Shown: positions 1 to 64,000, counted from the first letter of the stretch. The stretch is 64,000 nt of DNA from Acutalibacteraceae bacterium (GCA_045647405.1 JAZRMI010000007.1:31895-95894); one strand, 5' to 3'. The notes: generated by a model from the sequence alone, not told the origin. Made by a program: numbers and translations.

Positions 1-1399
1 TCTCCTGTAAAACGATACCTAAAGAACGGCGCAAATCAGATTTCTTGATTTTATTGATATTTATACCGTCATATCTGATTTTACCGTCAGCGATATCATA
101 AAAACGGTTAATAAGATTTGTTATAGTGGTCTTACCCGCTCCCGTAGCACCAACAAAAGCAACCTTTTGACCAGGTTCAGCATAAAGGCTTATATCGTGT
201 AAAACTTCTTTACCCTCTTCATAACCGAAGTCAACATTAACCATCCTCACGTCACCTTTAAGTTCTGTATAAGTGAGGCTTCCGTCATTATGAGGATGTT
301 TCCAAGCCCATACGCCTGTACGCTCATCGGTCTCGGTCAAATTTCCGTTACTGTCAACCTTAGCGTTAACAAGTGTAACATAGCCGTCATCAGTTTCAGG
401 CTCAGAATCCATCAAGCCAAAAACTCTCTCAGCGCCTGCAAGACCCATTACAATAGAGTTTATCTGTTGGGACACCTGATTAATATTTCCTGTAAACTGT
501 TTGGTCATATTAAGGAACGGAATTACAATACTGATATTAAATGCCATTCCCGAAATGCTGAAATTAGGAATATCCGATAATAAAAACAATCCACCGACAG
601 TAGCGATTATTACATAAAGTATATTACCGATATTCATATTAATCGGACCTAAAAGATTAGCATAAGCGTGGGCTCTTTTGCTGTCTTCAAAGAGTTCATT
701 ATTAACCTTATCGAAATCAATTTGGCTCTGTTTTTCGTGACAGAAAACCTTTATAACTTTCTGTCCATTCATCATTTCCTGAATAAAGCCCTCTGTCTTA
801 CCGATGGCTTTTTGCTGACGCATAAAATATTTTGCAGAACCGCCGCCCACAATTTTTGTTATATAAAACAGAAGAAATACGCCGAAAACTACAATCAATG
901 TTATCCAAACACTATACCAAAGCATAATCGCAAATACCGAAATTACAATAATTCCCGACTGCAACAACGCAGGTATAGACTGTGAAACCAACTGACGAAG
1001 TGCATCAATATCATTGGTGTAATGACTCATAATATCGCCGTGCTTATTAGAGTCAAAATACTTTATCGGTAAGTTTTGCATACCGTCAAAAAGTGTTTTT
1101 CGCATTTTACCCAAGAAGCCTTGAGTTATATATGCCATAAGTTGTGTATGGGCAAATACCGCCAATAACGATATAACATACAGCGAAGCCAAAATAATTA
1201 TTTTAGGAATAATTATTTCTTTTGCAGATGCCCAGTCACGAGAGATATACCAGTCTTCAATCGAGGCTATTATCTGCTGATTGAATATTGCAGGCAATGT
1301 TGCAACTATTGCCGAAAAGACAATGCAGAATATCGCAACAGGCAACAACACAGGATAATATCCAAATAACATTTTAATCAAGCGTTTGAAAGCCGACAT
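1..1399 (-). CDS. ABC transporter permease/ATP-binding protein, partial (3' end lies beyond the window edge); likely heterodimer partner of the next gene
   Basis: Not in the ORF track because it runs off the window. Manual minus-strand translation from ATG at 1399 gives MSAFKRLIKMLFGYYPVLLPVAIFCIVFSAIV..., a hydrophobic TM half, then Walker A GATGAGKTT (around nt 130-160). An in-frame GTG at 1474 is an alternative start overlapping the upstream stop. Confidence 0.8.
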   Translation of the reverse strand, partial: MSAFKRLIKMLFGYYPVLLPVAIFCIVFSAIVATLPAIFNQQIIASIEDWYISRDWASAKEIIIPKIIILASLYVISLLAVFAHTQLMAYITQGFLGKMRKTLFDGMQNLPIKYFDSNKHGDIMSHYTNDIDALRQLVSQSIPALLQSGIIVISVFAIMLWYSVWITLIVVFGVFLLFYITKIVGGGSAKYFMRQQKAIGKTEGFIQEMMNGQKVIKVFCHEKQSQIDFDKVNNELFEDSKRAHAYANLLGPINMNIGNILYVIIATVGGLFLLSDIPNFSISGMAFNISIVIPFLNMTKQFTGNINQVSQQINSIVMGLAGAERVFGLMDSEPETDDGYVTLVNAKVDSNGNLTETDERTGVWAWKHPHNDGSLTYTELKGDVRMVNVDFGYEEGKEVLHDISLYAEPGQKVAFVGATGAGKTTITNLINRFYDIADGKIRYDGININKIKKSDLRRSLGIVLQE

Positions 1400-1460
1400 A
1401 TTAAATTTACGCTTTGGCGGCGGTCCGCTCGGAACACCTTTTTGAGATACCGCTTTATAA

Positions 1461-3209
1461 TTAGGAGTTCTCACTGCTGTCACCTCCGTTTGTTTGCTGT
1501 TCGTATACTTCACGGTAAATTTCACTTGAATTTAGCAATTCTTCGTGTTTGCCAATACTTTCAATTTTACCGTTTTCCATTACAATAATCAAATCTGCAT
1601 CCTCAACAGAAGCAATTCTTTGAGCAATGATAATCTTTGTAGTTTCGGGTATAAACTTTTTAAAGCCCGACCTTATAAACGCATCAGTCTTGGTGTCAAC
1701 TGCGCTCGTAGAATCGTCTAAAATAAGAATCTTAGGCTTTTTAAGCAATGCCCTTGCGATACAAAGCCTCTGCTTTTGTCCGCCAGAAACATTAGTACCG
1801 CCCTGTTCGATATATGTGTCATATCCATCAGGAAAACTCGAAACAAATTCATCAGCCTGTGCTAATTTACAGGCTTCAATCAATTCTTCATCGGTTGCAT
1901 TTTCATTACCCCAACGAAGATTTTCTTTAATTGTTCCTGAAAAGAGTTGATTTTTCTGTAAAACCATTGCAACCGCATCACGAAGGGTCTTAATATCATA
2001 TTTTCTGACATCAACACCGCCTACGGTAACCTCACCCTCGGTAACATCATAAAGACGAGGTATCAACTGCACCAACGAAGATTTACTCGAACCTGTACCA
2101 CCGATAATACCTACCGTCATACCTGAACGAATTTCCAAATTGATATTTTCAAGCGCAAAACGCTTTGCATCTTTATTATACTTAAAAGACACATCATTAA
2201 AACTAATCGAACCGTCACTAACTGTCTCAACCGGATTTTCGGGGTTTTTGAGATTTGGTTCTTCTTTTAATACTTCGCAAATTCGTTTCATTGATTCTAA
2301 TGATATTGTAATCATTACATAAATCATTGAAAGCATCATAAGTGACATCAATATCTGCACACCGTAGGTAAGCATTGCTGAAATCTGACCGACATCAACC
2401 TTATATCCACCGCTTGTGATAACAAGATAAGAACCTAAAAACAGTATCACAACCGTATTAAAATACATACAGAACTGCATTATAGGTGTGTTTAATGCAA
2501 CGATACGCTCTGCTTTTGTGAAATCTTCGGTTATACCGTCAGCCGCCTTGCCGAATTTTTTCTTTTCATATTCTTCACGGGAAAAGCCCTTTACCACACG
2601 CATTGCCCTTACATTTTCTTCAATAGACTCATTGAGACGGTCATATTTTTTGAAAACTCTTCTGAAAGCAGGCATTGCCTTTTGGCTTACAAAAAATAAT
2701 CCAAACAATAAAACAGGAATAACCACAACAAATGATGTTGCAAGCGCACCACCCATTGTATATGCCATTATTATTGAAAAAATAAACATCATTGGACTTC
2801 TGATTGCAGTACGAATTATCATCATATAAGACATCTGCACATGAGTTATATCAGTAGTAAGTCTTGTCACAAGCGAAGTAGCAGAGAATTTATCAATATT
2901 AGAAAAAGAAAAATTCTGAATATTTCTAAACATATCGCTACGCAAGTTTTTAGCAAAACCCGAAGATGCTTTTGCACAGGTTACCGCCGCAATACCACCG
3001 CAACAAAGCGAAACCAATGCCATAAGGATAAGTATAAGTCCTGTTTTCACAACATCTACCATTGGAGCATTAGCCTTTATACTGTTTACGAGGTCTGCCG
3101 TAAAGAACGGTATAAGCACCTCAATTATTACTTCACCCATAATAAAAATAAGGGTTAAAATCGAAGGAAGTTTATATTCCCTAATGCTTTTTGCTAAAGT
3201 TTTAATCAT
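1461..3209 (-). CDS. ABC transporter permease/ATP-binding protein (type I exporter, multidrug/lipid-export-like)
   Basis: 582 aa. N-terminal 6-TM-like domain, Walker A GGTGSSKSS, ABC signature VSGGQKQR, Walker B ILILDDSTS. Confidence 0.9.
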   Translation of the reverse strand: MIKTLAKSIREYKLPSILTLIFIMGEVIIEVLIPFFTADLVNSIKANAPMVDVVKTGLILILMALVSLCCGGIAAVTCAKASSGFAKNLRSDMFRNIQNFSFSNIDKFSATSLVTRLTTDITHVQMSYMMIIRTAIRSPMMFIFSIIMAYTMGGALATSFVVVIPVLLFGLFFVSQKAMPAFRRVFKKYDRLNESIEENVRAMRVVKGFSREEYEKKKFGKAADGITEDFTKAERIVALNTPIMQFCMYFNTVVILFLGSYLVITSGGYKVDVGQISAMLTYGVQILMSLMMLSMIYVMITISLESMKRICEVLKEEPNLKNPENPVETVSDGSISFNDVSFKYNKDAKRFALENINLEIRSGMTVGIIGGTGSSKSSLVQLIPRLYDVTEGEVTVGGVDVRKYDIKTLRDAVAMVLQKNQLFSGTIKENLRWGNENATDEELIEACKLAQADEFVSSFPDGYDTYIEQGGTNVSGGQKQRLCIARALLKKPKILILDDSTSAVDTKTDAFIRSGFKKFIPETTKIIIAQRIASVEDADLIIVMENGKIESIGKHEELLNSSEIYREVYEQQTNGGDSSENS

Positions 3210-3648
3210 TGTTTTCCTCCATATTTGCCGAGAGTTTCTTTAAAGTGTTCAAAAAGGAATCTATTTCCTCTTCAGAAATACCTTTTCTTAAAATTTTTTC
3301 ACGCCGTTCAATATCGGCTATAATATTTTTATGAATTTTGATTGCTTTTTCGGTTAAAACAATCTTTTTAAGGCGTGCATCATAAGAGACACTTTTTCTT
3401 TCAATAAAGCCATTTTGCTCCATTGTTTTCAAAATACTGCTCGCCGTAGAACGCCTTATAGAAAATTCCGCCTCAAAATCCCTTTGAAATATATCTTTTT
3501 CCCTATTTTCAAAAAAATACGAAATAGCCCATCCGTTAATCCCCTTCGGAAGAACTAAACCCATTCTATTTCGGCTTTTCTCAACATCACGCTTTATAAG
3601 GTTTGATAACATACGAATTTTAAAGCCTATATCTTTTCGTTCTTGCAT
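3202..3648 (-). CDS. MarR-family transcriptional regulator
   Basis: 148 aa with a winged-helix core (STASSILKTMEQNGFIERK). Its stop overlaps the ABC gene start by 8 nt, consistent with a regulator-first operon. Confidence 0.8.
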   Translation of the reverse strand: MQERKDIGFKIRMLSNLIKRDVEKSRNRMGLVLPKGINGWAISYFFENREKDIFQRDFEAEFSIRRSTASSILKTMEQNGFIERKSVSYDARLKKIVLTEKAIKIHKNIIADIERREKILRKGISEEEIDSFLNTLKKLSANMEENND

Positions 3649-3733
3649 AATTCACCCCTTAAAAAATGTTAGCACCCTAACATTATAATTTACCAAATCC
3701 CCCTTGTCAATCCCTTAAATGTTAAAAAACTGT

Positions 3734-3769
3734 GAAAAAATAAAGTTCTCTGTTTTAACAGAGAACTTT
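3734..3769 (-). terminator. Rho-independent terminator downstream of the transketolase genes
   Basis: Minus strand reads aaagttctctgtt-aaaa-cagagaacttt followed by attttttc. Confidence 0.7.
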
Positions 3770-3776
3770 AATATAT

Positions 3777-4721
3777 TTATTTCATAGAAATTGCTTTTTT
3801 AGCCTTTTCAACGATATTTACAGCACGCAAACCAAACTCATCAAGAAGTTTCGCAGCAGGGCCTGAATGACCGAAAACATCATTAACACCGAGTTTCACA
3901 ACAGGAACAGGTTTTTCTTCTGCGAGATACTCACTTACAGCACTTCCAAGACCGCCGATTACTGAATGTTCTTCAGCAGTAACTATAGCACCTGTTTCAC
4001 AAGCGGCTTTAAGTATGATTTCCTTATCGAGCGGTTTAATGGTTGCAATATTAATAACCCTTGCGGAAATACCCTCTTCTTTTAACATATCGTGTGCTAT
4101 AAGCGCCTCATTAACCATAAGACCTGTTGCAACGATTGTAACATCGCTGCCCTCTCTTAACAATGCACCTTTTCCGATTTCAAACTTATAGTCATCACCG
4201 AAAACAACAGGTACTGCAAGTCTTCCAAAACGAAGATAAACCGGACCATCGTGTTCTAAAGCGGCACGCACCGCCAATTTTGCCTCTGTATCATCAGCAG
4301 GGTTTATAATAGTCATACCAGGGATTGCTCTCATTAAAGCAATATCTTCATTACATTGGTGTGTTGCGCCGTCTTCACCGACAGAAATACCTGCGTGTGT
4401 TGCGCCGATAATAACATTAAGATGCGGATAACCGATAGAATTTCTTATCTGCTCAAAAGCACGGCCTGCCGCAAACATTGCAAACGAACTGCAAAATACC
4501 TTTTTACCAGTAGCCGCAATACCTGCCGCAATGCTTACCATATTTTGCTCTGCGATACCGCAGTCATAAAATCTATCGGGAAATTCTTTTTTGAATTTAC
4601 CTGTTTGGGTTGCTGCCGCAAGGTCGGCATCCAAAACCACAAAGTCGTCTCTTTCTTTTCCTAAATCAACAAGTGCCTGACCGTAAGATGCTCTTGTTGC
4701 AACTGTTTTAATTTCTGACAT
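3777..4721 (-). CDS. Transketolase, C-terminal (pyrimidine-binding) subunit
   Basis: ASYGQALVDLG...DCGIAEQNMVSIAAG motifs. Start moved to MSEIK (ATG at 4721), which is preceded by AAAGGAG. Confidence 0.9.
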   Translation of the reverse strand: MSEIKTVATRASYGQALVDLGKERDDFVVLDADLAAATQTGKFKKEFPDRFYDCGIAEQNMVSIAAGIAATGKKVFCSSFAMFAAGRAFEQIRNSIGYPHLNVIIGATHAGISVGEDGATHQCNEDIALMRAIPGMTIINPADDTEAKLAVRAALEHDGPVYLRFGRLAVPVVFGDDYKFEIGKGALLREGSDVTIVATGLMVNEALIAHDMLKEEGISARVINIATIKPLDKEIILKAACETGAIVTAEEHSVIGGLGSAVSEYLAEEKPVPVVKLGVNDVFGHSGPAAKLLDEFGLRAVNIVEKAKKAISMK

Positions 4722-4734
4722 ATAAGGCACTCCT

Positions 4735-5571
4735 TTACTGTAATTCACTAAGTATTTTATTGAGGTCGTTCATTGCAATTTCATACTGTTCGTCATTTGG
4801 TGCAGTACCGTGCCAAGCAACAGAGTTTTCCATAAACGACACACCGTTACCTTTAACAGTTTTTGCGATAATTGCAACAGGCTTGTCAACTGTTTCTGCC
4901 TCTTTTAAAGCGGCTTCAATCTGGTCAAAATCGTGACCGTCGATAACGATTGTATGCCAATTAAATGCCTCAAACTTTTTATCAATAGGAGCAGCCGAAT
5001 TTACTTCTTCAATAGTACCGTCAATCTGCAAATTATTATAATCCACAAATGCAATAAGATTTGAAAGGTTTTTATTACCTGCAAACATTGCGGCTTCCCA
5101 AACCTGACCTTCTTCAAGTTCTCCATCACCTAAAAGTGTGTAAACTTTATAGTCATCACCGAAATGTTTTGCCGATAAAGCCATACCAACTGCACAGGAA
5201 ATACCCTGTCCGAGCGAGCCTGAAGACATATCAACGCCGGGTATATATTTCATATCGGGGTGACCTTGCAGAATACTGCCGATTTGACGAAGTGTTTTCA
5301 AAAGTTCAACATCAAAAAATCCTCTCAAAGCAAGAACAGAATAAAGTGCAGGCGCACAATGTCCTTTAGAAAGAACAAATCTGTCTCTGTCAGCCTTCTT
5401 TGGATTTTTCGGGTCAATGTTCATATGTTCGAAATACAAATATGTAAGTATATCAGTGCACGAAAGCGAACCGCCGGGATGTCCTGCCTTAGCACTATGA
5501 ACTCCCTCTATAACACCCATTCTTACCTTGCAAGCCGTAATCTGTAATTCTTTTTTCTTTGCGACTTCCAT
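4735..5571 (-). CDS. Transketolase, N-terminal (TPP-binding) subunit
   Basis: GHPGGSLSCTDILTYLYF and GDGELEEGQVWEA motifs. Sits directly upstream of the C-terminal subunit. Confidence 0.9.
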   Translation of the reverse strand: MEVAKKKELQITACKVRMGVIEGVHSAKAGHPGGSLSCTDILTYLYFEHMNIDPKNPKKADRDRFVLSKGHCAPALYSVLALRGFFDVELLKTLRQIGSILQGHPDMKYIPGVDMSSGSLGQGISCAVGMALSAKHFGDDYKVYTLLGDGELEEGQVWEAAMFAGNKNLSNLIAFVDYNNLQIDGTIEEVNSAAPIDKKFEAFNWHTIVIDGHDFDQIEAALKEAETVDKPVAIIAKTVKGNGVSFMENSVAWHGTAPNDEQYEIAMNDLNKILSELQ

Positions 5572-5584
5572 TCTATCAATCCTT

Positions 5585-6421
5585 TCAAATATATTTGTGT
5601 ATTTGGGTTAAATAATTAATAAACTGAGCCACCGCACCGTCTTTACACTCACACGAAACAAAATCGGCTATCGCCTTAATATCGTCGGGTGAGCCTTTTG
5701 GAACTGCGCTGATATCAGCATTTTTTAACATTTCTAAATCGTTATAATAGTCACCTATTGCATAAAAACAACCGTCTTTAATATTTAAAATACGGCAAAG
5801 TTCTTTAATCGCAGATGCCTTTGAAACACCAACGGGAATCTGTTCGAAATAATTTCTCTTTTTGCCCTCTAAAACTGCGGCAGTGGCAATGAAACTTGAA
5901 TTATTCGGAAACTGAGAAACCATTCGTCTTAAAACTTCATAATCTTTCTCGTCTTCCAAAGCAAACAAGACTTTATTCCACTCTAAATCGCAAATTTCCT
6001 CGAATGAAACCAATGTGGTTTCTAAATTTTCATACCTTTGGTGTGCATCGCTTTCATGATTGCGTTTAAGGGTGAATACCCTGTTACCACAATGTATCTC
6101 AATGCCAACAGAAAGTCCGCTATCTAAAACAAATTTTGCAAATTTATTATCGGGTTTTGGAATAAACTTCTGATAAAGAATTTTCGATTTATCATAATCA
6201 TAAATCATACAACCGTTAGCCACAACCGACGGCGAAATTCTCAAAAGCGCATCAGTTACAGAACTTATAGCCCCCACACTTCTACCCGTTGATATCGAAA
6301 AGGCACCGCCTTGTGACATAAAATACTCAATTTTTTCTATGTTGCAAGGATTTATATATCCGTTTTCCATCAATGTGCCGTCAACATCGCAAGCCAAAAG
6401 ACAGCCGTCAAAAATGCCCAT
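5585..6421 (-). CDS. Cof-type HAD-IIB family hydrolase (sugar-phosphatase-like)
   Basis: DVDGTL motif I near the N-terminus and GDYYNDLEM motif IV. Confidence 0.75.
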   Translation of the reverse strand: MGIFDGCLLACDVDGTLMENGYINPCNIEKIEYFMSQGGAFSISTGRSVGAISSVTDALLRISPSVVANGCMIYDYDKSKILYQKFIPKPDNKFAKFVLDSGLSVGIEIHCGNRVFTLKRNHESDAHQRYENLETTLVSFEEICDLEWNKVLFALEDEKDYEVLRRMVSQFPNNSSFIATAAVLEGKKRNYFEQIPVGVSKASAIKELCRILNIKDGCFYAIGDYYNDLEMLKNADISAVPKGSPDDIKAIADFVSCECKDGAVAQFINYLTQIHKYI

Positions 6422-6424
6422 TAT

Positions 6425-7330
6425 CTACCGTAGCCCCTTTAAAAAATTCACAAAATAATCAGGCAACTGTGAATCAAATTCAAGATACTGATTAGTCTTA
6501 GGATGAACAAATCCAATCTTTTTAGCGTGCAAACACTGCCCATTCAAAGAGGTTATCACCTTTTTAGGACCGTAAACATCGTCACCCGCAACAGCGTGAC
6601 CGAGGTAAGCCATATGCACCCTTATCTGATGCGTTCTTCCCGTTTCTAACTTTAATTTTATATGTGTAAAATTCCCAAAACGCTCTAAAACTTCATAATG
6701 CGTTACAGCGTCTTTTGAATTGTTTTGTGTAACCGCCATTTGCTTGCGCTTAATTGGATGTCTTCCAATGGGCGCATTAACTGTACCGCAATCGGTCTTT
6801 ATATTACCGTAAACCACCGCTTCGTATTCACGGGTAAAAGAATGTTCCTTAATCTGCTGCGCCAAACTGTTATGAGCTGTATCATTTTTTGCAACCATTA
6901 AAAGTCCGCTTGTGTTTTTATCAATACGGTGAACTATACCCGGTCGCATAACCCCGTTTATACCCGAAAGCGAATCACCGCAATGGTGCATCAAGGCATT
7001 TACGAGAGTTCCGTCATAATTGCCTGAAGCTGGGTGAACAACCATACCCTTAGGTTTATTCACCACAAGCAAATCTTCGTCTTCATAAACAATATCAAGC
7101 GGAATATCTTCCGCTTTTATATCGTAAGAAACGGGGTCAGGCAAAGTAACACTTACCTCATCCCCTATTTGAAGTTTATCATTTTTTACCGCAACATTAC
7201 CGCCGATTAACACAAAACCGTCTTCAATAAGTTTTGCCGCACGTGAGCGAGTTATATCAGCAATCTGCGCCACAAAAACATCTACACGCAACTTTTGCGG
7301 ATTTGAATATACTTCCTCAATTTTCTTCAT
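6425..7330 (-). CDS. rluD: RluA-family 23S rRNA pseudouridine synthase (RluD-like)
   Basis: S4 domain followed by the HRIDKNTSGLL catalytic motif. The ORF-track N-terminus (30 extra aa) overlaps lspA, so I prefer the start at MKKIEEV. Confidence 0.85.
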   Translation of the reverse strand: MKKIEEVYSNPQKLRVDVFVAQIADITRSRAAKLIEDGFVLIGGNVAVKNDKLQIGDEVSVTLPDPVSYDIKAEDIPLDIVYEDEDLLVVNKPKGMVVHPASGNYDGTLVNALMHHCGDSLSGINGVMRPGIVHRIDKNTSGLLMVAKNDTAHNSLAQQIKEHSFTREYEAVVYGNIKTDCGTVNAPIGRHPIKRKQMAVTQNNSKDAVTHYEVLERFGNFTHIKLKLETGRTHQIRVHMAYLGHAVAGDDVYGPKKVITSLNGQCLHAKKIGFVHPKTNQYLEFDSQLPDYFVNFLKGLR

Positions 7331-7835
7331 TATTCTGCACATGAGATAAATATTTTGCTTTCTTTGCCTTTGAATCATTAATGCAATCGTAAATGAAATA
7401 CAAAAGCAACAATCCCGCACCTATTACAACAGCACAATCGGCAATATTGAAAACAGGAAACTGTGGATAAAATTCAAAATGAAGAAAATCAACAACATTA
7501 CCGTCACGAAAAATGCGGTCAATAAGATTTCCTATGCCGCCAAACATTATAAGAGTGACCGACCAGAAAACCAACTTGTTGCTTTTTCCTAATTTTAAAA
7601 GCAAAGCCAAACAGATTATCATCAAAACAACGCTTATTGCAAGCAATCCCCAAGTATGACCTTGCAAGATTCCCCAAGCGCCGCCCTTATTATGAATATA
7701 AATTAAATCAATAAAACCGTTTAAAAACTCTCTCGATTCACCCAACTGAAAGTTGGTTGAAACAAAATATTTAGTGTATTGGTCTGCGGCTAAAAACAAA
7801 ACACCGCAAAAAACCGCCAATATATAAGAAATCAA
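7317..7835 (-). CDS. lspA: Lipoprotein signal peptidase II
   Basis: About 170 aa with 4 TM segments; IHNKGGAWG and FNIADCAVVIG motifs. Confidence 0.9.
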   Translation of the reverse strand: MISYILAVFCGVLFLAADQYTKYFVSTNFQLGESREFLNGFIDLIYIHNKGGAWGILQGHTWGLLAISVVLMIICLALLLKLGKSNKLVFWSVTLIMFGGIGNLIDRIFRDGNVVDFLHFEFYPQFPVFNIADCAVVIGAGLLLLYFIYDCINDSKAKKAKYLSHVQNNEEN

Positions 7836-7858
7836 GAAAACTTACCTCCAAAGAATTA

Positions 7859-8578
7859 TTATTCTTGCATTTCGTGATTATCAACTGAAATTCCGTCAGT
7901 TTCTTCTTCAAACGAAGGCTTTTCATTATTTTTAACGATAAAATCTTCAGGTTCGGGCAATTTATCAATCTTAGCAGAAATAACCTCAGCCATCTGCTTA
8001 GGGTCCATCTGAACAGTATCAGGAATATCCTGTAAAATACCAAGATGCTCCTTATATTTTGCAGTAATTGCAGACTTAAATGCCGCAATTTCCAATTTTA
8101 ATTTATCAAATAGAACCTGCTGTCTTTGAACGCTGTCTTCTGCGGCAGCGGTAATACTCTGAGCCTTTAACTCAGCATTCTTAATCATTGTTTCAAGTTC
8201 TTTTTCGAGCGCTGACTTACGTTCTTGCGCTTTAATTTCGAAAGCAGTAGCAAGTTCTTTCTCCTGTGCTGTTATAACCGAAATATTACTTTCAGCATTC
8301 CGGATTATTTCTCCACTCTTTTCCTTTGCTTCGTTTACAATCTGGTCTGCAAGTTTTTGAGCGCTTAAAAGCACATTCTGTATACTATTTTGAGAATTTT
8401 TATAATTTTCAATCTGAGATTCCAAATCTTCCACTTTGGATTGATACTGTTTCATCATTTGCTCAAATTGAAGATAATCCGCCTCAACTCTGTCTAAGAA
8501 AATATCAACCTCTTCGGGTTTGAAACCGCCCATAGACTTAGAAAATGTAATATTTTTAATATCTGCACTATTAAGCAT
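7859..8578 (-). CDS. divIVA: DivIVA-domain cell-division protein
   Basis: N-terminus ADIKNITFSKSMGGFKPEEVDIFLDRV followed by a long coiled coil. Confidence 0.85.
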   Translation of the reverse strand: MLNSADIKNITFSKSMGGFKPEEVDIFLDRVEADYLQFEQMMKQYQSKVEDLESQIENYKNSQNSIQNVLLSAQKLADQIVNEAKEKSGEIIRNAESNISVITAQEKELATAFEIKAQERKSALEKELETMIKNAELKAQSITAAAEDSVQRQQVLFDKLKLEIAAFKSAITAKYKEHLGILQDIPDTVQMDPKQMAEVISAKIDKLPEPEDFIVKNNEKPSFEEETDGISVDNHEMQE

Positions 8579-8588
8579 AAACGCCCTC

Positions 8589-9323
8589 CTAAGAATATTT
8601 TTTAAATTCTAAAATAATTCTTTCCTTCTTTGTTCTGCCTGCAAGGGATGAGATAATAAACTTACCCTTTCCTCTTACCGTTATGATATCACCCTCACAA
8701 ACAGTTTTAGTTAACTTCTGGCAAACCACTGAATTAACCGAAACAAAGCCATTTAAAATCAATTCGTTTGCAGTATTTCTTGATATCAACGCCAATGATG
8801 ACACTATACAATCAAGCCTTGCAGATGCAATAGTATCAGTTTTTTCAACCAGTTTATCTATCTCAGGCAAGGGAGAAGAAAACCCCTCACTGACAGTAAC
8901 GCCTGTTCTTCCAATTTTACTCACATTATTGAGAATAAAATCTTTAATATCGTCTAAAACGAAAACAACCGCTCTGCCGCTTTCAACAAGGATATCTCCC
9001 ACAGTTTCACGGGCAATCCCAAGCGACATCAACGCTCCCAAAAAATCACGGTGGCGAAGTAAATCGGTTTTTCTGAATGTGAATGTCAATGCAGTTATCG
9101 GAAAATCCACATCGTCCATCCAATCAGGCAAACATCCGATTACAACCCTTTGCGCCGAATCAAAACCGCCGAACAATCGGTATTTTGCATTTTTGTTTTG
9201 CAAAAATTTGTCTGCTAAAACGGCTTCTTCCTGAGAAACAAACCCTAAAAACTTTGGTTTCTCAGAACGGTTACAAATAGTTAAAGTATCTTCAATACGG
9301 GCAAGAAAAATCTTACTATCCAT
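8589..9323 (-). CDS. ylmH: YlmH-like RNA-binding (S4-domain) protein
   Basis: C-terminal S4-like segment (RLDCIVSSLALISRNTANELILNGFVSVN) and its position between sepF and divIVA. Confidence 0.75.
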   Translation of the reverse strand: MDSKIFLARIEDTLTICNRSEKPKFLGFVSQEEAVLADKFLQNKNAKYRLFGGFDSAQRVVIGCLPDWMDDVDFPITALTFTFRKTDLLRHRDFLGALMSLGIARETVGDILVESGRAVVFVLDDIKDFILNNVSKIGRTGVTVSEGFSSPLPEIDKLVEKTDTIASARLDCIVSSLALISRNTANELILNGFVSVNSVVCQKLTKTVCEGDIITVRGKGKFIISSLAGRTKKERIILEFKKYS

Positions 9324-9787
9324 TAAAAATACATACGGCCGTCATCAAATTCTTCAAGCGAAAGCTCGCCCATAACATCAACATCTGTAGGAACGATAAT
9401 AAATGTTGAAATTGCAACCTTGCGGATATTACCGTGATTTGCATAAGCAACACCGCTCAAAAAGTCAATAATTCTTCTTGAAACATCACGGTCGCACGCT
9501 TCGAGGTTTAAAACAACAGTCTTTTTATCGTTAAGATGGTCTGCAATAGCGCTTACATCTTCAAAACGGTCAGGTTTAACTAGAACAACCTGCATCTGAT
9601 TTTGATTGAAGTTTACAGTTTTGGATTTTCCGCCGCCTAAAACACGGGGTGTGGTTTCACGCTTTGCGGGTGCAGGTTCTGACTGGACCTTTTTAGCAGG
9701 CGCTTCCACCACTTCTTCAAATTCATCTTCAAATTCGTCCTCTTCGGGTATACTCATAATGTTTTTAATGCTGTCTAAAATTCCCAT
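9323..9787 (-). CDS. sepF: Cell division protein SepF
   Basis: Acidic/low-complexity N-terminus followed by the SepF core (VVLVKPDRFEDVSAIADHLNDKKTVVLNLE). Confidence 0.9.
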   Translation of the reverse strand: MGILDSIKNIMSIPEEDEFEDEFEEVVEAPAKKVQSEPAPAKRETTPRVLGGGKSKTVNFNQNQMQVVLVKPDRFEDVSAIADHLNDKKTVVLNLEACDRDVSRRIIDFLSGVAYANHGNIRKVAISTFIIVPTDVDVMGELSLEEFDDGRMYF

Positions 9788-9808
9788 TTTATATTCCTCA
9801 CTTTTATA

Positions 9809-10516
9809 TTAATAATATCTTTTTCCAAATAATGCAGTGCCAACCCTTACAAGATTTGCACCCTCTTCGATAGCAATATCGAAATCATCAGACATACCCA
9901 TTGAAAGTATATCTATATAACTATTATCTATTTTTTTACTGCCAATGTCAATAAACAGTTTATACATTTTCTTAAAATAACTGCGAACTTGCTCTTTATC
10001 CTCACAGATCGGAGGAATTGTCATAAGACCTCGTATCCTGACACCGTCTAAAGATGCGATTTCTTTTAATGCCGTTTCGGTCTCGTCGGGTTTAAATCCC
10101 CATTTAGATTCCTCATCCCCGATATTAACCTCTAACAGAATATCCATAACTATATTTCGTTTTACGGCTTGTTTTGAAATTTCACGGGCAAGTTTTAATG
10201 AATCAACTGACTGTATCAATTCAACCTTATCAATCACATCTTTAACCTTATTAGTCTGTAAATGCCCTATGAAATGCTGATGAACAGGATTTAATTTATC
10301 GTGTTTTAAAAGTAATTCCTGCACCTTATTTTCAGCAACATAATTTATACCTTTTGAAATAGCATAGTTTATACTCTCAGCATCAACAGTTTTCGTAGCG
10401 GCAAGCAAAATTACATCTTCTTTTGTTTTGCCGACCTTTTTCAAAGCATTTTCATACTTTTCAATAACTGTCTCAAAATTCAAATCAAACTCTTTAGCCG
10501 ACAATTTTTCCATCAT
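9809..10516 (-). CDS. yggS: YggS/YlmE-family pyridoxal-phosphate homeostasis protein
   Basis: About 230 aa alanine-racemase-N fold; LLAATKTV (PLP lysine); HFIGHLQTNK. Confidence 0.9.
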   Translation of the reverse strand: MMEKLSAKEFDLNFETVIEKYENALKKVGKTKEDVILLAATKTVDAESINYAISKGINYVAENKVQELLLKHDKLNPVHQHFIGHLQTNKVKDVIDKVELIQSVDSLKLAREISKQAVKRNIVMDILLEVNIGDEESKWGFKPDETETALKEIASLDGVRIRGLMTIPPICEDKEQVRSYFKKMYKLFIDIGSKKIDNSYIDILSMGMSDDFDIAIEEGANLVRVGTALFGKRYY

Positions 10517-11696
10517 AGAGATTTTTTCCTTTCACTATTACTTGGTCATAAAGACGCAACTCGCCGTCATTTTCATTCTTCTTGCAAATCATAAAATCAT
10601 CATTTGAATAAACAATTTCAACGGGTTTAAACTTTGCTTGCATACCGCTCACAACATAAACACCTTTTTGAGAATCAACAACCCTTAGCGCCTTTTTAGA
10701 AACCTTGAGCCCGCTGTATTCTTTACTTACAACAGTCATAGGACCGCTTCGCATAGATGCCAATTCACTATTCATATCACTGCAAGAAAACACAACAACC
10801 GCATCTCCCGAACTCTGTGAAATATTAATTTTCTTAACCGTTACAGGCAAACTCGGTGAAGATTTAACCGATGTTTTAATATGAAGTGAATCGCCCTCTT
10901 TATATTTTAAAGATTCGTTCAAAGACACCTTTGCGGCGATATACCATTCATAATCTGACACAATTTTACCGACTGTATTTTCACCTATATCTTTCTTTTT
11001 GAGACCATTCAGAAACTCAGGGGTCAATTTTGTTAAATCGGAAGTTGTCAAAACTGTTTCATAGCCGTCAGTTTTTGAAAGAAAATATCCCGATTGTTCT
11101 GCTTTTATTTTACCTTTTGCGGTCGGAAGTGAGGCTTCAAGTTCTTTCAACTGGGCATTCAGAGAAGACAGTTGTGAAGAAAAATCGGTCGTATCCCCTG
11201 TTGCCGCTTGTTTTCTGTTTATCGAAGACAACAACTGCTCTGCACAGTTTGGAACCTCTTCAAAATTACCCGAAGATGATGAAACAACCAACCCGTTAAG
11301 TTTCTCAAACACACGGTTGTTAATCAAATCAAGGTTTGCCGCCTGCAAATCATTAAAGGACATAATATCCTTGATATCTTCGATTTTAGCCTTAACAGTC
11401 TGTATCTGACTTAAAGTTATCGAGGCAGACTCACTTTCATAAACGTTTGCAACAACACCGTTTTTAGCAACACGGATACCGTCATCAATCATAAAGTGGA
11501 GCACGCCGTTTTTAGAAGACTTAACCAAAACTTCGTTGCGGATAACTATACCCGTAATCTTAAAGCCGTCATTAGAGGTATAATATATCGCACTTTCGGT
11601 TGTAATAGGTTTATAAAAGGTAGCAATGCTTTGGTGAATTATAAAAACACTTGCCAAAACCGCCACAACAATTTTCACTACGGAAAACTTTTTCAT
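10494..11696 (-). CDS. Membrane-anchored HlyD-like (membrane-fusion fold) protein of unknown role
   Basis: One N-terminal TM segment, then a coiled-coil/beta-barrel-like composition. The assignment is by general resemblance only. Confidence 0.4.
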   Translation of the reverse strand: MKKFSVVKIVVAVLASVFIIHQSIATFYKPITTESAIYYTSNDGFKITGIVIRNEVLVKSSKNGVLHFMIDDGIRVAKNGVVANVYESESASITLSQIQTVKAKIEDIKDIMSFNDLQAANLDLINNRVFEKLNGLVVSSSSGNFEEVPNCAEQLLSSINRKQAATGDTTDFSSQLSSLNAQLKELEASLPTAKGKIKAEQSGYFLSKTDGYETVLTTSDLTKLTPEFLNGLKKKDIGENTVGKIVSDYEWYIAAKVSLNESLKYKEGDSLHIKTSVKSSPSLPVTVKKINISQSSGDAVVVFSCSDMNSELASMRSGPMTVVSKEYSGLKVSKKALRVVDSQKGVYVVSGMQAKFKPVEIVYSNDDFMICKKNENDGELRLYDQVIVKGKNLYDGKIVG

Positions 11697-11700
11697 AAAC

Positions 11701-12627
11701 CTATTCCTCCTTTAAAAATTCATTTACTAATTCCTGCGCTTTATTAGAAACCTCATCCGTATCGTGATAAAACCAGTTTATCCTTGTGTCTTTATTGAAC
11801 CAAGTCATTTGGCGTTTTGCATAACGCCTTGTTTGCTGTTTTAAATGTTCTATTGCTTGTTCGAGCGAACACTCATTTTCAAAATATTTATAAAGTTCCT
11901 TATGACCGATTGCCTGAAAAGCACCCTTTTGATTTGCCATATCATATATACTCTTCGCTTCTTCTAACAATCCGTTTTGCATCATTAAATCAACCCGAAG
12001 ATTGATGCGGTCATAAAGACGTTGTCTATCCTTAAAATTAACACCTATAACAAGTGGCAATATCTCACCCTTGTTCTGCTTAGAAAGAATATTTTGCTGG
12101 GTTTTAGTATTACCCGTCTGCAAATAAACTTCAAAAGCACGGATTATTCTACGTTTATTGTTGGGATGAAGTTCGCTTGCGGTTTGCGGGTCAAACTCTG
12201 CTAATTCTTTTAACATTTCTTCCCCGCCGATTATCGAAAACTTTTCTTCCAAACTTTGACGCAAGTCATAATCGGTATCAACTTCTGTATATTCGATATT
12301 ATCAAGTAAAGAGGTGATATATAGTCCTGTACCGCCGACAATTATGGGTAACTTTCCACGAGATGAAATATCTTTAATACATTCTCTTGCTGATTTAACA
12401 TAATCTGCCACAGAATATTCTTGGTCGGTTTCTAAAAATTCAATCAGATGATGAGGCACAGCGCATTTTTCACTCTCGTCGGGAGCGGCAGATGCAATAT
12501 GTATCCCCTTATAAATCTGCATCGAATCAGCAGAAATAATTTCACCGTCAAACTTCTTTGCAAGTTCGATACTTAAAGAAGTTTTACCCGAAGCAGTAGG
12601 ACCTACAATAAATACTGCTTTAATCAT
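11701..12627 (-). CDS. miaA: tRNA dimethylallyltransferase
   Basis: P-loop GPTASGKT, the MQIYKG motif, and position after mutL. Confidence 0.92.
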   Translation of the reverse strand: MIKAVFIVGPTASGKTSLSIELAKKFDGEIISADSMQIYKGIHIASAAPDESEKCAVPHHLIEFLETDQEYSVADYVKSARECIKDISSRGKLPIIVGGTGLYITSLLDNIEYTEVDTDYDLRQSLEEKFSIIGGEEMLKELAEFDPQTASELHPNNKRRIIRAFEVYLQTGNTKTQQNILSKQNKGEILPLVIGVNFKDRQRLYDRINLRVDLMMQNGLLEEAKSIYDMANQKGAFQAIGHKELYKYFENECSLEQAIEHLKQQTRRYAKRQMTWFNKDTRINWFYHDTDEVSNKAQELVNEFLKEE

Positions 12628-14456
12628 TGTATTCTACCAAACATTTTTTCAAGTTCACGCTTTTTAATTTCAAAAGCGACAGGTCTTCCGTGCGGACAGT
12701 ACATAATGTCTTTAGAACGAAGCACCTTTTCAGCCAAATTCTGCATTTCATATTGGGAAATTCTTGTTCCCGCCTTAATTGCCGCTTTACAGGCAACAGA
12801 ATGGAAAAGATTTTCTTCACGAACAGTGTCAACACTTCCGCTATTTATTAAAGAGCCTGCAATTTCAGATAAAATCAAAGAAATATCTTCCTCAACCAAA
12901 GTGGCAGGCACTGTTCTGACCGCAATAGTGGAATTACCGAAATCGTCAATTTCAAAACCGCTCTCCAAAAGCAAGCCATTATTATTTATAACCGCATCAT
13001 ATTCGTCTCTTTGGAGCATTACGGTCACAGGAGCAAGCAAAGCCTGAACCTCGATTTTTCTGTTATTTTTAAGTTGATTAAACAGTATTCGCTCGTGAGC
13101 GGCGTGCTTATCAATCATAAATACACTATCGCCCATTTCAGCCACAATATAAGTTCCAAACGCCTCGCCGATAATTCTGATATCTTCTTTTTTCTCAACC
13201 GTTACAGTTTTTTCAATATCAACATCAATCTTTGGAGTAGGTTTTCTTTCCTCAACCTTAATCGGTTCGGTTTTTTGACCTTTATCCCCAACATAAGAAA
13301 ATTTATTCATAAAATCGGGTTTTTGAGGCGTTTCAAAAACCAAACTTCTTGCCGGTTTTTCTACTTCGTCAGTTTTTATCGCCGTTTGCCTGAACTGTTC
13401 GGTTGTCATTCGCTCAAACTGATTGAATTGAGGTTTTTGTATTTTAACTTCGGGACGGGTATCGCCCTGTTGCAAAGCATTTTTAACCGCCGCATAAACA
13501 CTATCAAAAATACGCTTTTCGTCAGAAAAACGAACCTCGGTTTTAGCGGGATGAACATTAACATCAACCGTATCAAACGGCACTTTTAAATAAATCACGA
13601 AGCACGGAAATTTGCCAATCATGGCACTATTTTTATATGCCTGTTCGACAGCCGCAACCACCGTTCCTGAACGGACAAGTCTTCCATTTAAGAACGTAAA
13701 CTGACCGTTTCTTGTGGCTTTGCAAGCAACAGGCTTACATACCAATCCGTTCACACCAATTCCGCCGTATTCACCCGAAAGTTCAATTAGGCTATTTGAA
13801 AATTCTCTGCCGAGAACACTGTAAACCGCGCTCTTGATTTTTCCGTCACCGGTTGTATTAAGTGTTGGTTTGCCGTCACGTATAAATTTAAAAGAAACTT
13901 CGGGGTGAGAAAGCGCCATTCTGTCAATTACAGTGGCGCAAGCATTAGCCTCCGAAACATCCTTTTTCAAAAATTTCATTCGGGCAGGCGTATTATAAAA
14001 CAAATCTTTTATAATAATCGTCGTGCCGTCAGGACAGCCAGCATCCGAAAAATCGGTCTCGGTTCCGCCCTCTATTGCATAATGTATACCCATTTCCTGA
14101 TTTTTGGGTTTAGTTAGCATTTCAACCTTAGAAACCGAAGAAATTGCCGCTAAAGCCTCGCCTCGAAATCCCAAGGTGCAAATACTGTCAAGGTCGTTTT
14201 CTGCCTTGATTTTACTCGTGGCATGGCGCAAAAATGCCAACGGAACATCTTCTTTTTCTATTCCGCTTCCGTTATCAGTAATACGGATATACGAAATACC
14301 GCCGTGTTTTATTTCAACTGTGATAACCGTAGCGCCCGCATCAATCGAGTTTTCCACAAGTTCCTTTATGACCGATGACGGTCTTTCAACAACTTCACCT
14401 GCGGCAATAAGTTCTGCTACCTGTTTTGATAAAACATTAATCTTTGACATTTTCAC
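12624..14456 (-). CDS. mutL: DNA mismatch repair protein MutL
   Basis: GHKL ATPase N-terminus (VVERPSSVIKELVENSIDAG, DNGSGI) and a C-terminal dimerisation domain. Confidence 0.95.
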   Translation of the reverse strand: MKMSKINVLSKQVAELIAAGEVVERPSSVIKELVENSIDAGATVITVEIKHGGISYIRITDNGSGIEKEDVPLAFLRHATSKIKAENDLDSICTLGFRGEALAAISSVSKVEMLTKPKNQEMGIHYAIEGGTETDFSDAGCPDGTTIIIKDLFYNTPARMKFLKKDVSEANACATVIDRMALSHPEVSFKFIRDGKPTLNTTGDGKIKSAVYSVLGREFSNSLIELSGEYGGIGVNGLVCKPVACKATRNGQFTFLNGRLVRSGTVVAAVEQAYKNSAMIGKFPCFVIYLKVPFDTVDVNVHPAKTEVRFSDEKRIFDSVYAAVKNALQQGDTRPEVKIQKPQFNQFERMTTEQFRQTAIKTDEVEKPARSLVFETPQKPDFMNKFSYVGDKGQKTEPIKVEERKPTPKIDVDIEKTVTVEKKEDIRIIGEAFGTYIVAEMGDSVFMIDKHAAHERILFNQLKNNRKIEVQALLAPVTVMLQRDEYDAVINNNGLLLESGFEIDDFGNSTIAVRTVPATLVEEDISLILSEIAGSLINSGSVDTVREENLFHSVACKAAIKAGTRISQYEMQNLAEKVLRSKDIMYCPHGRPVAFEIKKRELEKMFGRIQ

Positions 14457-14465
14457 ACCAACTTT

Positions 14466-17066
14466 CTATATATCTTTTGCTTTATTGCAGATATCAAATA
14501 AAATCTGCATAGATTCAATCGGGGTTAAAGTGTTAACATCAATCGCTTTGAGGTCTTTTAATATTTCCCCTGCATTTTGCATCTCAAGTGACATCTGAAC
14601 ATCGTCACTCGGCGCAATTTTATATTTAACAACACCCTCGTTTTCAGTTTGTTTTAAAATTTCTTTTGCACGTTCGATAACCCAATTCGGTATTCCGCTC
14701 AATTTAGCAACTTCAATACCGTAACTGTCATCTGCGCCGCCTCGCACAATACGACGAAGAAATGTTATATCGTCGCCACGTTTTTTAACCGCAATATTAT
14801 AATTCTTAACACCCTGTAACTGATTTTCCATCTCGGTCAGTTCGTGATAGTGGGTTGCAAAGAGCGCTTTTGCACCGAGTTTGCGCTTATCGGCAACAAA
14901 CTCCAATACCGCACGTGCTATTGACATACCGTCAAAAGTAGAGGTACCTCTGCCGATTTCGTCAAGAATCAAAAGGCTGTGTTTTGTGGCATTCTTTAAA
15001 ATACCTGCAACCTCGCTCATTTCCACCATAAACGTTGACTGACCTGATGCCAAATCGTCAGATGCGCCGACACGGGTAAAAATAGCGTCAACCACGCCGA
15101 TTTCTGCCATTTCGGCAGGAACAAAACAACCGATTTGCGCCATAAGTGTTATCAAAGCCACCTGACGCATATATGTAGACTTACCTGCCATATTAGGACC
15201 TGTAATTATAGCACAGCGGTCATCATTCATATTAAGGAATGTATCATTAGATACAAATGGCGTTTTGATAACCTGTTCAACAACGGGGTGTCTTCCCGAT
15301 TTAATTGAAATCACACCGTTATTTGTTACAAGGGGCATACAGTAATGATTATCAGCCGAAACCGTTGCCAACGAAGTTAAAACATCAAGATTTGCGATTG
15401 CGTTTGCAGTTTTCTGAAAACGTCTTACTTCGTTAGCAATTTTCTTTCTGATTTCATCAAAAATTTCATACTCAACCTGAACTATTTTATCCTTAGCGGT
15501 AAGTACACGCTTTTCAATGTCTTTAAGTTCTTCAGTTATAAAGCGCTCAGCATTAGTTAAAGTTTGTTTTCTGATATAATCCTCAGGAACTTTATCAAGG
15601 AAAGAGTTTGTCACCTCGATATAATAACCGAAAACCTTATTATAACGCACACGAAGATTTTTAATTCCTGTGCGCTCCTTTTCCCTTGCTTCTATCTCTG
15701 CTAAAACACTCGTGCCTGACTGCATATCGTGGCGCAAAGTATCAACCAACTGATTATATCCGTCTTTAATAAGACCGCCCTCACGAACAGTTGTTGGCGC
15801 TTCGGGATTTATTGCTAAAGAAATCAACTGTGTTATATCTTCTAAAGTATCAATATTATTATGAATTTCATTGAGCATTCTACAGTTAACACCGCTTAAA
15901 ACACCCTTGATTTGCGGAAATTTTTCCGCCGTAACCGCAAGGTTAAGCAAATCCCTTGCATTTGCCGAACCATAAACAACCTTAGTCATAATACGCTCGA
16001 TATCACGGATACCGCAAAGACTTTCACCGACTTCACCACGGAGAATAACATCTGAAACCAATTCATCAACTGCATTCTGACGAAGATTGATTGAAGCAAT
16101 ATTTAAAAGCGGTTGCTGAATCCAATTCTTTATCAAGCGCTTACCCATTGCAGTTTTGGTTTTATCAAGCACCCATAAAAGCGAGCCTTTTTTAGCCTTT
16201 GTGCGCATTGTTTCGCAAAGTTCAAGATTGCGAACAGCAGTTATATCAAGGCGCATATACTGACTGTCGGTATAAACATTAATCTCATTAACCGAAATCT
16301 GACCATTTACGCCTGTTTCATAAAGATATTCTAACACTGTGCCAAAAGCCGTAGACAAAGCAGAGTTTTTAGGCAAGCCTATATTCTCAACACTGACAAC
16401 GCCAAAATGTTTTAAAATCAAATCTTCGGTTTCCTGTGGTGAAAAACTTGATTCTTCACGCTCTGTAATAACACCTTGGAAAGTTCTTTCCAAAAATTCC
16501 CACACAATAGGCGCTTTAACCTTAAAATCTTTTTTCACAAGAATTTCACGTGGAGAAAAACGGGAAATTTCATCAATGATACTGTTTTGGAAATTATCTT
16601 GCGATAAAGAAGTTGCGTGACACTCACCCGTTGAAGCATCGGTAAAGCAAAGTCCGATTTCGCTATCGGTCAAAACAATACTTGCAAGGTAGTTATTCTT
16701 TCCCTCGTCAAGCATACTGTCTTCAAAAATAGTACCCGGTGTGATTGTTCTTATAACATCACGCTTTACAAGTCCCTTTGCGGTTGCTGGGTCTTCAGTC
16801 TGTTCGCAAATTGCAACCTTATAACCCTTTTCAATCAATCTTGCAATATATGCTTCACAACTGTGATAAGGCACACCGCACATTGGAGCACGCTCTTCAA
16901 GACCGCATTCCTTACCCGTTAAAACTAAATCCAATTCTTCGGAAGCCTTTTTAGCATCTTCGAAAAACATTTCATAAAAATCGCCCACTCTGTAAAACAG
17001 TATACTGTCTTCATTTTGCGCTTTAATTTGATTATACTGTTTCATCATCGGTGATAATTCTGCCAT
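14466..17066 (-). CDS. mutS: DNA mismatch repair protein MutS
   Basis: TPMMKQY, FYRVGDFYE, and Walker A GPNMAGKST. Confidence 0.97.
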   Translation of the reverse strand: MAELSPMMKQYNQIKAQNEDSILFYRVGDFYEMFFEDAKKASEELDLVLTGKECGLEERAPMCGVPYHSCEAYIARLIEKGYKVAICEQTEDPATAKGLVKRDVIRTITPGTIFEDSMLDEGKNNYLASIVLTDSEIGLCFTDASTGECHATSLSQDNFQNSIIDEISRFSPREILVKKDFKVKAPIVWEFLERTFQGVITEREESSFSPQETEDLILKHFGVVSVENIGLPKNSALSTAFGTVLEYLYETGVNGQISVNEINVYTDSQYMRLDITAVRNLELCETMRTKAKKGSLLWVLDKTKTAMGKRLIKNWIQQPLLNIASINLRQNAVDELVSDVILRGEVGESLCGIRDIERIMTKVVYGSANARDLLNLAVTAEKFPQIKGVLSGVNCRMLNEIHNNIDTLEDITQLISLAINPEAPTTVREGGLIKDGYNQLVDTLRHDMQSGTSVLAEIEAREKERTGIKNLRVRYNKVFGYYIEVTNSFLDKVPEDYIRKQTLTNAERFITEELKDIEKRVLTAKDKIVQVEYEIFDEIRKKIANEVRRFQKTANAIANLDVLTSLATVSADNHYCMPLVTNNGVISIKSGRHPVVEQVIKTPFVSNDTFLNMNDDRCAIITGPNMAGKSTYMRQVALITLMAQIGCFVPAEMAEIGVVDAIFTRVGASDDLASGQSTFMVEMSEVAGILKNATKHSLLILDEIGRGTSTFDGMSIARAVLEFVADKRKLGAKALFATHYHELTEMENQLQGVKNYNIAVKKRGDDITFLRRIVRGGADDSYGIEVAKLSGIPNWVIERAKEILKQTENEGVVKYKIAPSDDVQMSLEMQNAGEILKDLKAIDVNTLTPIESMQILFDICNKAKDI

Positions 17067-17100
17067 TTTAAACTTCCTTTCTCAATATTTTAAATTCTGA

Positions 17101-17505
17101 TTAATGGCAACCGCCACAGGTTGAACAACTGCCTGTGCAACCGTCACTTACTTCACAGGTTGCAGGGTCTTCACCGTCCAAAGATTTTGACAAAATAACA
17201 TTTACTTCGCTCATCATCTGGTCAACCAATGCTTTTGCGGTGTTATATTCAACCATTGCAGGACTTGACATAATCTCACCGTAAACTGTGCGAAGTTCTT
17301 CGTTAAGTTTTTTGGTTAATTCTTCGTCCTTTTCCTCGGCAGAAACTGCTTTTTCGAGTTCCATTCTTTTAATGTTAAACTGACCGATTGCATTCTGCAA
17401 ATCAATATCGTTATCATTTGCAAGTCTTGCTTTTGCAAAACGGATAAATCTTTCATCCTGTTGAATTGCCTTACCTAATTCTCTTGCCATTTCAATTACG
17501 TCCAT
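17101..17505 (-). CDS. YlbF/YmcA-family regulator with a Cys-rich C-terminal tail
   Basis: 134-aa helical protein (FIRFAKA...QNAIGQFN...) ending CEVSDGCTGSCSTCGGCH. Confidence 0.65.
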   Translation of the reverse strand: MDVIEMARELGKAIQQDERFIRFAKARLANDNDIDLQNAIGQFNIKRMELEKAVSAEEKDEELTKKLNEELRTVYGEIMSSPAMVEYNTAKALVDQMMSEVNVILSKSLDGEDPATCEVSDGCTGSCSTCGGCH

Positions 17506-17520
17506 TTTAAATACCTCTTT

Positions 17521-18924
17521 TTAAATTATTTTACCGCAAAGTCCGTTATCATAGGACTCAACCTTAATATCAACAAATTTACCCAAATAACTTTCGTCAG
17601 CCTCAAACTCAATAACCGCCGTACCCGAAGTATGACCTGTCATAAAGCCTTGCCTTTGCGAATAATCATCACAAAGAACACGGAAAGTTTTGCCGATAAA
17701 TTTATTTATGTTTTCTTCTGCCACCTTTTCCTGTAATTGCAAAAGTTGACTAAACCATCTGCCCTTTTCTTCCCTTGAAACAGGGTCTTCCATAACGGCG
17801 GCAGGAGTTCCGTTTCTCTTTGAATAAATAAAAGTAAAAAGTGAAGCGAATTTCACTTGCTCAACCAAGCTCAAAGTCTCTTTAAAGTCTTCATAAGTTT
17901 CCCCAGGGAAACCAACGATAATATCACTCGTCAAATCAACATCGGGTATACGCTCTTTTGCATTTTTAATAAGTTCAAGATAAGATTGCCTATCGTAATA
18001 GCGGTTCATTTTCTTTAAAATTCTACTGCTTCCGCTTTGGAAAGGCAAATGCAAATGGGTTGAAACCTTTTTACACTCTTTAATCGTATCAAGAAGTTCT
18101 ATTGTGCAGTCCTTTGGATGCGATGTCATAAAGCGGATTACAAACTCACCCTCAATATCATTGAGCATACGAAGCAGTTTTGCGAAATTAACACCGTGAG
18201 CGCAACCCTTACCGTAAGAATTAACATTCTGACCCAAAAGAGTTATATCCTTATATCCCGACTTTATCATTTCCCGAAATTCAGCAATAATTTTTTCAGG
18301 CTCACGTGAGCGTTCCCTGCCTCTGACATACGGAACAATACAGTATGTGCAGAAATTATTGCAACCGTACATTATCGGAAGCCAACCCTTAAAAGTTCCG
18401 TCACGCTTAACGGGAACATCCTCAATAATAGTATTATCTTCCTGAGACAGTTCAAAAATTCTCGGCGAACCCGAAAAACGCTTATACAAAAACTCAGGCA
18501 ATCGATGTTCAACGTGTGTTCCCATAACAATATCAACATAAGGATAACTTTTTTTGATTTTATCGGCAATATGCTGTTGCTGTACCATACAACCGCAAAC
18601 CGCAACTACAGTATTAGGCTTGTCCTTTTTAATTTGTTTAGTTGTGCCGATATTTCCAAAAACTCTATCCTCTGCGTGTTCACGAACAGCACAAGTATTG
18701 AAAATTATAAAATCCGCATCTTTGGGTTCTTCAGTCATAGTATAACCCATAACCGAAAGCATACCTTTCAGCCTCTCGGAATCGCTAACATTTTGCTGAC
18801 AGCCGAATGTCACAACACACGCTTTAGGATTAGAATTATATATATTCGACGCAAGGGTCCACACCCGCTTAGCATAACCCAACTGTTCTTGCAAAACAGT
18901 ATTTTCACTATTAGAAAATTGCAA
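17521..18924 (-). CDS. miaB: tRNA (i6A37) methylthiotransferase
   Basis: UPF0004 N-domain (TFGCQQN), radical-SAM CNNFCTYC, and a TRAM C-terminus. Confidence 0.93.
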   Translation of the reverse strand: MQFSNSENTVLQEQLGYAKRVWTLASNIYNSNPKACVVTFGCQQNVSDSERLKGMLSVMGYTMTEEPKDADFIIFNTCAVREHAEDRVFGNIGTTKQIKKDKPNTVVAVCGCMVQQQHIADKIKKSYPYVDIVMGTHVEHRLPEFLYKRFSGSPRIFELSQEDNTIIEDVPVKRDGTFKGWLPIMYGCNNFCTYCIVPYVRGRERSREPEKIIAEFREMIKSGYKDITLLGQNVNSYGKGCAHGVNFAKLLRMLNDIEGEFVIRFMTSHPKDCTIELLDTIKECKKVSTHLHLPFQSGSSRILKKMNRYYDRQSYLELIKNAKERIPDVDLTSDIIVGFPGETYEDFKETLSLVEQVKFASLFTFIYSKRNGTPAAVMEDPVSREEKGRWFSQLLQLQEKVAEENINKFIGKTFRVLCDDYSQRQGFMTGHTSGTAVIEFEADESYLGKFVDIKVESYDNGLCGKII

Positions 18925-18984
18925 TATAAAATCTCCTCATAACATAATCAATTTATTATACTATATATTTATATATAATGCAAG

Positions 18985-19016
18985 CAAAAAGCCCGATAAA
19001 ATTTATCGGGCTTTAA
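18985..19016 (-). terminator. Rho-independent terminator after htrA
   Basis: Minus strand: aaagcccgataaattttatcgggcttt followed by ttgcttg. Confidence 0.6.
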
Positions 19017-19023
19017 AGATTTT

Positions 19024-20226
19024 TTATTCAACTGAATTATTAGAGCCAACTGTAATAGTTGTGGAATAATAACGACCGCTTCTGTAAATTTTAACAGTAA
19101 CTTTCTGGTCAGGTTTGCAATCGGACACAAGTCCGTCAAGCATCTTATATTCCTTAATTTCGGTTCCGTTAAATTCGGTGATAATATCACCTTTTCTAAT
19201 CCCCGCCTGATAAGCAGGACTTGCTTCATAAACACTCAAAACAACCGCACCCGTCGGATATCCGTAAAATGCAAGAACTTCTGCTGTATACTTCTCACTG
19301 ACAGTAATGCCAACATAGGGTTCGGGTGAATTTTCATTATCAATAATCTTATTGCAAATCTCAACCACCGTATTTGAAGGTAACGCAAATCCCATACCCT
19401 CAAATTCTTCGGCCACGATTTTCGAAGAGTTGATACCAACGAGTTTGCCCTCAGTATTAACAAGCGCACCGCCTGAATTACCCGGGTTTATTGCAGCATC
19501 AGTCTGAATCAACGAAACATTTGAATCAGAAGATACCACACGGTCAAGACCACTTATAACCCCGTAAGTTACACTATCCATAAATTCAAGTCCGCCCGGG
19601 TTTCCTACAGTAATTACATACTGACCAACTTTAAGATTTTTAGAATCGGCAATCTCAATTTTTTGAAGACCTTTGGCATTTATTTTTATAACAGCAATAT
19701 CTGCCGAAATATTATAACCCACAACTGTCGCAGAATAAGACTTAGAATTAACATCATCCAAAAATACTTCAATCTTTGTACCCGCTTTATTAGATACGCC
19801 GTCAGAAATTACGTGATAGTTAGTGATAATATAACCGTCTTCACGGTAAATTACACCGCTTCCCTCACCGCTTGCTTCCTGATTTCCAAAGAAAGACATC
19901 ACCGAAGTAGTGGTCCTTATTCCAACAACGCTCGGTGTCACCTTTTTAGCCACCGCCTCAACAACCGAAGTTGCCTGTTCGTCAACATTTATATTAACAT
20001 TATTTCCTTGCATAATCGGTTGCTGCAATGCAGTTTTATCGGTATTATCCCTATAAACAAAAACTGTAACAAGAGAACTTACGGCGCCTATAACCGCCGC
20101 TAAAACCGATGCTAAAATCACCGCACCGGTTGAATATTTTTTCCTACTTTTAGGGGTTTTTGGAGCGTAAGAATAATGATATTCGCCACCCGAAAAACTA
20201 TTGTTCTGAAAATTGAAATCGTCCAT
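19024..20226 (-). CDS. htrA: HtrA/DegP-family serine protease with a PDZ domain, membrane-anchored
   Basis: TM segment (AVILASVLAAVIGAV), trypsin-like core with GNSGGAL, and a C-terminal PDZ domain. Confidence 0.9.
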   Translation of the reverse strand: MDDFNFQNNSFSGGEYHYSYAPKTPKSRKKYSTGAVILASVLAAVIGAVSSLVTVFVYRDNTDKTALQQPIMQGNNVNINVDEQATSVVEAVAKKVTPSVVGIRTTTSVMSFFGNQEASGEGSGVIYREDGYIITNYHVISDGVSNKAGTKIEVFLDDVNSKSYSATVVGYNISADIAVIKINAKGLQKIEIADSKNLKVGQYVITVGNPGGLEFMDSVTYGVISGLDRVVSSDSNVSLIQTDAAINPGNSGGALVNTEGKLVGINSSKIVAEEFEGMGFALPSNTVVEICNKIIDNENSPEPYVGITVSEKYTAEVLAFYGYPTGAVVLSVYEASPAYQAGIRKGDIITEFNGTEIKEYKMLDGLVSDCKPDQKVTVKIYRSGRYYSTTITVGSNNSVE

Positions 20227-20315
20227 AAAAACTCCCTCGACTAACTTTTTTCACAAAATTATTTTATTATACTTAAGTGTTAAAAATGTGAATAATCGGT
20301 AAATTTTGTTAAAAA

Positions 20316-20356
20316 TATTAAACCTTTCTTTTGAGATATTTTCCCCAAAAGAAAGG
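20316..20356 (-). terminator. Rho-independent terminator after mnmG
   Basis: 11-12 bp stem (cctttcttttg / caaaagaaagg) with a T-rich tail on the minus strand. Confidence 0.6.
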
Positions 20357-20362
20357 TGAATA

Positions 20363-22231
20363 TTATTTCGCAAGATAAATAAGCAAAACCGAAATATCCG
20401 CAGGACTGACACCCGAAATTCTTGATGCCTGACCGATATTTGCGGGTTTTATTTTATTGAGTTTTTCAACCGCCTCAAGTCTCAATCCGTATACATCGTC
20501 ATAATTAATATCGTTTGGAATCAACTTGTTTTCAAGCCTCAACATCTCATTTACCTGTGCTTGCTGACGGGTTATATACCCCTCATACTTAATCTCAGTC
20601 TCAACCTTTTCGGTGACATCTTTCGGCAGGTTCGGTCTTCCTTTATCAAACTCAGCCAATATATCATACGAAAGTTGCGGACGCTTTACAAGGTCAGAAA
20701 GTTTCATTCCTGTTGTCATCGGCGCTGTGCCGAGTTCTTCCATAATTGAATTCAACTTCTCATTAGGACCTATAAATGTTGAATTAAGGCGTTCAATTTC
20801 AGCCTCTTTCTGCTTAGTGCGAAGCCTAAAAGCATCATAGTCTTCTTCACTTATAAGACCTAATTTATAACCCGTAGGCATAAGTCTTTCATCAGCATTA
20901 TCCTGTCTTAAAAGCAGACGGTATTCACTACGGGAAGTCATCATTCTATAAGGGTCCTGACATCCTTTTGTTACCAAATCGTCAATCAAAGTGCCGATAT
21001 ATGAAGATGAACGGGAAAGCACAAGCGGGTCTTTATTCTGCACTTTTAAAGCCGCATTTATACCTGCAACCAAACCTTGTGCCGCCGCTTCCTCATAACC
21101 TGACGAACCGTTAAACTGTCCCGCACCGTAAAGCCCCTCAAAATTTTTCATTTCGAGTGTAGCCTTTAGTGCAGACGGGTCAATACAGTCATACTCAATA
21201 GCATAAGCATTTCTTATAATTTTAACATTTTTAAGGCAAGGAATTGTCTTGTAAAACTCAATCTGAACTTCTTCAGGAAGCGACGAAGACATACCCTGTA
21301 AATACATTTCTTCTGTATTTTCACCGCAAGGCTCAATGAAAAACTGATGCCTTTTTTTATCGGCAAAACGAACGATTTTATCCTCTAAACTTGGGCAATA
21401 TCTCGGTCCAACACCCTCGATATCCCCCGCATAAAGCGGTGAACGGTTAATATTTTTGAGAATAACCTCTTTAGTATCGTCATTAGTATATCCAATATGG
21501 CATACCACCTTATTTTCAGGCGGTGTTTTTGTTGAATAACTAAAGGGAACAACCCTCTCGTCACCCTCTTGAACTTCGAGGCAGGAAAAATCAATACTGT
21601 CTCTTGCAACTCTGGCAGGAGTACCTGTTTTAAATCTTCTGAGTGGTATTCCGAGTTCCTTAAGTGAAGTTACTAATTCATTTGACGGGAAATTACCGTC
21701 AGGACCGCTTGAATAGTTGACTTCGCCGACATATATTCTTCCGCCCAAAAATGTTCCTGTGGCTAAAATAACGGTTTTACAAGTGAAAGTAGCGCCCAAA
21801 TTTGAAACACAAACCCACCCGTCATTTTCTTTTTCAAGTTTAACAATTTCACACTGTTTAACATCAAGATTTTCCTGCAGTTCAACTGCGTGTTTCATAT
21901 ATTCGCTATACGCTCTGCGGTCAATCTGCGCCCTTAATGAATGAACAGCAGGGCCTTTGCCGAGATTTAACATTCTGCTTTGCAGAGTGGTTTTATCCGC
22001 CGCTTTACCCATTTCGCCACCCAAAGCATCAAGTTCACGAACTAAATGTCCTTTAGCAGTACCGCCGATTGACGGGTTACAAGGCATATTGCCAACCCAG
22101 TCAACGCTTATAGTAAACATTATAGATTTGCAGCCAAGTCTTGCCGCCGCCAAAGCCGCCTCAACACCTGCATGACCGCCGCCTATAACTGCAACATCAT
22201 AACTGCCGGCGTCATATCTTTTAATTCCCAA
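20363..22231 (-). CDS. mnmG: tRNA uridine 5-carboxymethylaminomethyl modification enzyme
   Basis: FAD motif [12 protein letters not shown] and full-length GidA-type architecture (622 aa). Confidence 0.96.
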
Positions 22232-22240
22232 GAGTATCCC

Positions 22241-23191
22241 CTATTTCCCTAAAATTTTCTGCTGTCTAATATCTTCACCCAAAAACCTATTGGCATTATA
22301 ATTGCCGATAAGTCTTGAAGCCACACGGGCAGTATAAAGGGTTTCGATTTCTTTGATAGACAAATTTGTATTAATAATCGTAGGCTTTTTAGAAAGCAAA
22401 CGGGTGTTAATCAGATTATATAGCGCAGATTTTGAAAAAGATGTAACCATTTCAGCGCCAAGGTCGTCAATAACAAGCAAATCGCAGTTAACCATTGCCT
22501 CATAACTACCTTTATTCTCGCCTGTGAATTTCTCCTTCTCTATAAGAGAAAACAGGTTTTCAGCAGGTCCGTAAATGGGGGTATACCCCTTTTCAATAAC
22601 ACCTGAAACAATCGCCAAAGTTAAATGGGTTTTGCCAAGTCCCGACTGTCCCATAAAAAGCAAATTTTCCGAAGTATCGGGCGAAAATTTCAAAACATAT
22701 TCTTTGCAGAGTTTTAAAATTGCCGTCATTCTTTTACGGGCATTTTCACCGTCTTCAGAGTAATATTTTAAATCGAAATTTTCAAATCTACATTCATCTA
22801 ACGGCATTTCACGAGTAAATTCCGAAAGCATAATATGATTTGCCAACTGCTTGATACATTCGCAAACCTTACCGCCGACATATCCTGTATCCTCACACAA
22901 AGGACAGTCATAAGCGATATCATAAACTTCCGCTTTCTGGAGTAAAGTCTCTTTTTCGGTTTTGAGCAACAGCGATTGATTTTTAATGAAATCAAGTTTT
23001 TTAGTATCACCCGAAAGCGCAGTTATTGCAAGATTTGCGCCCAATGATGCCAATTCGATATCTATTTCTTTTAAACGGGAATTGGAACTGTAAGCCGAGG
23101 CCAACATCATTTCACGGTGTTTAATTTTTTGATTTAAAGCCTGTTTTTTAACTTCAAACGCCTTTTTATAAATGTTTTCCTTAGTAATCAT
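22241..23191 (-). CDS. DnaC/DnaI-like helicase-loader AAA+ ATPase
   Basis: Zn-finger-like CPLCEDTGYVGGKVCEC, Walker A GQSGLGKTHL, Walker B LLVIDDLG. Confidence 0.8.
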   Translation of the reverse strand: MITKENIYKKAFEVKKQALNQKIKHREMMLASAYSSNSRLKEIDIELASLGANLAITALSGDTKKLDFIKNQSLLLKTEKETLLQKAEVYDIAYDCPLCEDTGYVGGKVCECIKQLANHIMLSEFTREMPLDECRFENFDLKYYSEDGENARKRMTAILKLCKEYVLKFSPDTSENLLFMGQSGLGKTHLTLAIVSGVIEKGYTPIYGPAENLFSLIEKEKFTGENKGSYEAMVNCDLLVIDDLGAEMVTSFSKSALYNLINTRLLSKKPTIINTNLSIKEIETLYTARVASRLIGNYNANRFLGEDIRQQKILGK

Positions 23192-23195
23192 TTTT

Positions 23196-24095
23196 TCAAT
23201 CCTTCGAATTTAACATTTTTTCAAACAAATCAATATCATACGCCGCAAAACCTTTTTGATTTTGCTCTTTCACTTCAATATCCTCAGGTTTTTTATATCC
23301 TTTTTGATGCCAATTTTCTATTATTTTCGCAACATAAGGGAACGAAAATTTTGATTTAGCATCCACACACGCCTCATAAGCCGCCAAAAGCATTTCCTTA
23401 GAAATTTTCCATTCGTCAATCCATTTAAGCGACAGTTCAATTTCTTTTTTGCTTGGTTTTCTGCGTTCAATCCCAAATACCGACTGAACAACCGCCCAAG
23501 CCTGTTCGCCCATAGCAAGATTATTAAGTTCTCTGTCAGCATCCTCAAGAGAAATTATACCTTTGTTAAGCCAATCGGTAGCGACAGATTCAATAAACCG
23601 AATATTTGCTCTATTATGTGTAACAGCATACTGAACAATAAGGAGTATAAGCGAAACATCTAATCCTTGGTCATCATAAAGCCAAACCAACGTGCTTGTC
23701 TCATTAGTCTTTAAATTTCTGCCGAATTTAAGTTGAGTTTCATTAAGCATATAACGGATTTTAGGGTCTTCAAGACCTCGTTTTGCCACATCTTCTCTTT
23801 GCGGTTTCAAAACTTTTTTAACAATATTTTTTTGTGTGTCATTATTTGTTTGTGCCGCATTGGAAACGAGCAATCCCGCATCCGCCCAAAACATCAACGC
23901 TTCCTTAACATCATAAATCAAAACATCCGTTTGGGTTGAGATTTCTTCTAAAGACGGATTATTTCCATTATTACGCATTATGTAAAGCAAAACCTTAATC
24001 TGTTCACCGCTTGCTAATTTAAGATATTTATCAACAACTTCGCTCGAAAACGGAAAAACCGCTGAAAACACCGACGGATTTATATAATAGTCCAT
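23196..24095 (-). CDS. DnaD-domain replication initiation/restart protein
   Basis: DnaD-like C-terminal repeat (IESVATDWLNKGI..., IIENWHQKGY). Paired with the loader ATPase 4 nt downstream. Confidence 0.7.
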   Translation of the reverse strand: MDYYINPSVFSAVFPFSSEVVDKYLKLASGEQIKVLLYIMRNNGNNPSLEEISTQTDVLIYDVKEALMFWADAGLLVSNAAQTNNDTQKNIVKKVLKPQREDVAKRGLEDPKIRYMLNETQLKFGRNLKTNETSTLVWLYDDQGLDVSLILLIVQYAVTHNRANIRFIESVATDWLNKGIISLEDADRELNNLAMGEQAWAVVQSVFGIERRKPSKKEIELSLKWIDEWKISKEMLLAAYEACVDAKSKFSFPYVAKIIENWHQKGYKKPEDIEVKEQNQKGFAAYDIDLFEKMLNSKD

Positions 24096-24191
24096 AATCT
24101 ACCCCATTTTAAATATTACACATATTATATCAATAATTTTAACGCTTGTAAATAGAAAATTAAAAGGAGCCTTAAAAAGACTCCTTCAAAA

Positions 24192-26126
24192 TTATTTACT
24201 TTTCGCTTTTTTCTTGATTCTTCTTATGATAAGCAAAACAACAAGAACCAACACCGCAACAAGAACCAAAATCACAGCATAAACCACAAGTGCGATTTTA
24301 TTTGGATTTTTTAGTATTTCAATAATATTCTTGCTGTCAGTATCAACCTTTCTGCCCTCAACCTTTGAATAGCGCTCAGGTATTACCGATACCCCGTCAC
24401 CGTTTTTATCAAAAGACTCAAGATAACTTGCAAGCGCAAACCATTCTTTAACCTCATTTCCGTTTTTATCACGGACAATATGTTCTTCAAAATCGGTTAT
24501 AGCATTTCCGTCTTTATCTTTTGGTGTAACACTTAGTATACCCATTGAAGTATCTTCAACAGCACCAAGCATTTGCGCCGAATAAAGACCGGCTACAACT
24601 CTGTAAAGTTTTTCGTCTTCAAGTTTGGTTTCTTTGCCGTTTTCGTCCACCAATTTAACATCGGTAACTCTATTTAATATGAGTCTGTTGGAATTGTATT
24701 CCCACCTTATACCGCTTGGATACAGTTGAGCCGCAGGCATAAGCGCCGAAACAGAAACATCAATCTCAGCAACAGTTTTAAGTTCAGCGCCCGTCAAATA
24801 CACACTAACAAGCGGATAACCTGTAATTCTGTCAGGACCAATTCCTAAACAACTGATATTAAATACATCCCAAACCTTGACTTTTCCTTTTTGAAGTGTG
24901 TCTCGTATTGTTCCGCTCGGCGCAATAGTCAATGCAACTTCTTGATATTTTTCACCCTCTGCCTGTTTAACAGCATATTGATAGGAATCGGCTATAATGC
25001 TTCCCAAAGTATCTTCTTTAAGTTGTTTGCCAAATTCACTTATGGGCGTAAAATCATAATTATTTTCTGCCAACACCTTGTCATAAGTAAGACCGAAATT
25101 TTTCAAATAATGCTCATTTATCATTGAACGGTAAACATCTAATTTTTTATTTATCTGTTCGTTTTCTGCAACTGAAGAATCCACCTTATTCAATTTATAA
25201 CTGTCAAGCGCCCATCTGCCCGACGCATTTTTATAAAGGTTAATTTCACCTAAGTTTCTTCCGTATTCCCCACATGATACAATATATGTATCTCCATACT
25301 TTATAGGTTGACTCAATGTAGTGTGTGTGTGACCACTCACAATCACATCAATTTCAGGCACTTCTTTTGCTAAAATTTCATCTTCTGATTTTTTTGAGTT
25401 TTCATCAGTGCCACTATGAGAAAGGCAGATTATAATATCAACCTTTTCCTCATTTTTTAGTATATCAACAATCCGTTTCGAAGTATCAACAATACTGTCA
25501 AAATCAATATTGCTTGCAGGTGCACATTCCTCGGCATCCTGTCCCACAACGCCATATATACCAAAACGAACACCGCCACGCTCTAATACCGTATATTCTT
25601 TTGCACCATAATTTTCAAGTGCATCTTTAACCAACTTATTATCCTTAGAATTATTTTTGTTCCAATCTATATTTGATATAACAAATTGAGGCATAACCAA
25701 GCCATCATTGATATCATCGTGTAAAATTGCAGAGTTAAGCATATTTGCCACACCCACACTGCGATAATCAAATTCATGATTACCAAAGGTCACAGCGTCA
25801 TATCGCAAATACCCCATCATTTTAAGTTCACTTGCCTGACTTTCGTATACAGTCTGATAAAGTGTTCCCATAGAAAAATCGCCCGCATCAACTAAAACCG
25901 TAGGTTCTTTTCTGTCAAACTTTTGGTCAATCAAAGTTTTCAAACGTGCGAAACCGCCCGCCACTTCACCCGAAACCATCTCGGAATCCATTCGGGAATG
26001 TAAATCGTGTGTAAACAAAACTTTAACGATTTGATGCTTTGATAATGCAGACCAACTTGATACCAAACTCAAGCAAATTGCAAATACCATAACAACAGAA
26101 ATACTTTTTTTAAGAATATTTTTCAT
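24192..26126 (-). CDS. Bifunctional metallophosphatase/5'-nucleotidase with a signal peptide and C-terminal membrane anchor
   Basis: Calcineurin-like motifs (HDLHS, DAGDF, GNHEFD, GHTH), a 5'-nucleotidase C-domain, and a terminal TM helix plus KKKAKSK tail. Confidence 0.85.
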   Translation of the reverse strand: MKNILKKSISVVMVFAICLSLVSSWSALSKHQIVKVLFTHDLHSRMDSEMVSGEVAGGFARLKTLIDQKFDRKEPTVLVDAGDFSMGTLYQTVYESQASELKMMGYLRYDAVTFGNHEFDYRSVGVANMLNSAILHDDINDGLVMPQFVISNIDWNKNNSKDNKLVKDALENYGAKEYTVLERGGVRFGIYGVVGQDAEECAPASNIDFDSIVDTSKRIVDILKNEEKVDIIICLSHSGTDENSKKSEDEILAKEVPEIDVIVSGHTHTTLSQPIKYGDTYIVSCGEYGRNLGEINLYKNASGRWALDSYKLNKVDSSVAENEQINKKLDVYRSMINEHYLKNFGLTYDKVLAENNYDFTPISEFGKQLKEDTLGSIIADSYQYAVKQAEGEKYQEVALTIAPSGTIRDTLQKGKVKVWDVFNISCLGIGPDRITGYPLVSVYLTGAELKTVAEIDVSVSALMPAAQLYPSGIRWEYNSNRLILNRVTDVKLVDENGKETKLEDEKLYRVVAGLYSAQMLGAVEDTSMGILSVTPKDKDGNAITDFEEHIVRDKNGNEVKEWFALASYLESFDKNGDGVSVIPERYSKVEGRKVDTDSKNIIEILKNPNKIALVVYAVILVLVAVLVLVVLLIIRRIKKKAKSK

Positions 26127-26187
26127 ACAAACACTCCTTTATCACCAAAAATATATCATAAATTCAATAAAAATTCAAGTATTGCTA

Positions 26188-26216
26188 TTGACAACCGCCA
26201 TTATTTAGTGTATAAT
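26188..26216 (+). promoter_or_regulatory. Consensus sigma-A promoter for the structured RNA / tRNA-Pro transcript
   Basis: TTGACA (26188-26193), a 17-nt spacer, then TATAAT (26211-26216). Both hexamers match the consensus perfectly. Confidence 0.8.
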
Positions 26217-26274
26217 CAATGCTGTTCGATTGATAAGATTAAGTTGAAACAAATTGAAATTTAATTTAATATTT

Positions 26275-26446
26275 CGAGGTGTGGCGCAGCCCTTAGCACA
26301 CTAGTTTTGGGTGAGGTTGCGAGTGCGTCCAGTGGACGATTCAACGAGCATAACGAAGCGCCGCGGTCAAAATTTATCGACGCTCCAAGGCGAAATAAAT
26401 TTTGGGCACCGCAAGAGGGTTACCAAAACCCTTAAACTAATTGGTC
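26275..26446 (+). ncRNA. Unclassified structured RNA that begins as a tRNA-Pro 5'-half look-alike (not a complete tRNA)
   Basis: 26275-26289 is identical to tRNA-Pro 26466-26480, and 26299-26311 is identical to 26490-26502 (anticodon stem 5' arm plus loop). It then diverges into a visibly GC-richer segment. Nested complementary pairs in that segment: 26304-26310/26423-26429, 26317-26326/26406-26414, hairpin 26327-26337, and 26359-26368/26379-26392. There is no ATG on the plus strand and no 3' acceptor strand. Confidence 0.45.
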
Positions 26447-26465
26447 TTTTTAAACAACTTAACAT

Positions 26466-26541
26466 CGAGGTGTGGCGCAGTTGGTAGCGCACTAGTTTTG
26501 GGAACTAGATGCCGCAGGTTCGAGCCCTGTCACCTCGACCA
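26466..26541 (+). tRNA. tRNA-Pro (anticodon UGG), CCA encoded
   Basis: Cloverleaf read by hand. Acceptor CGAGGTG/CACCTCG, D arm GCGC-AGTTGGTA-GCGC, anticodon arm CTAGT-TTTGGGA-ACTAG (TGG at 26499-26501, G37), T arm GCAGG-TTCGAGC-CCTGT, then A-CCA. Confidence 0.93.
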
Positions 26542-26550
26542 TTTGATTTG

Positions 26551-26598
26551 GTTCTGTTTTTTGAACATTTTTTTCGAAAAACAGAACTTTTTCTTTTT
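26551..26598 (+). terminator. Rho-independent terminator after tRNA-Pro
   Basis: gttctgttttt ... aaaaacagaac stem followed by tttttcttttt. Confidence 0.8.
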
Positions 26599-26651
26599 AT
26601 AAACCCTTTATTTATGCGCATTCACATTCTCCAATCGATTTTTGCTGATTC
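26594..26651 (+). repeat. Flank module copy A (tttttataaaccctttatttatgcg...ttctccaatcgatttttgctgattc)
   Basis: Direct, diverged repeat of 28016-28073 (about two-thirds to three-quarters identical by eye). Its first part (26601-26618) recurs at 29841-29858. Confidence 0.7.
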
Positions 26652-27945
26652 TGAAAAAATTTAAATTTGAAAATAAAAAATTTATTAAGTGCAGCTATAT
26701 CAACACCCCTTTCTCATTTATTCTTGCCATATAATTCCTCAAATCTAACGGGAGATTTAAGTCCTAAAGTGCTATGTGGACGGCGTTCATTATAGAATTT
26801 TATATACTCATCTACCGATTTTTTAAAATCGTTTTCCGAAGTGTAATTTCTCCTATATGCTTCCTCTCTTTTAAAAGAAGCAAAAAACGATTCCATTACA
26901 GCATTATCACAAGGTCTGCCAGAATTAGAAAACGATTGGGTAGCAGAACAATTACTCAAAATTTTTCTAAATGTTTCTGAAATATACTGTGAACCTCTAT
27001 CGCTATGAAACATTAATCCCTCTGGATTGCCTCGTTCTTCAAATGCTTTGCGAAACGATGCAGTAACCAAATTTGTACTACATTTTCTTGAAACTTTATA
27101 TCCAACAACTCTTCGTGAATACAAATCTAATATTACACAAAGATATACTGGATAGTTTTTGAGTTTAAAATATGTAATGTCACTTACCCATTTCTGATTC
27201 ATTCGCTCTGCTTTAAACTCTCTGTTTAGCAAATTACGTTTCATGCGGTCTTTATGCATTCTATAATAACTTTTAGCACCACGTTGAATACTCTCAAGAC
27301 CTAATTCATCCATAATCTTTTTTACTCTGCGTTTGCTTACTATTACTCCGTTCTCAGCTAATACTGCACTAATCTTTGCCGCTCCATACCGTTGTTGTCC
27401 TTCGTCAAAGACCTCTTGTACTTTTAACATTGTTTGTGCTTGTTCTTCTAAAAACTTTGTTCTATCTGCTTTTCTGAAAATATGGTTGTAAAATGTACCT
27501 CTATCCACATTCAAAGCCTCGCACAGTTCACGAACACTATATAATTCTGTTTGCTCATACAACTGTGCAAGAATTCTTAGTCTTTTTTGCAAATCAATTT
27601 CATTAAGCAATTTAGAAAGTTTAATGATTTCTAATAAATGTTGGTTTCTAGCATATTTCCTTTTTAGTTCTTTAAATTCCGATAAAGTAAACTGCTCCTC
27701 CAAAGGTCCATGAATGGTATAATCGTTCACCCAGCGAGCGACTGTTGATACAGCCACATTATATTTTTCCGCCGCAAAAACCAAAGAGTGTTTCTTTTCG
27801 TAGCAAGCTACAACTTGGTTTTTAAATTCCTCGGGATACTGTTTTGACATGGTAAAAACTCCTTTCAATTACTGAAAGTATTTTACCATAATTCTGATTT
27901 TTCAAAAATCAGACCGAATGAAAACCGGAAATCTGACCGATTGGA
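26630..27945 (-). mobile_element. IS3-family insertion sequence (boundaries tentative)
   Basis: Contains the transposase gene. Reading inward, both ends start with TCCAATCG and later share ctgatt(c/t)t(g)aaaaat, but the inverted repeats are imperfect and gapped, and I saw no clear target-site duplication. Confidence 0.55.
26714..27850 (-). CDS. IS3-family transposase, HTH and DDE (rve) domains in one continuous ORF
   Basis: HTH N-terminus (YPEEFKNQVVACY...VAVSTVARWV). The rve core has WVSDITYF, LDLYSRRVVGY, HSDRGSQY and DNAVMESFFASFKRE. Start taken at MSKQY (ATG 27850) after AAAGGAG. Confidence 0.9.
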   Translation of the reverse strand: MSKQYPEEFKNQVVACYEKKHSLVFAAEKYNVAVSTVARWVNDYTIHGPLEEQFTLSEFKELKRKYARNQHLLEIIKLSKLLNEIDLQKRLRILAQLYEQTELYSVRELCEALNVDRGTFYNHIFRKADRTKFLEEQAQTMLKVQEVFDEGQQRYGAAKISAVLAENGVIVSKRRVKKIMDELGLESIQRGAKSYYRMHKDRMKRNLLNREFKAERMNQKWVSDITYFKLKNYPVYLCVILDLYSRRVVGYKVSRKCSTNLVTASFRKAFEERGNPEGLMFHSDRGSQYISETFRKILSNCSATQSFSNSGRPCDNAVMESFFASFKREEAYRRNYTSENDFKKSVDEYIKFYNERRPHSTLGLKSPVRFEELYGKNK

Positions 27946-28015
27946 CTGTTTTTTAAATGCCGATTTCGGAATAAACTTTCGTATTTTGCATACTAAATGC
28001 CGATTTCGGCATTTT

Positions 28016-28073
28016 CTTTTTTATAAACGCTTTTTAGCTTTTTTACGTTCTCCAGTAGAATTTTTACTGATTC
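28016..28073 (+). repeat. Flank module copy B
   Basis: tttttataaacgctttttagc...ttctccagtagaatttttactgattc, preceded by the terminator-like hairpin aaatgccga-tt-tcggcattt (27995-28014). Confidence 0.7.
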
Positions 28074-28139
28074 AAAATTATTAAACAAACAAATGGCATC
28101 ACTCCTTTCTTATTTGTTTTTATCATAAAACAGCGCATG

Positions 28140-28168
28140 TTTACTATTGGAAAATTTTATGGTATAAT
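28140..28168 (+). promoter_or_regulatory. Putative sigma-A promoter (extended -10) for the Zn-ribbon/kinase cassette
   Basis: TTTACT (28140-28145), a 17-nt spacer ending in TGg, then TATAAT (28163-28168). Lies about 40 nt upstream of the 28207 start. Confidence 0.6.
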
Positions 28169-28206
28169 GTCATAAAAGATATTTATAAAAGTGAGGTGCC
28201 GAGGTT

Positions 28207-28377
28207 ATGGCAGAATGGAATTGGGAAAAGAACAATGGATTAACTCCTATGGATGTAGCGCCTAATAGTCATAAGAAGGTTTGGTGGAAGTGTAACAAAG
28301 GGCATGAATGGCAAGCTATAATAGGCAATAGACACAAAGGGAACGGTTGCCCCATTTGCAGAAAAGAAAAAAGATAA
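28207..28377 (+). CDS. 56-aa stand-alone Zn-ribbon protein (single DUF4379-type 'probable zinc-ribbon' repeat)
   Basis: Below the ORF-track size cut-off, so translated by hand: MAEWNWEKNNGLTPMDVAPNSHKKVWWKCNKGHEWQAIIGNRHKGNGCPICRKEKR. It has the WWKC-x2-GH ... GCPxC pattern, and GTGAGGTG precedes the ATG. Confidence 0.65.
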   Translation: MAEWNWEKNNGLTPMDVAPNSHKKVWWKCNKGHEWQAIIGNRHKGNGCPICRKEKR

Positions 28378-28405
28378 TAATACTTATATTTAGGTGAAAG
28401 CTTAT

Positions 28406-29659
28406 ATGAACAAAATTACAGAAGTAACACGCAGAGACATCATTGATATTATCCGCAATGGATTTATTGGTACAGAGCTAGAGCTTAAAGTCAATTACTA
28501 CGAACATCCATATCCCGAGGAAGTTACAGTTGACTATCATATGTGTTATCATGGACGTCTCAATGAAATTGACTTTTTATCAAGAGTTTATAATCTTAGT
28601 AATATGCCTTCCACGGACAGTAGATTTAAGGATGCGGAAGGTGATATTTGGCAACATACTATTAATAACGATGATTGGGAAGATGGTTGGGTCTTTACTG
28701 ATCATCGTTTCGGTCTTGTGAACGGCGATGACGAAACGCTATTAAAATTTCTATGTGAAATGTTTCATCCTGTTGTTAGAAACGAACACCAACCCTGGAA
28801 AAAATTCTTGGAAACTTTTAATGAACTTCTAAAGCATGATGGATATGAGATTATAGAAAAAAGTCATATATCCGGACGTTCTGTTTATGGTTGGCAGACC
28901 ATAGTACCAAATACTATTGCCATACCCAAAGCAACAAATCCCACATACGAATTAAAATTAATTGGTGAAGGATCATACGCACAAGTTTTTAAGTATAAAG
29001 ATTCTTTCTATGATACTTTTTTCGTTGTTAAACGGGCAAAAAAAGATTTAACAGAAAAAGAACTAACTCGCTTTAAGCGTGAATACGAACAAATGAAAAC
29101 GCTTCATTCTCCGTATATAGTCGAGGTGTATTCATACAACGGTAGCTCTAACGAGTATGTAATGGAGTATATGGATTGTACTCTCGATAAATATATATCT
29201 GAAAACAATGGAAAACTCACTTTCTCACAAAGAAAAGGTATTGTTTCTCAAATGCTACGAGCATTTAAATACATACACTCAAAAGATTTATTGCACAGGG
29301 ATATTTGTCCCAAAAATGTATTGCTTCGGCTGTATGATGATGTAAGGGTAGTAAAAATTTCCGATTTTGGATTAGTAAAAATACCCGACACAGATTTAAC
29401 ATCTATTAATACAGAATATAAGGGATATTTTAATGACCCTGAACTTCGTTTGGAGGGTTTCAACACATATTGTATAATTCATGAAACCTACGCCATTACC
29501 CGTCTTGTGTATTACGTAATGACAGGTAGAACTAATACCGAAAGAATTGAAAACCCTTCTCTGAAGGAGTTTGTAAAACGTGGACTTTCTTCGGATAAGA
29601 AAAAAAGGTTTCAAGATATCGATGAATTAACATCAGCATTTAACCTAATTCAAGAATAA
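28406..29659 (+). CDS. Cytosolic Ser/Thr protein kinase fused to an about 175-aa N-terminal domain (AbiJ-NTD4-like by recollection)
   Basis: The Hanks kinase motif set is complete: GEGSYAQV (G-loop), VVKRAK (beta3 Lys), FKREYEQM (alphaC Glu), HRDICPKNVLL, ISDFGL and NDPE. No TM or PASTA domains. N-domain motif: IDFLSRVYNLSNMPSTDSRFKDAEGDIWQHTINNDDWEDGWVFTDHRF...LLKFLCEMFHPVVR. Start set at ATG 28406 (AGGTGA 8 nt upstream); the ORF track starts at GTG 28394. Confidence 0.85.
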   Translation: MNKITEVTRRDIIDIIRNGFIGTELELKVNYYEHPYPEEVTVDYHMCYHGRLNEIDFLSRVYNLSNMPSTDSRFKDAEGDIWQHTINNDDWEDGWVFTDHRFGLVNGDDETLLKFLCEMFHPVVRNEHQPWKKFLETFNELLKHDGYEIIEKSHISGRSVYGWQTIVPNTIAIPKATNPTYELKLIGEGSYAQVFKYKDSFYDTFFVVKRAKKDLTEKELTRFKREYEQMKTLHSPYIVEVYSYNGSSNEYVMEYMDCTLDKYISENNGKLTFSQRKGIVSQMLRAFKYIHSKDLLHRDICPKNVLLRLYDDVRVVKISDFGLVKIPDTDLTSINTEYKGYFNDPELRLEGFNTYCIIHETYAITRLVYYVMTGRTNTERIENPSLKEFVKRGLSSDKKKRFQDIDELTSAFNLIQE

Positions 29660-29665
29660 CATTTT

Positions 29666-29715
29666 TGATTTGGTTCTGTTTTTCGAAAAAATGTTCAAAA
29701 AACAGAACCAAATCA
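29666..29715. repeat. Perfect 18-bp-stem palindrome related to the tRNA-Pro terminator
   Basis: TGATTTGGTTCTGTTTTT - 14-nt loop - AAAAACAGAACCAAATCA. The left arm and its 5' flank repeat 26539-26561. The loop is the reverse complement of the loop at 26562-26576 (one A shorter). Confidence 0.85.
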
Positions 29716-30167
29716 CATGGTGACAGTGACGATATTCGAACCACTAACCATATATTTTTGATAATTTTGATTGGAAAATGTGATATTTTAGGTCGTTTTT
29801 TGTTATATAAATGGGGATATGTACTGTTTTTGACTGCTAAAAACCCTTTATTTATGCGGTTTTTCCCAATTTTACTATAACGCTACTCCGACCAATATCG
29901 GAAATCCACTGATGAAAATCGGTGGATTTTTGATTTTGTATTATTCAATTTTTATAATTCCACAATTAAATTTTAATACATTCACTGTACTATAAAACAG
30001 ACTTTAACCTCTAAAAATTGATATTTTTTGAAATTTTGTTATTTTTTGTTTACTGCGTATTAAATTTCGACTGCTTTACCTCCATATGTATGGAGGAACT
30101 GTCACATTTGTATATCCATTTTAAAATTGGTAAGAATATCTAATACAAAATAAACGGAGGTAATAAA

Positions 30168-30833
30168 ATGTTTAAACACGAAAAAATGCTTTTTCATCCT
30201 GTTGCGGTGGAAAGACCTAATCCGCAGTATGCGGCGCTTTTACAGGAACAGCTTGGCGGAGGTAACGGTGAACTTAAAGCGGCAATGCAATATATGTCGC
30301 AAAGTTTTAGAATTAAAGATGGTGAAATTAAAGATTTATTCCTTGACATTGCCGCAGAAGAACTCGGACATATGGAGATGGTGGCACAGACCATCAATCT
30401 ATTAAACGGACACGATGTAGATGCCCAAAAGGTACCGTGCGGTGAGATTCAGTCGCATGTTATTCTCGGTTTAAACCCAGGTCTTATCAATGCTTCGGGA
30501 TATTCTTGGACGGGTGATTATGTAACGGTTACGGGAGATTTGTGCGCTGACCTACTCAGTAACATTGCATCCGAACAGCGTGCAAAGGTGGTCTACGAGT
30601 ACCTTTACCGCCAGATTGATGACAAAAAGGTGCGTGAAACTATTGATTTCCTCTTAAACCGCGAGGAAGCTCACAATCAGATGTTCCGAGATGCCTTCAA
30701 CAAGGTTCAAAACTCAGGCTCAAACAAAGATTTTGGAACAACTAAAGCCGCACGGATGTATTTTTCGATGTCAGATCCAGGTCCTAACGCATTCGCCACA
30801 GGCGAAACAGAACCCGTATCTTTTGACAAATAA
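30168..30833 (+). CDS. Manganese catalase family protein (CotJC-like)
   Basis: NPQYAALLQEQLGGGNGELKAAMQYMSQSF and AAEELGHMEMV di-metal motifs. RBS GGAGG lies 8 nt upstream. Confidence 0.85.
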   Translation: MFKHEKMLFHPVAVERPNPQYAALLQEQLGGGNGELKAAMQYMSQSFRIKDGEIKDLFLDIAAEELGHMEMVAQTINLLNGHDVDAQKVPCGEIQSHVILGLNPGLINASGYSWTGDYVTVTGDLCADLLSNIASEQRAKVVYEYLYRQIDDKKVRETIDFLLNREEAHNQMFRDAFNKVQNSGSNKDFGTTKAARMYFSMSDPGPNAFATGETEPVSFDK

Positions 30834-30834
30834 C

Positions 30835-30877
30835 AACGCTGTCCAAGTGATTAACTTGGACAGCGTTATTTTATTTT
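30835..30877. terminator. Bidirectional terminator between the catalase gene and clpC
   Basis: 14-bp stem aacgctgtccaagt / acttggacagcgtt with T-rich runs on both sides. Confidence 0.75.
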
Positions 30878-33303
30878 ACTTTGAAACAAAATTCCCCGTC
30901 TTCAAAACTGCATAAAACAGTATCGCCGTTTTTAACCGTTTTATCGAGTATATTTTCGCTTAAAGCATCTTCAATTTTGTTTTGAATTTCACGTCTTAAA
31001 GGTCTTGCGCCGTAAACCGCATCAAAACCTTTATCGGCCAATGCAGATATTACGCCGTCATCAAATTTAAGCGTTATTTCAAGATTTTTTAGTCTCAATT
31101 GCAAGTTTTCAAGCATTTTAACAGCGATTTCCTTAATTTCATCAACCGTCAATTTTGTGAAAACAATTATATCATCAACACGGTTTATAAATTCAGGACG
31201 GAAGGTGTTTTTCAGTTCACCCAAAACAAGTTCTTTAACATCCTTATTTTCATCATTGTTTTCCGTAAAACCAAAACTTATTTTCTTCTCTGTGATAAGC
31301 CTTGCGCCGACATTGGATGTCATAATAATTACTGTGTTTTTGAAGTCAACCTTTCTACCCTGTGAGTCGGTCAGAATACCGTCCTCAAGAATCTGCAAAA
31401 GCATATTAAATACATCAGGATGCGCTTTTTCAATTTCATCAAAAAGTATTACCGAATAAGGATTTCTTCTCACCTTTTCGGTTAATTGACCGCCCTCCTC
31501 GAACCCTACATAACCTGGAGGAGAACCAACAAGGCGTGATACTGTATGCTTTTCCATATATTCTGACATATCAAGCCTTATCATCATATTTTCATTGCCA
31601 AACATGGCTGAAGCGAGCGCTTTGCAAAGTTCGGTTTTACCAACACCCGTAGGCCCTAAAAAGATAAAAGAACCAATCGGTCTTTTAGGGTCTTTAAGCC
31701 CTACTCTGCCTCGGCGGATTGCCTTTGCAACAGCAGTTACAGCCTCATTTTGACCAACAATTCTGTGATGGAGTTCATCTTCAAGCCTTAAAAGTCTCTC
31801 ACTTTCTTCCTCAGTAAGTTGAGCCACCGGAACACCCGTCCAAACAGAAACAATCTGGGCAATATTTTCTTCGGTTACTTCCCCTCTTGACAAAGAATTT
31901 TCCTCGTGCCATTTTTCTTTTTCAGCCTCATATTTTTGTTTTAAACTGTTTTCTTTGTCACGCAAGGATGCCGCCTGTTCAAATTCTTGTGAGTTAATAG
32001 CCTCATCTTTTTCAGCCTCGGTATTAGCAATCTGTTCTTCCAATTCTTTTAAAATATCAGGTGCGGCACTGGCACTAAGTCTCACCCGTGATGCCGCCTC
32101 GTCTATAAGGTCTATTGCCTTATCAGGCAAAAATCTATCGGTAATGTAGCGTGAAGATAATTTCACCGCAGATACTATAGCATCATCTGTAATTTTAACC
32201 TTATGATGCGCCTCATATTTATCCTTTAAACCTTTTAATATCAATACCGCATCTTCCTCGTTAGGCTCTGATACAGTCACCGGTTGGAATCTTCTTTCAA
32301 GGGCAGAATCTTTTTCAATATTTTTACGGTATTCGGTAATAGTTGTGGCACCGATCAACTGGAATTCACCTCTTGCGAGTGACGGCTTTAAAATATTAGC
32401 CGCATCGGTTGAACCCTCAGCAGAGCCTGCGCCGATTATAGTGTGGACCTCATCAATAAACAGTATTATATCTTTAGACTTTGTAACTTCTTCTATAACA
32501 GACTTTATTCTCTCCTCAAAGTCGCCTCGGTATTTAGTACCTGCAACCATACCCGTAAGGTCAAGGGTGAAGAGTTTTTTGTTTTCCAAAATTTCAGGAA
32601 CATTTCCGCTTACAATTTTTTGCGCCAAACCCTCGATAATAGCAGTCTTACCTACCCCCGGCTCACCAATCAAACAAGGATTGTTTTTGGTGCGGCGGCA
32701 TAAAATCTGTATTACCCTTTCAATTTCCTGTTCCCTGCCGATAACGGGGTCTATCTTGCCGTTTTTAGCCTCACTCGTTAAATCTCTGCCGTATTTTGCA
32801 AGGGTTGGTGTCTTAGCATTTTGCTCCCCTTTAGGCTCGTTTTTAGGATTAACATTTGAATCTATTCCCGAAGCCTTTAAAGCGGCATTAGTAAGGGTTG
32901 CAACATCCACACCCAACTCATTCAAAAAACGGATAGCATAATTGTCGCCCTCGCTCAAAATACCAATAAGCAAATGCTCCGTACCTACATACTTTTTGCC
33001 GATATTATTACAACCGTTCATTGCCGTCTCGATAACCCTTTTGGCTCTTGGAGTAAAATAATCGGGCGACAGTTTAGTCGGCGTTCCGCAACCAATTTGA
33101 GCACGGATAAGTTCTTCAATTTTTTCAGGTGTGACACCGTTTTTATTAAGCACCACCGATGCAACACCGCTACCTATTCTCAAAAGACCTAAAAGCAAAT
33201 GTTCGCTTCCCACATAGGTGTGACCTAAAAGTTCGGCAGAATTTATTGCTTGATTAAGCGCCTCGTTTGCTTTAGCAGTGAAGCCGTTAAAATTATATTT
33301 CAT
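30871..33303 (-). CDS. clpC: ATP-dependent Clp protease ATP-binding subunit ClpC
   Basis: Double Clp_N repeat, Walker A GEPGVGKT and GPTGVGKT, a UVR-like linker, 810 aa. Confidence 0.96.
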   Translation of the reverse strand: MKYNFNGFTAKANEALNQAINSAELLGHTYVGSEHLLLGLLRIGSGVASVVLNKNGVTPEKIEELIRAQIGCGTPTKLSPDYFTPRAKRVIETAMNGCNNIGKKYVGTEHLLIGILSEGDNYAIRFLNELGVDVATLTNAALKASGIDSNVNPKNEPKGEQNAKTPTLAKYGRDLTSEAKNGKIDPVIGREQEIERVIQILCRRTKNNPCLIGEPGVGKTAIIEGLAQKIVSGNVPEILENKKLFTLDLTGMVAGTKYRGDFEERIKSVIEEVTKSKDIILFIDEVHTIIGAGSAEGSTDAANILKPSLARGEFQLIGATTITEYRKNIEKDSALERRFQPVTVSEPNEEDAVLILKGLKDKYEAHHKVKITDDAIVSAVKLSSRYITDRFLPDKAIDLIDEAASRVRLSASAAPDILKELEEQIANTEAEKDEAINSQEFEQAASLRDKENSLKQKYEAEKEKWHEENSLSRGEVTEENIAQIVSVWTGVPVAQLTEEESERLLRLEDELHHRIVGQNEAVTAVAKAIRRGRVGLKDPKRPIGSFIFLGPTGVGKTELCKALASAMFGNENMMIRLDMSEYMEKHTVSRLVGSPPGYVGFEEGGQLTEKVRRNPYSVILFDEIEKAHPDVFNMLLQILEDGILTDSQGRKVDFKNTVIIMTSNVGARLITEKKISFGFTENNDENKDVKELVLGELKNTFRPEFINRVDDIIVFTKLTVDEIKEIAVKMLENLQLRLKNLEITLKFDDGVISALADKGFDAVYGARPLRREIQNKIEDALSENILDKTVKNGDTVLCSFEDGEFCFKVK

Positions 33304-33320
33304 AAAAAATCACCTCGTAA

Positions 33321-34328
33321 TTACGAAAGCATTTCCCTTATCATATTAGCACGGTATATATCCCTTTCGTCAGGTTCGCAAACACCGTATTTCTGCATTA
33401 ACATAAAGGGTTGCGCTTCTATTAAAAGTTTTATGGGCGAAGCCTCAATATCAAGTATGCCCATACTTTTACCCAGTTTAATCCTCGATATTAAATTCAT
33501 CATTTCCTCACTCGATAAAATTCTGCAATTTTGCAATGTTCCCAGTGCCCTGAAACATAAATCCTCAATTTTGAGTTTATTAAAATTTTCTCTTGCAGAA
33601 CGCTCTTTATCTATCAACTGGGTTGTTATAATCTTCAAATTGTCAAGAGCGTTATTTTCGCTGATACCTAAAGTAATCTGATTAGAAACCTGATAAAGCG
33701 ATGCCGAAGACTTTGAACCCTCGCCATACATTCCTCTCACTGTGAATCCAATTTTACCCACCGATTCAGAAAGCGAGGCAATCTCTCCACCGCTTTCAAG
33801 GGCAGGCAAGTGCAACATAACCGATGCACGAAGTCCCGTACCGAGATTTGTGGGGCATTCGGTTAAAAATCCTAATTTACTGTCAAATGCGAAATGCAAA
33901 GAATCATACAAAAGCGTATCAATTCTTTCGGCAATATCATAAGCCTCTTTCAACTGAAGTCCGCCTAAAATCACCTGTATTCTGATATGGTCTTCTTCAC
34001 CTATCATAATACTTATGCTTTCATCCTCTGATAGTATGATGGCTGATTCCTCTGTTTTTGATGCAAATTCAGGACTTATTATATGTCTTTCCACCATTGC
34101 ATACTTCTGAATTTCAGGTACATCACGCATATCAATATATTTAAGCGTTTTTGCAAAAGGCGTATTACTTTCGCAAATTGCCTTTTTAACCTTATTATTA
34201 AGTTCTATTCTTTGTTCACTTGTCATTCGTGACGGAAAAGGAATATCGCTCAAATTTCTTGCAAGACGGATTCTGCTGCTAACCGCAATATCGTCCATAG
34301 GCGCACTTGATAAATACCATCTACCCAT
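33321..34328 (-). CDS. mcsB: Protein arginine kinase McsB
   Basis: Guanidino-kinase signature CPTNLGTGLRAS and position between mcsA and clpC. Confidence 0.92.
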   Translation of the reverse strand: MGRWYLSSAPMDDIAVSSRIRLARNLSDIPFPSRMTSEQRIELNNKVKKAICESNTPFAKTLKYIDMRDVPEIQKYAMVERHIISPEFASKTEESAIILSEDESISIMIGEEDHIRIQVILGGLQLKEAYDIAERIDTLLYDSLHFAFDSKLGFLTECPTNLGTGLRASVMLHLPALESGGEIASLSESVGKIGFTVRGMYGEGSKSSASLYQVSNQITLGISENNALDNLKIITTQLIDKERSARENFNKLKIEDLCFRALGTLQNCRILSSEEMMNLISRIKLGKSMGILDIEASPIKLLIEAQPFMLMQKYGVCEPDERDIYRANMIREMLS

Positions 34329-34803
34329 TATCCTTTTCCTCCAATTCTTTTATTTTATCCCTTATAACTGCCGCTTGCTCATATTTTTCCTCTGCTACAA
34401 GACGACACAACTCATTTCTTAAATCTTCAACTGTTTCAGGTTTTATCTTAAGCGGTGTGCTGTTAGGAACTTTTCCTGCGTGATTGGTACTGCCGTGAAC
34501 TCTTTTAAGATAAGGCAATAACTGTTCATAAAACGTCTCATAGCACTTAGAACAGCCAACCTTCCCGCCCTTAGCAATATCCGAAAATGTTGAACCACAA
34601 ACTGAACATTTAACACTATTTTTGGACAAGCCGTTTTTAGAAATATCGCCAAACATTGAGGCTAACATTCCCGTTAAACTATTAGCGGCATATCCCTCCT
34701 TTGCGGCACAGTAATCACAAAGGTTATATTCTCTTACAACACCGTTTACAAACGTTTTTATATGAGTTGTAGCGTGATTTTTTCCACATTTTTCACACAG
34801 CAT
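34321..34803 (-). CDS. mcsA: McsA (UvrB/C-motif, Zn-finger activator of McsB)
   Basis: Paired CxxC fingers (CEKCG, CDYCA, CSVCG, CSKCY) and a UVR motif (EEKYEQAAVIRDKIKELE). Confidence 0.88.
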   Translation of the reverse strand: MLCEKCGKNHATTHIKTFVNGVVREYNLCDYCAAKEGYAANSLTGMLASMFGDISKNGLSKNSVKCSVCGSTFSDIAKGGKVGCSKCYETFYEQLLPYLKRVHGSTNHAGKVPNSTPLKIKPETVEDLRNELCRLVAEEKYEQAAVIRDKIKELEEKDNG

Positions 34804-34817
34804 ATATTTTCTCCTTT

Positions 34818-35270
34818 TTAAATCAAAGTTAAGAGCATCTGTTTTAAAATCACCGCACGCAAGCGGTCTTTATGAGACGGCGGTATATTCTGCATAACAG
34901 AATTTGAAACAGCCGCCGCCATAAGCGATGCTTCTTGACTATTGATTATTCCTGCTTGCAAACAGTTTTCCAAAACAATTCTTGTGCTTAACGCATCAAT
35001 ATACTCGCCTATTGAATTAATAATATGCATTAAGGCAGATGTATTATTAAGCATTACCCTTTTAATGCGGATATATCCGCCGCCTCCACGTCGGCTTTCT
35101 ATAATATATCCGTGTTCAGGGGTGAAACGGGACGAAAGAACATAGTTTATTTGACTGGGTGCACAACCCATTAAATTTGCAAATTCGTTTCTTTGAATTT
35201 CAGCAGTATTAATTTCCGATTCGTTTAACATTCTTATAATTTCTTTGGTGATGATATCACTCATTCTCAT
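34818..35270 (-). CDS. ctsR: Class III stress-gene repressor CtsR
   Basis: MSDIITKEI..., APSQINYVL..RFT.E.GY..ESRRGGGGYIRI signature. Start at MRMSD after AAGGAAG; the ORF track uses an upstream GTG at 35279. Confidence 0.93.
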   Translation of the reverse strand: MRMSDIITKEIIRMLNESEINTAEIQRNEFANLMGCAPSQINYVLSSRFTPEHGYIIESRRGGGGYIRIKRVMLNNTSALMHIINSIGEYIDALSTRIVLENCLQAGIINSQEASLMAAAVSNSVMQNIPPSHKDRLRAVILKQMLLTLI

Positions 35271-35285
35271 ATAAGCCACTTCCTT

Positions 35286-35334
35286 TTTGACTTTCTCTGA
35301 CTTTAATTATACACAAAAGTCAGGAAAAGTCAAA
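35286..35334 (-). promoter_or_regulatory. ctsR-operon promoter flanked by two CtsR operator repeats
   Basis: Minus strand reads TTGACT (35333-35328), about 16 nt, then TATAAT (35311-35306). Heptad direct repeats AGTCAGAgaaAGTCAAA (minus strand, 35302-35286) and AGTCAGGaaaAGTCAAA (plus strand, 35318-35334) resemble the CtsR box (A/GGTCAAAnAnA/GGTCAAA). Confidence 0.75.
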
Positions 35335-35416
35335 TACTTTTTTATTTTTATTCTGTAACACCTTTTTAAAAAAGTGCATAGTATGTGTTGAAGACAAATG
35401 AAGGAGGTCTTTTCAA

Positions 35417-35539
35417 ATGTGTAATAATAATGGTTGTACTTGGATTATCATCTTAATCCTCATACTCTGCTGCTGTGGCGGTTGGGGTAACAATAACGGC
35501 GGTTGCGGTTGCGACAACGGTTGCAATACTTGCTGCTAA
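35417..35539 (+). CDS. 40-aa Cys/Gly/Asn-rich tiny membrane peptide (YjcZ-like 'tiny TM' type?)
   Basis: Translated by hand: MCNNNGCTWIIILILILCCCGGWGNNNGGCGCDNGCNTCC. AAGGAGG lies 9 nt upstream, and a strong terminator follows immediately. Confidence 0.55.
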   Translation: MCNNNGCTWIIILILILCCCGGWGNNNGGCGCDNGCNTCC

Positions 35540-35552
35540 TTTCATAACAAAA

Positions 35553-35585
35553 AGATGCAGACACTTTCGTGTCTGCATCTTTTTG
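35553..35585. terminator. Bidirectional terminator (tiny peptide gene / dCMP deaminase gene)
   Basis: agatgcagacac-tttc-gtgtctgcatct with a T-run on the plus strand and an A-run upstream that serves the minus strand. Confidence 0.8.
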
Positions 35586-35586
35586 C

Positions 35587-36075
35587 TTAAAAATCAAGTA
35601 TTATTTGTTTATTTGTTTTATCGTAAAGTCTATACTTAACACCCGCGGTATCAAACATACGCTTAGCAGCAATAACGCTGTCAGAATCGGCATATTTATC
35701 TTCCATATAAACCACTTCTTTGATACCTGACTGAATAATCGCCTTAGCACACTCGTTACAAGGGAAAAGAGTTGTATAAACTGTGCAACCACGCACATTT
35801 CCCCTGTCACAGTTTAAAATAGCATTAAACTCAGCGTGACAAACATAAAGATATTTTGAATTAAGCGGGTCAGAGTCTCGTCCCCAAGGATATTCATCAT
35901 CACTGCAACAACGGGGCATACCGTTATAACCCATTGATAAAATTCGCTTATCTTCATTGACAATACAAGCGCCAACCTGAGTTGATGGGTCTTTACTGCG
36001 CATACTTGAAAGCATAGCAATACCCATAAAGTATTCATCCCAACTTAAATATTCTTCTCTTTTCACACTTTTCAC
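35587..36075 (-). CDS. comEB: dCMP deaminase (ComEB-like)
   Basis: Zn motifs HAEFNAI and PCNECAK; about 160 aa. Confidence 0.88.
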   Translation of the reverse strand: MKSVKREEYLSWDEYFMGIAMLSSMRSKDPSTQVGACIVNEDKRILSMGYNGMPRCCSDDEYPWGRDSDPLNSKYLYVCHAEFNAILNCDRGNVRGCTVYTTLFPCNECAKAIIQSGIKEVVYMEDKYADSDSVIAAKRMFDTAGVKYRLYDKTNKQIILDF

Positions 36076-36094
36076 CTCAAATATATAATAATCG

Positions 36095-37288
36095 TTATCG
36101 CAAATTTTTGCAATCTTTATTTTTTAAAATATAAAGCCCACATAAAACCATTGCTATTGGGAAGACAGACGCTACACCAAAACCTAAATTAAGACTGTAT
36201 TTATCTGCTAAAAGACCGATTATCCACGGACCTAAGCAACAACCCGTATCTCCGCACATAGCAAACACGCTGAACATAACCGCACCGCCTCTTTTAAATG
36301 AGCGTGCGCCTGCAGAATAAAGACCGGGCCACGAAATGCTGACACTAAATCCACAAAGAGCGCAAAAGATTAAAGCCACAAAGGGTATTTTGCAAATCGC
36401 TACCGTAAGATAACAGACTGTACATAAAACATTTAGCGCTATAATCAGTTTGGTGAAAGAAACCTTTTTAGAAAACAAAGCGTATATAACCCTTCCGCTA
36501 CCCATAAGCAAGGCAAAAGCGCAAGGTCCTGCCAAATCACCAATAAACTTTGAAACACCCAACGCATTTTGAGCGAAAATAGATGCCCATTCTGCCATTG
36601 CAATCTCACTTGCACCCGCACAGAGCATCATTATCATATAAACAATAAACTTCTTTGACTTTATAAGTTCCAAAAAAGTTGACTGTTTTTGGTCGGGACT
36701 TGGTTCCACTATCGGCACTTTACTAAAACTTATAGCATTCACAAGCGGTATTACCGACCAAATAAGAGGTATATACACCCAGTTTAAAAAACCGAAAGCA
36801 ATAACCAAAATCGATGTTACAATAATTGTAACCGCCTGTCCCCAACAGTAAAAAGAATGTAAAACCGCCATATTTCCCGATTTATTTCCTGTTGGCAACA
36901 TTTCAATCATAGGGCTTAAAATAACCTCAATAAGTCCGCTTCCCGTTGCATAAATCATAATACAAATTATAATTGCAAGGTATGTATTGCTCATTATATT
37001 AGGTAACAATCCAAGCAAAGCAAGACCTAATCCTGCCGATACCTGTGAGAATATTGCCGATTTCCTGTAACCTATTTTTTCAACGATTTTAGGGGTGATT
37101 AAATCTACCGCCATTTGAGTTGCAAAGTTGAAAACCATAAGTCTGCCGAGTTTTTCATAACTCAAATTATATACATTCTGAAACACAATAAAAAGAATCG
37201 GCAAGAAGTTATTAACAATAGCCTGAACAAAAAAGCCAACATATCCCGCAATTTTTGTTGGGATATATTTTTTTATCTGAGAATCCAT
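36095..37288 (-). CDS. MFS transporter
   Basis: 397 aa with a hydrophobicity pattern suggesting about 12 TM segments. Confidence 0.75.
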   Translation of the reverse strand: MDSQIKKYIPTKIAGYVGFFVQAIVNNFLPILFIVFQNVYNLSYEKLGRLMVFNFATQMAVDLITPKIVEKIGYRKSAIFSQVSAGLGLALLGLLPNIMSNTYLAIIICIMIYATGSGLIEVILSPMIEMLPTGNKSGNMAVLHSFYCWGQAVTIIVTSILVIAFGFLNWVYIPLIWSVIPLVNAISFSKVPIVEPSPDQKQSTFLELIKSKKFIVYMIMMLCAGASEIAMAEWASIFAQNALGVSKFIGDLAGPCAFALLMGSGRVIYALFSKKVSFTKLIIALNVLCTVCYLTVAICKIPFVALIFCALCGFSVSISWPGLYSAGARSFKRGGAVMFSVFAMCGDTGCCLGPWIIGLLADKYSLNLGFGVASVFPIAMVLCGLYILKNKDCKNLR

Positions 37289-37289
37289 T

Positions 37290-37943
37290 TTAATTTTCCT
37301 TTAAAATATCTATAACCTCAATAGGATTTTTAATTATGTATTGTGCACCGTTTTCAAGAAGTTCATCTTCTCCCCTGAATCCCCAAAGCACACCTACTGC
37401 CACACAACCGCTATTTACCGCAGTTGCCATATCCATTCCCGAATCACCGACGAAAAGACATTCTGTGGGGTTTACACCCAATTTTTCAATAATTTCAAGT
37501 GTAAGTGTGGGGTCGGGTTTAGTGGGATAGCCCTCTCTTTTACCCGTAACGCAGTCAAAAATATTACCAAACAACTTATTAACAACAACACCTGTCATTT
37601 GGTCTGCCTTATTTGAAACAACCGCAATCTTAGTGCCCTTTGCTTTTAACTCGGTTAAAAGCCCGTCAATGCCGTCATAAGCGGTTGTCTTATCTGCATA
37701 ATGTTCTTTATAATATTCCAAAAAGGTTTCCAAGACTTGATGTTTAGTATCATCATCACGGTTATCGGGCGGTAAAGCACGCTCAACAAGTTTTGGCATA
37801 CCGTCGCCCACCAACATTTTAAACTCCTCTAATTCGTGAGGAGGAAAGCCAAACTGTTTTAAAGCATAATTTGTGCTATCTGCCAAATCAGAAAGCGAGT
37901 TTACAAGCGTTCCGTCCAAGTCAAATATAACTGCCTTAATCAT
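37290..37943 (-). CDS. HAD-IA hydrolase (phosphoglycolate phosphatase-like)
   Basis: MIKAVIFDLDGTL motif I, VSNK, GDSGMDM. The 30-aa N-terminal extension in the ORF track was discarded. Confidence 0.8.
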   Translation of the reverse strand: MIKAVIFDLDGTLVNSLSDLADSTNYALKQFGFPPHELEEFKMLVGDGMPKLVERALPPDNRDDDTKHQVLETFLEYYKEHYADKTTAYDGIDGLLTELKAKGTKIAVVSNKADQMTGVVVNKLFGNIFDCVTGKREGYPTKPDPTLTLEIIEKLGVNPTECLFVGDSGMDMATAVNSGCVAVGVLWGFRGEDELLENGAQYIIKNPIEVIDILKEN

Positions 37944-38073
37944 TTTACAACCCCAAACATTAAGAACTAAAAGAAAATTATTCACAGTGCCGTTTGCAGT
38001 GAACGGTGCCGTACAAAGTACTGCCCTGAGCAAAAAACGGTGCTGTGGGTAATTTTATAAAAATTCTTTCAAA

Positions 38074-38101
38074 TACAAAAAACCCCTGGGTATACTCAGG
38101 G
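38074..38101 (-). terminator. Rho-independent terminator after rpmB
   Basis: ccctgagtatacccagggg hairpin on the minus strand followed by ttttttg. Confidence 0.65.
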
Positions 38102-38118
38102 TTTGTTTGTAAGAAATA

Positions 38119-38307
38119 TTAGATTGCTCTGGTAACTTTACCTGAACGTAAGCAACGGGTGCAAACATTGATACGACGGGGTGAACCGTTAACGATTGCC
38201 TTTACCTTCTTAACATTCGGCTTCCATGTTCTGTTAGAACGTCTGTGTGAGTGAGAAACTTTAATACCGAAAGCAATTTCCTTATTGCAGATATCACATT
38301 TAGCCAT
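38119..38307 (-). CDS. rpmB: 50S ribosomal protein L28
   Basis: MAKCDICNKE...SHSHRRSNRTWKPN. AAGGAGGTG precedes the ATG at 38307. Confidence 0.95.
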   Translation of the reverse strand: MAKCDICNKEIAFGIKVSHSHRRSNRTWKPNVKKVKAIVNGSPRRINVCTRCLRSGKVTRAI

Positions 38308-38412
38308 GGTCTGCACCTCCTTCATAATCGCCGATTATACATATCGACCGCATAGCAAGGTATATAATACCACACTGTGCGCCAAAAATCAAGTATTTTT
38401 TTATTTTTTTAT

Positions 38413-39396
38413 TTAATGTTCGCTCGTATTGGGTCTTCGCATTAAATTAAGTACAACCTCATTAACTTTTCTGTTCCCATAAAGCACTTCATAACACTCG
38501 CTGACAATAGGAAGTTCCATATTATATTTACGGCTTAATTTATAAGTATTTTCAGTTGCATAATATCCTTCAACCGTACCAACCTCGTCCAAGGCGGTTT
38601 TAATTGAAGTTCCACTTCCTACCTTATACCCAAAGCGGTTATTACGGCTGTGTCGTGATGTACAGGTTACAATCAAATCTCCTATGCCTGTGAGTCCCGC
38701 AAAGGTATATTCTTTAGCGCCCATACGAACACCGAGCCTTGTCATTTCAGCAAGACCTCTTGTTATTAAAGCGGCTTTCGAGTTATCACCTAAACCCAGT
38801 CCGTCACAAAAACCTGCCGCAATAGCAATAACATTTTTAATAGCACCGCCGAGTTCAACACCAACTAAATCAGTTGAAGTGTAAACACGCAGATTATCGC
38901 TCGACATTATATCCTGAACAATCTGTGCGGAAACAAGCGAATTAGAGGCGGAAACCAAAGAAGTTGGTATATTTCGTGCCACTTCTTCAGCGTGTGACGG
39001 GCCCGACAATGCAACCACGCTCACATTAGGCATTTCTTCACTTATAACATCGGACAAGAACTTTAAACTCTCACTTTCAAAACCTTTTGAAACATTAACC
39101 ACTATACCCTCTTGTTTATACTGCGAAAGTTGTTTAGCAACACTTCTGACAGCGGTTGACGGGGTTGCAATAATGGTTATATCATCGTTTTGGACAACCG
39201 ATAAATCGGTTGTTATATCAATACCTTGAGGTAAAAACACACCACGCAATAATTTTTCATTTGTACGGTTTTCACGCAGATTTTTAACTTCATCCTCAAA
39301 AGGCGACCATAATGTAACCTGATTTCTGTTATTAAAAGCAGAAATAGCAAGCGCCATTCCCCAACCGCCAGAGCCTAAAACAGTTATTTTAGCCAA
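38413..39396 (-). CDS. gpsA: NAD(P)H-dependent glycerol-3-phosphate dehydrogenase
   Basis: VLGSGGWG Rossmann motif, the GLGDNSKAALITRGLAEM signature, and adjacency to plsY. Confidence 0.94.
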   Translation of the reverse strand: MAKITVLGSGGWGMALAISAFNNRNQVTLWSPFEDEVKNLRENRTNEKLLRGVFLPQGIDITTDLSVVQNDDITIIATPSTAVRSVAKQLSQYKQEGIVVNVSKGFESESLKFLSDVISEEMPNVSVVALSGPSHAEEVARNIPTSLVSASNSLVSAQIVQDIMSSDNLRVYTSTDLVGVELGGAIKNVIAIAAGFCDGLGLGDNSKAALITRGLAEMTRLGVRMGAKEYTFAGLTGIGDLIVTCTSRHSRNNRFGYKVGSGTSIKTALDEVGTVEGYYATENTYKLSRKYNMELPIVSECYEVLYGNRKVNEVVLNLMRRPNTSEH

Positions 39397-39398
39397 GG

Positions 39399-40046
39399 TT
39401 ATTTTCCTCCGAATTTAACTTTTGATTCCGTTCCTGCCATAAGGCGTTTAATATTTTCACTATGCTTTCCGATAACAATACCGCCCATAACCAGACTTAA
39501 AACAATCTGAGGCAAAATTGCGGCATCTTTATCATAGAAAATAATTGATAAAACCACCACAACCACAGCTGCCGAAACAGAACTTAAGGACACATATTTA
39601 GAAATAAACAGCATTGCGGCAAAAACACAAAGACCTATAATAATTGCGATAGGACAGCAAACAGCAAATATGCCTACGCTGGTTGCCACACCTTTACCGC
39701 CTTTAAACTGAAAGAAAACGGGATACACATGACCTAACATACAAGCCGTACCGCACAGAAATGCGCCGAAAATTGCACTCGACCAATCGCTTACGGTCTG
39801 TGTGTAAATATACTCGAAAATCATTTTACCCATATATGCTGCCGCAAAACCTTTAAGCGCATCGAATAAAAAGGTTAATGCACCGGGTAAAAATCCCGCA
39901 TTTCGCATAACATTGGTAGTGCCTGCATTTCCGCTGCCGAGTTCACGGACATCCTTTTTAAGAAATGCCTTAGCAAAAATTACAGCAAAATTTATACTTC
40001 CTATTAAATAAGCGGCAATAACCGTTACCAAAGCAGTCATAACCAT
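39399..40046 (-). CDS. plsY: Glycerol-3-phosphate acyltransferase PlsY
   Basis: GSGNAGTTNV and FKGGKGVAT motifs; multi-TM protein. Confidence 0.93.
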   Translation of the reverse strand: MVMTALVTVIAAYLIGSINFAVIFAKAFLKKDVRELGSGNAGTTNVMRNAGFLPGALTFLFDALKGFAAAYMGKMIFEYIYTQTVSDWSSAIFGAFLCGTACMLGHVYPVFFQFKGGKGVATSVGIFAVCCPIAIIIGLCVFAAMLFISKYVSLSSVSAAVVVVVLSIIFYDKDAAILPQIVLSLVMGGIVIGKHSENIKRLMAGTESKVKFGGK

Positions 40047-41368
40047 TACTTATCGCCCCTTTCACGAATTACAAATCTCACGGGTGTTCCCTCAAGACCA
40101 AATGTTGAACGGATTTGATTCTCTAAATAACGCTGATATGAGAAATGGAAAAGTTCAGCATTATTGCAAAAGCAAACAAATGTAGGCGGTTTTGTTGAAG
40201 CCTGAGTCATATAATAAATCTTGAGTCTCTTACCTTTATCTGTAGGGGGTTGAACACGGGCAGTGGCTTCTGCAAGAATATCATTGAGTTTTCCTGTGGA
40301 TATTCTCATTGTGTTCTGTTCGTTAACATATTTAATGAGTTCAAACAGCCTATCAACTCTTTGCCCAGTTTTTGCCGAAATAAATATAATCGGTGCATAA
40401 GGCATAAACGAAAAATCGTTCATAAGACCTTTTCTGTAAGAATCCATCGTTCTGCCGTCTTTTTCAACTGCATCCCATTTATTAACCGCAATAATACAGG
40501 CTCTGCCCTGTTCCAAAGCAAGACCTGCCACTTTGGAATCCTGTTCGGTAAAGCCGTCTTTACCGTCAATCATAATAACGCAAACATCGGCTCGCTCAAC
40601 AGCCATTTTAGCACGAAGCACGCTATATTTTTCAATCTTATCCTCAACTTTACTTTTTCTGCGAAGTCCCGCAGTGTCAATAAAGTTATATAAAACACCA
40701 TCACGCTCAATCTTTGTGTCAATAGCATCTCTTGTTGTGCCTGCAATGTTAGAAACAATAGACCTTGTTTCCCCTGCAATCTGATTTATAAGGGAAGATT
40801 TACCCGCATTTGGCTTACCTATAACCGCAACATTTATAATATCTTGGTCATCGTCTTCAAATTCCTCTTGCGGTATATGTGAAATAACCGCATCAAGCAA
40901 ATCACCCGTACCGTGACCGTGCACCGAAGAAACGGCAATCGGCTCACCGATACCCAAATTATAAAACTCATAAAATTCAAGCGGTGTGTCACCGATAGTA
41001 TCGCATTTATTTACGCAAAGCACAATCGGTTTTCCGCTTTTTTGAAGCATTGCCGCAACATCCATATCTGCCGCAGTAACACCGCTTTTTAAATCAGTAA
41101 CGAATATAATAACTGATGCGGTATCTATTGCAAGTTGAGCCTGTGCTCGCATATTTTCAAGAATAATATCGTCGGTTTTAGGCTCAATACCGCCTGTATC
41201 AACAAACATCATCTTTCTGCCAAGCCATTCAGCGTCACCATAGATTCTGTCACGGGTAACGCCCGGGGTATCGTCTACAATAGAAAGGCGCTTACCGATT
41301 ATTTTATTAAAAAGTGTAGATTTTCCAACATTCGGTCTGCCAACTACAGCCACAATCGGTTTAGCCAT
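40046..41368 (-). CDS. der: Ribosome-biogenesis GTPase Der (EngA)
   Basis: Tandem G domains (GRPNVGKST, GKPNAGKSS) plus a KH-like C-terminus. Confidence 0.96.
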   Translation of the reverse strand: MAKPIVAVVGRPNVGKSTLFNKIIGKRLSIVDDTPGVTRDRIYGDAEWLGRKMMFVDTGGIEPKTDDIILENMRAQAQLAIDTASVIIFVTDLKSGVTAADMDVAAMLQKSGKPIVLCVNKCDTIGDTPLEFYEFYNLGIGEPIAVSSVHGHGTGDLLDAVISHIPQEEFEDDDQDIINVAVIGKPNAGKSSLINQIAGETRSIVSNIAGTTRDAIDTKIERDGVLYNFIDTAGLRRKSKVEDKIEKYSVLRAKMAVERADVCVIMIDGKDGFTEQDSKVAGLALEQGRACIIAVNKWDAVEKDGRTMDSYRKGLMNDFSFMPYAPIIFISAKTGQRVDRLFELIKYVNEQNTMRISTGKLNDILAEATARVQPPTDKGKRLKIYYMTQASTKPPTFVCFCNNAELFHFSYQRYLENQIRSTFGLEGTPVRFVIRERGDK

Positions 41369-41369
41369 A

Positions 41370-42680
41370 CTATACTTCCTCCCCTAAAATAGAACTTATA
41401 AATTCATACCCATCATTCTCAACGGGATGAATTGTTACATTTAATTTTTTTGATAATTCTTCCAATGTTATACTGTCAAGAAACATATCCTTTTCATTAC
41501 GAAGCATAACCGCAGGGATAAGCATCTCTTCTCCCAAATCTTTGCCTTTTATCTGCTCCTTAATATCAGTAGCGGTAATCAATCCTGCCACCGTTATCAA
41601 AGGACCGAAAAAGTTGTTTTCTATCATAAAAACATTACATTCTAAATTATCCCATTTTTGTTGGCATTTGTCAACAATTTGTGTAATCAAAGGATACGCC
41701 GCTTTGCCTGTTACTATTGATATTTTTCTCTTTTTTTCTAATTTATAATCGCTTGTTTCCAAAGAATCCATTGATTCTTTTAAAAACAGCGACCACATTC
41801 CTACGCCGTTATCAAGTTGCAGAAACTCTCCGTAATACTTAGCGTCGGGCATTTGCCTTTTAGACAAAATATAAAACTCATCCGAAGCATAAACACGCCT
41901 TGAGCCGTATTTTTGCAAACATTTATCACCGAAACTGTCAATTATATCAATGGTTTTATTAGCAGTCTCAAAATCAAAAGGTTTAAGTTGGTCTAAGCCG
42001 TCACGGTATTTTGTAAGACCGACAGGCACAGCCGCTATGCATTCAACATTTGAAAGTTTTGTTAAATCGCCAAGCGTTCTTTCAAGTTCCTTACCGTCAT
42101 TCATTTCGGGGACTAACACCAACTGACAGTTAATCTTTATTCCCGCATCATTAAAACGGTTAATTACCGAAAGGACTTTACCCGCATTTTTATTACGCAT
42201 CATTTTAACACGAAGTTCGGGGTTAGTGGTATGAACAGAAATATTTATAGGGCTTATATGCATTTTGATAATCCGTTCAATTTCGTGTTCTGTAATATTG
42301 GTGAGGGTTATATAATTACCGAAAAGAAAAGAAAGCCGTGAATCGTCATCCTTAAAATAAAGGCTTTCACGCATACCCTTAGGCATCTGGTCGATAAAAC
42401 AAAAGACACATTTATTTAAGCAAGAATGTTTTTTATCCATAAGATAAGTCTCAAAATTAAGACCGAGTTCAGAAAATTCTTCCTTTCTTATCCGCTTTTG
42501 CTTTATTTTACCCTTTTCATTAATAAATTTAATTTTTAATTTCTGATTGTTTTGGTAAAAACGGTAATCAAGCACATCCATTATATCGTTATCATTTATA
42601 GAAAGAAGTGTATAACCGCTTTTAAGCCCTGCTTTATATGCAGGACTGCCCAAATCCACCGAATCAATTATAACAGACAT
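41370..42680 (-). CDS. PDZ + radical-SAM-like + DUF512 protein
   Basis: N-terminal PDZ (SPAYKAGLKSGYTLLSIN) and a CLNKCVFC (Cx3Cx2C) motif. Its stop abuts the der start. Confidence 0.7.
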   Translation of the reverse strand: MSVIIDSVDLGSPAYKAGLKSGYTLLSINDNDIMDVLDYRFYQNNQKLKIKFINEKGKIKQKRIRKEEFSELGLNFETYLMDKKHSCLNKCVFCFIDQMPKGMRESLYFKDDDSRLSFLFGNYITLTNITEHEIERIIKMHISPINISVHTTNPELRVKMMRNKNAGKVLSVINRFNDAGIKINCQLVLVPEMNDGKELERTLGDLTKLSNVECIAAVPVGLTKYRDGLDQLKPFDFETANKTIDIIDSFGDKCLQKYGSRRVYASDEFYILSKRQMPDAKYYGEFLQLDNGVGMWSLFLKESMDSLETSDYKLEKKRKISIVTGKAAYPLITQIVDKCQQKWDNLECNVFMIENNFFGPLITVAGLITATDIKEQIKGKDLGEEMLIPAVMLRNEKDMFLDSITLEELSKKLNVTIHPVENDGYEFISSILGEEV

Positions 42681-42762
42681 AACTTCACCGCCTTTTTAAA
42701 ACTTAAAAAAATCAGAGGCGGAATTTTATCCCCCTCTGATTTTGTTTTTAATTCAAAATGAA

Positions 42763-42951
42763 TTATTCAGCAACCTTTACTACCTCACGGCCGTCATACT
42801 GACCGCAAGCAGCGCAAAGTCTGTGCGGACGCTTATAAGCACCGCAAGAGCACTTTACTAAAGTAGGAGCGCTTAACTTCCAAACATTATTTCTTCTTTT
42901 ATCTCTTCTGGCTTTTGAATGTTTTCTCTTTGGTACTGCCATTTTCAGCAC
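42763..42951 (-). CDS. rpmF: 50S ribosomal protein L32
   Basis: MAVPKRKHSKARRDKRR plus a CxxC...CxxC Zn ribbon. Confidence 0.95.
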   Translation of the reverse strand: MLKMAVPKRKHSKARRDKRRNNVWKLSAPTLVKCSCGAYKRPHRLCAACGQYDGREVVKVAE

Positions 42952-42975
42952 CTCCTTAAATTGATTAAAAAAATA

Positions 42976-43473
42976 TTAATTATTAAGTAATTCGGCAAGT
43001 GCTGAAAGTCTGGGGTCAATTTCTTTTTCCGGACAGTCACATTTACCGTCATTAAGGTTTTTACCGCACTTTGAACAAACGCCCTTACAATCCTTTGAAC
43101 AAAGATGTTTCATCGGAAGACTGACGATAACTTCTGTATAAAGAAATTCATCAATATCCAATTTCATATCAGGCACAAGAAGAATTGTATCGCTGTCATC
43201 GCCCTCAATCGAAGTTGCAAGCGATTTATCAACCTTTACGGTGTGTTTGCGAACAGTCTCGGTGCCGCAGCGGTGACAAGGGGCATCATACTCAAAAGCA
43301 ATTTCTGCCTCAAACCTTATAAGACTTGATTTGTTGGAAACGGTGCCAGAGATTGAAACGGGTTTTTTGAGCGGAAATTCACCCGAATATTCTACATCAC
43401 TTAAATCCAACGAATACTCAATCGGCAACGAAGAATTATCATTGACAAAAATATGTTTTAAATCAATAATCAT
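42976..43473 (-). CDS. yceD: YceD/DUF177-family protein
   Basis: Conserved position upstream of rpmF and a Cys-rich C-terminal part (CSKDCKGVCSKCGKNLNDGKCDC). Confidence 0.85.
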   Translation of the reverse strand: MIIDLKHIFVNDNSSLPIEYSLDLSDVEYSGEFPLKKPVSISGTVSNKSSLIRFEAEIAFEYDAPCHRCGTETVRKHTVKVDKSLATSIEGDDSDTILLVPDMKLDIDEFLYTEVIVSLPMKHLCSKDCKGVCSKCGKNLNDGKCDCPEKEIDPRLSALAELLNN

Positions 43474-43548
43474 ACTTCCACCTCTATCGTCACAAAGTAT
43501 ATTATATATATTATACCTTACTTTGTCAAGAATTTATTTTAAAATATA

Positions 43549-43578
43549 AAAAAATTACGGGTAGCGGTTGCTACCCGT
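43549..43578 (-). terminator. Rho-independent terminator after the small P-loop gene
   Basis: acgggtagc-aacc-gctacccgt on the minus strand followed by aatttttt. Confidence 0.65.
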
Positions 43579-43586
43579 TAAAATCA

Positions 43587-43997
43587 TTAGTTACAAACTT
43601 CTGCAATGTCGAACAATTTTTTAGGTAATTCCTCTTTGTCAGCCGAAACTGTAAAGATAAATTCAACATCATCAATCTTTGAAATTCTTTCAAAGAACGC
43701 AATAAGTTCTTCATAATCACGGGTACCGATGCGAAGTGTTGCATCACCAAAAATATGGGTTACATCGTGATTGCCTGCCTTAATGCCCGCAACCATTCCG
43801 TAATATTCGTTATAACCTGCTATGCCGTATGCATCAGCATCAATAAGACGTGCTTTATGAGTAACAGAATAGGTCAAAGTATCTCCCTTTTCAATGCAAA
43901 CTACATTGCCAAGACTTGTATTAGCGGCCCCATTTACCATATCCACTAATAATTTGGTTTTACCCGAACCTTTTCTTCCGATAATGATTTTAATCAT
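43587..43997 (-). CDS. Small (136 aa) P-loop protein of unknown function
   Basis: Walker A GRKGSGKT at residues 7-14. I recognised no other motif. Confidence 0.5.
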   Translation of the reverse strand: MIKIIIGRKGSGKTKLLVDMVNGAANTSLGNVVCIEKGDTLTYSVTHKARLIDADAYGIAGYNEYYGMVAGIKAGNHDVTHIFGDATLRIGTRDYEELIAFFERISKIDDVEFIFTVSADKEELPKKLFDIAEVCN

Positions 43998-44050
43998 TTA
44001 TACCAACTCCTTTTTATTTCACTGCTAAAAGCAGTTATTTCTGTTATAAA

Positions 44051-45391
44051 TTATTTACCCAAGCGTTTTTCAAGTTTTTGCTTTTCTTCTTCATAACCGG
44101 GTTTACCGAGAAGAGCAAACATATTTTTCTTATAACTTTCAACACCCGGTTGGTCAAACGGATTTACACCCAACATATAACCCGAAATTGCACAGGCTTT
44201 TTCAAAGAAATAAATAAGTCTGCCAAGATTATCTTCGTCAGCCTTGTCAACTTTAATTTCAAGGTTAGGCACACCACCGTCTGTATGAGCCAAGACAGTT
44301 CCCTCAAAGGCTTTCCTGTTTACAAATGACATTGTTTTGCCTGCCAAGAAATTAAGACCGTCGCCGTCATCTGCTTCTTTTTCGATTATAACATCTTTAT
44401 CGCTTTCGCCAAAAGTTACAACCGTTTCAAACATTAACCTTGCGCCATCCTGAACATACTGTCCCATAGAATGAAGGTCAGTAGAAAAGGTGACAGATGC
44501 AGGGAAAAGACCTTTATTATCTTTGCCTTCGCTTTCACCAAAAAGTTGTTTAAACCATTCAGCCATCATAGTAAAGCGAGGTTCATAACTAACAAGAAGT
44601 TCAACCGATTTACCCTTACGGTAAAAAGCATTACGAAGTGCTGCATATTTGTAACAATCGTTTTTATAAATATCAGATTCATTATACTCTGTAGCGGCAG
44701 TAGCGGCACCTTTCATAAGCGCATCAATATCTGCACCCGCAGCAGCGATTGGCAACAGACCAACAGCAGTCAAAACAGAAAATCTTCCGCCGACATCATC
44801 CGGCACTACAAAACATTCATAGCCTTTTTCGTCTGCTAACTGTTTTAAAGTTCCTCTTGCTTTATCAGTTGTGCAGTAAATACGCTTTGCAGCCTCTGCT
44901 TCGCCGTATTTTTCTTCCATAAATTTGCGGAAAACTCTGAAAGCGATTGCGGGTTCAGTTGTAGTTCCGGATTTGGAAATAATATTTACCGAAACACGCT
45001 TACCCTCGCAAATCTTCAAAATATCGTCAAGGTAAGAACCACTTATATTATTACCTGCAAAATAAATTTGCGGAACACCGTCTGCTAAATTATTGTAATA
45101 AGGACCTTTTAGAAACTCAATAGCGGCACGTGCACCGAGATATGAACCGCCGATACCGATAACGATTAAAACATCGGTATCCTCTTTAATTTTCTGAGCG
45201 GCTTTCTTTATTCGGGAAAACTCTTCCTTATCATAATCAAACGGAAGATTTACCCAACCCAAAAAGTCATTGCCGAGACCGTCTTTGTTATGAACGGTAT
45301 CGTGTGCAGACTTAACCTGTTTTTCAAGACCAAAAAGGTCATTTTCACGCAAAAAACTACTTGCGTATGAAGAATTGAATTTAATTGCCAT
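44051..45391 (-). CDS. pgi: Glucose-6-phosphate isomerase
   Basis: [20 protein letters not shown] and GGRFSV motifs; the about 450-aa Firmicutes type. Confidence 0.95.
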
Positions 45392-45481
45392 TTATTTTTC
45401 ACCTATATTTTATTTGTTATTTATATTTTACTATATATTTGTATCTTTTTCAAGATAAATTATGGATATTTATAAAAAATT

Positions 45482-46696
45482 TTACAAACTGAACATCCCT
45501 TTGAGTATCCAACCTATTGTAACCCACAATGTAAGTTTGGGAACATCTTGTGTTGAAACTATTTTAAGGCTTCCCACCTGAGCGTCATCTATATAGACAT
45601 TAACACACCCTAATGTATCACCCTTTTTGATTGGCGCTTTAATTTCTTTATTCCATTCGGTTTTACGGACTATCTTATCACCCGAAACCTTTGGCAACAA
45701 AATATTCACTTTATCACTTGAAGTAACATAAACCTCAGGATATATACCGTCCTTAACCTTAACCTTTAAATCTTTTTCAAGTTCTGCACCGATTTGTGTG
45801 AAACTGTAATTCGCAAAACCGTAGTCAAGAAGTTTCTTTGCACCGTTGAAACGGTCGTTACTGGTTTCCCCTGCCAAAACAACCGCCACAAGTTCCATAC
45901 CATTTCGTTTTGCAGTCGCAGACAGGCAATACTTTGCAATACTTGTTGTGCCTGTTTTAAGTCCTGTTGTTCCCTCATAAAAACGGACGAGTTTATTAGT
46001 GTTCACAAGTTCGCTTTCACCGTCTCGCAAACTGTCCATCCAAACGGTTGAATATTTTTTAATAAGGTCGTATTTTATAAGTTCGCTCGACATTATGGCA
46101 ACATCGTGTGCCGATGTTATATGCCCCTCAGCATCAAGCCCTGTGCAGTTTACAAAATTAGTATTTGTCATACCGAGTTGTTTAGCCCTTTCGTTCATAA
46201 GAGCAACAAAACCCTCTTCACTGCCTGCAATCGCCTCGCCCAAAGCCACACAAGCATCATTTGCGGAGGCAATAACCGTGGCTTTTAAAAGTTCGTCAAC
46301 TGTCATTCCCTCACCGGGTTCTAACCAGATTTGTGAACCGCCCATACTGCAAGCGTGTTCGCTCGCATAAATAACTGTTTCTAAATCCAAATCGCCTCTG
46401 CCGATTGCCTCCATCACAAGAAGTAAAGGCATGATTTTGGTTATAGATGCGGGCGCTAACTTTTCATCAGAGTTCTGCTCATAAAGAATTTCGCCCGTAT
46501 AAGGTTCCATCAATATTGCCGACTTTGCTTTTATATCAAGTTTTTGACCTATCACTGCATTTTCGGTAGCGGTATCAATCGGCACATCAATATCCGAAAT
46601 ATCACATTCGCTTGAAACTGTCGCCGCCGAAACCGAAAAACTGAATATTAAAGAGATAATAAGAAAGCAACTTAAAAATTTTTTCAAAAAAAGCAC
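45482..46696 (-). CDS. D-alanyl-D-alanine carboxypeptidase (S11, PBP5/DacB/DacF-like)
   Basis: Signal peptide, SITKIM (SxxK), SAND (SxN), KTGTT (KTG), and a C-terminal anchor. Confidence 0.88.
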   Translation of the reverse strand: MLFLKKFLSCFLIISLIFSFSVSAATVSSECDISDIDVPIDTATENAVIGQKLDIKAKSAILMEPYTGEILYEQNSDEKLAPASITKIMPLLLVMEAIGRGDLDLETVIYASEHACSMGGSQIWLEPGEGMTVDELLKATVIASANDACVALGEAIAGSEEGFVALMNERAKQLGMTNTNFVNCTGLDAEGHITSAHDVAIMSSELIKYDLIKKYSTVWMDSLRDGESELVNTNKLVRFYEGTTGLKTGTTSIAKYCLSATAKRNGMELVAVVLAGETSNDRFNGAKKLLDYGFANYSFTQIGAELEKDLKVKVKDGIYPEVYVTSSDKVNILLPKVSGDKIVRKTEWNKEIKAPIKKGDTLGCVNVYIDDAQVGSLKIVSTQDVPKLTLWVTIGWILKGMFSL

Positions 46697-46737
46697 ACCC
46701 TTTTACACTTATATATAAAAGGATATGCCTTAAAACT

Positions 46738-47808
46738 CTATTCTATGCCCTTAACGATAGTGCCTCCACCGACAACGATATCACCATCATAAAAAACTGC
46801 TGCCTGTCCCGAACTTGGCGCGCGCTGTGCCTCATCAAATTCTACCAAAACCTGACCGTTACCGAGCGGCTTTATAACTGCAGGCTGTTCTTTATGGCGG
46901 TAACGAAGTTTAGCGCACACTTTCATCTCATCTTGTAAGTTATCAAACGGAATGAAATTGACATTTTCCACCAATACCTTTTTATAAAAAAGATGTTCTT
47001 CATCGCCAAGCACAACCTGATTTGTAATCGGATTTTTATCAATAACAAAAGCGGGTTTTCCAAGTGCTATTCCAAGACCTTTTCTCTGACCGATTGTGTA
47101 ATGTATGACACCCTTATGTTGACCGATTTTCTCTCCCTTTAAGTTTACATAATCACCTGTATCAGAGATATAATTTGCAGTTTTCTCAATAAAGGACGCA
47201 TAATCTCCGTCAGGAACAAAACAAATATCCTGACTGTCTTTCTTTTTTGCATTTACAAGTTTTTTGCTCTCGGCAATCTCACGCACCTGAGACTTTGAAA
47301 GTTCACCCAAAGGAAACTGAACACTTGCCAACTGTTCTTGCGTAAGGTAATAAAGCACATAAGACTGGTCTTTTGTTTCATCTTTTGCCTTGCAAAGCAA
47401 ATATCTTCCGTCTTTCTCCCTAACAGTAGCATAATGCCCTGTTGCAATTTTCGAAAAGCCTAATTCCTTTGCAATTTCAAGCATTTTACCAAACTTTATA
47501 TAACGGTTACATACAATACACGGATTGGGCGTTCTACCGTTTATATATTCGTCTATAAAATTATTAATAACATTTTCTTTAAAATCTTGCTTTAAATCAA
47601 CCGCAAAATGCTCTATTTGAAGGTTATCGCAAACTTTTTTAGCATCGGATATATTAGTTTCATCGGCTGTATTATTTTCAATAAGGCTTAGAGTCACACC
47701 CGCAACCGAAAAACCTTTTTCCTTTAAGAGCGAAGCACAAACAGAGGAATCAACTCCCCCGCTCATACCAACCAAAACTTTTTCCAAAGTGTTATTCCCC
47801 TTTTGCAA
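46738..47808 (-). CDS. mnmA: tRNA 2-thiouridine(34) synthase
   Basis: PP-loop GMSGGVDSS and the catalytic-Cys context NPCIVCN. Confidence 0.94.
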   Translation of the reverse strand: MQKGNNTLEKVLVGMSGGVDSSVCASLLKEKGFSVAGVTLSLIENNTADETNISDAKKVCDNLQIEHFAVDLKQDFKENVINNFIDEYINGRTPNPCIVCNRYIKFGKMLEIAKELGFSKIATGHYATVREKDGRYLLCKAKDETKDQSYVLYYLTQEQLASVQFPLGELSKSQVREIAESKKLVNAKKKDSQDICFVPDGDYASFIEKTANYISDTGDYVNLKGEKIGQHKGVIHYTIGQRKGLGIALGKPAFVIDKNPITNQVVLGDEEHLFYKKVLVENVNFIPFDNLQDEMKVCAKLRYRHKEQPAVIKPLGNGQVLVEFDEAQRAPSSGQAAVFYDGDIVVGGGTIVKGIE

Positions 47809-47842
47809 ATAAAGAGCCGATTTTCACCGACTCTTTAAAAAT

Positions 47843-48802
47843 TTAGATTGCAACTGTATCTGCAATATCGCAAAGATAATCGCTGATACTCTTAGTCATA
47901 TTAAGCGCCTCATAAATATCGTAATCTACGATTTTACCAAATTTATAAGCAACAACACGGTTACCGATACCCTCTTTCAAAAGGTTTACCGCCTCATATC
48001 CGAACTGGGTTGCGATAAGTCTGTCACGAAGTGTAGGACTGCCGCCACGCTGAATATGTCCCAAAATTGTGCCACGGGTTTCAATACCTGTTGCAGCCTC
48101 AATTTGTTCTGCCATCTTTTCGACACCGCCGACACCCTCAGCCACAACAATAATAAAATGTTTTTTGCCGAGTTTTTGTGTTTCAGTGATTTTTAAGATA
48201 ACATCTTCAACTGTAATCGGGTCTTCAGGAAGAATTATTGCAGATGCACCAACAGCAACACCTGTTTTCAAAGCGATATAACCCGCTTTTCTTCCCATAA
48301 CTTCAACCACACTGCATCTATCGTGAGAGTCACAAGTATCACGAAGTTTATCAACCATCTCAATAACAGTATTCATAGCAGTATCAAAACCGATTGTATA
48401 TTCGGTTGATGCAATATCATTATCAATTGTAGCAGGAATACCAACGCAAGGAATACCCGATAAAGACAAGTCGCGAGCGCCTCTGAAAGAGCCGTCACCG
48501 CCGATTACAACAATACCCTCAATTCCGAATTTTTTACAGTTTTCAACCGCTTCTTTAACGCCTTCTTCGGTCTTGAATTTTGGACTTCTTGCGCTATAAA
48601 GCATTGTTCCGCCGAGTTGGATAATATCCGAAACATCGCGAGAACCCAAATCAATAATATCGCCTTCCATAAGACCGTTATAACCTCTGCGGATACCTTT
48701 AACATTCATACCGTAAGAGGCTGCTGTTCTAACAACTGCACGGACTGCAGCGTTCATACCAGGTGCGTCACCGCCGCTTGTAAGTACACCAATAGTTTTC
48801 AT
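47843..48802 (-). CDS. pfkA: ATP-dependent 6-phosphofructokinase
   Basis: GVLTSGGDAPGMNAA, IGGDGS, PATIDND. Confidence 0.96.
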   Translation of the reverse strand: MKTIGVLTSGGDAPGMNAAVRAVVRTAASYGMNVKGIRRGYNGLMEGDIIDLGSRDVSDIIQLGGTMLYSARSPKFKTEEGVKEAVENCKKFGIEGIVVIGGDGSFRGARDLSLSGIPCVGIPATIDNDIASTEYTIGFDTAMNTVIEMVDKLRDTCDSHDRCSVVEVMGRKAGYIALKTGVAVGASAIILPEDPITVEDVILKITETQKLGKKHFIIVVAEGVGGVEKMAEQIEAATGIETRGTILGHIQRGGSPTLRDRLIATQFGYEAVNLLKEGIGNRVVAYKFGKIVDYDIYEALNMTKSISDYLCDIADTVAI

Positions 48803-48871
48803 TTAAAAATCAACTCCAAAAATTATCAAATTACAGTATATAACATAATTGTTAAATTTTCAACAAAAATT

Positions 48872-51800
48872 TTAATTTATTAGTTTTATATTTTCTTGCG
48901 GTAAAATTTCTTCCAAAGAATTTTGAAGCGAAAGAGAATATTTTATATATAAACTTCTCGACGCTTCAAGTTTTTTATTAGTATCAGTACATACGATATA
49001 TACGGGTGTATCACCCTTGTTTTCTGCCAAAACTTTTTTAACCTTTAAGAAAACTTCATCGTCTGTATTTTTTACTTTCAGGTAAAGACCTTTTTTATAT
49101 TTAGGTGCAGTATTCACACTTTTAAGGTTTTCGCTGATACGCTCTGCCTTTTCAAGAATAATCTCAATATCCCTGTCTTCCCTTTCAGAAATTCTGCCAG
49201 TTAATATTATCGGCTGATTTTCGTCCAATAAAGGTTTATAAACCGCATAAGCATTACCAAAAACCGTAACATTAACCGATGCTGAAAAGTCTTCGATTTT
49301 AGCAGTAGCAAGCAAATTGTTATTTTTAAGTTGTCTCACCTTAAGGTCGCTTATAATTCCCGCAACCGATACCCTTTTTCCGTCAGAATATTTATTAGAA
49401 ATAATATCCGTAACGCTTTGCAAATTTGCTTTGCTTAAAATATCTTTATAATCATCCATAGGATGCCCTGAAAGATAAAGTCCCGTTGCTTCTTTTTCAA
49501 GGCTTAAAAGCATTTCTTTAGACATTTCAGGAACGTTTATCATATCAAAAGTATTAGGAGTTCCTATTTCTTCAAACAAATTGAGTTGTCCCTGTGAAGA
49601 AAAACGGACTTCGTTATCAACAGCAGAAAGTACCCCCTCAATATTATAAAGCATTTCACGGCGATTATCCGAAACACAGTCAAGCGCACCGCTTTTAATC
49701 AATCCCTCAAGCGCCTTACGGTTAAACTCACGGGAATGATTGCGAAGACAGAAATCGTAAAAAGATGTATACGGTCCGTTCTTCTGACGCTCGGCAATCA
49801 ACTTTTCAATTATGCCAAGCCCTAAATTTTTAACCGCCAAAAGACCGAAACGGATTGTCTTTCGGTCAGGTGTGAAGCCTTTATCACTATGATTTACACT
49901 CGGCGGTAAAATTTTAATACCCATTTTTTTACATTCAGCAGTATATAGTGACAGTTTTGAAGCGCTGTCCATCATACTTGTCATTAAAGCCGAAAAATAC
50001 TCAGCAGGATAATGACATTTTAAATATGCAGTTCTGTATGCCACAAAGGAATATGCACAGGCGTGGGCTTTATTAAAGGCGTATGAACTAAAACTCGACA
50101 TATCATCGAATATTCTTTCGGCAACCTGTTTTTCAACACCCTTTTCAACCGCACCGCCAATAAAATATTCCTTTTCTTTTTGCATAACGGCATGTTTTTT
50201 CTTTGCCATTGCACGACGGACAATATCCGCTCTTCCAAGCGAATACCCCGCCAATGTTCTGAACACCTGCATTACCTGTTCCTGATAAACAATACACCCG
50301 TAGGTTACATCAAGAATAGGTTTCAAAAGCGGTGTATCATAGGTTATATTCTGAGGATTATGGCGGTTGCTTATATATTTAGGTATAGAGTCCATAGGAC
50401 CTGGGCGGTAAAGCGACAAAACTGCTGTCAAATCTTCGATACTTTCAGGTCCTAACTGACGAAGTACATTCTTCATTCCGTCCGATTCAAACTGAAATAC
50501 CCCCAAAGTTTTACCCTTGCCCATCATATTATATGTTTGTATGTCATCAAGGGGTATTTTTTCTATCTGGAAATCTATACCCTGTTTTCTTATATATTCT
50601 TCAGTATCCGCAATGACAGTAAGGTTGCGAAGCCCTAAAAAGTCCATTTTGAGAAGTCCGAGTTCTTCCAAAGCGGTCATAGTGAACTGTGTCACAGTGG
50701 CTTGGTCATTAACCGCCAAAGGAACATAGTCAGCCACCGGCTTGTCCGAAATCACAACACCTGCCGCATGTGTTGATGCGTGTCTCGGCATACCCTCAAG
50801 TTTAAGCGCCATATCAAGAAGTTCCTTAACCTGAGCATCATTTTCATAAAGGTCCGAAAGTTCTCGGTTTCCCTCAAGCGCTCTGCTTATTGTCATACCA
50901 ATAGACTGAGGAATAAGTTTTGCAATCTTATCACAGGTAGCATAGGGAATATCAAGCGCTCTGCCGACATCTCTGACCGCCGCCCTTGCCGCCATTGTAC
51001 CAAATGTTACAATCTGCGAAACGTGGTCTTCACCGTATTTTTCAATAACATAATCAATAACTTTCTGACGGTTGACATAGCAAAAATCAATATCAAAGTC
51101 AGGCATTGAAACACGTTCAGGATTTAAAAACCGCTCAAAATACAAATCATATTTTATGGGGTCGATACCTGTAATTCCTATACAAAATGCCGCAAGAGAT
51201 GCCGCTCCCGAACCTCTGCCCGGACCTACTGAAATGCCGTTATTTTTAGCGAAATTCACAAAGTCGGCTACTATCAAAAAATAGTCAACATATCCCATTT
51301 TATTGATAACCGACAGTTCATATTCTAAACGCTCTGTATATATTTTATCGGGGTTATTTCCAAAGATTTTATAAAGTCCCGAATAGCATTTTTCCTTAAA
51401 ATATTCAAAATGGTCACGCTCGCCTATATCAAACCGAGGCAATTTAATTTTACCGAATTCAAACTCAACATTACATTTTTCAGCAATTTCCTGTGTATTA
51501 GATATAGCCTGAGGCACTTGCGAAAAACGTTCCGCCATTTCTTCAGCAGACTTTAAATAAAACTCATTTGTTTTAAATTCCAATGTGTTTTCATCGGTGA
51601 TTTTGCTTCCCGTCTGCACGCAAAGCAAAACCTTGTGCATTTTATAATCTTCGCTTTCAGTATAATGAACGTCATTGGTAGCCACAAGCGGTATGCCTGT
51701 CTCCTCAGACAGACGGATTATCTGCGAATTAACAATTTTTTGTTCTCTTATATTATGGTCTTGGAGTTCAAGATAATAATTTCCCTCACCAAAAACCTCT

Positions 51801-52282
51801 TTATACCAAAGCGCAGTTTCTTTTGCTTTATCATAATCCCCATTTAAAATAAAACGGGGTATTTCTCCTGCTAAACAGGCAGAAAGCGCAATAAGACCTT
51901 TGCTATACTTTTTCAAAACTTCCCTGTCAACACGAGGCTTTGAATAAAATCCCTCGGTAAAACCGATTGAAACTAACTTTATTAAATTTTGATAACCCTC
52001 GTTATCCTTGCATAAAAGGACTAAATGGCTATATCCGTCCAGACCTTTTTGCTTATCAAATCTACTTCTTGTAGAAACATAAACCTCACAGCCGATTATT
52101 GGTTTAATTCCCTTTTGTTTGGCATATTTATAGAAATCAATTACGCCATACATTACACCGTGGTCGGTAATGGCGATGCTTTTTTGACCTAATTCTACTG
52201 CTTTATCTATAACTTTTTGTATCTTTGCGCAACCGTCAAGCAAACTATACTCACTGTGAAGATGTAAATGAGTAAATTCCAT
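48872..52282 (-). CDS. dnaE: DNA polymerase III alpha subunit (DnaE type)
   Basis: PHP N-terminus FTHLHLHSEYSLLDG, a palm/fingers core and an OB fold; 1136 aa. Confidence 0.96.
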   Translation of the reverse strand: MEFTHLHLHSEYSLLDGCAKIQKVIDKAVELGQKSIAITDHGVMYGVIDFYKYAKQKGIKPIIGCEVYVSTRSRFDKQKGLDGYSHLVLLCKDNEGYQNLIKLVSIGFTEGFYSKPRVDREVLKKYSKGLIALSACLAGEIPRFILNGDYDKAKETALWYKEVFGEGNYYLELQDHNIREQKIVNSQIIRLSEETGIPLVATNDVHYTESEDYKMHKVLLCVQTGSKITDENTLEFKTNEFYLKSAEEMAERFSQVPQAISNTQEIAEKCNVEFEFGKIKLPRFDIGERDHFEYFKEKCYSGLYKIFGNNPDKIYTERLEYELSVINKMGYVDYFLIVADFVNFAKNNGISVGPGRGSGAASLAAFCIGITGIDPIKYDLYFERFLNPERVSMPDFDIDFCYVNRQKVIDYVIEKYGEDHVSQIVTFGTMAARAAVRDVGRALDIPYATCDKIAKLIPQSIGMTISRALEGNRELSDLYENDAQVKELLDMALKLEGMPRHASTHAAGVVISDKPVADYVPLAVNDQATVTQFTMTALEELGLLKMDFLGLRNLTVIADTEEYIRKQGIDFQIEKIPLDDIQTYNMMGKGKTLGVFQFESDGMKNVLRQLGPESIEDLTAVLSLYRPGPMDSIPKYISNRHNPQNITYDTPLLKPILDVTYGCIVYQEQVMQVFRTLAGYSLGRADIVRRAMAKKKHAVMQKEKEYFIGGAVEKGVEKQVAERIFDDMSSFSSYAFNKAHACAYSFVAYRTAYLKCHYPAEYFSALMTSMMDSASKLSLYTAECKKMGIKILPPSVNHSDKGFTPDRKTIRFGLLAVKNLGLGIIEKLIAERQKNGPYTSFYDFCLRNHSREFNRKALEGLIKSGALDCVSDNRREMLYNIEGVLSAVDNEVRFSSQGQLNLFEEIGTPNTFDMINVPEMSKEMLLSLEKEATGLYLSGHPMDDYKDILSKANLQSVTDIISNKYSDGKRVSVAGIISDLKVRQLKNNNLLATAKIEDFSASVNVTVFGNAYAVYKPLLDENQPIILTGRISEREDRDIEIILEKAERISENLKSVNTAPKYKKGLYLKVKNTDDEVFLKVKKVLAENKGDTPVYIVCTDTNKKLEASRSLYIKYSLSLQNSLEEILPQENIKLIN

Positions 52283-52300
52283 TTCCGAACCACCTTTCTA

Positions 52301-53218
52301 TTATTTATTGTTTTCGTATATTTCAATTATCTTTTTTAGTCTATGATTAAGTCCTGAAACAGTAATCGGCGTATCTGATATTAAACACAATTCTTTAAGC
52401 GTGGCATCGGGATTGTCCTTACGGAGTAATGCCACCTGTAAAAGTTCTTCGGGCAAACTGTATAGTCTGTCAGTTTTCTCTAAAAACTCGATTGCCGTTC
52501 TTTGTTTGATTGATGCTTCAACCGTCCTTGAAATATTAGCATTATCACAATTTCTCGCCCTGTTGATATTATTTTTTACACTTTTCATTATTTTAGTATC
52601 CATAATATCAAGTGTACGAGAAGTATCACCCATTACCGTAAGCAAATCTTCAATAACACTACTGTCCTTAGTGTAAAGAACAGTATTTTTTGAACGAAAA
52701 GTTTTCTTCATAATAATTCCAAGTTCTGCCAATAAGGAATTGAAATCATCCGCTAAACTTTCATTTTTAACCGAAAACTCTGCACGGTATTCTTTTTCAG
52801 GGTCGTTAATATTACCGCAAGCCAGAAAAGCGCCTCTTATAAAACTCGGCAAACAGCAGTCTCTTATAAACAAACTTCTGTCAATAACCGTTTCGCTCAC
52901 GCCGAAATCTATCATTGCTAAAATTTTAAGCCTGTCCGAGACCGAGGTAACCTCGGCTTTATATGTAGGGCGGACTGTTCCACCGCAGGTAATTTCGACA
53001 TCTGCTTTATAGTTATATTTAATCAAATCTGCATAAGCGTTCGCAACATTTTCATTATTAGTTTGAAGTGAAATTTTATTTATGGAAAAAGACCTTCCAA
53101 AAAGCATAAACCCGTAAATATAAGACGGTTTACAGCAATTAGAGGGTCTAATATCAATCAATTCATTCTTAACATCTGAACAAAAAGACATTTCTTTCTC
53201 CTTTAAATCTTTTTCCAA
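52301..53218 (-). CDS. whiA: DNA-binding sporulation/division regulator WhiA
   Basis: LAGLIDADG-like degenerate domain (FIRGAFLACG) and a C-terminal HTH (LKELCLISDTPITVSGLNHRLKKI). Confidence 0.9.
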   Translation of the reverse strand: MEKDLKEKEMSFCSDVKNELIDIRPSNCCKPSYIYGFMLFGRSFSINKISLQTNNENVANAYADLIKYNYKADVEITCGGTVRPTYKAEVTSVSDRLKILAMIDFGVSETVIDRSLFIRDCCLPSFIRGAFLACGNINDPEKEYRAEFSVKNESLADDFNSLLAELGIIMKKTFRSKNTVLYTKDSSVIEDLLTVMGDTSRTLDIMDTKIMKSVKNNINRARNCDNANISRTVEASIKQRTAIEFLEKTDRLYSLPEELLQVALLRKDNPDATLKELCLISDTPITVSGLNHRLKKIIEIYENNK

Positions 53219-53487
53219 ATAACAAGTTCGGCGTCAGTACCGCCCTTTGAATATTCAAAAACTGCAATCTGTTTTTTATCAGTCACAAGACCGTAACAAC
53301 GCTCACTGTTAATTTTAGGAAGTTCCGCCACATAATACATCTTATTATCATCTAAAATCTTTGCAATTTCACCGTTGGGCAATTTACATTCTATATTAAC
53401 GAAATCGCCTTTATGACCGTAAAGTTTTGTAAGTTTAGGCATATCGTCAATACCAAGGCTATTAAACTTTTCTATCAAACTTTGCAT
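53203..53487 (-). CDS. Hypothetical 94-aa protein
   Basis: ORF only, with no recognisable motif. Tightly packed between murB (2-nt gap) and whiA (16-nt overlap). Confidence 0.45.
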   Translation of the reverse strand: MQSLIEKFNSLGIDDMPKLTKLYGHKGDFVNIECKLPNGEIAKILDDNKMYYVAELPKINSERCYGLVTDKKQIAVFEYSKGGTDAELVIWKKI

Positions 53488-53489
53488 TA

Positions 53490-54386
53490 TTATTCCTTTC
53501 CCACAAAAATAACTTCGGGTTCTAACTCGACTCCGTCATTTTTTAACACGGTTTCTTTTATACTATCCATTAATTTTCTGACATCTTCACAGGTAGCATT
53601 ATCATAATTTATAACAAACCCTGCGTGTTTTTCACTAACCTTTGCACCGCCGACCGAAAAACCTTTAAGATTATTTTTTTCAATCAACGCTCCCGCAAAA
53701 TGACCCTCCGGACGCTTGAAAGTGCTTCCAGCGGATGGAAATTCGAGCGGTTGTTTATCCTTTCGGCGAGACATAAAGCCATCCATATCTGCCTTGATTT
53801 TACAACATTCACCCTTTTTGAGTTTAAATGTTACCGAGGTAATAATCATATCGCCTGTTTTAAAAATGCTTGTGCGGTAACCGAGTTGCATATCTTTTAA
53901 CTGAATGGATTTGATTTCACCGTCACAATCGATATACTGAGCGCTTATTACCACTTGCGACATTTCACCACCGTAAGCGCCTGCGTTCATATAAAGTCCG
54001 CCACCGACAGTACCTGGTATTCCATAGGCAAATTCAAGACCTGTCAAACCATTTTCACAGGCAGTTGTGCAAACCTGCGCCAGACTTGCACCTGCGAAAG
54101 CGGTAATTCGGTCGTCTTCAACTGTGATACTGTTAAGGCAATTAAGGCATATAACAACACCCTCAATCCCCTTATCAGAAACCAAAAGGTTTGAGCCTTT
54201 ACCCAAAATATAAAATGGCATATTAAGTTGTTTTGCTTTTTTCACAACACTTTTAAACTGCTCTACAGATGAACATTCAACAAAATAATCCGCACATCCG
54301 CCGATTTTGAAACTTGTATGATTTTTCATCGGTTCATCTTTTTTAATAACAATTCCGTTTTCAAAGCAAAATTTTTCGAAAGCCAT
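53490..54386 (-). CDS. murB: UDP-N-acetylenolpyruvoylglucosamine reductase
   Basis: FAD-binding domain (MKNHTSFKIGG, GKGSNLLVSD) and C-terminal SAGSTFKRP. Start at MAFEKF after GGAGGG. Confidence 0.94.
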   Translation of the reverse strand: MAFEKFCFENGIVIKKDEPMKNHTSFKIGGCADYFVECSSVEQFKSVVKKAKQLNMPFYILGKGSNLLVSDKGIEGVVICLNCLNSITVEDDRITAFAGASLAQVCTTACENGLTGLEFAYGIPGTVGGGLYMNAGAYGGEMSQVVISAQYIDCDGEIKSIQLKDMQLGYRTSIFKTGDMIITSVTFKLKKGECCKIKADMDGFMSRRKDKQPLEFPSAGSTFKRPEGHFAGALIEKNNLKGFSVGGAKVSEKHAGFVINYDNATCEDVRKLMDSIKETVLKNDGVELEPEVIFVGKE

Positions 54387-54407
54387 ATTTGCCCTCCAAA
54401 GCAAAAT

Positions 54408-55367
54408 TTAAAAAGGTTCTACCGAACCGTTATCAGACGAAGTATCATCGGTCATACCAAGTTTGCGAAGCAGGTCTTCTGCCGCATTATAGCCGAGTTT
54501 CTTCTGACGGTTATTCATAGCCGCAACTTCAATAATAACTGCTAAGTTTCGTCCGGGTTTTACAGGGATTGTCAGTGACGGGATTTCCAAATCAAGAATA
54601 GATGTGGTCTGTTTTTCAAGTCCCATCCTGTCATAAGTTTTATTAACATCCCACTGTTCAATATTAATAACAAGGTCTATCTTCTCGGTCAGTTTAACCG
54701 CACCTGCACCGAAAATTCGGCTCGCATTGATTATACCAATACCTCGAAGTTCAATAAAGTGCCTTATATTATCGGGCGCTGTGCCAACAAGCGATTTATC
54801 CGAAACACGCCTGATTTCAACCGCATCGTCAGCGATAAGACGGTGTCCGCGCTTTACAAGTTCAATAGCAGTTTCACTTTTACCGACTCCGCTCTCACCC
54901 AAAAGCAAAATACCCTCACCGTAAACCTCAACCAAAACGCCGTGGCGTGTAACACGGGGTGCTAAATTAAGGTTTAAAAACGCAATAAGCGCAGATGAGA
55001 AAGAGGAGGTTGAGATTCCTGTTCTCAACAGCGGCACTTCAAATTCCTTTGCGATTTCAATATATTTTTCCGAAAACTCTAAATCACGGCAAACAACCAC
55101 CGCAGACGGTTTTCGTGAAAACAGTTCTCTCATTCGAAGTTCTGCTTTTTCGGGTGTGAAACGGTTTAGAAAACTTTCTTCGCTCTTGCCGATAATCTGT
55201 ATTCTTTTTTCGTCAAAATATTCAAAGTATCCCGCCATCTGAAGACCCGGACGGTTAATTTCGTTGGATGAAATTAAAATATTGGAAGCATCGTCCGGCA
55301 AGGATAAAACTTCAAGCGAAAATTCTTTAATGATTTTTTCAAGCGAAACCGTAAAATTTGCCTTCAT
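54408..55367 (-). CDS. hprK: HPr kinase/phosphorylase
   Basis: Walker A GESGVGKSE, LIADD, ELRGIGIIN signature. Confidence 0.95.
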   Translation of the reverse strand: MKANFTVSLEKIIKEFSLEVLSLPDDASNILISSNEINRPGLQMAGYFEYFDEKRIQIIGKSEESFLNRFTPEKAELRMRELFSRKPSAVVVCRDLEFSEKYIEIAKEFEVPLLRTGISTSSFSSALIAFLNLNLAPRVTRHGVLVEVYGEGILLLGESGVGKSETAIELVKRGHRLIADDAVEIRRVSDKSLVGTAPDNIRHFIELRGIGIINASRIFGAGAVKLTEKIDLVINIEQWDVNKTYDRMGLEKQTTSILDLEIPSLTIPVKPGRNLAVIIEVAAMNNRQKKLGYNAAEDLLRKLGMTDDTSSDNGSVEPF

Positions 55368-55521
55368 AAATAGACACCTCTGTGTTGAAATTTATATTTA
55401 TCTTATTTTATTATAATATAAAACCTTCAAAAAGGCAAAACATTTTATAAATTTTTTCTTGATAAAACTTTGAGTTCGCTATATAATTGATTAGTAAAAT
55501 TTGTAAAGGACGTAATAATTT

Positions 55522-56622
55522 ATGAAACTCGGTATGGTAGGTTTACCTAATGTCGGTAAATCAACACTTTTTAATGCAATAACAAACGCAGGCGCACAGT
55601 CTGCAAACTACCCTTTCTGCACTATTGAACCCAATGTGGGTATGGTTAGCGTTCCTGACGAGCGCCTTGAAAAATTAGCTGAAATCTATTCGCCTGATAA
55701 ATTCACCCCTGCAGTAATCGAATTTGTTGACATTGCGGGTCTTGTAAAAGGCGCTTCAAAAGGCGAAGGACTTGGAAATAAATTCCTTGCAAACATTCGT
55801 GAGGTTGATGCTATTTTTCATGTTGTGCGCTGTTTTGAAAGCACAGATATTATCCACGTTGAAGGCTCGGTTGACCCCGAAAGAGACATTGAAACCATAA
55901 ATCTTGAATTAATTTTTTCAGATATCGAAATGGTAGGGCGCCGTTTAGACCGTGCCACAAAAGCCTTAAAAGGCGATAAAAAAATGCAGTCGGAAGTGGA
56001 CTTTTTAAAGAAACTCTTAGCACATCTTGAAAGCGGTCTGCCTGCACGCTCGGTTGAAATTGATGACGACAGTCAGATAGATATAATTAATACCACCGCT
56101 TTACTCTCGGCAAAACCTGTAATTTACGCTTGCAATATGAGTGAAGATGATTTTATAAACGGCATTGACAGTAATAAAAACTATAATACGGTAAAAACTA
56201 TTGCTGAAACCGAAAAGGCAGAAATTTTGCCGATATGCGCCGCATTGGAAGCAGAAATCGCAAGCCTTGACGATGATGAAAAAACAATGTTTTTGGAAGA
56301 ATTGGGTCTTGAGCGCTCAGGTCTTGACCGTATGATTCAAAAATGTTATAACCTTTTAGGACTTATTTCATACCTCACCGCAGGCAAACCCGAAGTTCGT
56401 GCTTGGACAATAACCCAAGGCACAAAAGCACCCCAAGCGGCAGGAAAAATCCATACCGACTTTGAGCGTGGTTTTATCCGTGCAGAAGTTATCGGCTTCA
56501 ATGAACTTATGGCTTGCGGCGGCAGTATGGTGACCGCTAAAGAAAAAGGTCTTGTCAGAAGCGAAGGTAAGGAATATGTTATGAAAGACGGCGATATTGT
56601 TCTTTTCAGGTTTAATGTTTAA
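55522..56622 (+). CDS. ychF: Redox-regulated ATPase YchF
   Basis: [23 protein letters not shown], and a TGS C-terminus. Confidence 0.96.
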
Positions 56623-56639
56623 TTTTTGGAAGTGATTTT

Positions 56640-57338
56640 TTGATATACCCTTATTTTTACGGTATCGACCCACTTTATTTATATTTAGTTTTTCCTGCAA
56701 TTATTTTATCAATTTTTGCACAGTTTAAGGTTAAATCAACCTTTTCAAAATATTCTTCCCACCTTTGTAACTATAGCGGTGCGGATGCCGCAAAGCGTGT
56801 GCTTGAAGCAAATGGAGTATATAACGTTAAAATTGAAAGAGTTAGCGGTTCTTTAACAGACCATTACGATCCTAAAGCCAATGTTATAAGGCTTTCTGAT
56901 AGTGTTTACAGTTCAACAAATATTGCAGCGGTCGGTGTTGCGGCACACGAGGCAGGCCATGCGGTGCAGTATGCCAATTCTTATGCACCAATAAAAATCC
57001 GTTCTGCAATATTCCCTGTTTGCAACATCGGTTCTCAACTGTCAATTCCGTTGATTTTAATGGGACTTCTTTTTAACTTTTCTTTCCTTATGACTTTAGG
57101 TATTATTTTCTTCGGTGTGGCAGTTGTTTTTCAACTTGTGACTTTACCTGTTGAGTTTAATGCTTCTCACCGTGCGCTTGATGCAATAAAAAACAGCAAC
57201 ATTTTGCTTGATGACAGCGAAGTTAAAGGCGCCCGCAAGGTTTTATCAGCGGCGGCGCTAACCTATGTTGCGGCATTTTTAGTATCACTTACGCAACTTT
57301 TAAGATTTTTGTTGATTGCAAATAGAAGAAGACGGTAA
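56640..57338 (+). CDS. Membrane zinc metallopeptidase (YugP-like)
   Basis: HEAGHAVQ motif and flanking TM segments. Apparent TTG start after GGAAGTGA. Confidence 0.8.
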   Translation: MIYPYFYGIDPLYLYLVFPAIILSIFAQFKVKSTFSKYSSHLCNYSGADAAKRVLEANGVYNVKIERVSGSLTDHYDPKANVIRLSDSVYSSTNIAAVGVAAHEAGHAVQYANSYAPIKIRSAIFPVCNIGSQLSIPLILMGLLFNFSFLMTLGIIFFGVAVVFQLVTLPVEFNASHRALDAIKNSNILLDDSEVKGARKVLSAAALTYVAAFLVSLTQLLRFLLIANRRRR

Positions 57339-57398
57339 TTTGCCGTCTTCTTCTGCATATACACCCTGATTACCACCAATACTAATCAAGGTGATAAT

Positions 57399-57785
57399 AT
57401 GCGGAAAACAAACTTTTTATTATTCTCTTTCGGCGCTTTGGGATACGGACTTATTGAAATATTATGGCGTGGGCACACACATCCGTCGATGCTTACAGCA
57501 GGCGGTATCTGTTTTGTGTTTTTTGGTAAAATAGGGCAAAAACTCAAAAACGCAAGTCTTTTTTTGCGAGCAATAATCGGTAGTGGTTTTATAACATTTA
57601 TCGAACTTGTTTTCGGTATTATTTTTAATATTATGCTAAAAAAAGATGTTTGGGATTACAGTAAACTCCCCTTAAATTTCAAAGGGCAAATATGCCTTTT
57701 ATATTCATTTTTCTGGGGTATTTTGAGTATTGCTTTTATACCGCTTGCCACTAAAATGAATAACCGATTGCAAAATCATAAATAA
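57399..57785 (+). CDS. Small multi-TM membrane protein (DUF1113-like)
   Basis: 128 aa with 4 hydrophobic segments. The family assignment is from memory only. Confidence 0.5.
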   Translation: MRKTNFLLFSFGALGYGLIEILWRGHTHPSMLTAGGICFVFFGKIGQKLKNASLFLRAIIGSGFITFIELVFGIIFNIMLKKDVWDYSKLPLNFKGQICLLYSFFWGILSIAFIPLATKMNNRLQNHK

Positions 57786-57871
57786 ATTGATATAATGGAT
57801 ATAATCGGCTTGTCGAGACGCATATTAGCGTTTCGACAAACTATAAACATTATAATATATTAGGTGATTAT

Positions 57872-59002
57872 ATGAACTTTTTGCATAGAACTTGGGCAGA
57901 AATCGATATTTCGGCTTTGAAACATAATTTTGAAATTTTAAAACAAAACGCCAACGGCTCAAAAATAATGGCTGTTGTAAAGGCTGATGCTTACGGTCAT
58001 GGTGCTGAAAAAATTGCAACCGTATTGCAAGAGCAAGGCGCCGACTGGTTCGCTGTTTCAAATATTGACGAGGCGATTTATCTTCGCAACTGCGGTATAA
58101 AAAAACCTATTTTAATTTTAGGTTATACCCCTGCTGAAAAGGTTGCAGAACTTCACGATTTTGACCTTTCGCAATGCGTTTATTCTAAAGATTACGCCGA
58201 ACTATTAAATGATTTTGCACTTAAAGAGAATAGAAAAATAAAAGTACATATAAAACTTGACACCGGTATGTCAAGAATTGGTTTTGATTGCAGAAATGAT
58301 AATCTTTCGGGTATTAGCGATGCCGCCGAGTGCGCTAAAATGAGGGGCTTTATTTTCGAGGGTGTTTTCACCCACTTTGCCGTTGCCGACCGCAATCAAA
58401 CCCAAGAAGACGGCTTTACAGACCAACAGTATTCCCGTTTTATAAAGGCAATTAAAACCTTTGAAAAAGAAGGTTTAAAACCCGAATTATGTCATTGCTG
58501 TAATTCAGCAGGATATATTTTAGATAGTGATAAACACCTGTCTTTATCAAGAATAGGCATTTCACTTTATGGACTTTCCCCCTCAAGCGACCTTGAGACA
58601 AATCTTAATTTAATTCCTGTTATGACGGTAAAATCTGTTGTTTCTATGGTTAAAGAAATCGAAAAAGGTGACACCGTAAGTTACGGCCGCACCTTTAAAG
58701 CAGATAAAAAAATGAAGATTGCAACCGTTACCGCAGGCTATGCGGATGGTTATCCCCGTCTTTTATCCAACGAAGGATATGTGCTTATAAACGGCAAAAA
58801 AGCCAATATTATAGGCAGAGTTTGTATGGACCAGATGTGTATTGATATAAGCGATATTGATAATGTTAAAATAGGCGATGAAGTTATTCTTTTCGGTAAA
58901 GATTTAGTTGTTGACAACTTAGCCGATATGATTGGTACTATAAACTATGAAATTATTTGCGGTATTTCACCGAGAGTTCCCAGAGTAATAAAAAACGGGT
59001 GA
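57872..59002 (+). CDS. alr: Alanine racemase
   Basis: [11 protein letters not shown] (PLP Lys) and the C-terminal beta domain GRVCMDQ. Confidence 0.95.
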
Positions 59003-59007
59003 ACACT

Positions 59008-60495
59008 ATGAAAAAATATATTTTAAGTTTAGACGAGGGTACAACAAGTGCCAGAGCGATACTTTTTGACAGAAACGGAACTCCTGTCTCAGTAGCACAG
59101 CACGAATTTACCCAAATTTATCCAAAACCCTCTTATGTTGAGCACGACCCTGTTGAGATTTATTCTGCACAGTATTCAGCGCTCACAGAGGTTATAACAA
59201 AGATTGACGCCAAACCGCAAGAGATTGCGGCAATCGGTGTGACTAACCAAAGAGAAACAGTAATTGTTTGGGATAAAACAACGGGCGAACCCGTTTATAA
59301 TGCAATCGTATGGCAGTGCCGACGTACTGCTGATATATGCGAAGACCTGAAGAAACAGGGTTTAGAAGAATATATAACAAAAACCACAGGTCTCAAAATC
59401 GATGCATATTTCAGCGCAACTAAAATTAAATGGATTTTAGATAATGTTAAAGGCGCAAGAGAAAAAGCCGATGACGGACAACTGCTTTTCGGCACAGTAG
59501 ACACTTGGCTTATATGGAAACTATCGGGCGGAAAAATCCATGTTACCGACTATACTAATGCATCAAGAACAATGCTTTTTGATATTCATAATCTTTGTTG
59601 GGATAAAAAACTTTTAGAGGTTTTGAATATTCCCGAAAGTATGTTACCGACCGTAAAATCAAGCAGTGAAATCTACGGAACAGTCAACATTATGGGTGAA
59701 GAGATTGCAGTTTCAGGTATCGCAGGCGACCAACAAGCAGCGCTTTTTGGACAGCGTTGTTTCGAAAGTGGTGAAATTAAAAACACCTACGGTACAGGAT
59801 GCTTTTTGCTTATGAACACAGGCACGACCGCCTTTAAAAGCCAAAACGGACTTTTAACCACCATCGCCGCCTCTTACGGCAATAAAATCAACTATGCTTT
59901 AGAGGGAAGCGTTTTCGTTGGCGGTGCAGTTGTGCAATGGCTTCGTGACGAACTTTGCCTTATTTCAAACTCTGCCGAAAGCGAAGAATGCGCTTTATTA
60001 GTAAATGATAATAACGGTGTTTATATCGTTCCTGCATTTGCGGGATTGGGTGCGCCTTATTGGGATATGTATGCCAAAGGTACTATTTGCGGACTTACAA
60101 GAGGCAGTAACAAAAACCACATTGTGCGTGCCGCCTTAGAATCTATTGCTTACCAAACAAATGACCTTTTAACCGCATTAAAAGCCGACACGAATTTAGA
60201 TATAAAATCATTAAAGGCTGACGGCGGTGCGGCAAATAATAAATTTTTAATGCAATTTCAGTCTGATATATCAGACCTTGAGGTTATCTGTCCGAAATCC
60301 CCCGAAGCCACCGCTTTAGGTGCGGCTTTCCTTGCAGGACTGGCTGTAGGTTTTTGGAAAGATACCGAAGAAATTTCAAAAATCGGCATAAAAAACACTT
60401 CATTCTCCCCTAAAATCAACCCCACAGAGAAAGAACAACTTCTAAACGGTTGGAAAAAAGCAGTAAAAGCCTCGCAATCTTTCAGTAAGGAGTAA
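59008..60495 (+). CDS. glpK: Glycerol kinase
   Basis: [32 protein letters not shown]. Start moved to MKKYIL (ATG 59008); the ORF-track start overlaps alr. Confidence 0.96.
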
Positions 60496-60499
60496 TTTT

Positions 60500-61414
60500 A
60501 TGGCTCACGAAATTAAGGCGTTTTCTATTACAAGCACAGACAACATTCACACATTACAGGGTAAGATTTTTATACCAAATGGTGAAATCAAGGGACTTTT
60601 TCAAATTGTTCACGGTATGACCGAATATATCGACCGCTATGAGCACTTAATGTCATTTTTGGCGGAAAACGGCTACGTTACTTTCGGTTTTGACAATTTA
60701 GGTCACGGGAAAACCATAAAAGACGATAAGGAACTTGGTTTTATTGCCCATAATGACGGTTGGAAATACCTTGTAAATGATGTTGCTGCTTTTACTAATG
60801 CAGTTAAAAATATGTATCCGTCATTACCCGTTATTTTGATGGGACATTCTATGGGCTCGTTTATTGCGAGGATTGCCTGTGAACACTACGGTGACATTTA
60901 TCAAAAACTAATTATTTGCGGTACTTCCGGACCTAATCCCCTTTCAAAAATAGGACTTTTATTCGCAAAACTTAAAAAACTCATTCACGGTAAATACTAT
61001 ATTTCAAACACAGTTTACAACCTTGCTTTCGGCAGTTATAACAAAGGTTTTGAGGGGCTTTCGGAATACGATTGGCTCACCAAAGACCGCAGTGTTATAG
61101 AAAAATACGAAAAGGATAAATACTGCAACTTTAAATTCACCATTTCTGCAATGATTGATTTAATGAAACTTTTATCATTTTCAAACCGCAAAGCGTGGTA
61201 TCAAAATATAAATAAAGATATACCAATATTACTGATTTCAGGAGATAAAGACCCCGTTGGCAACTATGGTAAAGGTGTTAAAACAGTTTATGATAAACTC
61301 AAAGTGCAAAATGCAAACGCAAGTATTAAACTTTATCCTGCCTGCCGTCACGAAATCCATAATGACACCTGCAAAGACGAAATGTTCCAAGATATTTTAA
61401 ACTTTATAAAATAA
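60500..61414 (+). CDS. Alpha/beta hydrolase (lysophospholipase / monoacylglycerol-lipase-like)
   Basis: Nucleophile elbow GHSMGS. Begins 4 nt downstream of glpK. Confidence 0.75.
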   Translation: MAHEIKAFSITSTDNIHTLQGKIFIPNGEIKGLFQIVHGMTEYIDRYEHLMSFLAENGYVTFGFDNLGHGKTIKDDKELGFIAHNDGWKYLVNDVAAFTNAVKNMYPSLPVILMGHSMGSFIARIACEHYGDIYQKLIICGTSGPNPLSKIGLLFAKLKKLIHGKYYISNTVYNLAFGSYNKGFEGLSEYDWLTKDRSVIEKYEKDKYCNFKFTISAMIDLMKLLSFSNRKAWYQNINKDIPILLISGDKDPVGNYGKGVKTVYDKLKVQNANASIKLYPACRHEIHNDTCKDEMFQDILNFIK

Positions 61415-61416
61415 TT

Positions 61417-61447
61417 TTAGCAGACCTTCAAGGTCTGCTAATTTTTT
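61417..61447. terminator. Bidirectional terminator (hydrolase gene / eno)
   Basis: ttagcagacct-tca-aggtctgctaa followed by tttttt. Confidence 0.75.
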
Positions 61448-62681
61448 ATATCATATCTTCAATAATTAAAAGCCTGTTATACTTAGCAACTCGGTCACTT
61501 CTGCAAGGCGCACCTGTTTTTATCTGTCCTGCATTAACAGCCACCGCCAAATCAGCGATTGTAGTGTCTTCACTCTCACCTGAGCGGTGTGAAATAACCG
61601 CCGTATAGCCGTTTTCTCTTGCCAATTCTATAACATCTAAAGTTTCGGTTAAAGTTCCTATCTGATTTAATTTCACAAGTATTGAATTTCCGCATTTTTT
61701 CTCAATACCCTGTGCCAATCTCTTTTGATTGGTAACAAACAAATCGTCACCCACAAGTTGAAGTTTTGAGCCTAACTTTTTGGTTAGTTTCTGCCAACCA
61801 TCCCAGTCCTCCTCTGCAACCCCGTCTTCAATCGAAATTATCGGATATTTTTCAATCAGGTTTTCATAATAAGAAATGAGGTCATCACTTGTCATTTTCT
61901 TATTGCGTTTCGGAAGTAAATATTCACCGTCTTTATACCATTCGCTTGAAGCAACATCCAATGCAATCTTTATTTCATCAGTGCTGTAACCTGCTTTATT
62001 TATAGCGCTCACAATAATTTCAATCGCCTGTTCGTCACTTTCAAGATTAGGTGCAAAACCGCCCTCATCACCAACAGCCGTCTGCATTCCCTTTTCCTTT
62101 AAAATTTTACCTAAAGAATGATATATTTCGGTACACTTTCTTATGCCGTCTGCAAAATTCCCGCATTTAAACGGAATTATCATAAATTCCTGAATATCAA
62201 TATTATTTGCGGCGTGTGCTCCACCGTTTAAAATATTAAGCATCGGTCTTGGCATTTTAACCCCGTTTATACCGCCTAAATATCTGTAAAGCGGTATGTT
62301 TTGGGCTTTTGCCGATGCCTTTGCAACCGCTAAAGATACCGCCAGAATAGCATTAGCGCCAAGACGGGATTTATTTTCAGTTCCGTCAAGTTTAATCATA
62401 GTTTCATCTATTTTTCTCTGATTAAAAGGGTTTAAACCTTTAAGTGCAGATGTGATTTCACCATTAATTGACTCAACCGCATTTTTAACGCCTTTCCCCA
62501 TATAACGCTTTCCGCCGTCACGCATTTCGTGCGCTTCAAACATACCCGTAGATGCGCCCGACGGAGAAATCGCAAAACCCTCACTTCCGTCACAAAGCGT
62601 AACCTTTGCCGCAACTGTTGGGTTGCCTCTGGAATCCAAAACCTCATAACCTTTGACTGATTTGATACAAATTTCGCTCAT
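61446..62681 (-). CDS. eno: Enolase (phosphopyruvate hydratase)
   Basis: [42 protein letters not shown]. At 411 aa it ends directly after IIEDMI. Confidence 0.9.
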
Positions 62682-62820
62682 TTTATCACCAATTTCCTGT
62701 TTTTATTTATTTTTCCATAAATATTTAATATTATTTATAAATTTACTATTTTATTTTTCTGAAACTTATGTTATAATTTATTATGTATATTTATGTTTAA
62801 AAAAGGACGTGCTAAAGAGC

Positions 62821-63573
62821 ATGGAAAATAATAATAAAGAACAAGGCTATAATATCATCTGCGGACGAAACCCTGTGCTTGAAGCAGTGCGCTCAGGAAG
62901 AGAAATTGACCGACTTCTCGTTTCTCACGGTGTGAGCGGCGGCTCGGTTACTGCAATTATTGCAAAATGCAAAGCAAAAGGCATTTTAATAAAAGAAGTG
63001 AGCCCTCAGAAATTAGATTATTACTGCGGCGGTGCAAACCATCAAGGCGTTGCGGTTTTATTTGCTGAACAGGAATACTGCACCGTTGAAGATATTTTAG
63101 ACTATGCAAACAAAAAGAATGAAAAACCTTTTATAATTGTTTGTGACGAGATTGAAGACCCGCATAACTTAGGCGCTATAATCCGTACCGCTGAAGCCTG
63201 CGGTGTTCACGGAATAATTATTCCAAAAAGAAGAAGCGCTTCCCTTAATGCCACCGTTGCAAAAAGTGCAAGCGGAGCGCTTGAATATATGAATGTTGCC
63301 CGTGTTACAAATATTCCAAACACAATCGAACTTTTAAAGGAAAAAGGCATTTGGGTGTTTGGCGCTGATATGGACGGTGACGATTACCTTAAGACCGATT
63401 TTGACTGTCCTTGCGCTTTGGTTATAGGTAACGAGGGCAAAGGAATCGGAACCCTTACCGCTAAAAAATGCGATGCTATTATAAGCCTGCCAATGTGCGG
63501 TAAAATCAATTCTCTTAATGCATCGGTTGCGGCAGGAATTTTAATGTATGAAGTAGTACGAAAAAGAAGTTGA
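62821..63573 (+). CDS. rlmB: TrmH/SpoU-family 23S rRNA 2'-O-methyltransferase (RlmB-like)
   Basis: SpoU substrate-binding N-domain (ICGRNPVLEAV) and knot motifs (DPHNLGAIIRTA, GNEGKGI, SLNASVAAGI). Start at MENNNK; the upstream part of the ORF is AT-rich intergenic sequence. Confidence 0.88.
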   Translation: MENNNKEQGYNIICGRNPVLEAVRSGREIDRLLVSHGVSGGSVTAIIAKCKAKGILIKEVSPQKLDYYCGGANHQGVAVLFAEQEYCTVEDILDYANKKNEKPFIIVCDEIEDPHNLGAIIRTAEACGVHGIIIPKRRSASLNATVAKSASGALEYMNVARVTNIPNTIELLKEKGIWVFGADMDGDDYLKTDFDCPCALVIGNEGKGIGTLTAKKCDAIISLPMCGKINSLNASVAAGILMYEVVRKRS

Positions 63574-63594
63574 ACTCGGAAACGGAGATTATAA

Positions 63595-64000
63595 ATGAAA
63601 CGATTTTCAAAAAAAGAAAAGAAAGATAAATTCTTTTTGATAGACGAAGATGTGCAAAATAACAGTTCAATAAGCATTGGGGACACATTACCCGAACCCA
63701 CACACGCACTAACCGCAAAAGAAGTGCTGGCTTCGAATACACAAAAGCCAACTCAAAGATACGACGGCAAAAGCGCATTAGATGCTTTAAAAAAGCGAAT
63801 GAGAGAATCAACCGAAACTAAAATCGAAGAAACCTCAACGCTTCTGGAAAAATGCAAGCCTTTTATAGTTGATAAAAACGGAAATGATGCGTCGGTTAAT
63901 CAAAAGCCTTTATACGAATTGGAATCTGTAGCGCAGATTCTCCAAAACGACAGTAAAAAGACTATTGATAAGTTGGCAGAAAAATATGAGATAACTTATG
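63595..64000 (+). CDS. Hypothetical protein, partial (continues past the window end)
   Basis: Translated by hand: MKRFSKKEKKDKFFLIDEDVQNNSSISIGD... It stays open to nt 64000. GGAG lies 8 nt upstream. Confidence 0.5.
   Translation, partial: MKRFSKKEKKDKFFLIDEDVQNNSSISIGDTLPEPTHALTAKEVLASNTQKPTQRYDGKSALDALKKRMRESTETKIEETSTLLEKCKPFIVDKNGNDASVNQKPLYELESVAQILQNDSKKTIDKLAEKYEITY

Follow-up and report, generated by a model that had tools for sequence, protein, structure and literature searches.

A tRNA-Pro half look-alike upstream of tRNA-Pro is joined to a conserved structured repeat, possibly a small non-autonomous insertion element

Introduction

In a 64,000-nt stretch of DNA from an Acutalibacteraceae bacterium (hereafter 'the window', meaning the whole stretch that was analysed), an intact tRNA-Pro gene is preceded by what looks like the first half of a second one, fused to a segment that is not part of a tRNA. 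What is this half-tRNA, and what has it been joined to? The initial annotation of the locus offered three explanations, namely a scar of site-specific recombination in the anticodon loop, a tRNA-derived regulatory or decoy RNA, or an unrecognised class of RNA processed from the tRNA precursor. Here we describe a conserved, covariation-supported family of elements in gut and rumen Clostridia, matching no Rfam 15 family, to which the segment in the window belongs, and we weigh the ways in which such an element may have come to lie beside a fragment of tRNA-Pro.

Results

The locus begins with a sigma-70-type promoter on the forward strand, TTGACA-17-TATAAT at 26188–26216, which matches the consensus at 12/12 positions, as initially annotated, and is followed by a 58-nt AT-rich leader (26217–26274). 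The sequence then reproduces the 5′ half of tRNA-Pro, positions 1–37, with an altered D-loop (26275–26311, forward strand), 32/37 nucleotides being identical to 26466–26502. As had been described, agreement with the tRNA at 26466–26541 is exact over positions 1–15 (26275–26289) and again over positions 25–37 (26299–26311, CACTAGTTTTGGG); within the D-arm the TAGC at 26294–26297 is kept as well, and this arm holds all five differences (TTGG to CCCT, and G to A). Exact matches of 15 and 13 nt to the adjacent tRNA are beyond what chance can explain. The look-alike had been judged not to be a complete tRNA, and we agree. Neither ARAGORN nor Rfam calls it, the only call being 26466–26541, and a complete cloverleaf with acceptor 3′ strand and T-arm is absent from the unit 26275–26465, where nothing is found at E≤10. 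Equivalent look-alikes were seen in three of the other loci described below (L004, L011 and L016).

The segment after the half-tRNA is, as first reported, richer in GC than its surroundings (0.44–0.50 against 0.24–0.31 in the flanks), and in single-sequence folding it scores mildly better than shuffles (z of −1.9 and −2.25). An AT-rich spacer (26430–26465), of which the last ~25 nt can be aligned with L004, leads to the intact tRNA-Pro(UGG) gene (26466–26541; ARAGORN, and Rfam RF00005 at 67.4 bits) and then to an intrinsic-terminator-like hairpin with a T run (26550–26588), all on the forward strand and in the order already noted. Remnants of a tRNA 3′ half after the element were sought and found no support: similarity within the spacer is not significant, the alignment scores being no better than those of shuffles (p 0.47–0.85). 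No promoter-like site was found in the spacer, so the tRNA is probably produced by read-through from 26188, and the proposal that tRNA-Pro is co-transcribed with the preceding segment from the consensus promoter is plausible on the layout.

The flanking genes encode, by Pfam, a 5′-nucleotidase, DnaB_2/DnaI-like proteins, MnmG and ClpC; 3′ of tRNA-Pro lie an IS3-family (DDE) transposase gene (26714–27868) and an AbiJ_NTD3-kinase gene. By its best protein matches, the nucleotidase assigns the window to a Lachnospiraceae-like genome of the Clostridia. The IS3-family gene is probably unrelated to the element. Among the annotated neighbours no transposase, RAYT or integrase could be tied to the element, and no integrase occurs among the Pfam-annotated neighbours in the window or at L013, L014 and L016.

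The unit 26275–26465, 191 nt long, had been suggested to be an insertion, and related loci bear on this point. Relatives with a nucleotidase 82–87% identical to that of the window keep the promoter (L001, L004, L005 and L006) followed by the tRNA-Pro 5′ end, while the leader aligns only partly with these sister loci. Contigs L001, L005, L006 and L007–L009 end inside the tRNA 5′ half, and a promoter-pattern scan of genome contigs returned one contig, L006, which ends inside the tRNA. We dismissed the contig ends in L001 and L005–L009 as evidence, since tRNA sequences shared between species break metagenome assemblies and such breaks are uninformative. L004, whose nucleotidase is 84% identical, has the promoter, a 5′ look-alike, about 170 nt of further sequence and a full tRNA-Pro. 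Its insert has no homology to the element in the window, and the idea of a decayed copy found no support, there being no covariance-model signal even with filters off; nor is its first tRNA copy (copy A) supported as a full-length pseudo-tRNA, the alignment being no better than shuffles (p 0.47–0.85). In the window and in this sister species alike, the look-alike stops in the anticodon loop. The more distant relatives L002 and L010 carry one plain tRNA-Pro behind its own promoter, and the look-alike is absent. Together, the plain tRNA-Pro of these relatives and the differing inserts indicate that the unit in the window is lineage-specific and behaves as an insertion, in agreement with the original suggestion.

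Homologues of the segment were sought with HMMER, using the frame +0 translation of 26311–26484 against 1.84 billion representative proteins. The matches are spurious ORFs that run through homologous DNA and the adjoining tRNAs; a profile search of a larger protein collection added P0130–P0132, and P0121 and P0127 were set aside as false positives (eukaryote-like repeat proteins). A coding remnant was rejected, because the open frames simply follow from the GC content and the homologues are such spurious ORFs; the frame +2 peptide of the segment has no homologues. Contigs carrying copies were obtained from the protein matches and from one metagenome pattern match, L012, the only locus returned by the metagenome pattern scans. 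In all, seven other contigs carry homologues of the element, and one Vescimonas fastidiosa replicon has them at about 24 places. Blastn of the window unit against phages and plasmids gave matches to the tRNA part alone, and pattern scans of IMG/VR with element or junction patterns, like blastn of GenBank phages, gave zero matches.

Six sequences were aligned (A4) and used to build a covariance model, R1, which recovers all copies outside Vescimonas at 110–140 bits. Chance cannot explain matches of this strength in unrelated contigs. Nothing else is found by R1 in the window or the sister loci, giving a single copy in the 64 kb of the window, where the match spans 26304–26434 (138.1 bits) and the core of the element (TGAGGTTGCGAG ... 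ACCGCAAGAGGG) occupies 26312–26419 on the forward strand. The element measures about 110–125 nt, with a core of ~111 nt, and homologues of the core lie in L011, L012, L013, L014/L015, L016, L017 and L021.

Within the core, hairpin P2 (CGTCC-AGT-GGACG, 26326–26338) is paired in 100% of 11 distinct copies, among which pair 24–34 occurs as four pair types and pair 25–33 as three. It is followed by a long hairpin, P3 (GCGGT-C-AAAATTTAT, an apex with a GCTCCAA loop, then ATAAATTTT-G-GGC-ACCGC; 26363–26412), in which the basal GCGGT/ACCGC is invariant, four pairs of the AT-rich stem show double changes and the apex is variable. Both hairpins are on the forward strand. Of the four helices proposed in the initial annotation, (C)GTCC-AGT-GGAC(G) and GTTTTGG/CCAAAAC have comparative support; the inner part TTGCG(A)GTGC/GCACCGCAA and the pairing CGCC..GCG(G)TC/GACGC..GGCG are lost in relatives and are replaced by the single long hairpin P3. 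Over the 11 distinct copies, which include those of Vescimonas, 94.7% of cells are paired compared with 84.6% in column shuffles, and slid controls give 36–54%. Changes on both sides affect eight pairs and 22 cells, a figure reached by 0/500 shuffles. The claim that the segment is structured is thus upheld by conserved homologues with covariation. G-U pairs are nearly absent from the supported helices and one-sided changes do not occur in them, which hints weakly that selection on the hairpins may act on the DNA.

A third helix, P0, would close the structure. Its 5′ strand, GTTTTGG (26304–26310), belongs to the look-alike, being tRNA positions 30–36, and its 3′ strand, CCAAAAC (26423–26429), lies in a post-core motif, GGTTACCAAAAC, that is common to three tRNA-Pro-type copies in the form G(T/C)(T/G)ACCAAA(A/G)C. 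The pairing reads GUUUUGG/CCAAAAC in the window, GCUUUGG/CCAAAGC in L011, where both sides have changed, and GUUUUGG/CCAAAGC, with one U-G, in L016; P0 was read by eye from these three DNA copies and from back-reading of two peptides. Given its occurrence in the three tRNA-Pro-type copies, P0 is plausible as the outermost helix. The conservation of the look-alike and the co-variation of P0 with tRNA position 31 suggest selection on the chimeric RNA, which runs against the reading that we favour below. This complementarity of 7–8 nt, which overlaps the tRNA-derived part, is the only one present at the ends; no clear terminal inverted repeats were found, nor any target-site duplication of a few bases at the junctions.

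The copies outside Vescimonas occupy a single site each, in unrelated targets. In L011 the element follows a tRNA-Pro 5′ half, as in the window. L016 has a tRNA-Pro look-alike with an insertion of ~108 nt in the D-loop, then the element, a duplicated leader and a full tRNA-Pro. L014/L015 carry two perfect 162-nt tandem units, each made up of a 27-nt leader, tRNA-Leu positions 1–22 and the element, which precede the leader and tRNA-Leu(UAG) in a core ligA / ffh-rpsP neighbourhood; here the element has been amplified in tandem. The order in L013 is a full tRNA-Met and terminator, a short hairpin, the element and a displaced tRNA-Met 3′ half (A35 to CCA), near island-like genes (a capsid fragment and McrBC). 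Lastly, in L012 the element sits between an RBS-ATGAAAGCAACAGGT sequence and the decayed remainder of an abrB-like gene, and an intact abrB-like gene with the same leader lies ~850 nt downstream. At all of these loci the element abuts a truncated copy of a gene, with an intact copy within 30–850 nt. The idea of an RNA class that is derived from tRNA or specific to tRNA-Pro does not survive these findings, the same element being joined to tRNA-Leu, tRNA-Met and abrB and occurring in Vescimonas as an intergenic repeat.

It can be seen that these insertions share several features. The element is in the sense orientation of its target in all four gene targets (tRNA-Pro, tRNA-Leu, tRNA-Met and abrB), and the 5′ junction always falls after GG or GGG (TTTTGGG/T, GTTGGG/T, ACAGG/T). 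The duplicated part of the target is 37, 37, about 42, 49 and over 60 nt long; tRNA position +1 is its first base in the window and L011 and CCA its end in L013, while in L014, L016 and L012 it takes in leader sequence. Promoters stand directly before the units, with TTGACA-17-TATAAT in the window, L011 and L016 and a near-consensus TTGACT-17-TAAAAT in L014. In the window, L011, L016 and P0128 the look-alike departs from the tRNA in the D-arm alone and is identical to it in the acceptor strand and the anticodon arm.

In Vescimonas the element is a dispersed, multi-copy repeat. Blastn of the L013 copy found 18 places on NZ_AP023416.1 (V. fastidiosa MM35 'plasmid' pMM35_01, an 861-kb replicon with recA, rpoBC, ribosomal-protein operons and dnaB), and a Vescimonas copy searched against its own replicon found 24. 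Within 240 kb of this replicon (L017–L021), R1 finds five full copies at 51–60 bits and three weaker relatives that have only the 5′ module with P2 in common. The matches are 8/8 intergenic and 8/8 on the same strand, with none in two ICE-rich chunks; one copy is antisense to both adjacent genes. The five full copies are near-identical, the sequence beyond the unit is unrelated, and there are no flanking repeats. These copies lie in the loop of a REP-like hairpin, GGGCCGATG-TGGG before and CATCGGCCC-CTACG after, with the element directly after TGGG and with CCCCTACG following the GGGCCGATG...CATCGGCCC stem. The hairpin is also found without the element, with TGGG or TAGG as its loop, and its stem co-varies among copies (GGGACGATG/CATCGTCCC).

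None of the copies scanned (window, L011, L012, L013 and L017) matches any Rfam 15 family at E≤10, and these scans, like one of the window at the gathering threshold, returned only tRNAs and noise, the real tRNA being the single match in 26100–26700 at E≤10; the earlier statement that no known riboswitch or ribozyme fits is in keeping with this. HDV-like, hammerhead, twister and hatchet ribozymes found no support, with no Rfam match and no motif by eye, and neither did a retron msr/msd, an attC site, a CRISPR repeat or an omega-RNA, which had no Rfam match and were not suggested by eye. The group I intron family RF00028 has no match at E≤10 in the scanned copies, and the window lacks a 3′ exon. 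No reverse transcriptase or nuclease gene is annotated next to any copy, and searches of the literature for the conserved motif strings returned nothing relevant. The family is apparently undescribed.

Discussion

We favour, with moderate confidence, the reading that 26312–26429 is a copy of a small, non-autonomous, REP/MITE-like structured insertion element, transcribed here as part of a tRNA-Pro leader. The half-tRNA look-alike is then best read as a fragment of tRNA-Pro displaced next to the intact gene. Such an element would insert 3′ of GG or GGG, usually where a hairpin-forming sequence has its loop; in the window this would be the anticodon loop of tRNA-Pro, following G37. Interruption of an essential tRNA gene would presumably be lethal, so that insertions would survive only beside an intact copy of the target, leaving the order promoter, 5′ half, element, spacer and tRNA; dispensable intergenic hairpins would take simple insertions. 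The strong promoter would produce one precursor containing look-alike, element and tRNA, from which RNase P, cutting at 26466, would release mature tRNA-Pro, and the half-tRNA-element RNA would be a by-product, presumably without function for the host. The conserved hairpins would most likely be recognition features for the machinery that spreads the element. Candidate routes to the partial duplication are an insertion into a transient tandem duplication that was later trimmed, recombination of a small circle with homology to the target, and template switching at the (T)GGG microhomology. Outside Vescimonas we infer mobility from the differing targets only.

The locus matters in part because small repeats can evidently interrupt tRNA genes at their loops, and the half-tRNA chimeras left behind are overlooked or misinterpreted by annotation tools. 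A fragment with an intact neighbour is also a tractable case of how hits in single-copy essential RNA genes are survived, and the effect of chimeric leaders on tRNA maturation becomes testable here.

Alternatively, the promoter-proximal half-tRNA and element might together be a chimeric RNA under selection that arises from the precursor of tRNA-Pro. Regulatory, decoy or processing roles on a tRNA scaffold are conceivable, as is a guide plus scaffold for a protein whose gene lies at another locus. Strong promoters stand immediately before the units of the window, L011, L014 and L016, the sense orientation holds in all four gene targets, P0 uses look-alike positions 30–36 and co-varies, look-alike positions 1–15 and 25–37 are identical to the tRNA with changes in the D-arm only, and sequence and structure are strongly conserved across two families of Clostridia. 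However, the attached fragment varies between tRNA-Pro, tRNA-Leu, tRNA-Met and abrB and is absent from the Vescimonas intergenic repeats, the sister species L004 has a look-alike without the element, and no conserved partner gene was found. The scarcity of G-U pairs and lack of one-sided changes would be unusual for a selected RNA fold, and self-targeting would follow if a guide matched an essential tRNA gene of its own cell. We therefore regard a selected chimeric RNA as rather unlikely; the decoy or regulatory role suggested initially is without direct support.

A scar of integration, also raised at the outset, is somewhat less probable again. It supposes that recombination in the anticodon loop brought in an integrative element whose attP contained the 5′ half of tRNA-Pro, so that the partial and complete tRNA copies are attL and attR, and that most of this integrative element was later deleted while a conserved att-flanking arm was kept. 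Partial and complete tRNA copies flanking integrated DNA are a known signature of integration (bioRxiv 10.1101/2022.07.05.498093), and this geometry fits: in the window, direct repeats of this kind bracket the insert with a breakpoint in the anticodon loop, the same partial-plus-complete layout recurs in L011, L014, L016 and L013, and the look-alikes of the window and L004 end in the anticodon loop with differing inserts. At L013 the duplicated tRNA-Met 3′ half lies beside island-like genes (capsid fragment, McrBC), and the downstream flank of the window is itself island-like (IS3-family and AbiJ-kinase genes). Against this, no integrase was found near the copies (neighbours of the window, L013, L014 and L016), the insert in the window is ~150 nt and the 'islands' between repeats span just 113–190 nt in five loci, and it is the 5′ half rather than the 3′ part that is duplicated in the window, the reverse of the usual rule. 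Breakpoints vary (position 37, 31, 22 and codon 5 of abrB), so that integrases aimed at four different targets would all need to use one arm. Unlike att scars, the same element also occurs at non-tRNA sites, the Vescimonas copies have no duplication or flanking repeats at all, and IMG/VR and GenBank phages gave zero matches.

Least probable, in our view, is an intron-like, RNA-mediated insertion, in which the element would enter exposed RNA loops (anticodon loop, D-loop or REP hairpin) and then become fixed in DNA by reverse transcription and recombination. In L012 and L013 the element does lie between a 5′ part and a 3′ part; an insertion that follows position 37 and pairs with the anticodon loop is reminiscent of tRNA introns, the insertions in all four gene targets are in sense, the duplications begin or end where mature tRNAs do (at +1 in the window and L011, at CCA in L013), and there is (T)GGG microhomology at the junctions. 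Yet the element, at 111 nt, is much smaller than group I or group II ribozymes and has no match among the intron and ribozyme families of Rfam, the interrupted copies look dead, the duplications in L014 and L016 include leader, one Vescimonas copy is antisense to both neighbours, and no reverse transcriptase is found among the Pfam- or RefSeq-annotated neighbours (window, L013, L014, L016 and L017–L021). Another reading, that the element is a new kind of small mobile structured nucleic acid homing to exposed hairpin loops through RNA or single-stranded DNA, with the fused fragment as guide, homology arm or decoy, strikes us as unlikely, on a level with the integration scar. Were the element to move through RNA or folded single-stranded DNA, or the fused fragment to be functional, the importance of the finding would be considerably greater; if the fragment is part of the biology of the element, the half-tRNA-element transcript would be a functional chimeric RNA made from tRNA precursors.

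Returning to the favoured reading of a small structured insertion element, the element falls within a broad known kind, the interspersed structured repeats of bacteria (REP/BIME, MITE, RPE and rRNA IVS); it departs from these in its multi-helix conserved core, its targeting of tRNA-gene loops and its gene-fragment chimeras. Terminal inverted repeats and target-site duplications, the traits of MITEs, are lacking. The intervening sequences (IVS) of rRNA are structured inserts of ~100–150 nt that occupy the loops of hairpins in stable-RNA genes; they lie in sense, a helix of the host RNA closes them, and they are sporadic among relatives. They are cut out by RNase III, and the fragmented rRNA still works. 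The element resembles the IVS of 23S and 16S rRNA in its size, structure, position in a stable-RNA hairpin loop, closure by the host helix, sense orientation and sporadic occurrence, but whereas the host rRNA stays functional, the tRNA copy interrupted by the element is truncated and does not function, so that it depends on an intact copy beside it. With group I introns of bacterial tRNAs it shares the anticodon-loop position and sense orientation, although, against the roughly 200 nt or more expected of such introns, it is half the minimal size of the ribozyme, and its host copy is not a functional split gene.

Insertion sequences IS1397 and ISKpn1 (IS3 family) insert into REP loops, and Rickettsia palindromic elements (RPE) are small palindromic elements tolerated in genes and stable-RNA genes. 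Both are precedents for insertion targeted to the hairpin loops of palindromic units. The element, however, is non-coding, has neither the IS3-type TG...CA inverted repeats nor the 3–4-bp duplications, and is unrelated to these precedents in sequence.

A further comparison is with REP/BIME repeats and REPINs, extragenic palindromes mobilised by RAYT (a Y1 HUH transposase), which are likewise short, non-coding, multi-copy and intergenic, with a bias of strand or orientation; as in REP/BIME, the hairpin is held by compensatory change. REP sequences are recognised by a stem with CTAC directly behind it (GTAG if read on the opposite strand), and CTAC follows the enclosing hairpin around all Vescimonas copies, in contrast to the copies of the window and L011–L016, which are single-site and have no palindromic stem and no CTAC or GTAG. 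The core, a multi-helix module of ~110 nt, also differs from the simple palindrome of 20–40 nt of a REP, and insertion into tRNA genes, which the element displays, is not a REP trait. Shyamala, Schneider and Ames are said to have placed REP sequences, in 1990, at the join-points of tandem duplications. As for dispersal in many copies, a further REP trait, the element is found in 18–24 places in Vescimonas against its one copy in the 64 kb of the window.

Divergence of the tRNA-Pro look-alikes

The tRNA-Pro 5′-half look-alike was compared with the functional tRNA in four lineages: the window, L011 and L016 (two other loci carrying a look-alike and the structured element) and P0128 (a protein-search entry with a look-alike). 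The D-arm/D-loop is the sole site at which the half-tRNA and the functional tRNA differ (window 26290-26298; L011:167-171; also P0128 and L016), and the changes there are unlike one another in each of the four lineages. The acceptor strand and anticodon arm of the look-alikes are identical to those of the functional tRNA. Neutral decay does not explain this pattern.

The D-loop of the L016 look-alike carries a second insertion of approximately 108 nt (L016:7905-8012), located between G19 and position 21. CM R1, the covariance model of the structured element, does not detect this insertion, although GCGCCCCAAGCGAG occurs both in it and in the element's long hairpin, at the apex. The insertion is possibly a divergent, nested relative.

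At L004, the sister-species locus, a tRNA-Pro 5′ look-alike and insert occupy L004:116-330 on the minus strand; the D-loop of this look-alike is normal, and the copy also shows one mismatch and a TT insertion in the anticodon loop. The approximately 170 nt that follow are unrelated to the structured element and contain the hairpins AAACCC/GGGTTT and GGTCAAA/TTTGACC.

Tandem units and a second repeat type

Upstream of tRNA-Leu(UAG) and tRNA-Val lie two perfect 162-nt tandem units (L014:8043-8392, identical in L015), each comprising a leader, tRNA-Leu 1-22 and a variant of the element without TGAGGTT. Present in two independent metagenome assemblies, the tandem looks like a recent amplification, via unequal crossing-over or repeated insertion.

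Vescimonas fastidiosa NZ_AP023416.1 (fetched as L017-L021) has a second repeat type (L021:15303-15421, 2346-2431 and 1869-1954). It has in common with the element only the 5′ module, consisting of GCGAAGCGC, CTGCC-AGT-GGCAG and GAAGAAGCGAG, and its 3′ half differs from that of the element. A common 5′ module joined to different 3′ halves suggests that the REP-associated repeats form a modular family. The record is labelled 'plasmid pMM35_01'. The replicon carries recA, rpoB/rpoC, the S10-spc-alpha ribosomal operons, dnaB, infB and several aminoacyl-tRNA synthetase genes, and is therefore a chromid or chromosome piece, not a plasmid.

Genes adjoining tRNA-Pro in the window

An IS3-family transposase ORF (window 26714-27868, minus strand; domains HTH_21, rve and rve_3) lies past the tRNA-Pro terminator, approximately 170 nt downstream; the analysis found nothing that links this ORF to the structured element. 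Immediately upstream of the gene are two copies, 40 nt apart, of the 16-nt direct repeat TAAATGCCGATTTCGG (window 27954-27969 and 27994-28009), and this repeat may belong to the IS end or serve as a regulatory site. A short Cys-rich, zinc-ribbon-like ORF (window ~28208-28378) precedes a plus-strand gene (window 28394-29659) that is a candidate for anti-phage defence, since it encodes a fusion of AbiJ_NTD3 to a Ser/Thr protein kinase. This gene pair, together with the IS, suggests that a variable island adjoins tRNA-Pro.

Follow-up and report, generated by a model that had tools for sequence, protein, structure and literature searches.

An AbiJ_NTD3-kinase fusion gene at a tRNA-Pro locus as a candidate single-gene defence system

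To our knowledge, the documented cases of kinase-based abortive infection are very few and come down essentially to Stk2. Depardieu et al. reportedly described this Staphylococcus epidermidis protein in 2016 as an abortive-infection kinase that is triggered by a phage protein. In bona fide AbiJ, an AbiJ_NTD3 domain precedes a HEPN RNase. Defence by AbiJ and by SadR has been shown experimentally (PMC13590631, PMC13064643), AbiJ-NTD3 is present in 510 of 2,815 Abi_C proteins (PMC13590631), and lactococcal AbiJ escape mutants map to phage ssDNA-annealing proteins (PMC13064643). Kinases fused to AbiJ-NTD1 or AbiJ-NTD3 were listed as predicted Abi-type toxins by Anantharaman, Makarova, Burroughs, Koonin and Aravind in 2013 (Biol Direct 8:15; PMC3710099), with the N-terminal domain predicted to recognise a viral target and the enzymatic domain to be the toxin.

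Here we consider a locus in 64,000 nucleotides of DNA from an Acutalibacteraceae bacterium (the window), in which a 56-aa ORF (28207-28377, + strand) is followed, after 28 nt, by a 417-aa ORF (28406-29659, + strand). The initial annotation had correctly placed both ORFs and a single promoter ahead of them, as we could confirm from the sequence and a promoter scan, and had interpreted the pair as a candidate self-contained defence cassette, the domain fusion with a Zn-ribbon partner not being known to it from any described system. We note that the NTD3-kinase architecture was already predicted in 2013 (PMC3710099), and that the two-gene idea behind its apparent newness fails. The reading that we favour, at a probability of roughly 60%, is a mobile single-gene NTD3-kinase defence candidate carried in an integrase-less tRNA-Pro element, with the 56-aa ORF outside the mechanism. 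Comparison of related loci suggests that the larger gene is a good defence candidate and that the small zinc-finger gene is probably not its dedicated partner. The family joins a complete Hanks kinase to a sensor domain that is also used with the AbiJ HEPN RNase, and could, if put to the test, reveal both what NTD3 senses and whether one sensor triggers two quite different killing chemistries.

The kinase and its N-terminal domain

The larger ORF (28406..29659, + strand) encodes a fusion of AbiJ_NTD3 with a Hanks Ser/Thr kinase, as judged from Pfam, homologues and an AF2 model. The protein kinase domain spans residues 183-387 (28952..29566, + strand; PF00069, Pkinase, E 2.1e-30) and contains every Hanks motif that had been listed for it, namely GEGSYAQV at residues 187-194 (G-loop, 187-192), VVK with K209 as its lysine, HRDICPKN at residues 297-304 (nt 29294-29317, + strand, with HRD 297-299 at nt 29294-29302), DFG at residues 320-322 (nt 29363-29371, + strand) and DPE at residues 344-346. 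Across 27 homologues, which share 53-85% identity with the window protein, K209, E226, H297-R298-D299, N304, D320-F321-G322 and the activation-loop threonine T332 are invariant; more than 120 homologues have the NTD3-kinase architecture, and the kinase gene is under strong purifying selection (dN/dS 0.04-0.07). The full-length AF2 model (pLDDT 84.9) has a kinase fold, with inter-domain geometry that is uncertain at a pTM of 0.54. Foldseek matched the kinase model to PknB, Stk1 and WNK1 at E ~1e-11, and a PDB sequence search with the full 417-aa protein matched kinases alone. No transmembrane segment was found in the protein (top 19-residue Kyte-Doolittle mean, 0.75), no PASTA domain matched, and no phosphatase (PP2C) gene is present among the ORFs within ~5 kb, where the neighbours are tRNA, IS3, DUF4379, Mn-catalase, ClpC and 5'-nucleotidase; the view that this is unlike a PrkC-type housekeeping kinase consequently stands.

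Residues 3-175 (28412..28930, + strand) match AbiJ_NTD3 (PF18860) at E 7.2e-57 and 191.9 bits, as compared to a cut-off of 32.5. This profile search upheld the initial assignment of the region to the AbiJ N-terminal domain set, with the correction that it is NTD3 and not NTD4. The invariant polar residues of the domain are D71, R73, D80, H84, N88, D90, W91, W95, D99, R101, E118 and R125. An AF2 model of NTD3 by itself reached a pLDDT of 89.9 and a pTM of 0.82, and a Foldseek search of the PDB with it returned no neighbour (best E 0.8, TM <0.22), so that the suggested modelling check recovered the kinase fold and left NTD3 without a structural neighbour in the PDB. We predict that NTD3 is the sensor of the 417-aa protein. 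Elsewhere the partner of NTD3 (53-56% identity) is NTD4 or the HEPN domain Abi_C; for instance, the NTD3 of an NTD3-Abi_C protein encoded at L040 shares 56% identity with that of the window, and among the best 150 NTD3 cluster representatives Abi_C is present in 37 and a kinase in 14. The window protein itself has no match to Abi_C (PF14355), its C-terminal half being the kinase. The same kinase clade (45-65% identity) is found at 75 loci with another N-domain of ~150 aa that has no Pfam match, and at one locus fused to NACHT. On these domain combinations, sensor and effector swap independently.

We propose that in the uninfected cell NTD3 would hold the kinase off, and that recognition by NTD3 of a phage-derived protein or nucleic acid would allow the kinase to be released or to oligomerise and to autophosphorylate on Thr332. 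The active kinase might then phosphorylate host and/or phage proteins broadly and so halt growth or phage development, in the manner of Stk2, and the 56-aa ORF would take no part in this mechanism. By analogy with AbiJ, phage ssDNA-annealing proteins offer a lead, and only a lead, as to what the trigger may be.

The tRNA-Pro element and its small DUF4379 gene

Firmicutes harbour tRNA-targeting genomic islands as well as integrase-less cis-mobilisable elements (CIMEs). The cassette region of the window, which is flanked by genes for a DnaD-like protein, 5'-nucleotidase, Mn-catalase, ClpC and McsB and hence interrupts housekeeping surroundings as first described, follows a tRNA-Pro(UGG) gene (26466..26541, + strand; ARAGORN; Rfam tRNA, 67.4 bits), the 3' end of which forms an attL-like left boundary. 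A terminator hairpin lies directly after the tRNA (26542..26588, + strand; terminator scan and repeats) and recurs in a second copy after the kinase. Between tRNA-Pro and the cassette is an ORF for an IS3-family transposase of 384 aa (26714..27868, - strand; Pfam rve E 1.9e-26, with HTH_21, rve_3 and HTH_Tnp_1), for which no clear terminal inverted repeats were found; the tRNA gene and IS3 element reported beside the gene pair are thus both there.

Ahead of the small gene is a conserved leader (28019..28206, + strand) that includes its promoter and ribosome-binding site. The promoter-like site (TTTACT-17-TATAAT with a TG extension, 28140-28168; 10/12 matches in the promoter scan) has its -35 at 28140-28145 and its extended -10 at 28161-28168, both on the + strand. 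Such sites number 21 across the region as compared to 17.9 +/- 4.8 expected, which is no excess over chance, but this one is better backed because the leader of ~190 nt is ~90% conserved in two other genomes (L001 8341-8527 and L189 5811-6000), and this despite different downstream cargo. An exact 24-mer of the leader had no match in viral contigs, and a consensus fold of the three near-identical sequences held no informative covariation.

Beyond the kinase, an inverted partial tRNA-Pro 3' copy (T-arm to CCA) together with the 26542-26588 hairpin occupies 29664..29742 (- strand; repeats), a stretch that is missing from L001 and L002. There follows a conserved non-coding element, here termed Y (29807..29884, + strand; blastn and sequence reading), which closes the cargo slot and which is found after the kinase in L001 and L002 and after an unrelated gene in L189 and L190. 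Y is itself closed by a 10-nt tRNA-Pro 3' copy, ACTCCGACCA (29885..29894, + strand), an att-core-like right boundary that was read in four genomes; the same core, only 10 nt in length, also closes Y in L001, L002 and L189. Next is a further terminator hairpin, X (29895..29960, + strand; terminator scan 29897-29934, and blastn), and in blastn window 29885-29960 corresponds to L001 8165-8240, a segment made up of the tRNA's final 10 nt and the terminator that follows. X stands directly after tRNA-Pro in L001 and L189 and after the cassette in the window, and the order Y-core-X in the window accordingly differs from that in L001 and L189. The bracketing repeats that had been noted do exist, one being inverted (26538-26587 and 29721-29673, 96% over 50 nt) and the other identical throughout (26601-26618 and 29841-29858, 100%). 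Rfam, at gathering and E-value thresholds, recognised the tRNA alone and left the leader, Y, X and a tRNA-like stretch at 26274 unmatched.

No integrase is encoded between 26542 and 29894 in the window; in L001 a C-terminal integrase fragment lies in the next island segment, in tandem with the element. From the arrangement of these parts the cassette appears to sit in a small integrase-less element at a tRNA-Pro hotspot, with the kinase as cargo of the slot, and the element in the window appears to have been further rearranged by IS3 insertion and inverted duplication. The leader with its promoter and the 56-aa ORF would head the slot, and Y, ending in the tRNA-Pro 3' copy, would close it. Window and L001 share 94.9% identity over the cassette DNA, as compared to 80% over the flanking catalase gene, which points to recent transfer. 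The kinase gene is more AT-rich than its surroundings, as had been claimed, but only marginally so (GC 0.342 as compared to 0.379 for the window; GC3 0.275 as compared to 0.29-0.41 in neighbours). The locus may illustrate an exchange of defence cargo at a tRNA hotspot in which the flanks stay conserved.

The small gene (28207..28377, + strand) encodes a single-repeat DUF4379 protein, a treble-clef zinc finger (Pfam DUF4379, E 5.7e-21). Its PHROG matches are to endonuclease families 681 and 559, at their zinc-finger repeats, it has no EDxHD/Vsr-type nuclease domain, and nothing in PADLOC or NCBIfam matched it. Upstream of the L001 kinase is a longer form, a protein of 481 aa in which DUF4379 occurs five times and a REase-like domain lies at the centre. 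The nuclease domain shows in weak matches, to PF18741 at E 1.2e-3 and to PHROG 3339 'homing endonuclease' at E 2.4e-13; the matched PHROGs are annotated 'HNH endonuclease', 'endonuclease' and 'homing endonuclease'. We considered the 56-aa ORF as a simple deletion of this L001 gene and rejected it, its ends matching L001 and its middle (28235-28335) not. That middle matches instead the last-repeat type of L002, P0121 and P0122, and because of this repeat type and of the existence of a small-form family (39 small stand-alone relatives of 52-96 aa, which retain the N-terminus and C-terminal tail of the long proteins) we favour a collapse or derivation within the DUF4379 family over a recent deletion of the L001 allele. 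The 56-aa ORF accordingly looks to be a single-repeat derivative of proteins that combine DUF4379 repeats with Vsr/REase-like domains, a homing-endonuclease-like multi-repeat family, and does not appear to be kinase-specific. Homing activity of the bacterial DUF4379-repeat family is itself a prediction from resemblance.

Might these small proteins nonetheless do something for the genes behind them? A more general proposal is that the small DUF4379 protein is a DNA-binding regulator or recruitment factor for any downstream effector, domesticated from the DNA-binding repeat of a homing endonuclease, within a cargo-swapping defence platform. Purifying selection acts on the small single-repeat DUF4379 genes (dN/dS 0.09-0.20 among single-repeat forms, and 0.07-0.2 for the window ORF, values that are noisy at ~55 codons and with dS saturated in many pairs), the 39 relatives keep both termini, and differing cargo is framed by a conserved leader and Y. 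In four of five other contexts (L188, L189, L191 and L192) the small gene precedes, by 6-70 nt, a co-directional gene without a Pfam match, the products being mutually unrelated proteins of 231-267 aa; in the fifth, L194, no downstream gene follows. The L189 protein has the motif HELCH and that of L188 a two-TM N-terminus; that of L191 has the motif RNMVVH and weakly matches the profile of the Cas13a HEPN domain. That match, and one of the L192 protein to a PHROG of unknown function, were the sole useful ones, and no defence family was matched by the cargo proteins in Pfam, PADLOC, PDB sequences or PHROGs. Because of the purifying selection and of the co-directional downstream gene in four of five contexts, some general function with downstream genes is conceivable. 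We consider the full proposal unlikely, however, since it draws on five contexts only, most kinases of the family occur without a small DUF4379 gene, and the pattern would equally be expected of degenerate homing endonuclease genes that happen to lie next to arbitrary ones. Equally tentative is the broader picture of an integrase-less cargo-swapping mini-element at tRNA-Pro of gut Clostridia, built of the leader, the small DUF4379 gene (which would be a DNA-binding repeat of a homing endonuclease after loss of the nuclease) and Y with its tRNA-Pro 3' core. The zinc finger of such an element would regulate or help to mobilise the effectors. The effectors in such a picture would be the NTD3-kinase here and HExxH, HEPN-like and membrane proteins elsewhere.

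Genomic contexts of the kinase family

Across ~15 genomes the homologues of the kinase occur as single genes, and their surroundings are of a defence or mobile kind. Full-length homologues lie between hsdS and hsdR of type I R-M operons at L105, L186 and L187, with Hachiman HamA/B also at L187, AbiEii at L186, and a TIR gene at both L105 and L186. Others adjoin QatABCD and a PLD-helicase, AbiH, or integrases or transposases; the L001 kinase adjoins Mrr, an HsdM fragment and an integrase fragment, a homologue on an IMG/VR contig adjoins a C5-methylase and an integrase, and one homologue is on a conjugative, ICE-like element. By tblastn, relatives are carried by 110 plasmids, of which 77 are conjugative, and recombinases are frequent neighbours; the matches cover mostly the kinase domain alone, and at least 80% of the query in two. 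Another relative is on one Bacillus phage. Kinase-clade relatives, mostly with other N-terminal domains, are also found on Lactococcus dairy plasmids and Campylobacter conjugative plasmids, which suggests a possible practical reach. This check of neighbourhoods across genomes bears out the suspicion that the kinase belongs among defence islands and mobile elements. We regard it as a reasonable abortive-infection candidate, supported because it is not of the PrkC type, has an AbiJ N-domain and keeps defence and mobile neighbourhoods. We found no experimental test of the NTD3-kinase family in the literature.

Alternatively, the kinase might serve the mobile element itself, as an addiction toxin or regulator, or as a prophage kinase for superinfection exclusion or counter-defence. 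The plasmid relatives, the ICE-like element, the IMG/VR contigs and the Bacillus phage are all consistent with such a role, and defences can be disarmed by phage kinases (PMC13645617). We nevertheless think it improbable, given that no neighbour gene is conserved across the kinase homologues, so that no conserved adjacent antitoxin or partner is seen, that the repeated type I R-M, Hachiman, Qat, AbiH and AbiEii contexts point to host or element defence, and that the sensor domain is common to AbiJ, a defence protein.

Less probable again is the initial proposal of a two-gene defence system in which the Zn-ribbon protein would be dedicated to the kinase, as its co-sensor, regulator or antitoxin. 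The operon arrangement with its 28-nt gap and one promoter, the recurrence of the pairing in L002 and in L001, where the long form takes the place of the small one, and the purifying selection on the small ORF speak in its favour. Yet a DUF4379 profile found such a neighbour at L001 and L002 alone, the two closest kinase relatives, among 183 kinase-related loci. The 181 loci without one include L003, the kinase of which is 91% identical and which shares sequence with the window solely from 19 nt before the kinase ATG. In L189 what follows this leader and small gene is an unrelated gene of 240 aa, the family of the L001 nuclease-type protein has more than 7800 relatives that are unrelated to kinases, and none of 66 DUF4379 proteins on viral contigs has a kinase neighbour. 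The conservation of the small ORF with the kinase, which the initial annotation had itself singled out as a test of the idea, was not found in this survey, and the co-occurrence data appear to refute the dedicated pair largely.

That the protein is an ordinary host signalling Hanks kinase (for growth, sporulation or the cell wall), near a tRNA by chance, can be set aside as very improbable: in both sequence and fold its kinase domain is similar to PknB, Stk1 and StkP, but the hallmarks of such kinases (TM segment, PASTA domain, and a phosphatase partner within ~5 kb) are all absent, NCBIfam PknB_PASTA_kin scores 88.7 bits as compared to a cut-off of 450, the family is patchily distributed at variable positions on mobile elements, and the cassette is far more similar between genomes than its flank.

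Comparison with described systems

Having preferred a mobile single-gene defence candidate, we can place its parts beside what has been described. The putative element resembles a CIME in lying directly 3' of a tRNA gene, in its short direct tRNA 3' copy and in having no integrase of its own; it differs in that its repeat is 10 nt, its boundary order is permuted and it carries IS3 and an inverted duplication, and its mobility is presumed. The small ORF compares with the CapR/DUF4379-repeat homing endonucleases with EDxHD/Vsr-like domains (NAR 2025; PMC12350094), since it matches their repeats and the L001 protein has five such repeats and a REase-like domain; the window ORF differs in having one repeat and no nuclease domain.

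Among kinases, PknB, PrkC and Stk1 differ by the TM segment and PASTA domain that the window kinase lacks (NF033483, 88.7 bits as compared to a cut-off of 450). PD-T4-6, MADS mad6 and BREX PglW are defence-associated Hanks kinases whose profiles match the window kinase core, but these matches are fold-generic, with NCBIfam scores far under the cut-offs; the kinase is N-terminal in PD-T4-6 and C-terminal in the window, and mad6 and PglW are parts of multi-gene systems. Membership of PD-T4-6 was rejected, its profiles matching any Hanks kinase, including the housekeeping PknB in S. thermophilus, and so was a relationship to CapK/CapS, CapK being an anti-sigma-type kinase. Stk2 is likewise soluble, a Hanks kinase that has neither PASTA nor TM, and its PADLOC profile matches at E 4.9e-34, but the match is confined to the kinase core, at profile positions 128-354 of 500; Stk2 has no AbiJ_NTD3, and its own N- and C-terminal regions are unmatched in the window protein. 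The PADLOC/NCBIfam matches to Stk2, mad6 and PD-T4-6 thus all cover the generic kinase fold alone.

With AbiJ (Lactococcus Abi-859) and SadR (S. aureus) the window protein shares the type of N-terminal sensor, the single-gene organisation and the association with mobile elements, and it differs in its effector, which is a kinase without an Abi_C match where theirs is an Abi_C/HEPN RNase. The class listed by Anantharaman et al. was a computational listing of architectures without locus analysis, and is silent on a DUF4379 neighbour, a tRNA-Pro element and embedding in R-M operons. Its defining combination, an N-terminal AbiJ_NTD3 with a C-terminal Ser/Thr/Tyr-type kinase, is what the window protein has, and it is in this class that the candidate finds its closest described relatives.

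Architecture and constraint of the kinase protein

The larger of the two cassette ORFs (28406-29659, plus strand) encodes a 417-aa protein that is a complete RD-type Hanks kinase joined to the sensor domain of an abortive-infection family, and it is strongly constrained. Pfam places Pkinase over residues 183-387 (E 2e-30) and AbiJ_NTD3 (PF18860; here NTD3), a predicted sensor domain, over residues 3-175 (E 7e-57), so that the NTD4 assignment of the initial annotation was wrong. Its other structural statements held: both ORFs are where it had put them, with the 56-aa ORF (28207-28377, plus strand) ending 28 nt before the kinase ORF; every kinase motif that it cited is found in the sequence; and neither a PASTA domain nor a TM segment was found in the protein, nor a phosphatase gene among the neighbours of the cassette.

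More than 120 clusters of a large protein database, mostly from Clostridia, share the NTD3-kinase architecture at 52-97% identity. Among 27 aligned homologues the G-loop glycines, K209, E226, H297-R298-D299, N304 and D320-F321-G322 of the kinase domain are invariant, as are the activation-loop threonine T332 and, in NTD3, a polar set comprising D71, R73, D80, H84, N88, D90, W91, W95, D99, R101, E118 and R125; close relatives give a kinase dN/dS of 0.04-0.07. The AlphaFold2 model is confident (pLDDT 84.9), with disorder confined to the activation loop, and PknB, Stk1 and WNK1 can be superposed on its C-terminal half. Modelled alone, NTD3 forms an alpha/beta domain (pLDDT 89.9, pTM 0.82) for which no structural neighbour was found in the PDB. 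The kinase is a conserved and active-looking enzyme whose family is mobile. One homologue, in Gorillibacterium sp. (L009:10001-11253), is broken into ORFs of 133 and 197 aa and is probably a pseudogene.

The setting is as first described, with a tRNA-Pro(UGG) gene (26466-26541), an IS3-family transposase ORF (26714-27868, minus strand) and housekeeping flanks (a DnaD-like gene, 5'-nucleotidase, Mn-catalase, ClpC and McsB); the AT-richness then noted is only marginal (GC 0.342 for the kinase versus 0.379 for the window). A promoter scan returned a TTTACT-17-TATAAT site with TG extension (28140-28168, plus strand). Promoter-like sites of the region as a class are not above chance (21 found against 17.9 +/- 4.8 expected), and the approximately 190-nt leader that holds this site is about 90% identical to two other genomes. 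The conserved leader also contains an inverted repeat, AACAAACAA ... TTATTTGTT (28088-28122), and on its minus strand (28064-28138) a good ribosome-binding site with a putative 24-aa ORF, MRCFMIKTNKKGVMPFVCLIILNQ, of which the genome L189, sharing this leader, has a 31-aa version; with too little variation to judge them by, these are functional candidates at most.

The small DUF4379 gene

The 56-aa ORF matches DUF4379 (E 6e-21), annotated as a "probable treble clef zinc finger", and in our view its product is most likely a DNA-binding protein left over or derived from a gene of the homing-endonuclease type. In L001, whose kinase is 98% identical to that of the window in amino acids and 94.9% in nucleotides, the gene upstream of the kinase encodes 481 aa, with five DUF4379 repeats placed around an REase-like domain in the centre (PF18741, E 1.2e-3). 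The PHROG matches of this protein are annotated as HNH endonuclease, endonuclease and homing endonuclease, and its relatives, of 480-840 aa, number more than 7,800, with a precomputed PF18741 annotation for several of them. L001 8314-8536 matches the window's leader together with the first codons of the small ORF, whose last codons in turn match the end of the gene for the 481-aa protein. Proteins that combine CapR/DUF4379 repeats with an EDxHD/Vsr domain are described as a family of putative homing endonucleases in a 2025 paper (NAR, PMC12350094). On viral contigs the 66 DUF4379 proteins found all measure 156-865 aa, and none of them adjoins a kinase.

The ORF is nevertheless more than debris, and the small form makes up a family: 39 stand-alone relatives of 52-96 aa, 53-85% identical to it, retain the N-terminus, the basic tail at the C-terminus and a single repeat in which every zinc ligand is present, and the single-repeat forms have a dN/dS of about 0.1-0.2. 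Alternatively, the small protein might have a general role with whatever cargo lies downstream, which we regard as unlikely. In four cases (L188, L189/L190, L191 and L192/L193) a co-directional gene for a protein of 231-267 aa without a Pfam match comes 6-70 nt after the small gene, and three of these four proteins, aligned with that of L192 left out, are mutually unrelated. The 231-aa protein of L191 (L191:4877-5572) carries an RNMVVH motif (HEPN-like Rx4H) and matches the PADLOC Cas13a HEPN profile weakly (E 0.005). Elsewhere, a stand-alone 76-aa DUF4379 gene with no co-directional gene downstream lies just 3' of a type II-A CRISPR-Cas9 locus with Cas9, Cas1, Cas2 and Csn2 (L194:1-6231).

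A role specific to the kinase, and with it the two-gene defence system that had been proposed, is very improbable: the DUF4379 profile, run over every ORF of 183 kinase-related loci, matched in the two closest relatives L001 and L002 only, and in L003, with a 91% identical kinase, the upstream gene differs from the small ORF and similarity to the window begins only at 28387, 19 nt before the kinase ATG.

A cargo slot at tRNA-Pro

Comparison among genomes shows the locus to be a cargo slot within a small element located at tRNA-Pro, the least expected of its features. L001 has, in this order, tRNA-Pro(UGG), a terminator hairpin (X), the leader, the 481-aa gene, the kinase and a conserved non-coding element (Y); in L189 tRNA-Pro(GGG) is followed by X, the same leader, genes for a 72-aa DUF4379 protein and a 240-aa HExxH protein, and Y; and in L002 the order is small gene, kinase and Y. 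Homology between the window and L189 breaks off at the small-gene stop codon and picks up again at Y, which makes the kinase gene and the HExxH gene alternative cargo between conserved flanks. In four of four genomes the last 10 nt of Y copy the tRNA-Pro 3' end (core ACTCCGACCA, window 29885-29894), and the terminator hairpin that comes next is distinct in each.

In the window another hairpin (26542-26588) and then the IS3 element come after the tRNA-Pro, and X lies behind the Y-core (29895-29960); this Y-core-X order is the junction expected of a circular or tandem element of the L001 type. Directly 3' of the kinase stop, at 29664-29742, is an inverted copy of the tRNA-Pro from T-arm to CCA together with the hairpin of 26542-26588, which is absent in L001 and L002 and suggests that the locus underwent an inversion or a second integration. 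There is no integrase inside the window's unit of about 3.2 kb. In L001 the next island segment, which precedes the shared catalase gene, carries Mrr and a DUF3990-HTH gene together with fragments of an integrase and of HsdM; directly 3' of the cassette, separating it from the two fragments and Mrr, is a 385-aa ORF (L001:11649-12806) with no match in Pfam, PADLOC or PHROGs.

Upstream, in the region 26188-26465, we also observed a perfect sigma-70 promoter, TTGACA-17-TATAAT (26188-26216), ahead of a 38-nt copy of the tRNA-Pro 5' half (26274-26311; 87% identical, reaching to the anticodon), which is separated by about 150 nt of other sequence from the real tRNA-Pro. The arrangement recurs in L001 7810-8098, where the middle part has diverged, and Rfam gave no match for the region in the window.

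Exchangeable modules and defence contexts

Sensor and effector are modules that can be exchanged for one another's alternatives. NTD3 (53-56% identity) stands ahead of an Abi_C HEPN effector domain in L040 and of an NTD4-containing C-terminus in L041. When 1.84 billion cluster representatives were scanned in full with HMMER, NTD3 was recognised in 1,635 proteins with E no higher than 0.001 and in 474 with E no higher than 1e-30; the best 150 of the 1,635 include 37 with Abi_C, 27 with the L041-type C-terminus, 14 with a kinase and 73 fragments or other architectures. Conversely, in 75 of the loci examined (for instance L011:9746-10945, L026:9338-10756, L030, L033, L143, L165 and about 70 further loci, with plasmids such as NC_019431, pCIS7) the kinase clade (45-65% identity, residues about 170-415) is preceded by a different N-domain of about 150 aa, without a Pfam match and forming one sequence cluster in all 75 copies. 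This sister group, which is larger than the NTD3-kinases, has members on dairy plasmids of Lactococcus, on conjugative plasmids of Campylobacter and in one Bacillus phage, and might be the AbiJ-NTD1-kinase class of a 2013 paper. In L123 a kinase of the clade is placed behind a NACHT NTPase; this 682-aa fusion (L123:8666-10714) lies directly 3' of a 389-aa sister-group kinase (L123:7119-8288), making a tandem of two kinases from one clade.

The kinase moves among defence loci. Homologues lie in the orders HsdM-HsdS-TIR-kinase-HsdR (L105 and L186, orthologous at 76% nt, L186 with AbiEii too) and HsdM-HsdS-kinase-HsdR followed by Hachiman HamA/B (L187); between QatABCD with a PLD-helicase-DUF3427 protein upstream and NUDIX with an SF1 helicase downstream (L021); one gene away from AbiH (L003); on a conjugative element (L185); and near a type I R subunit and SF1 helicase (L005), a YhcG nuclease and RHS protein (L007), a 1540-aa SMEK protein (L008), a methylase and SNF2 helicase (L020), DpnII-MboI and CTD11/MC7 (L184), or integrases, an IS91 transposase and a C5-methylase (L006, L023, L024). 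By tblastn, 110 plasmids carry relatives of the kinase clade (Campylobacter 62, Lactococcus 26), 77 of them conjugative, with near-full-length versions on two Rhodococcus plasmids. No neighbour gene is conserved across the contexts examined. Homologues occur as single genes in defence islands and mobile elements, an association that is consistent but qualitative. In L105:6328-14469 and L186:4479-12616 hsdS and hsdR enclose both a TIR gene of the CAP12/Pycsar type and the gene for the NTD3-kinase, an arrangement preserved though the DNA is only about 76% identical; the two might act jointly or be independent passengers.

Sensor-kinase architecture and these contexts make the kinase a well-supported predicted defence candidate, as the initial annotation had suspected. 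We propose that NTD3 would hold the kinase autoinhibited until a phage component is bound, that activation would involve phosphorylation of T332, and that broad phosphorylation of host and/or phage proteins could then arrest the infected cell, as for Stk2.

The fusion had been thought undescribed, but Anantharaman et al. 2013 (PMC3710099) explicitly list both AbiJ-NTD1 and AbiJ-NTD3 fused to protein kinases; our literature searches found no experiment on an NTD3-kinase. Their proposal, that a viral target is sensed by the NTD and that toxicity resides in the enzymatic domain, follows the same architectural logic as the module swapping seen here. NTD3 is carried by 510 of 2,815 Abi_C proteins (PMC13590631), a group including AbiJ and SadR, for which defence is experimentally demonstrated (PMC13590631, PMC13064643); escape mutants of lactococcal AbiJ, whose NTD may or may not be NTD3, map to phage ssDNA-annealing proteins (PMC13064643), which makes such proteins a tentative candidate trigger here. 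The 417-aa kinase falls outside Stk2, PD-T4-6, AbiJ proper and the PknB-type kinases; it belongs, as a new member, to the class recognised computationally in 2013.
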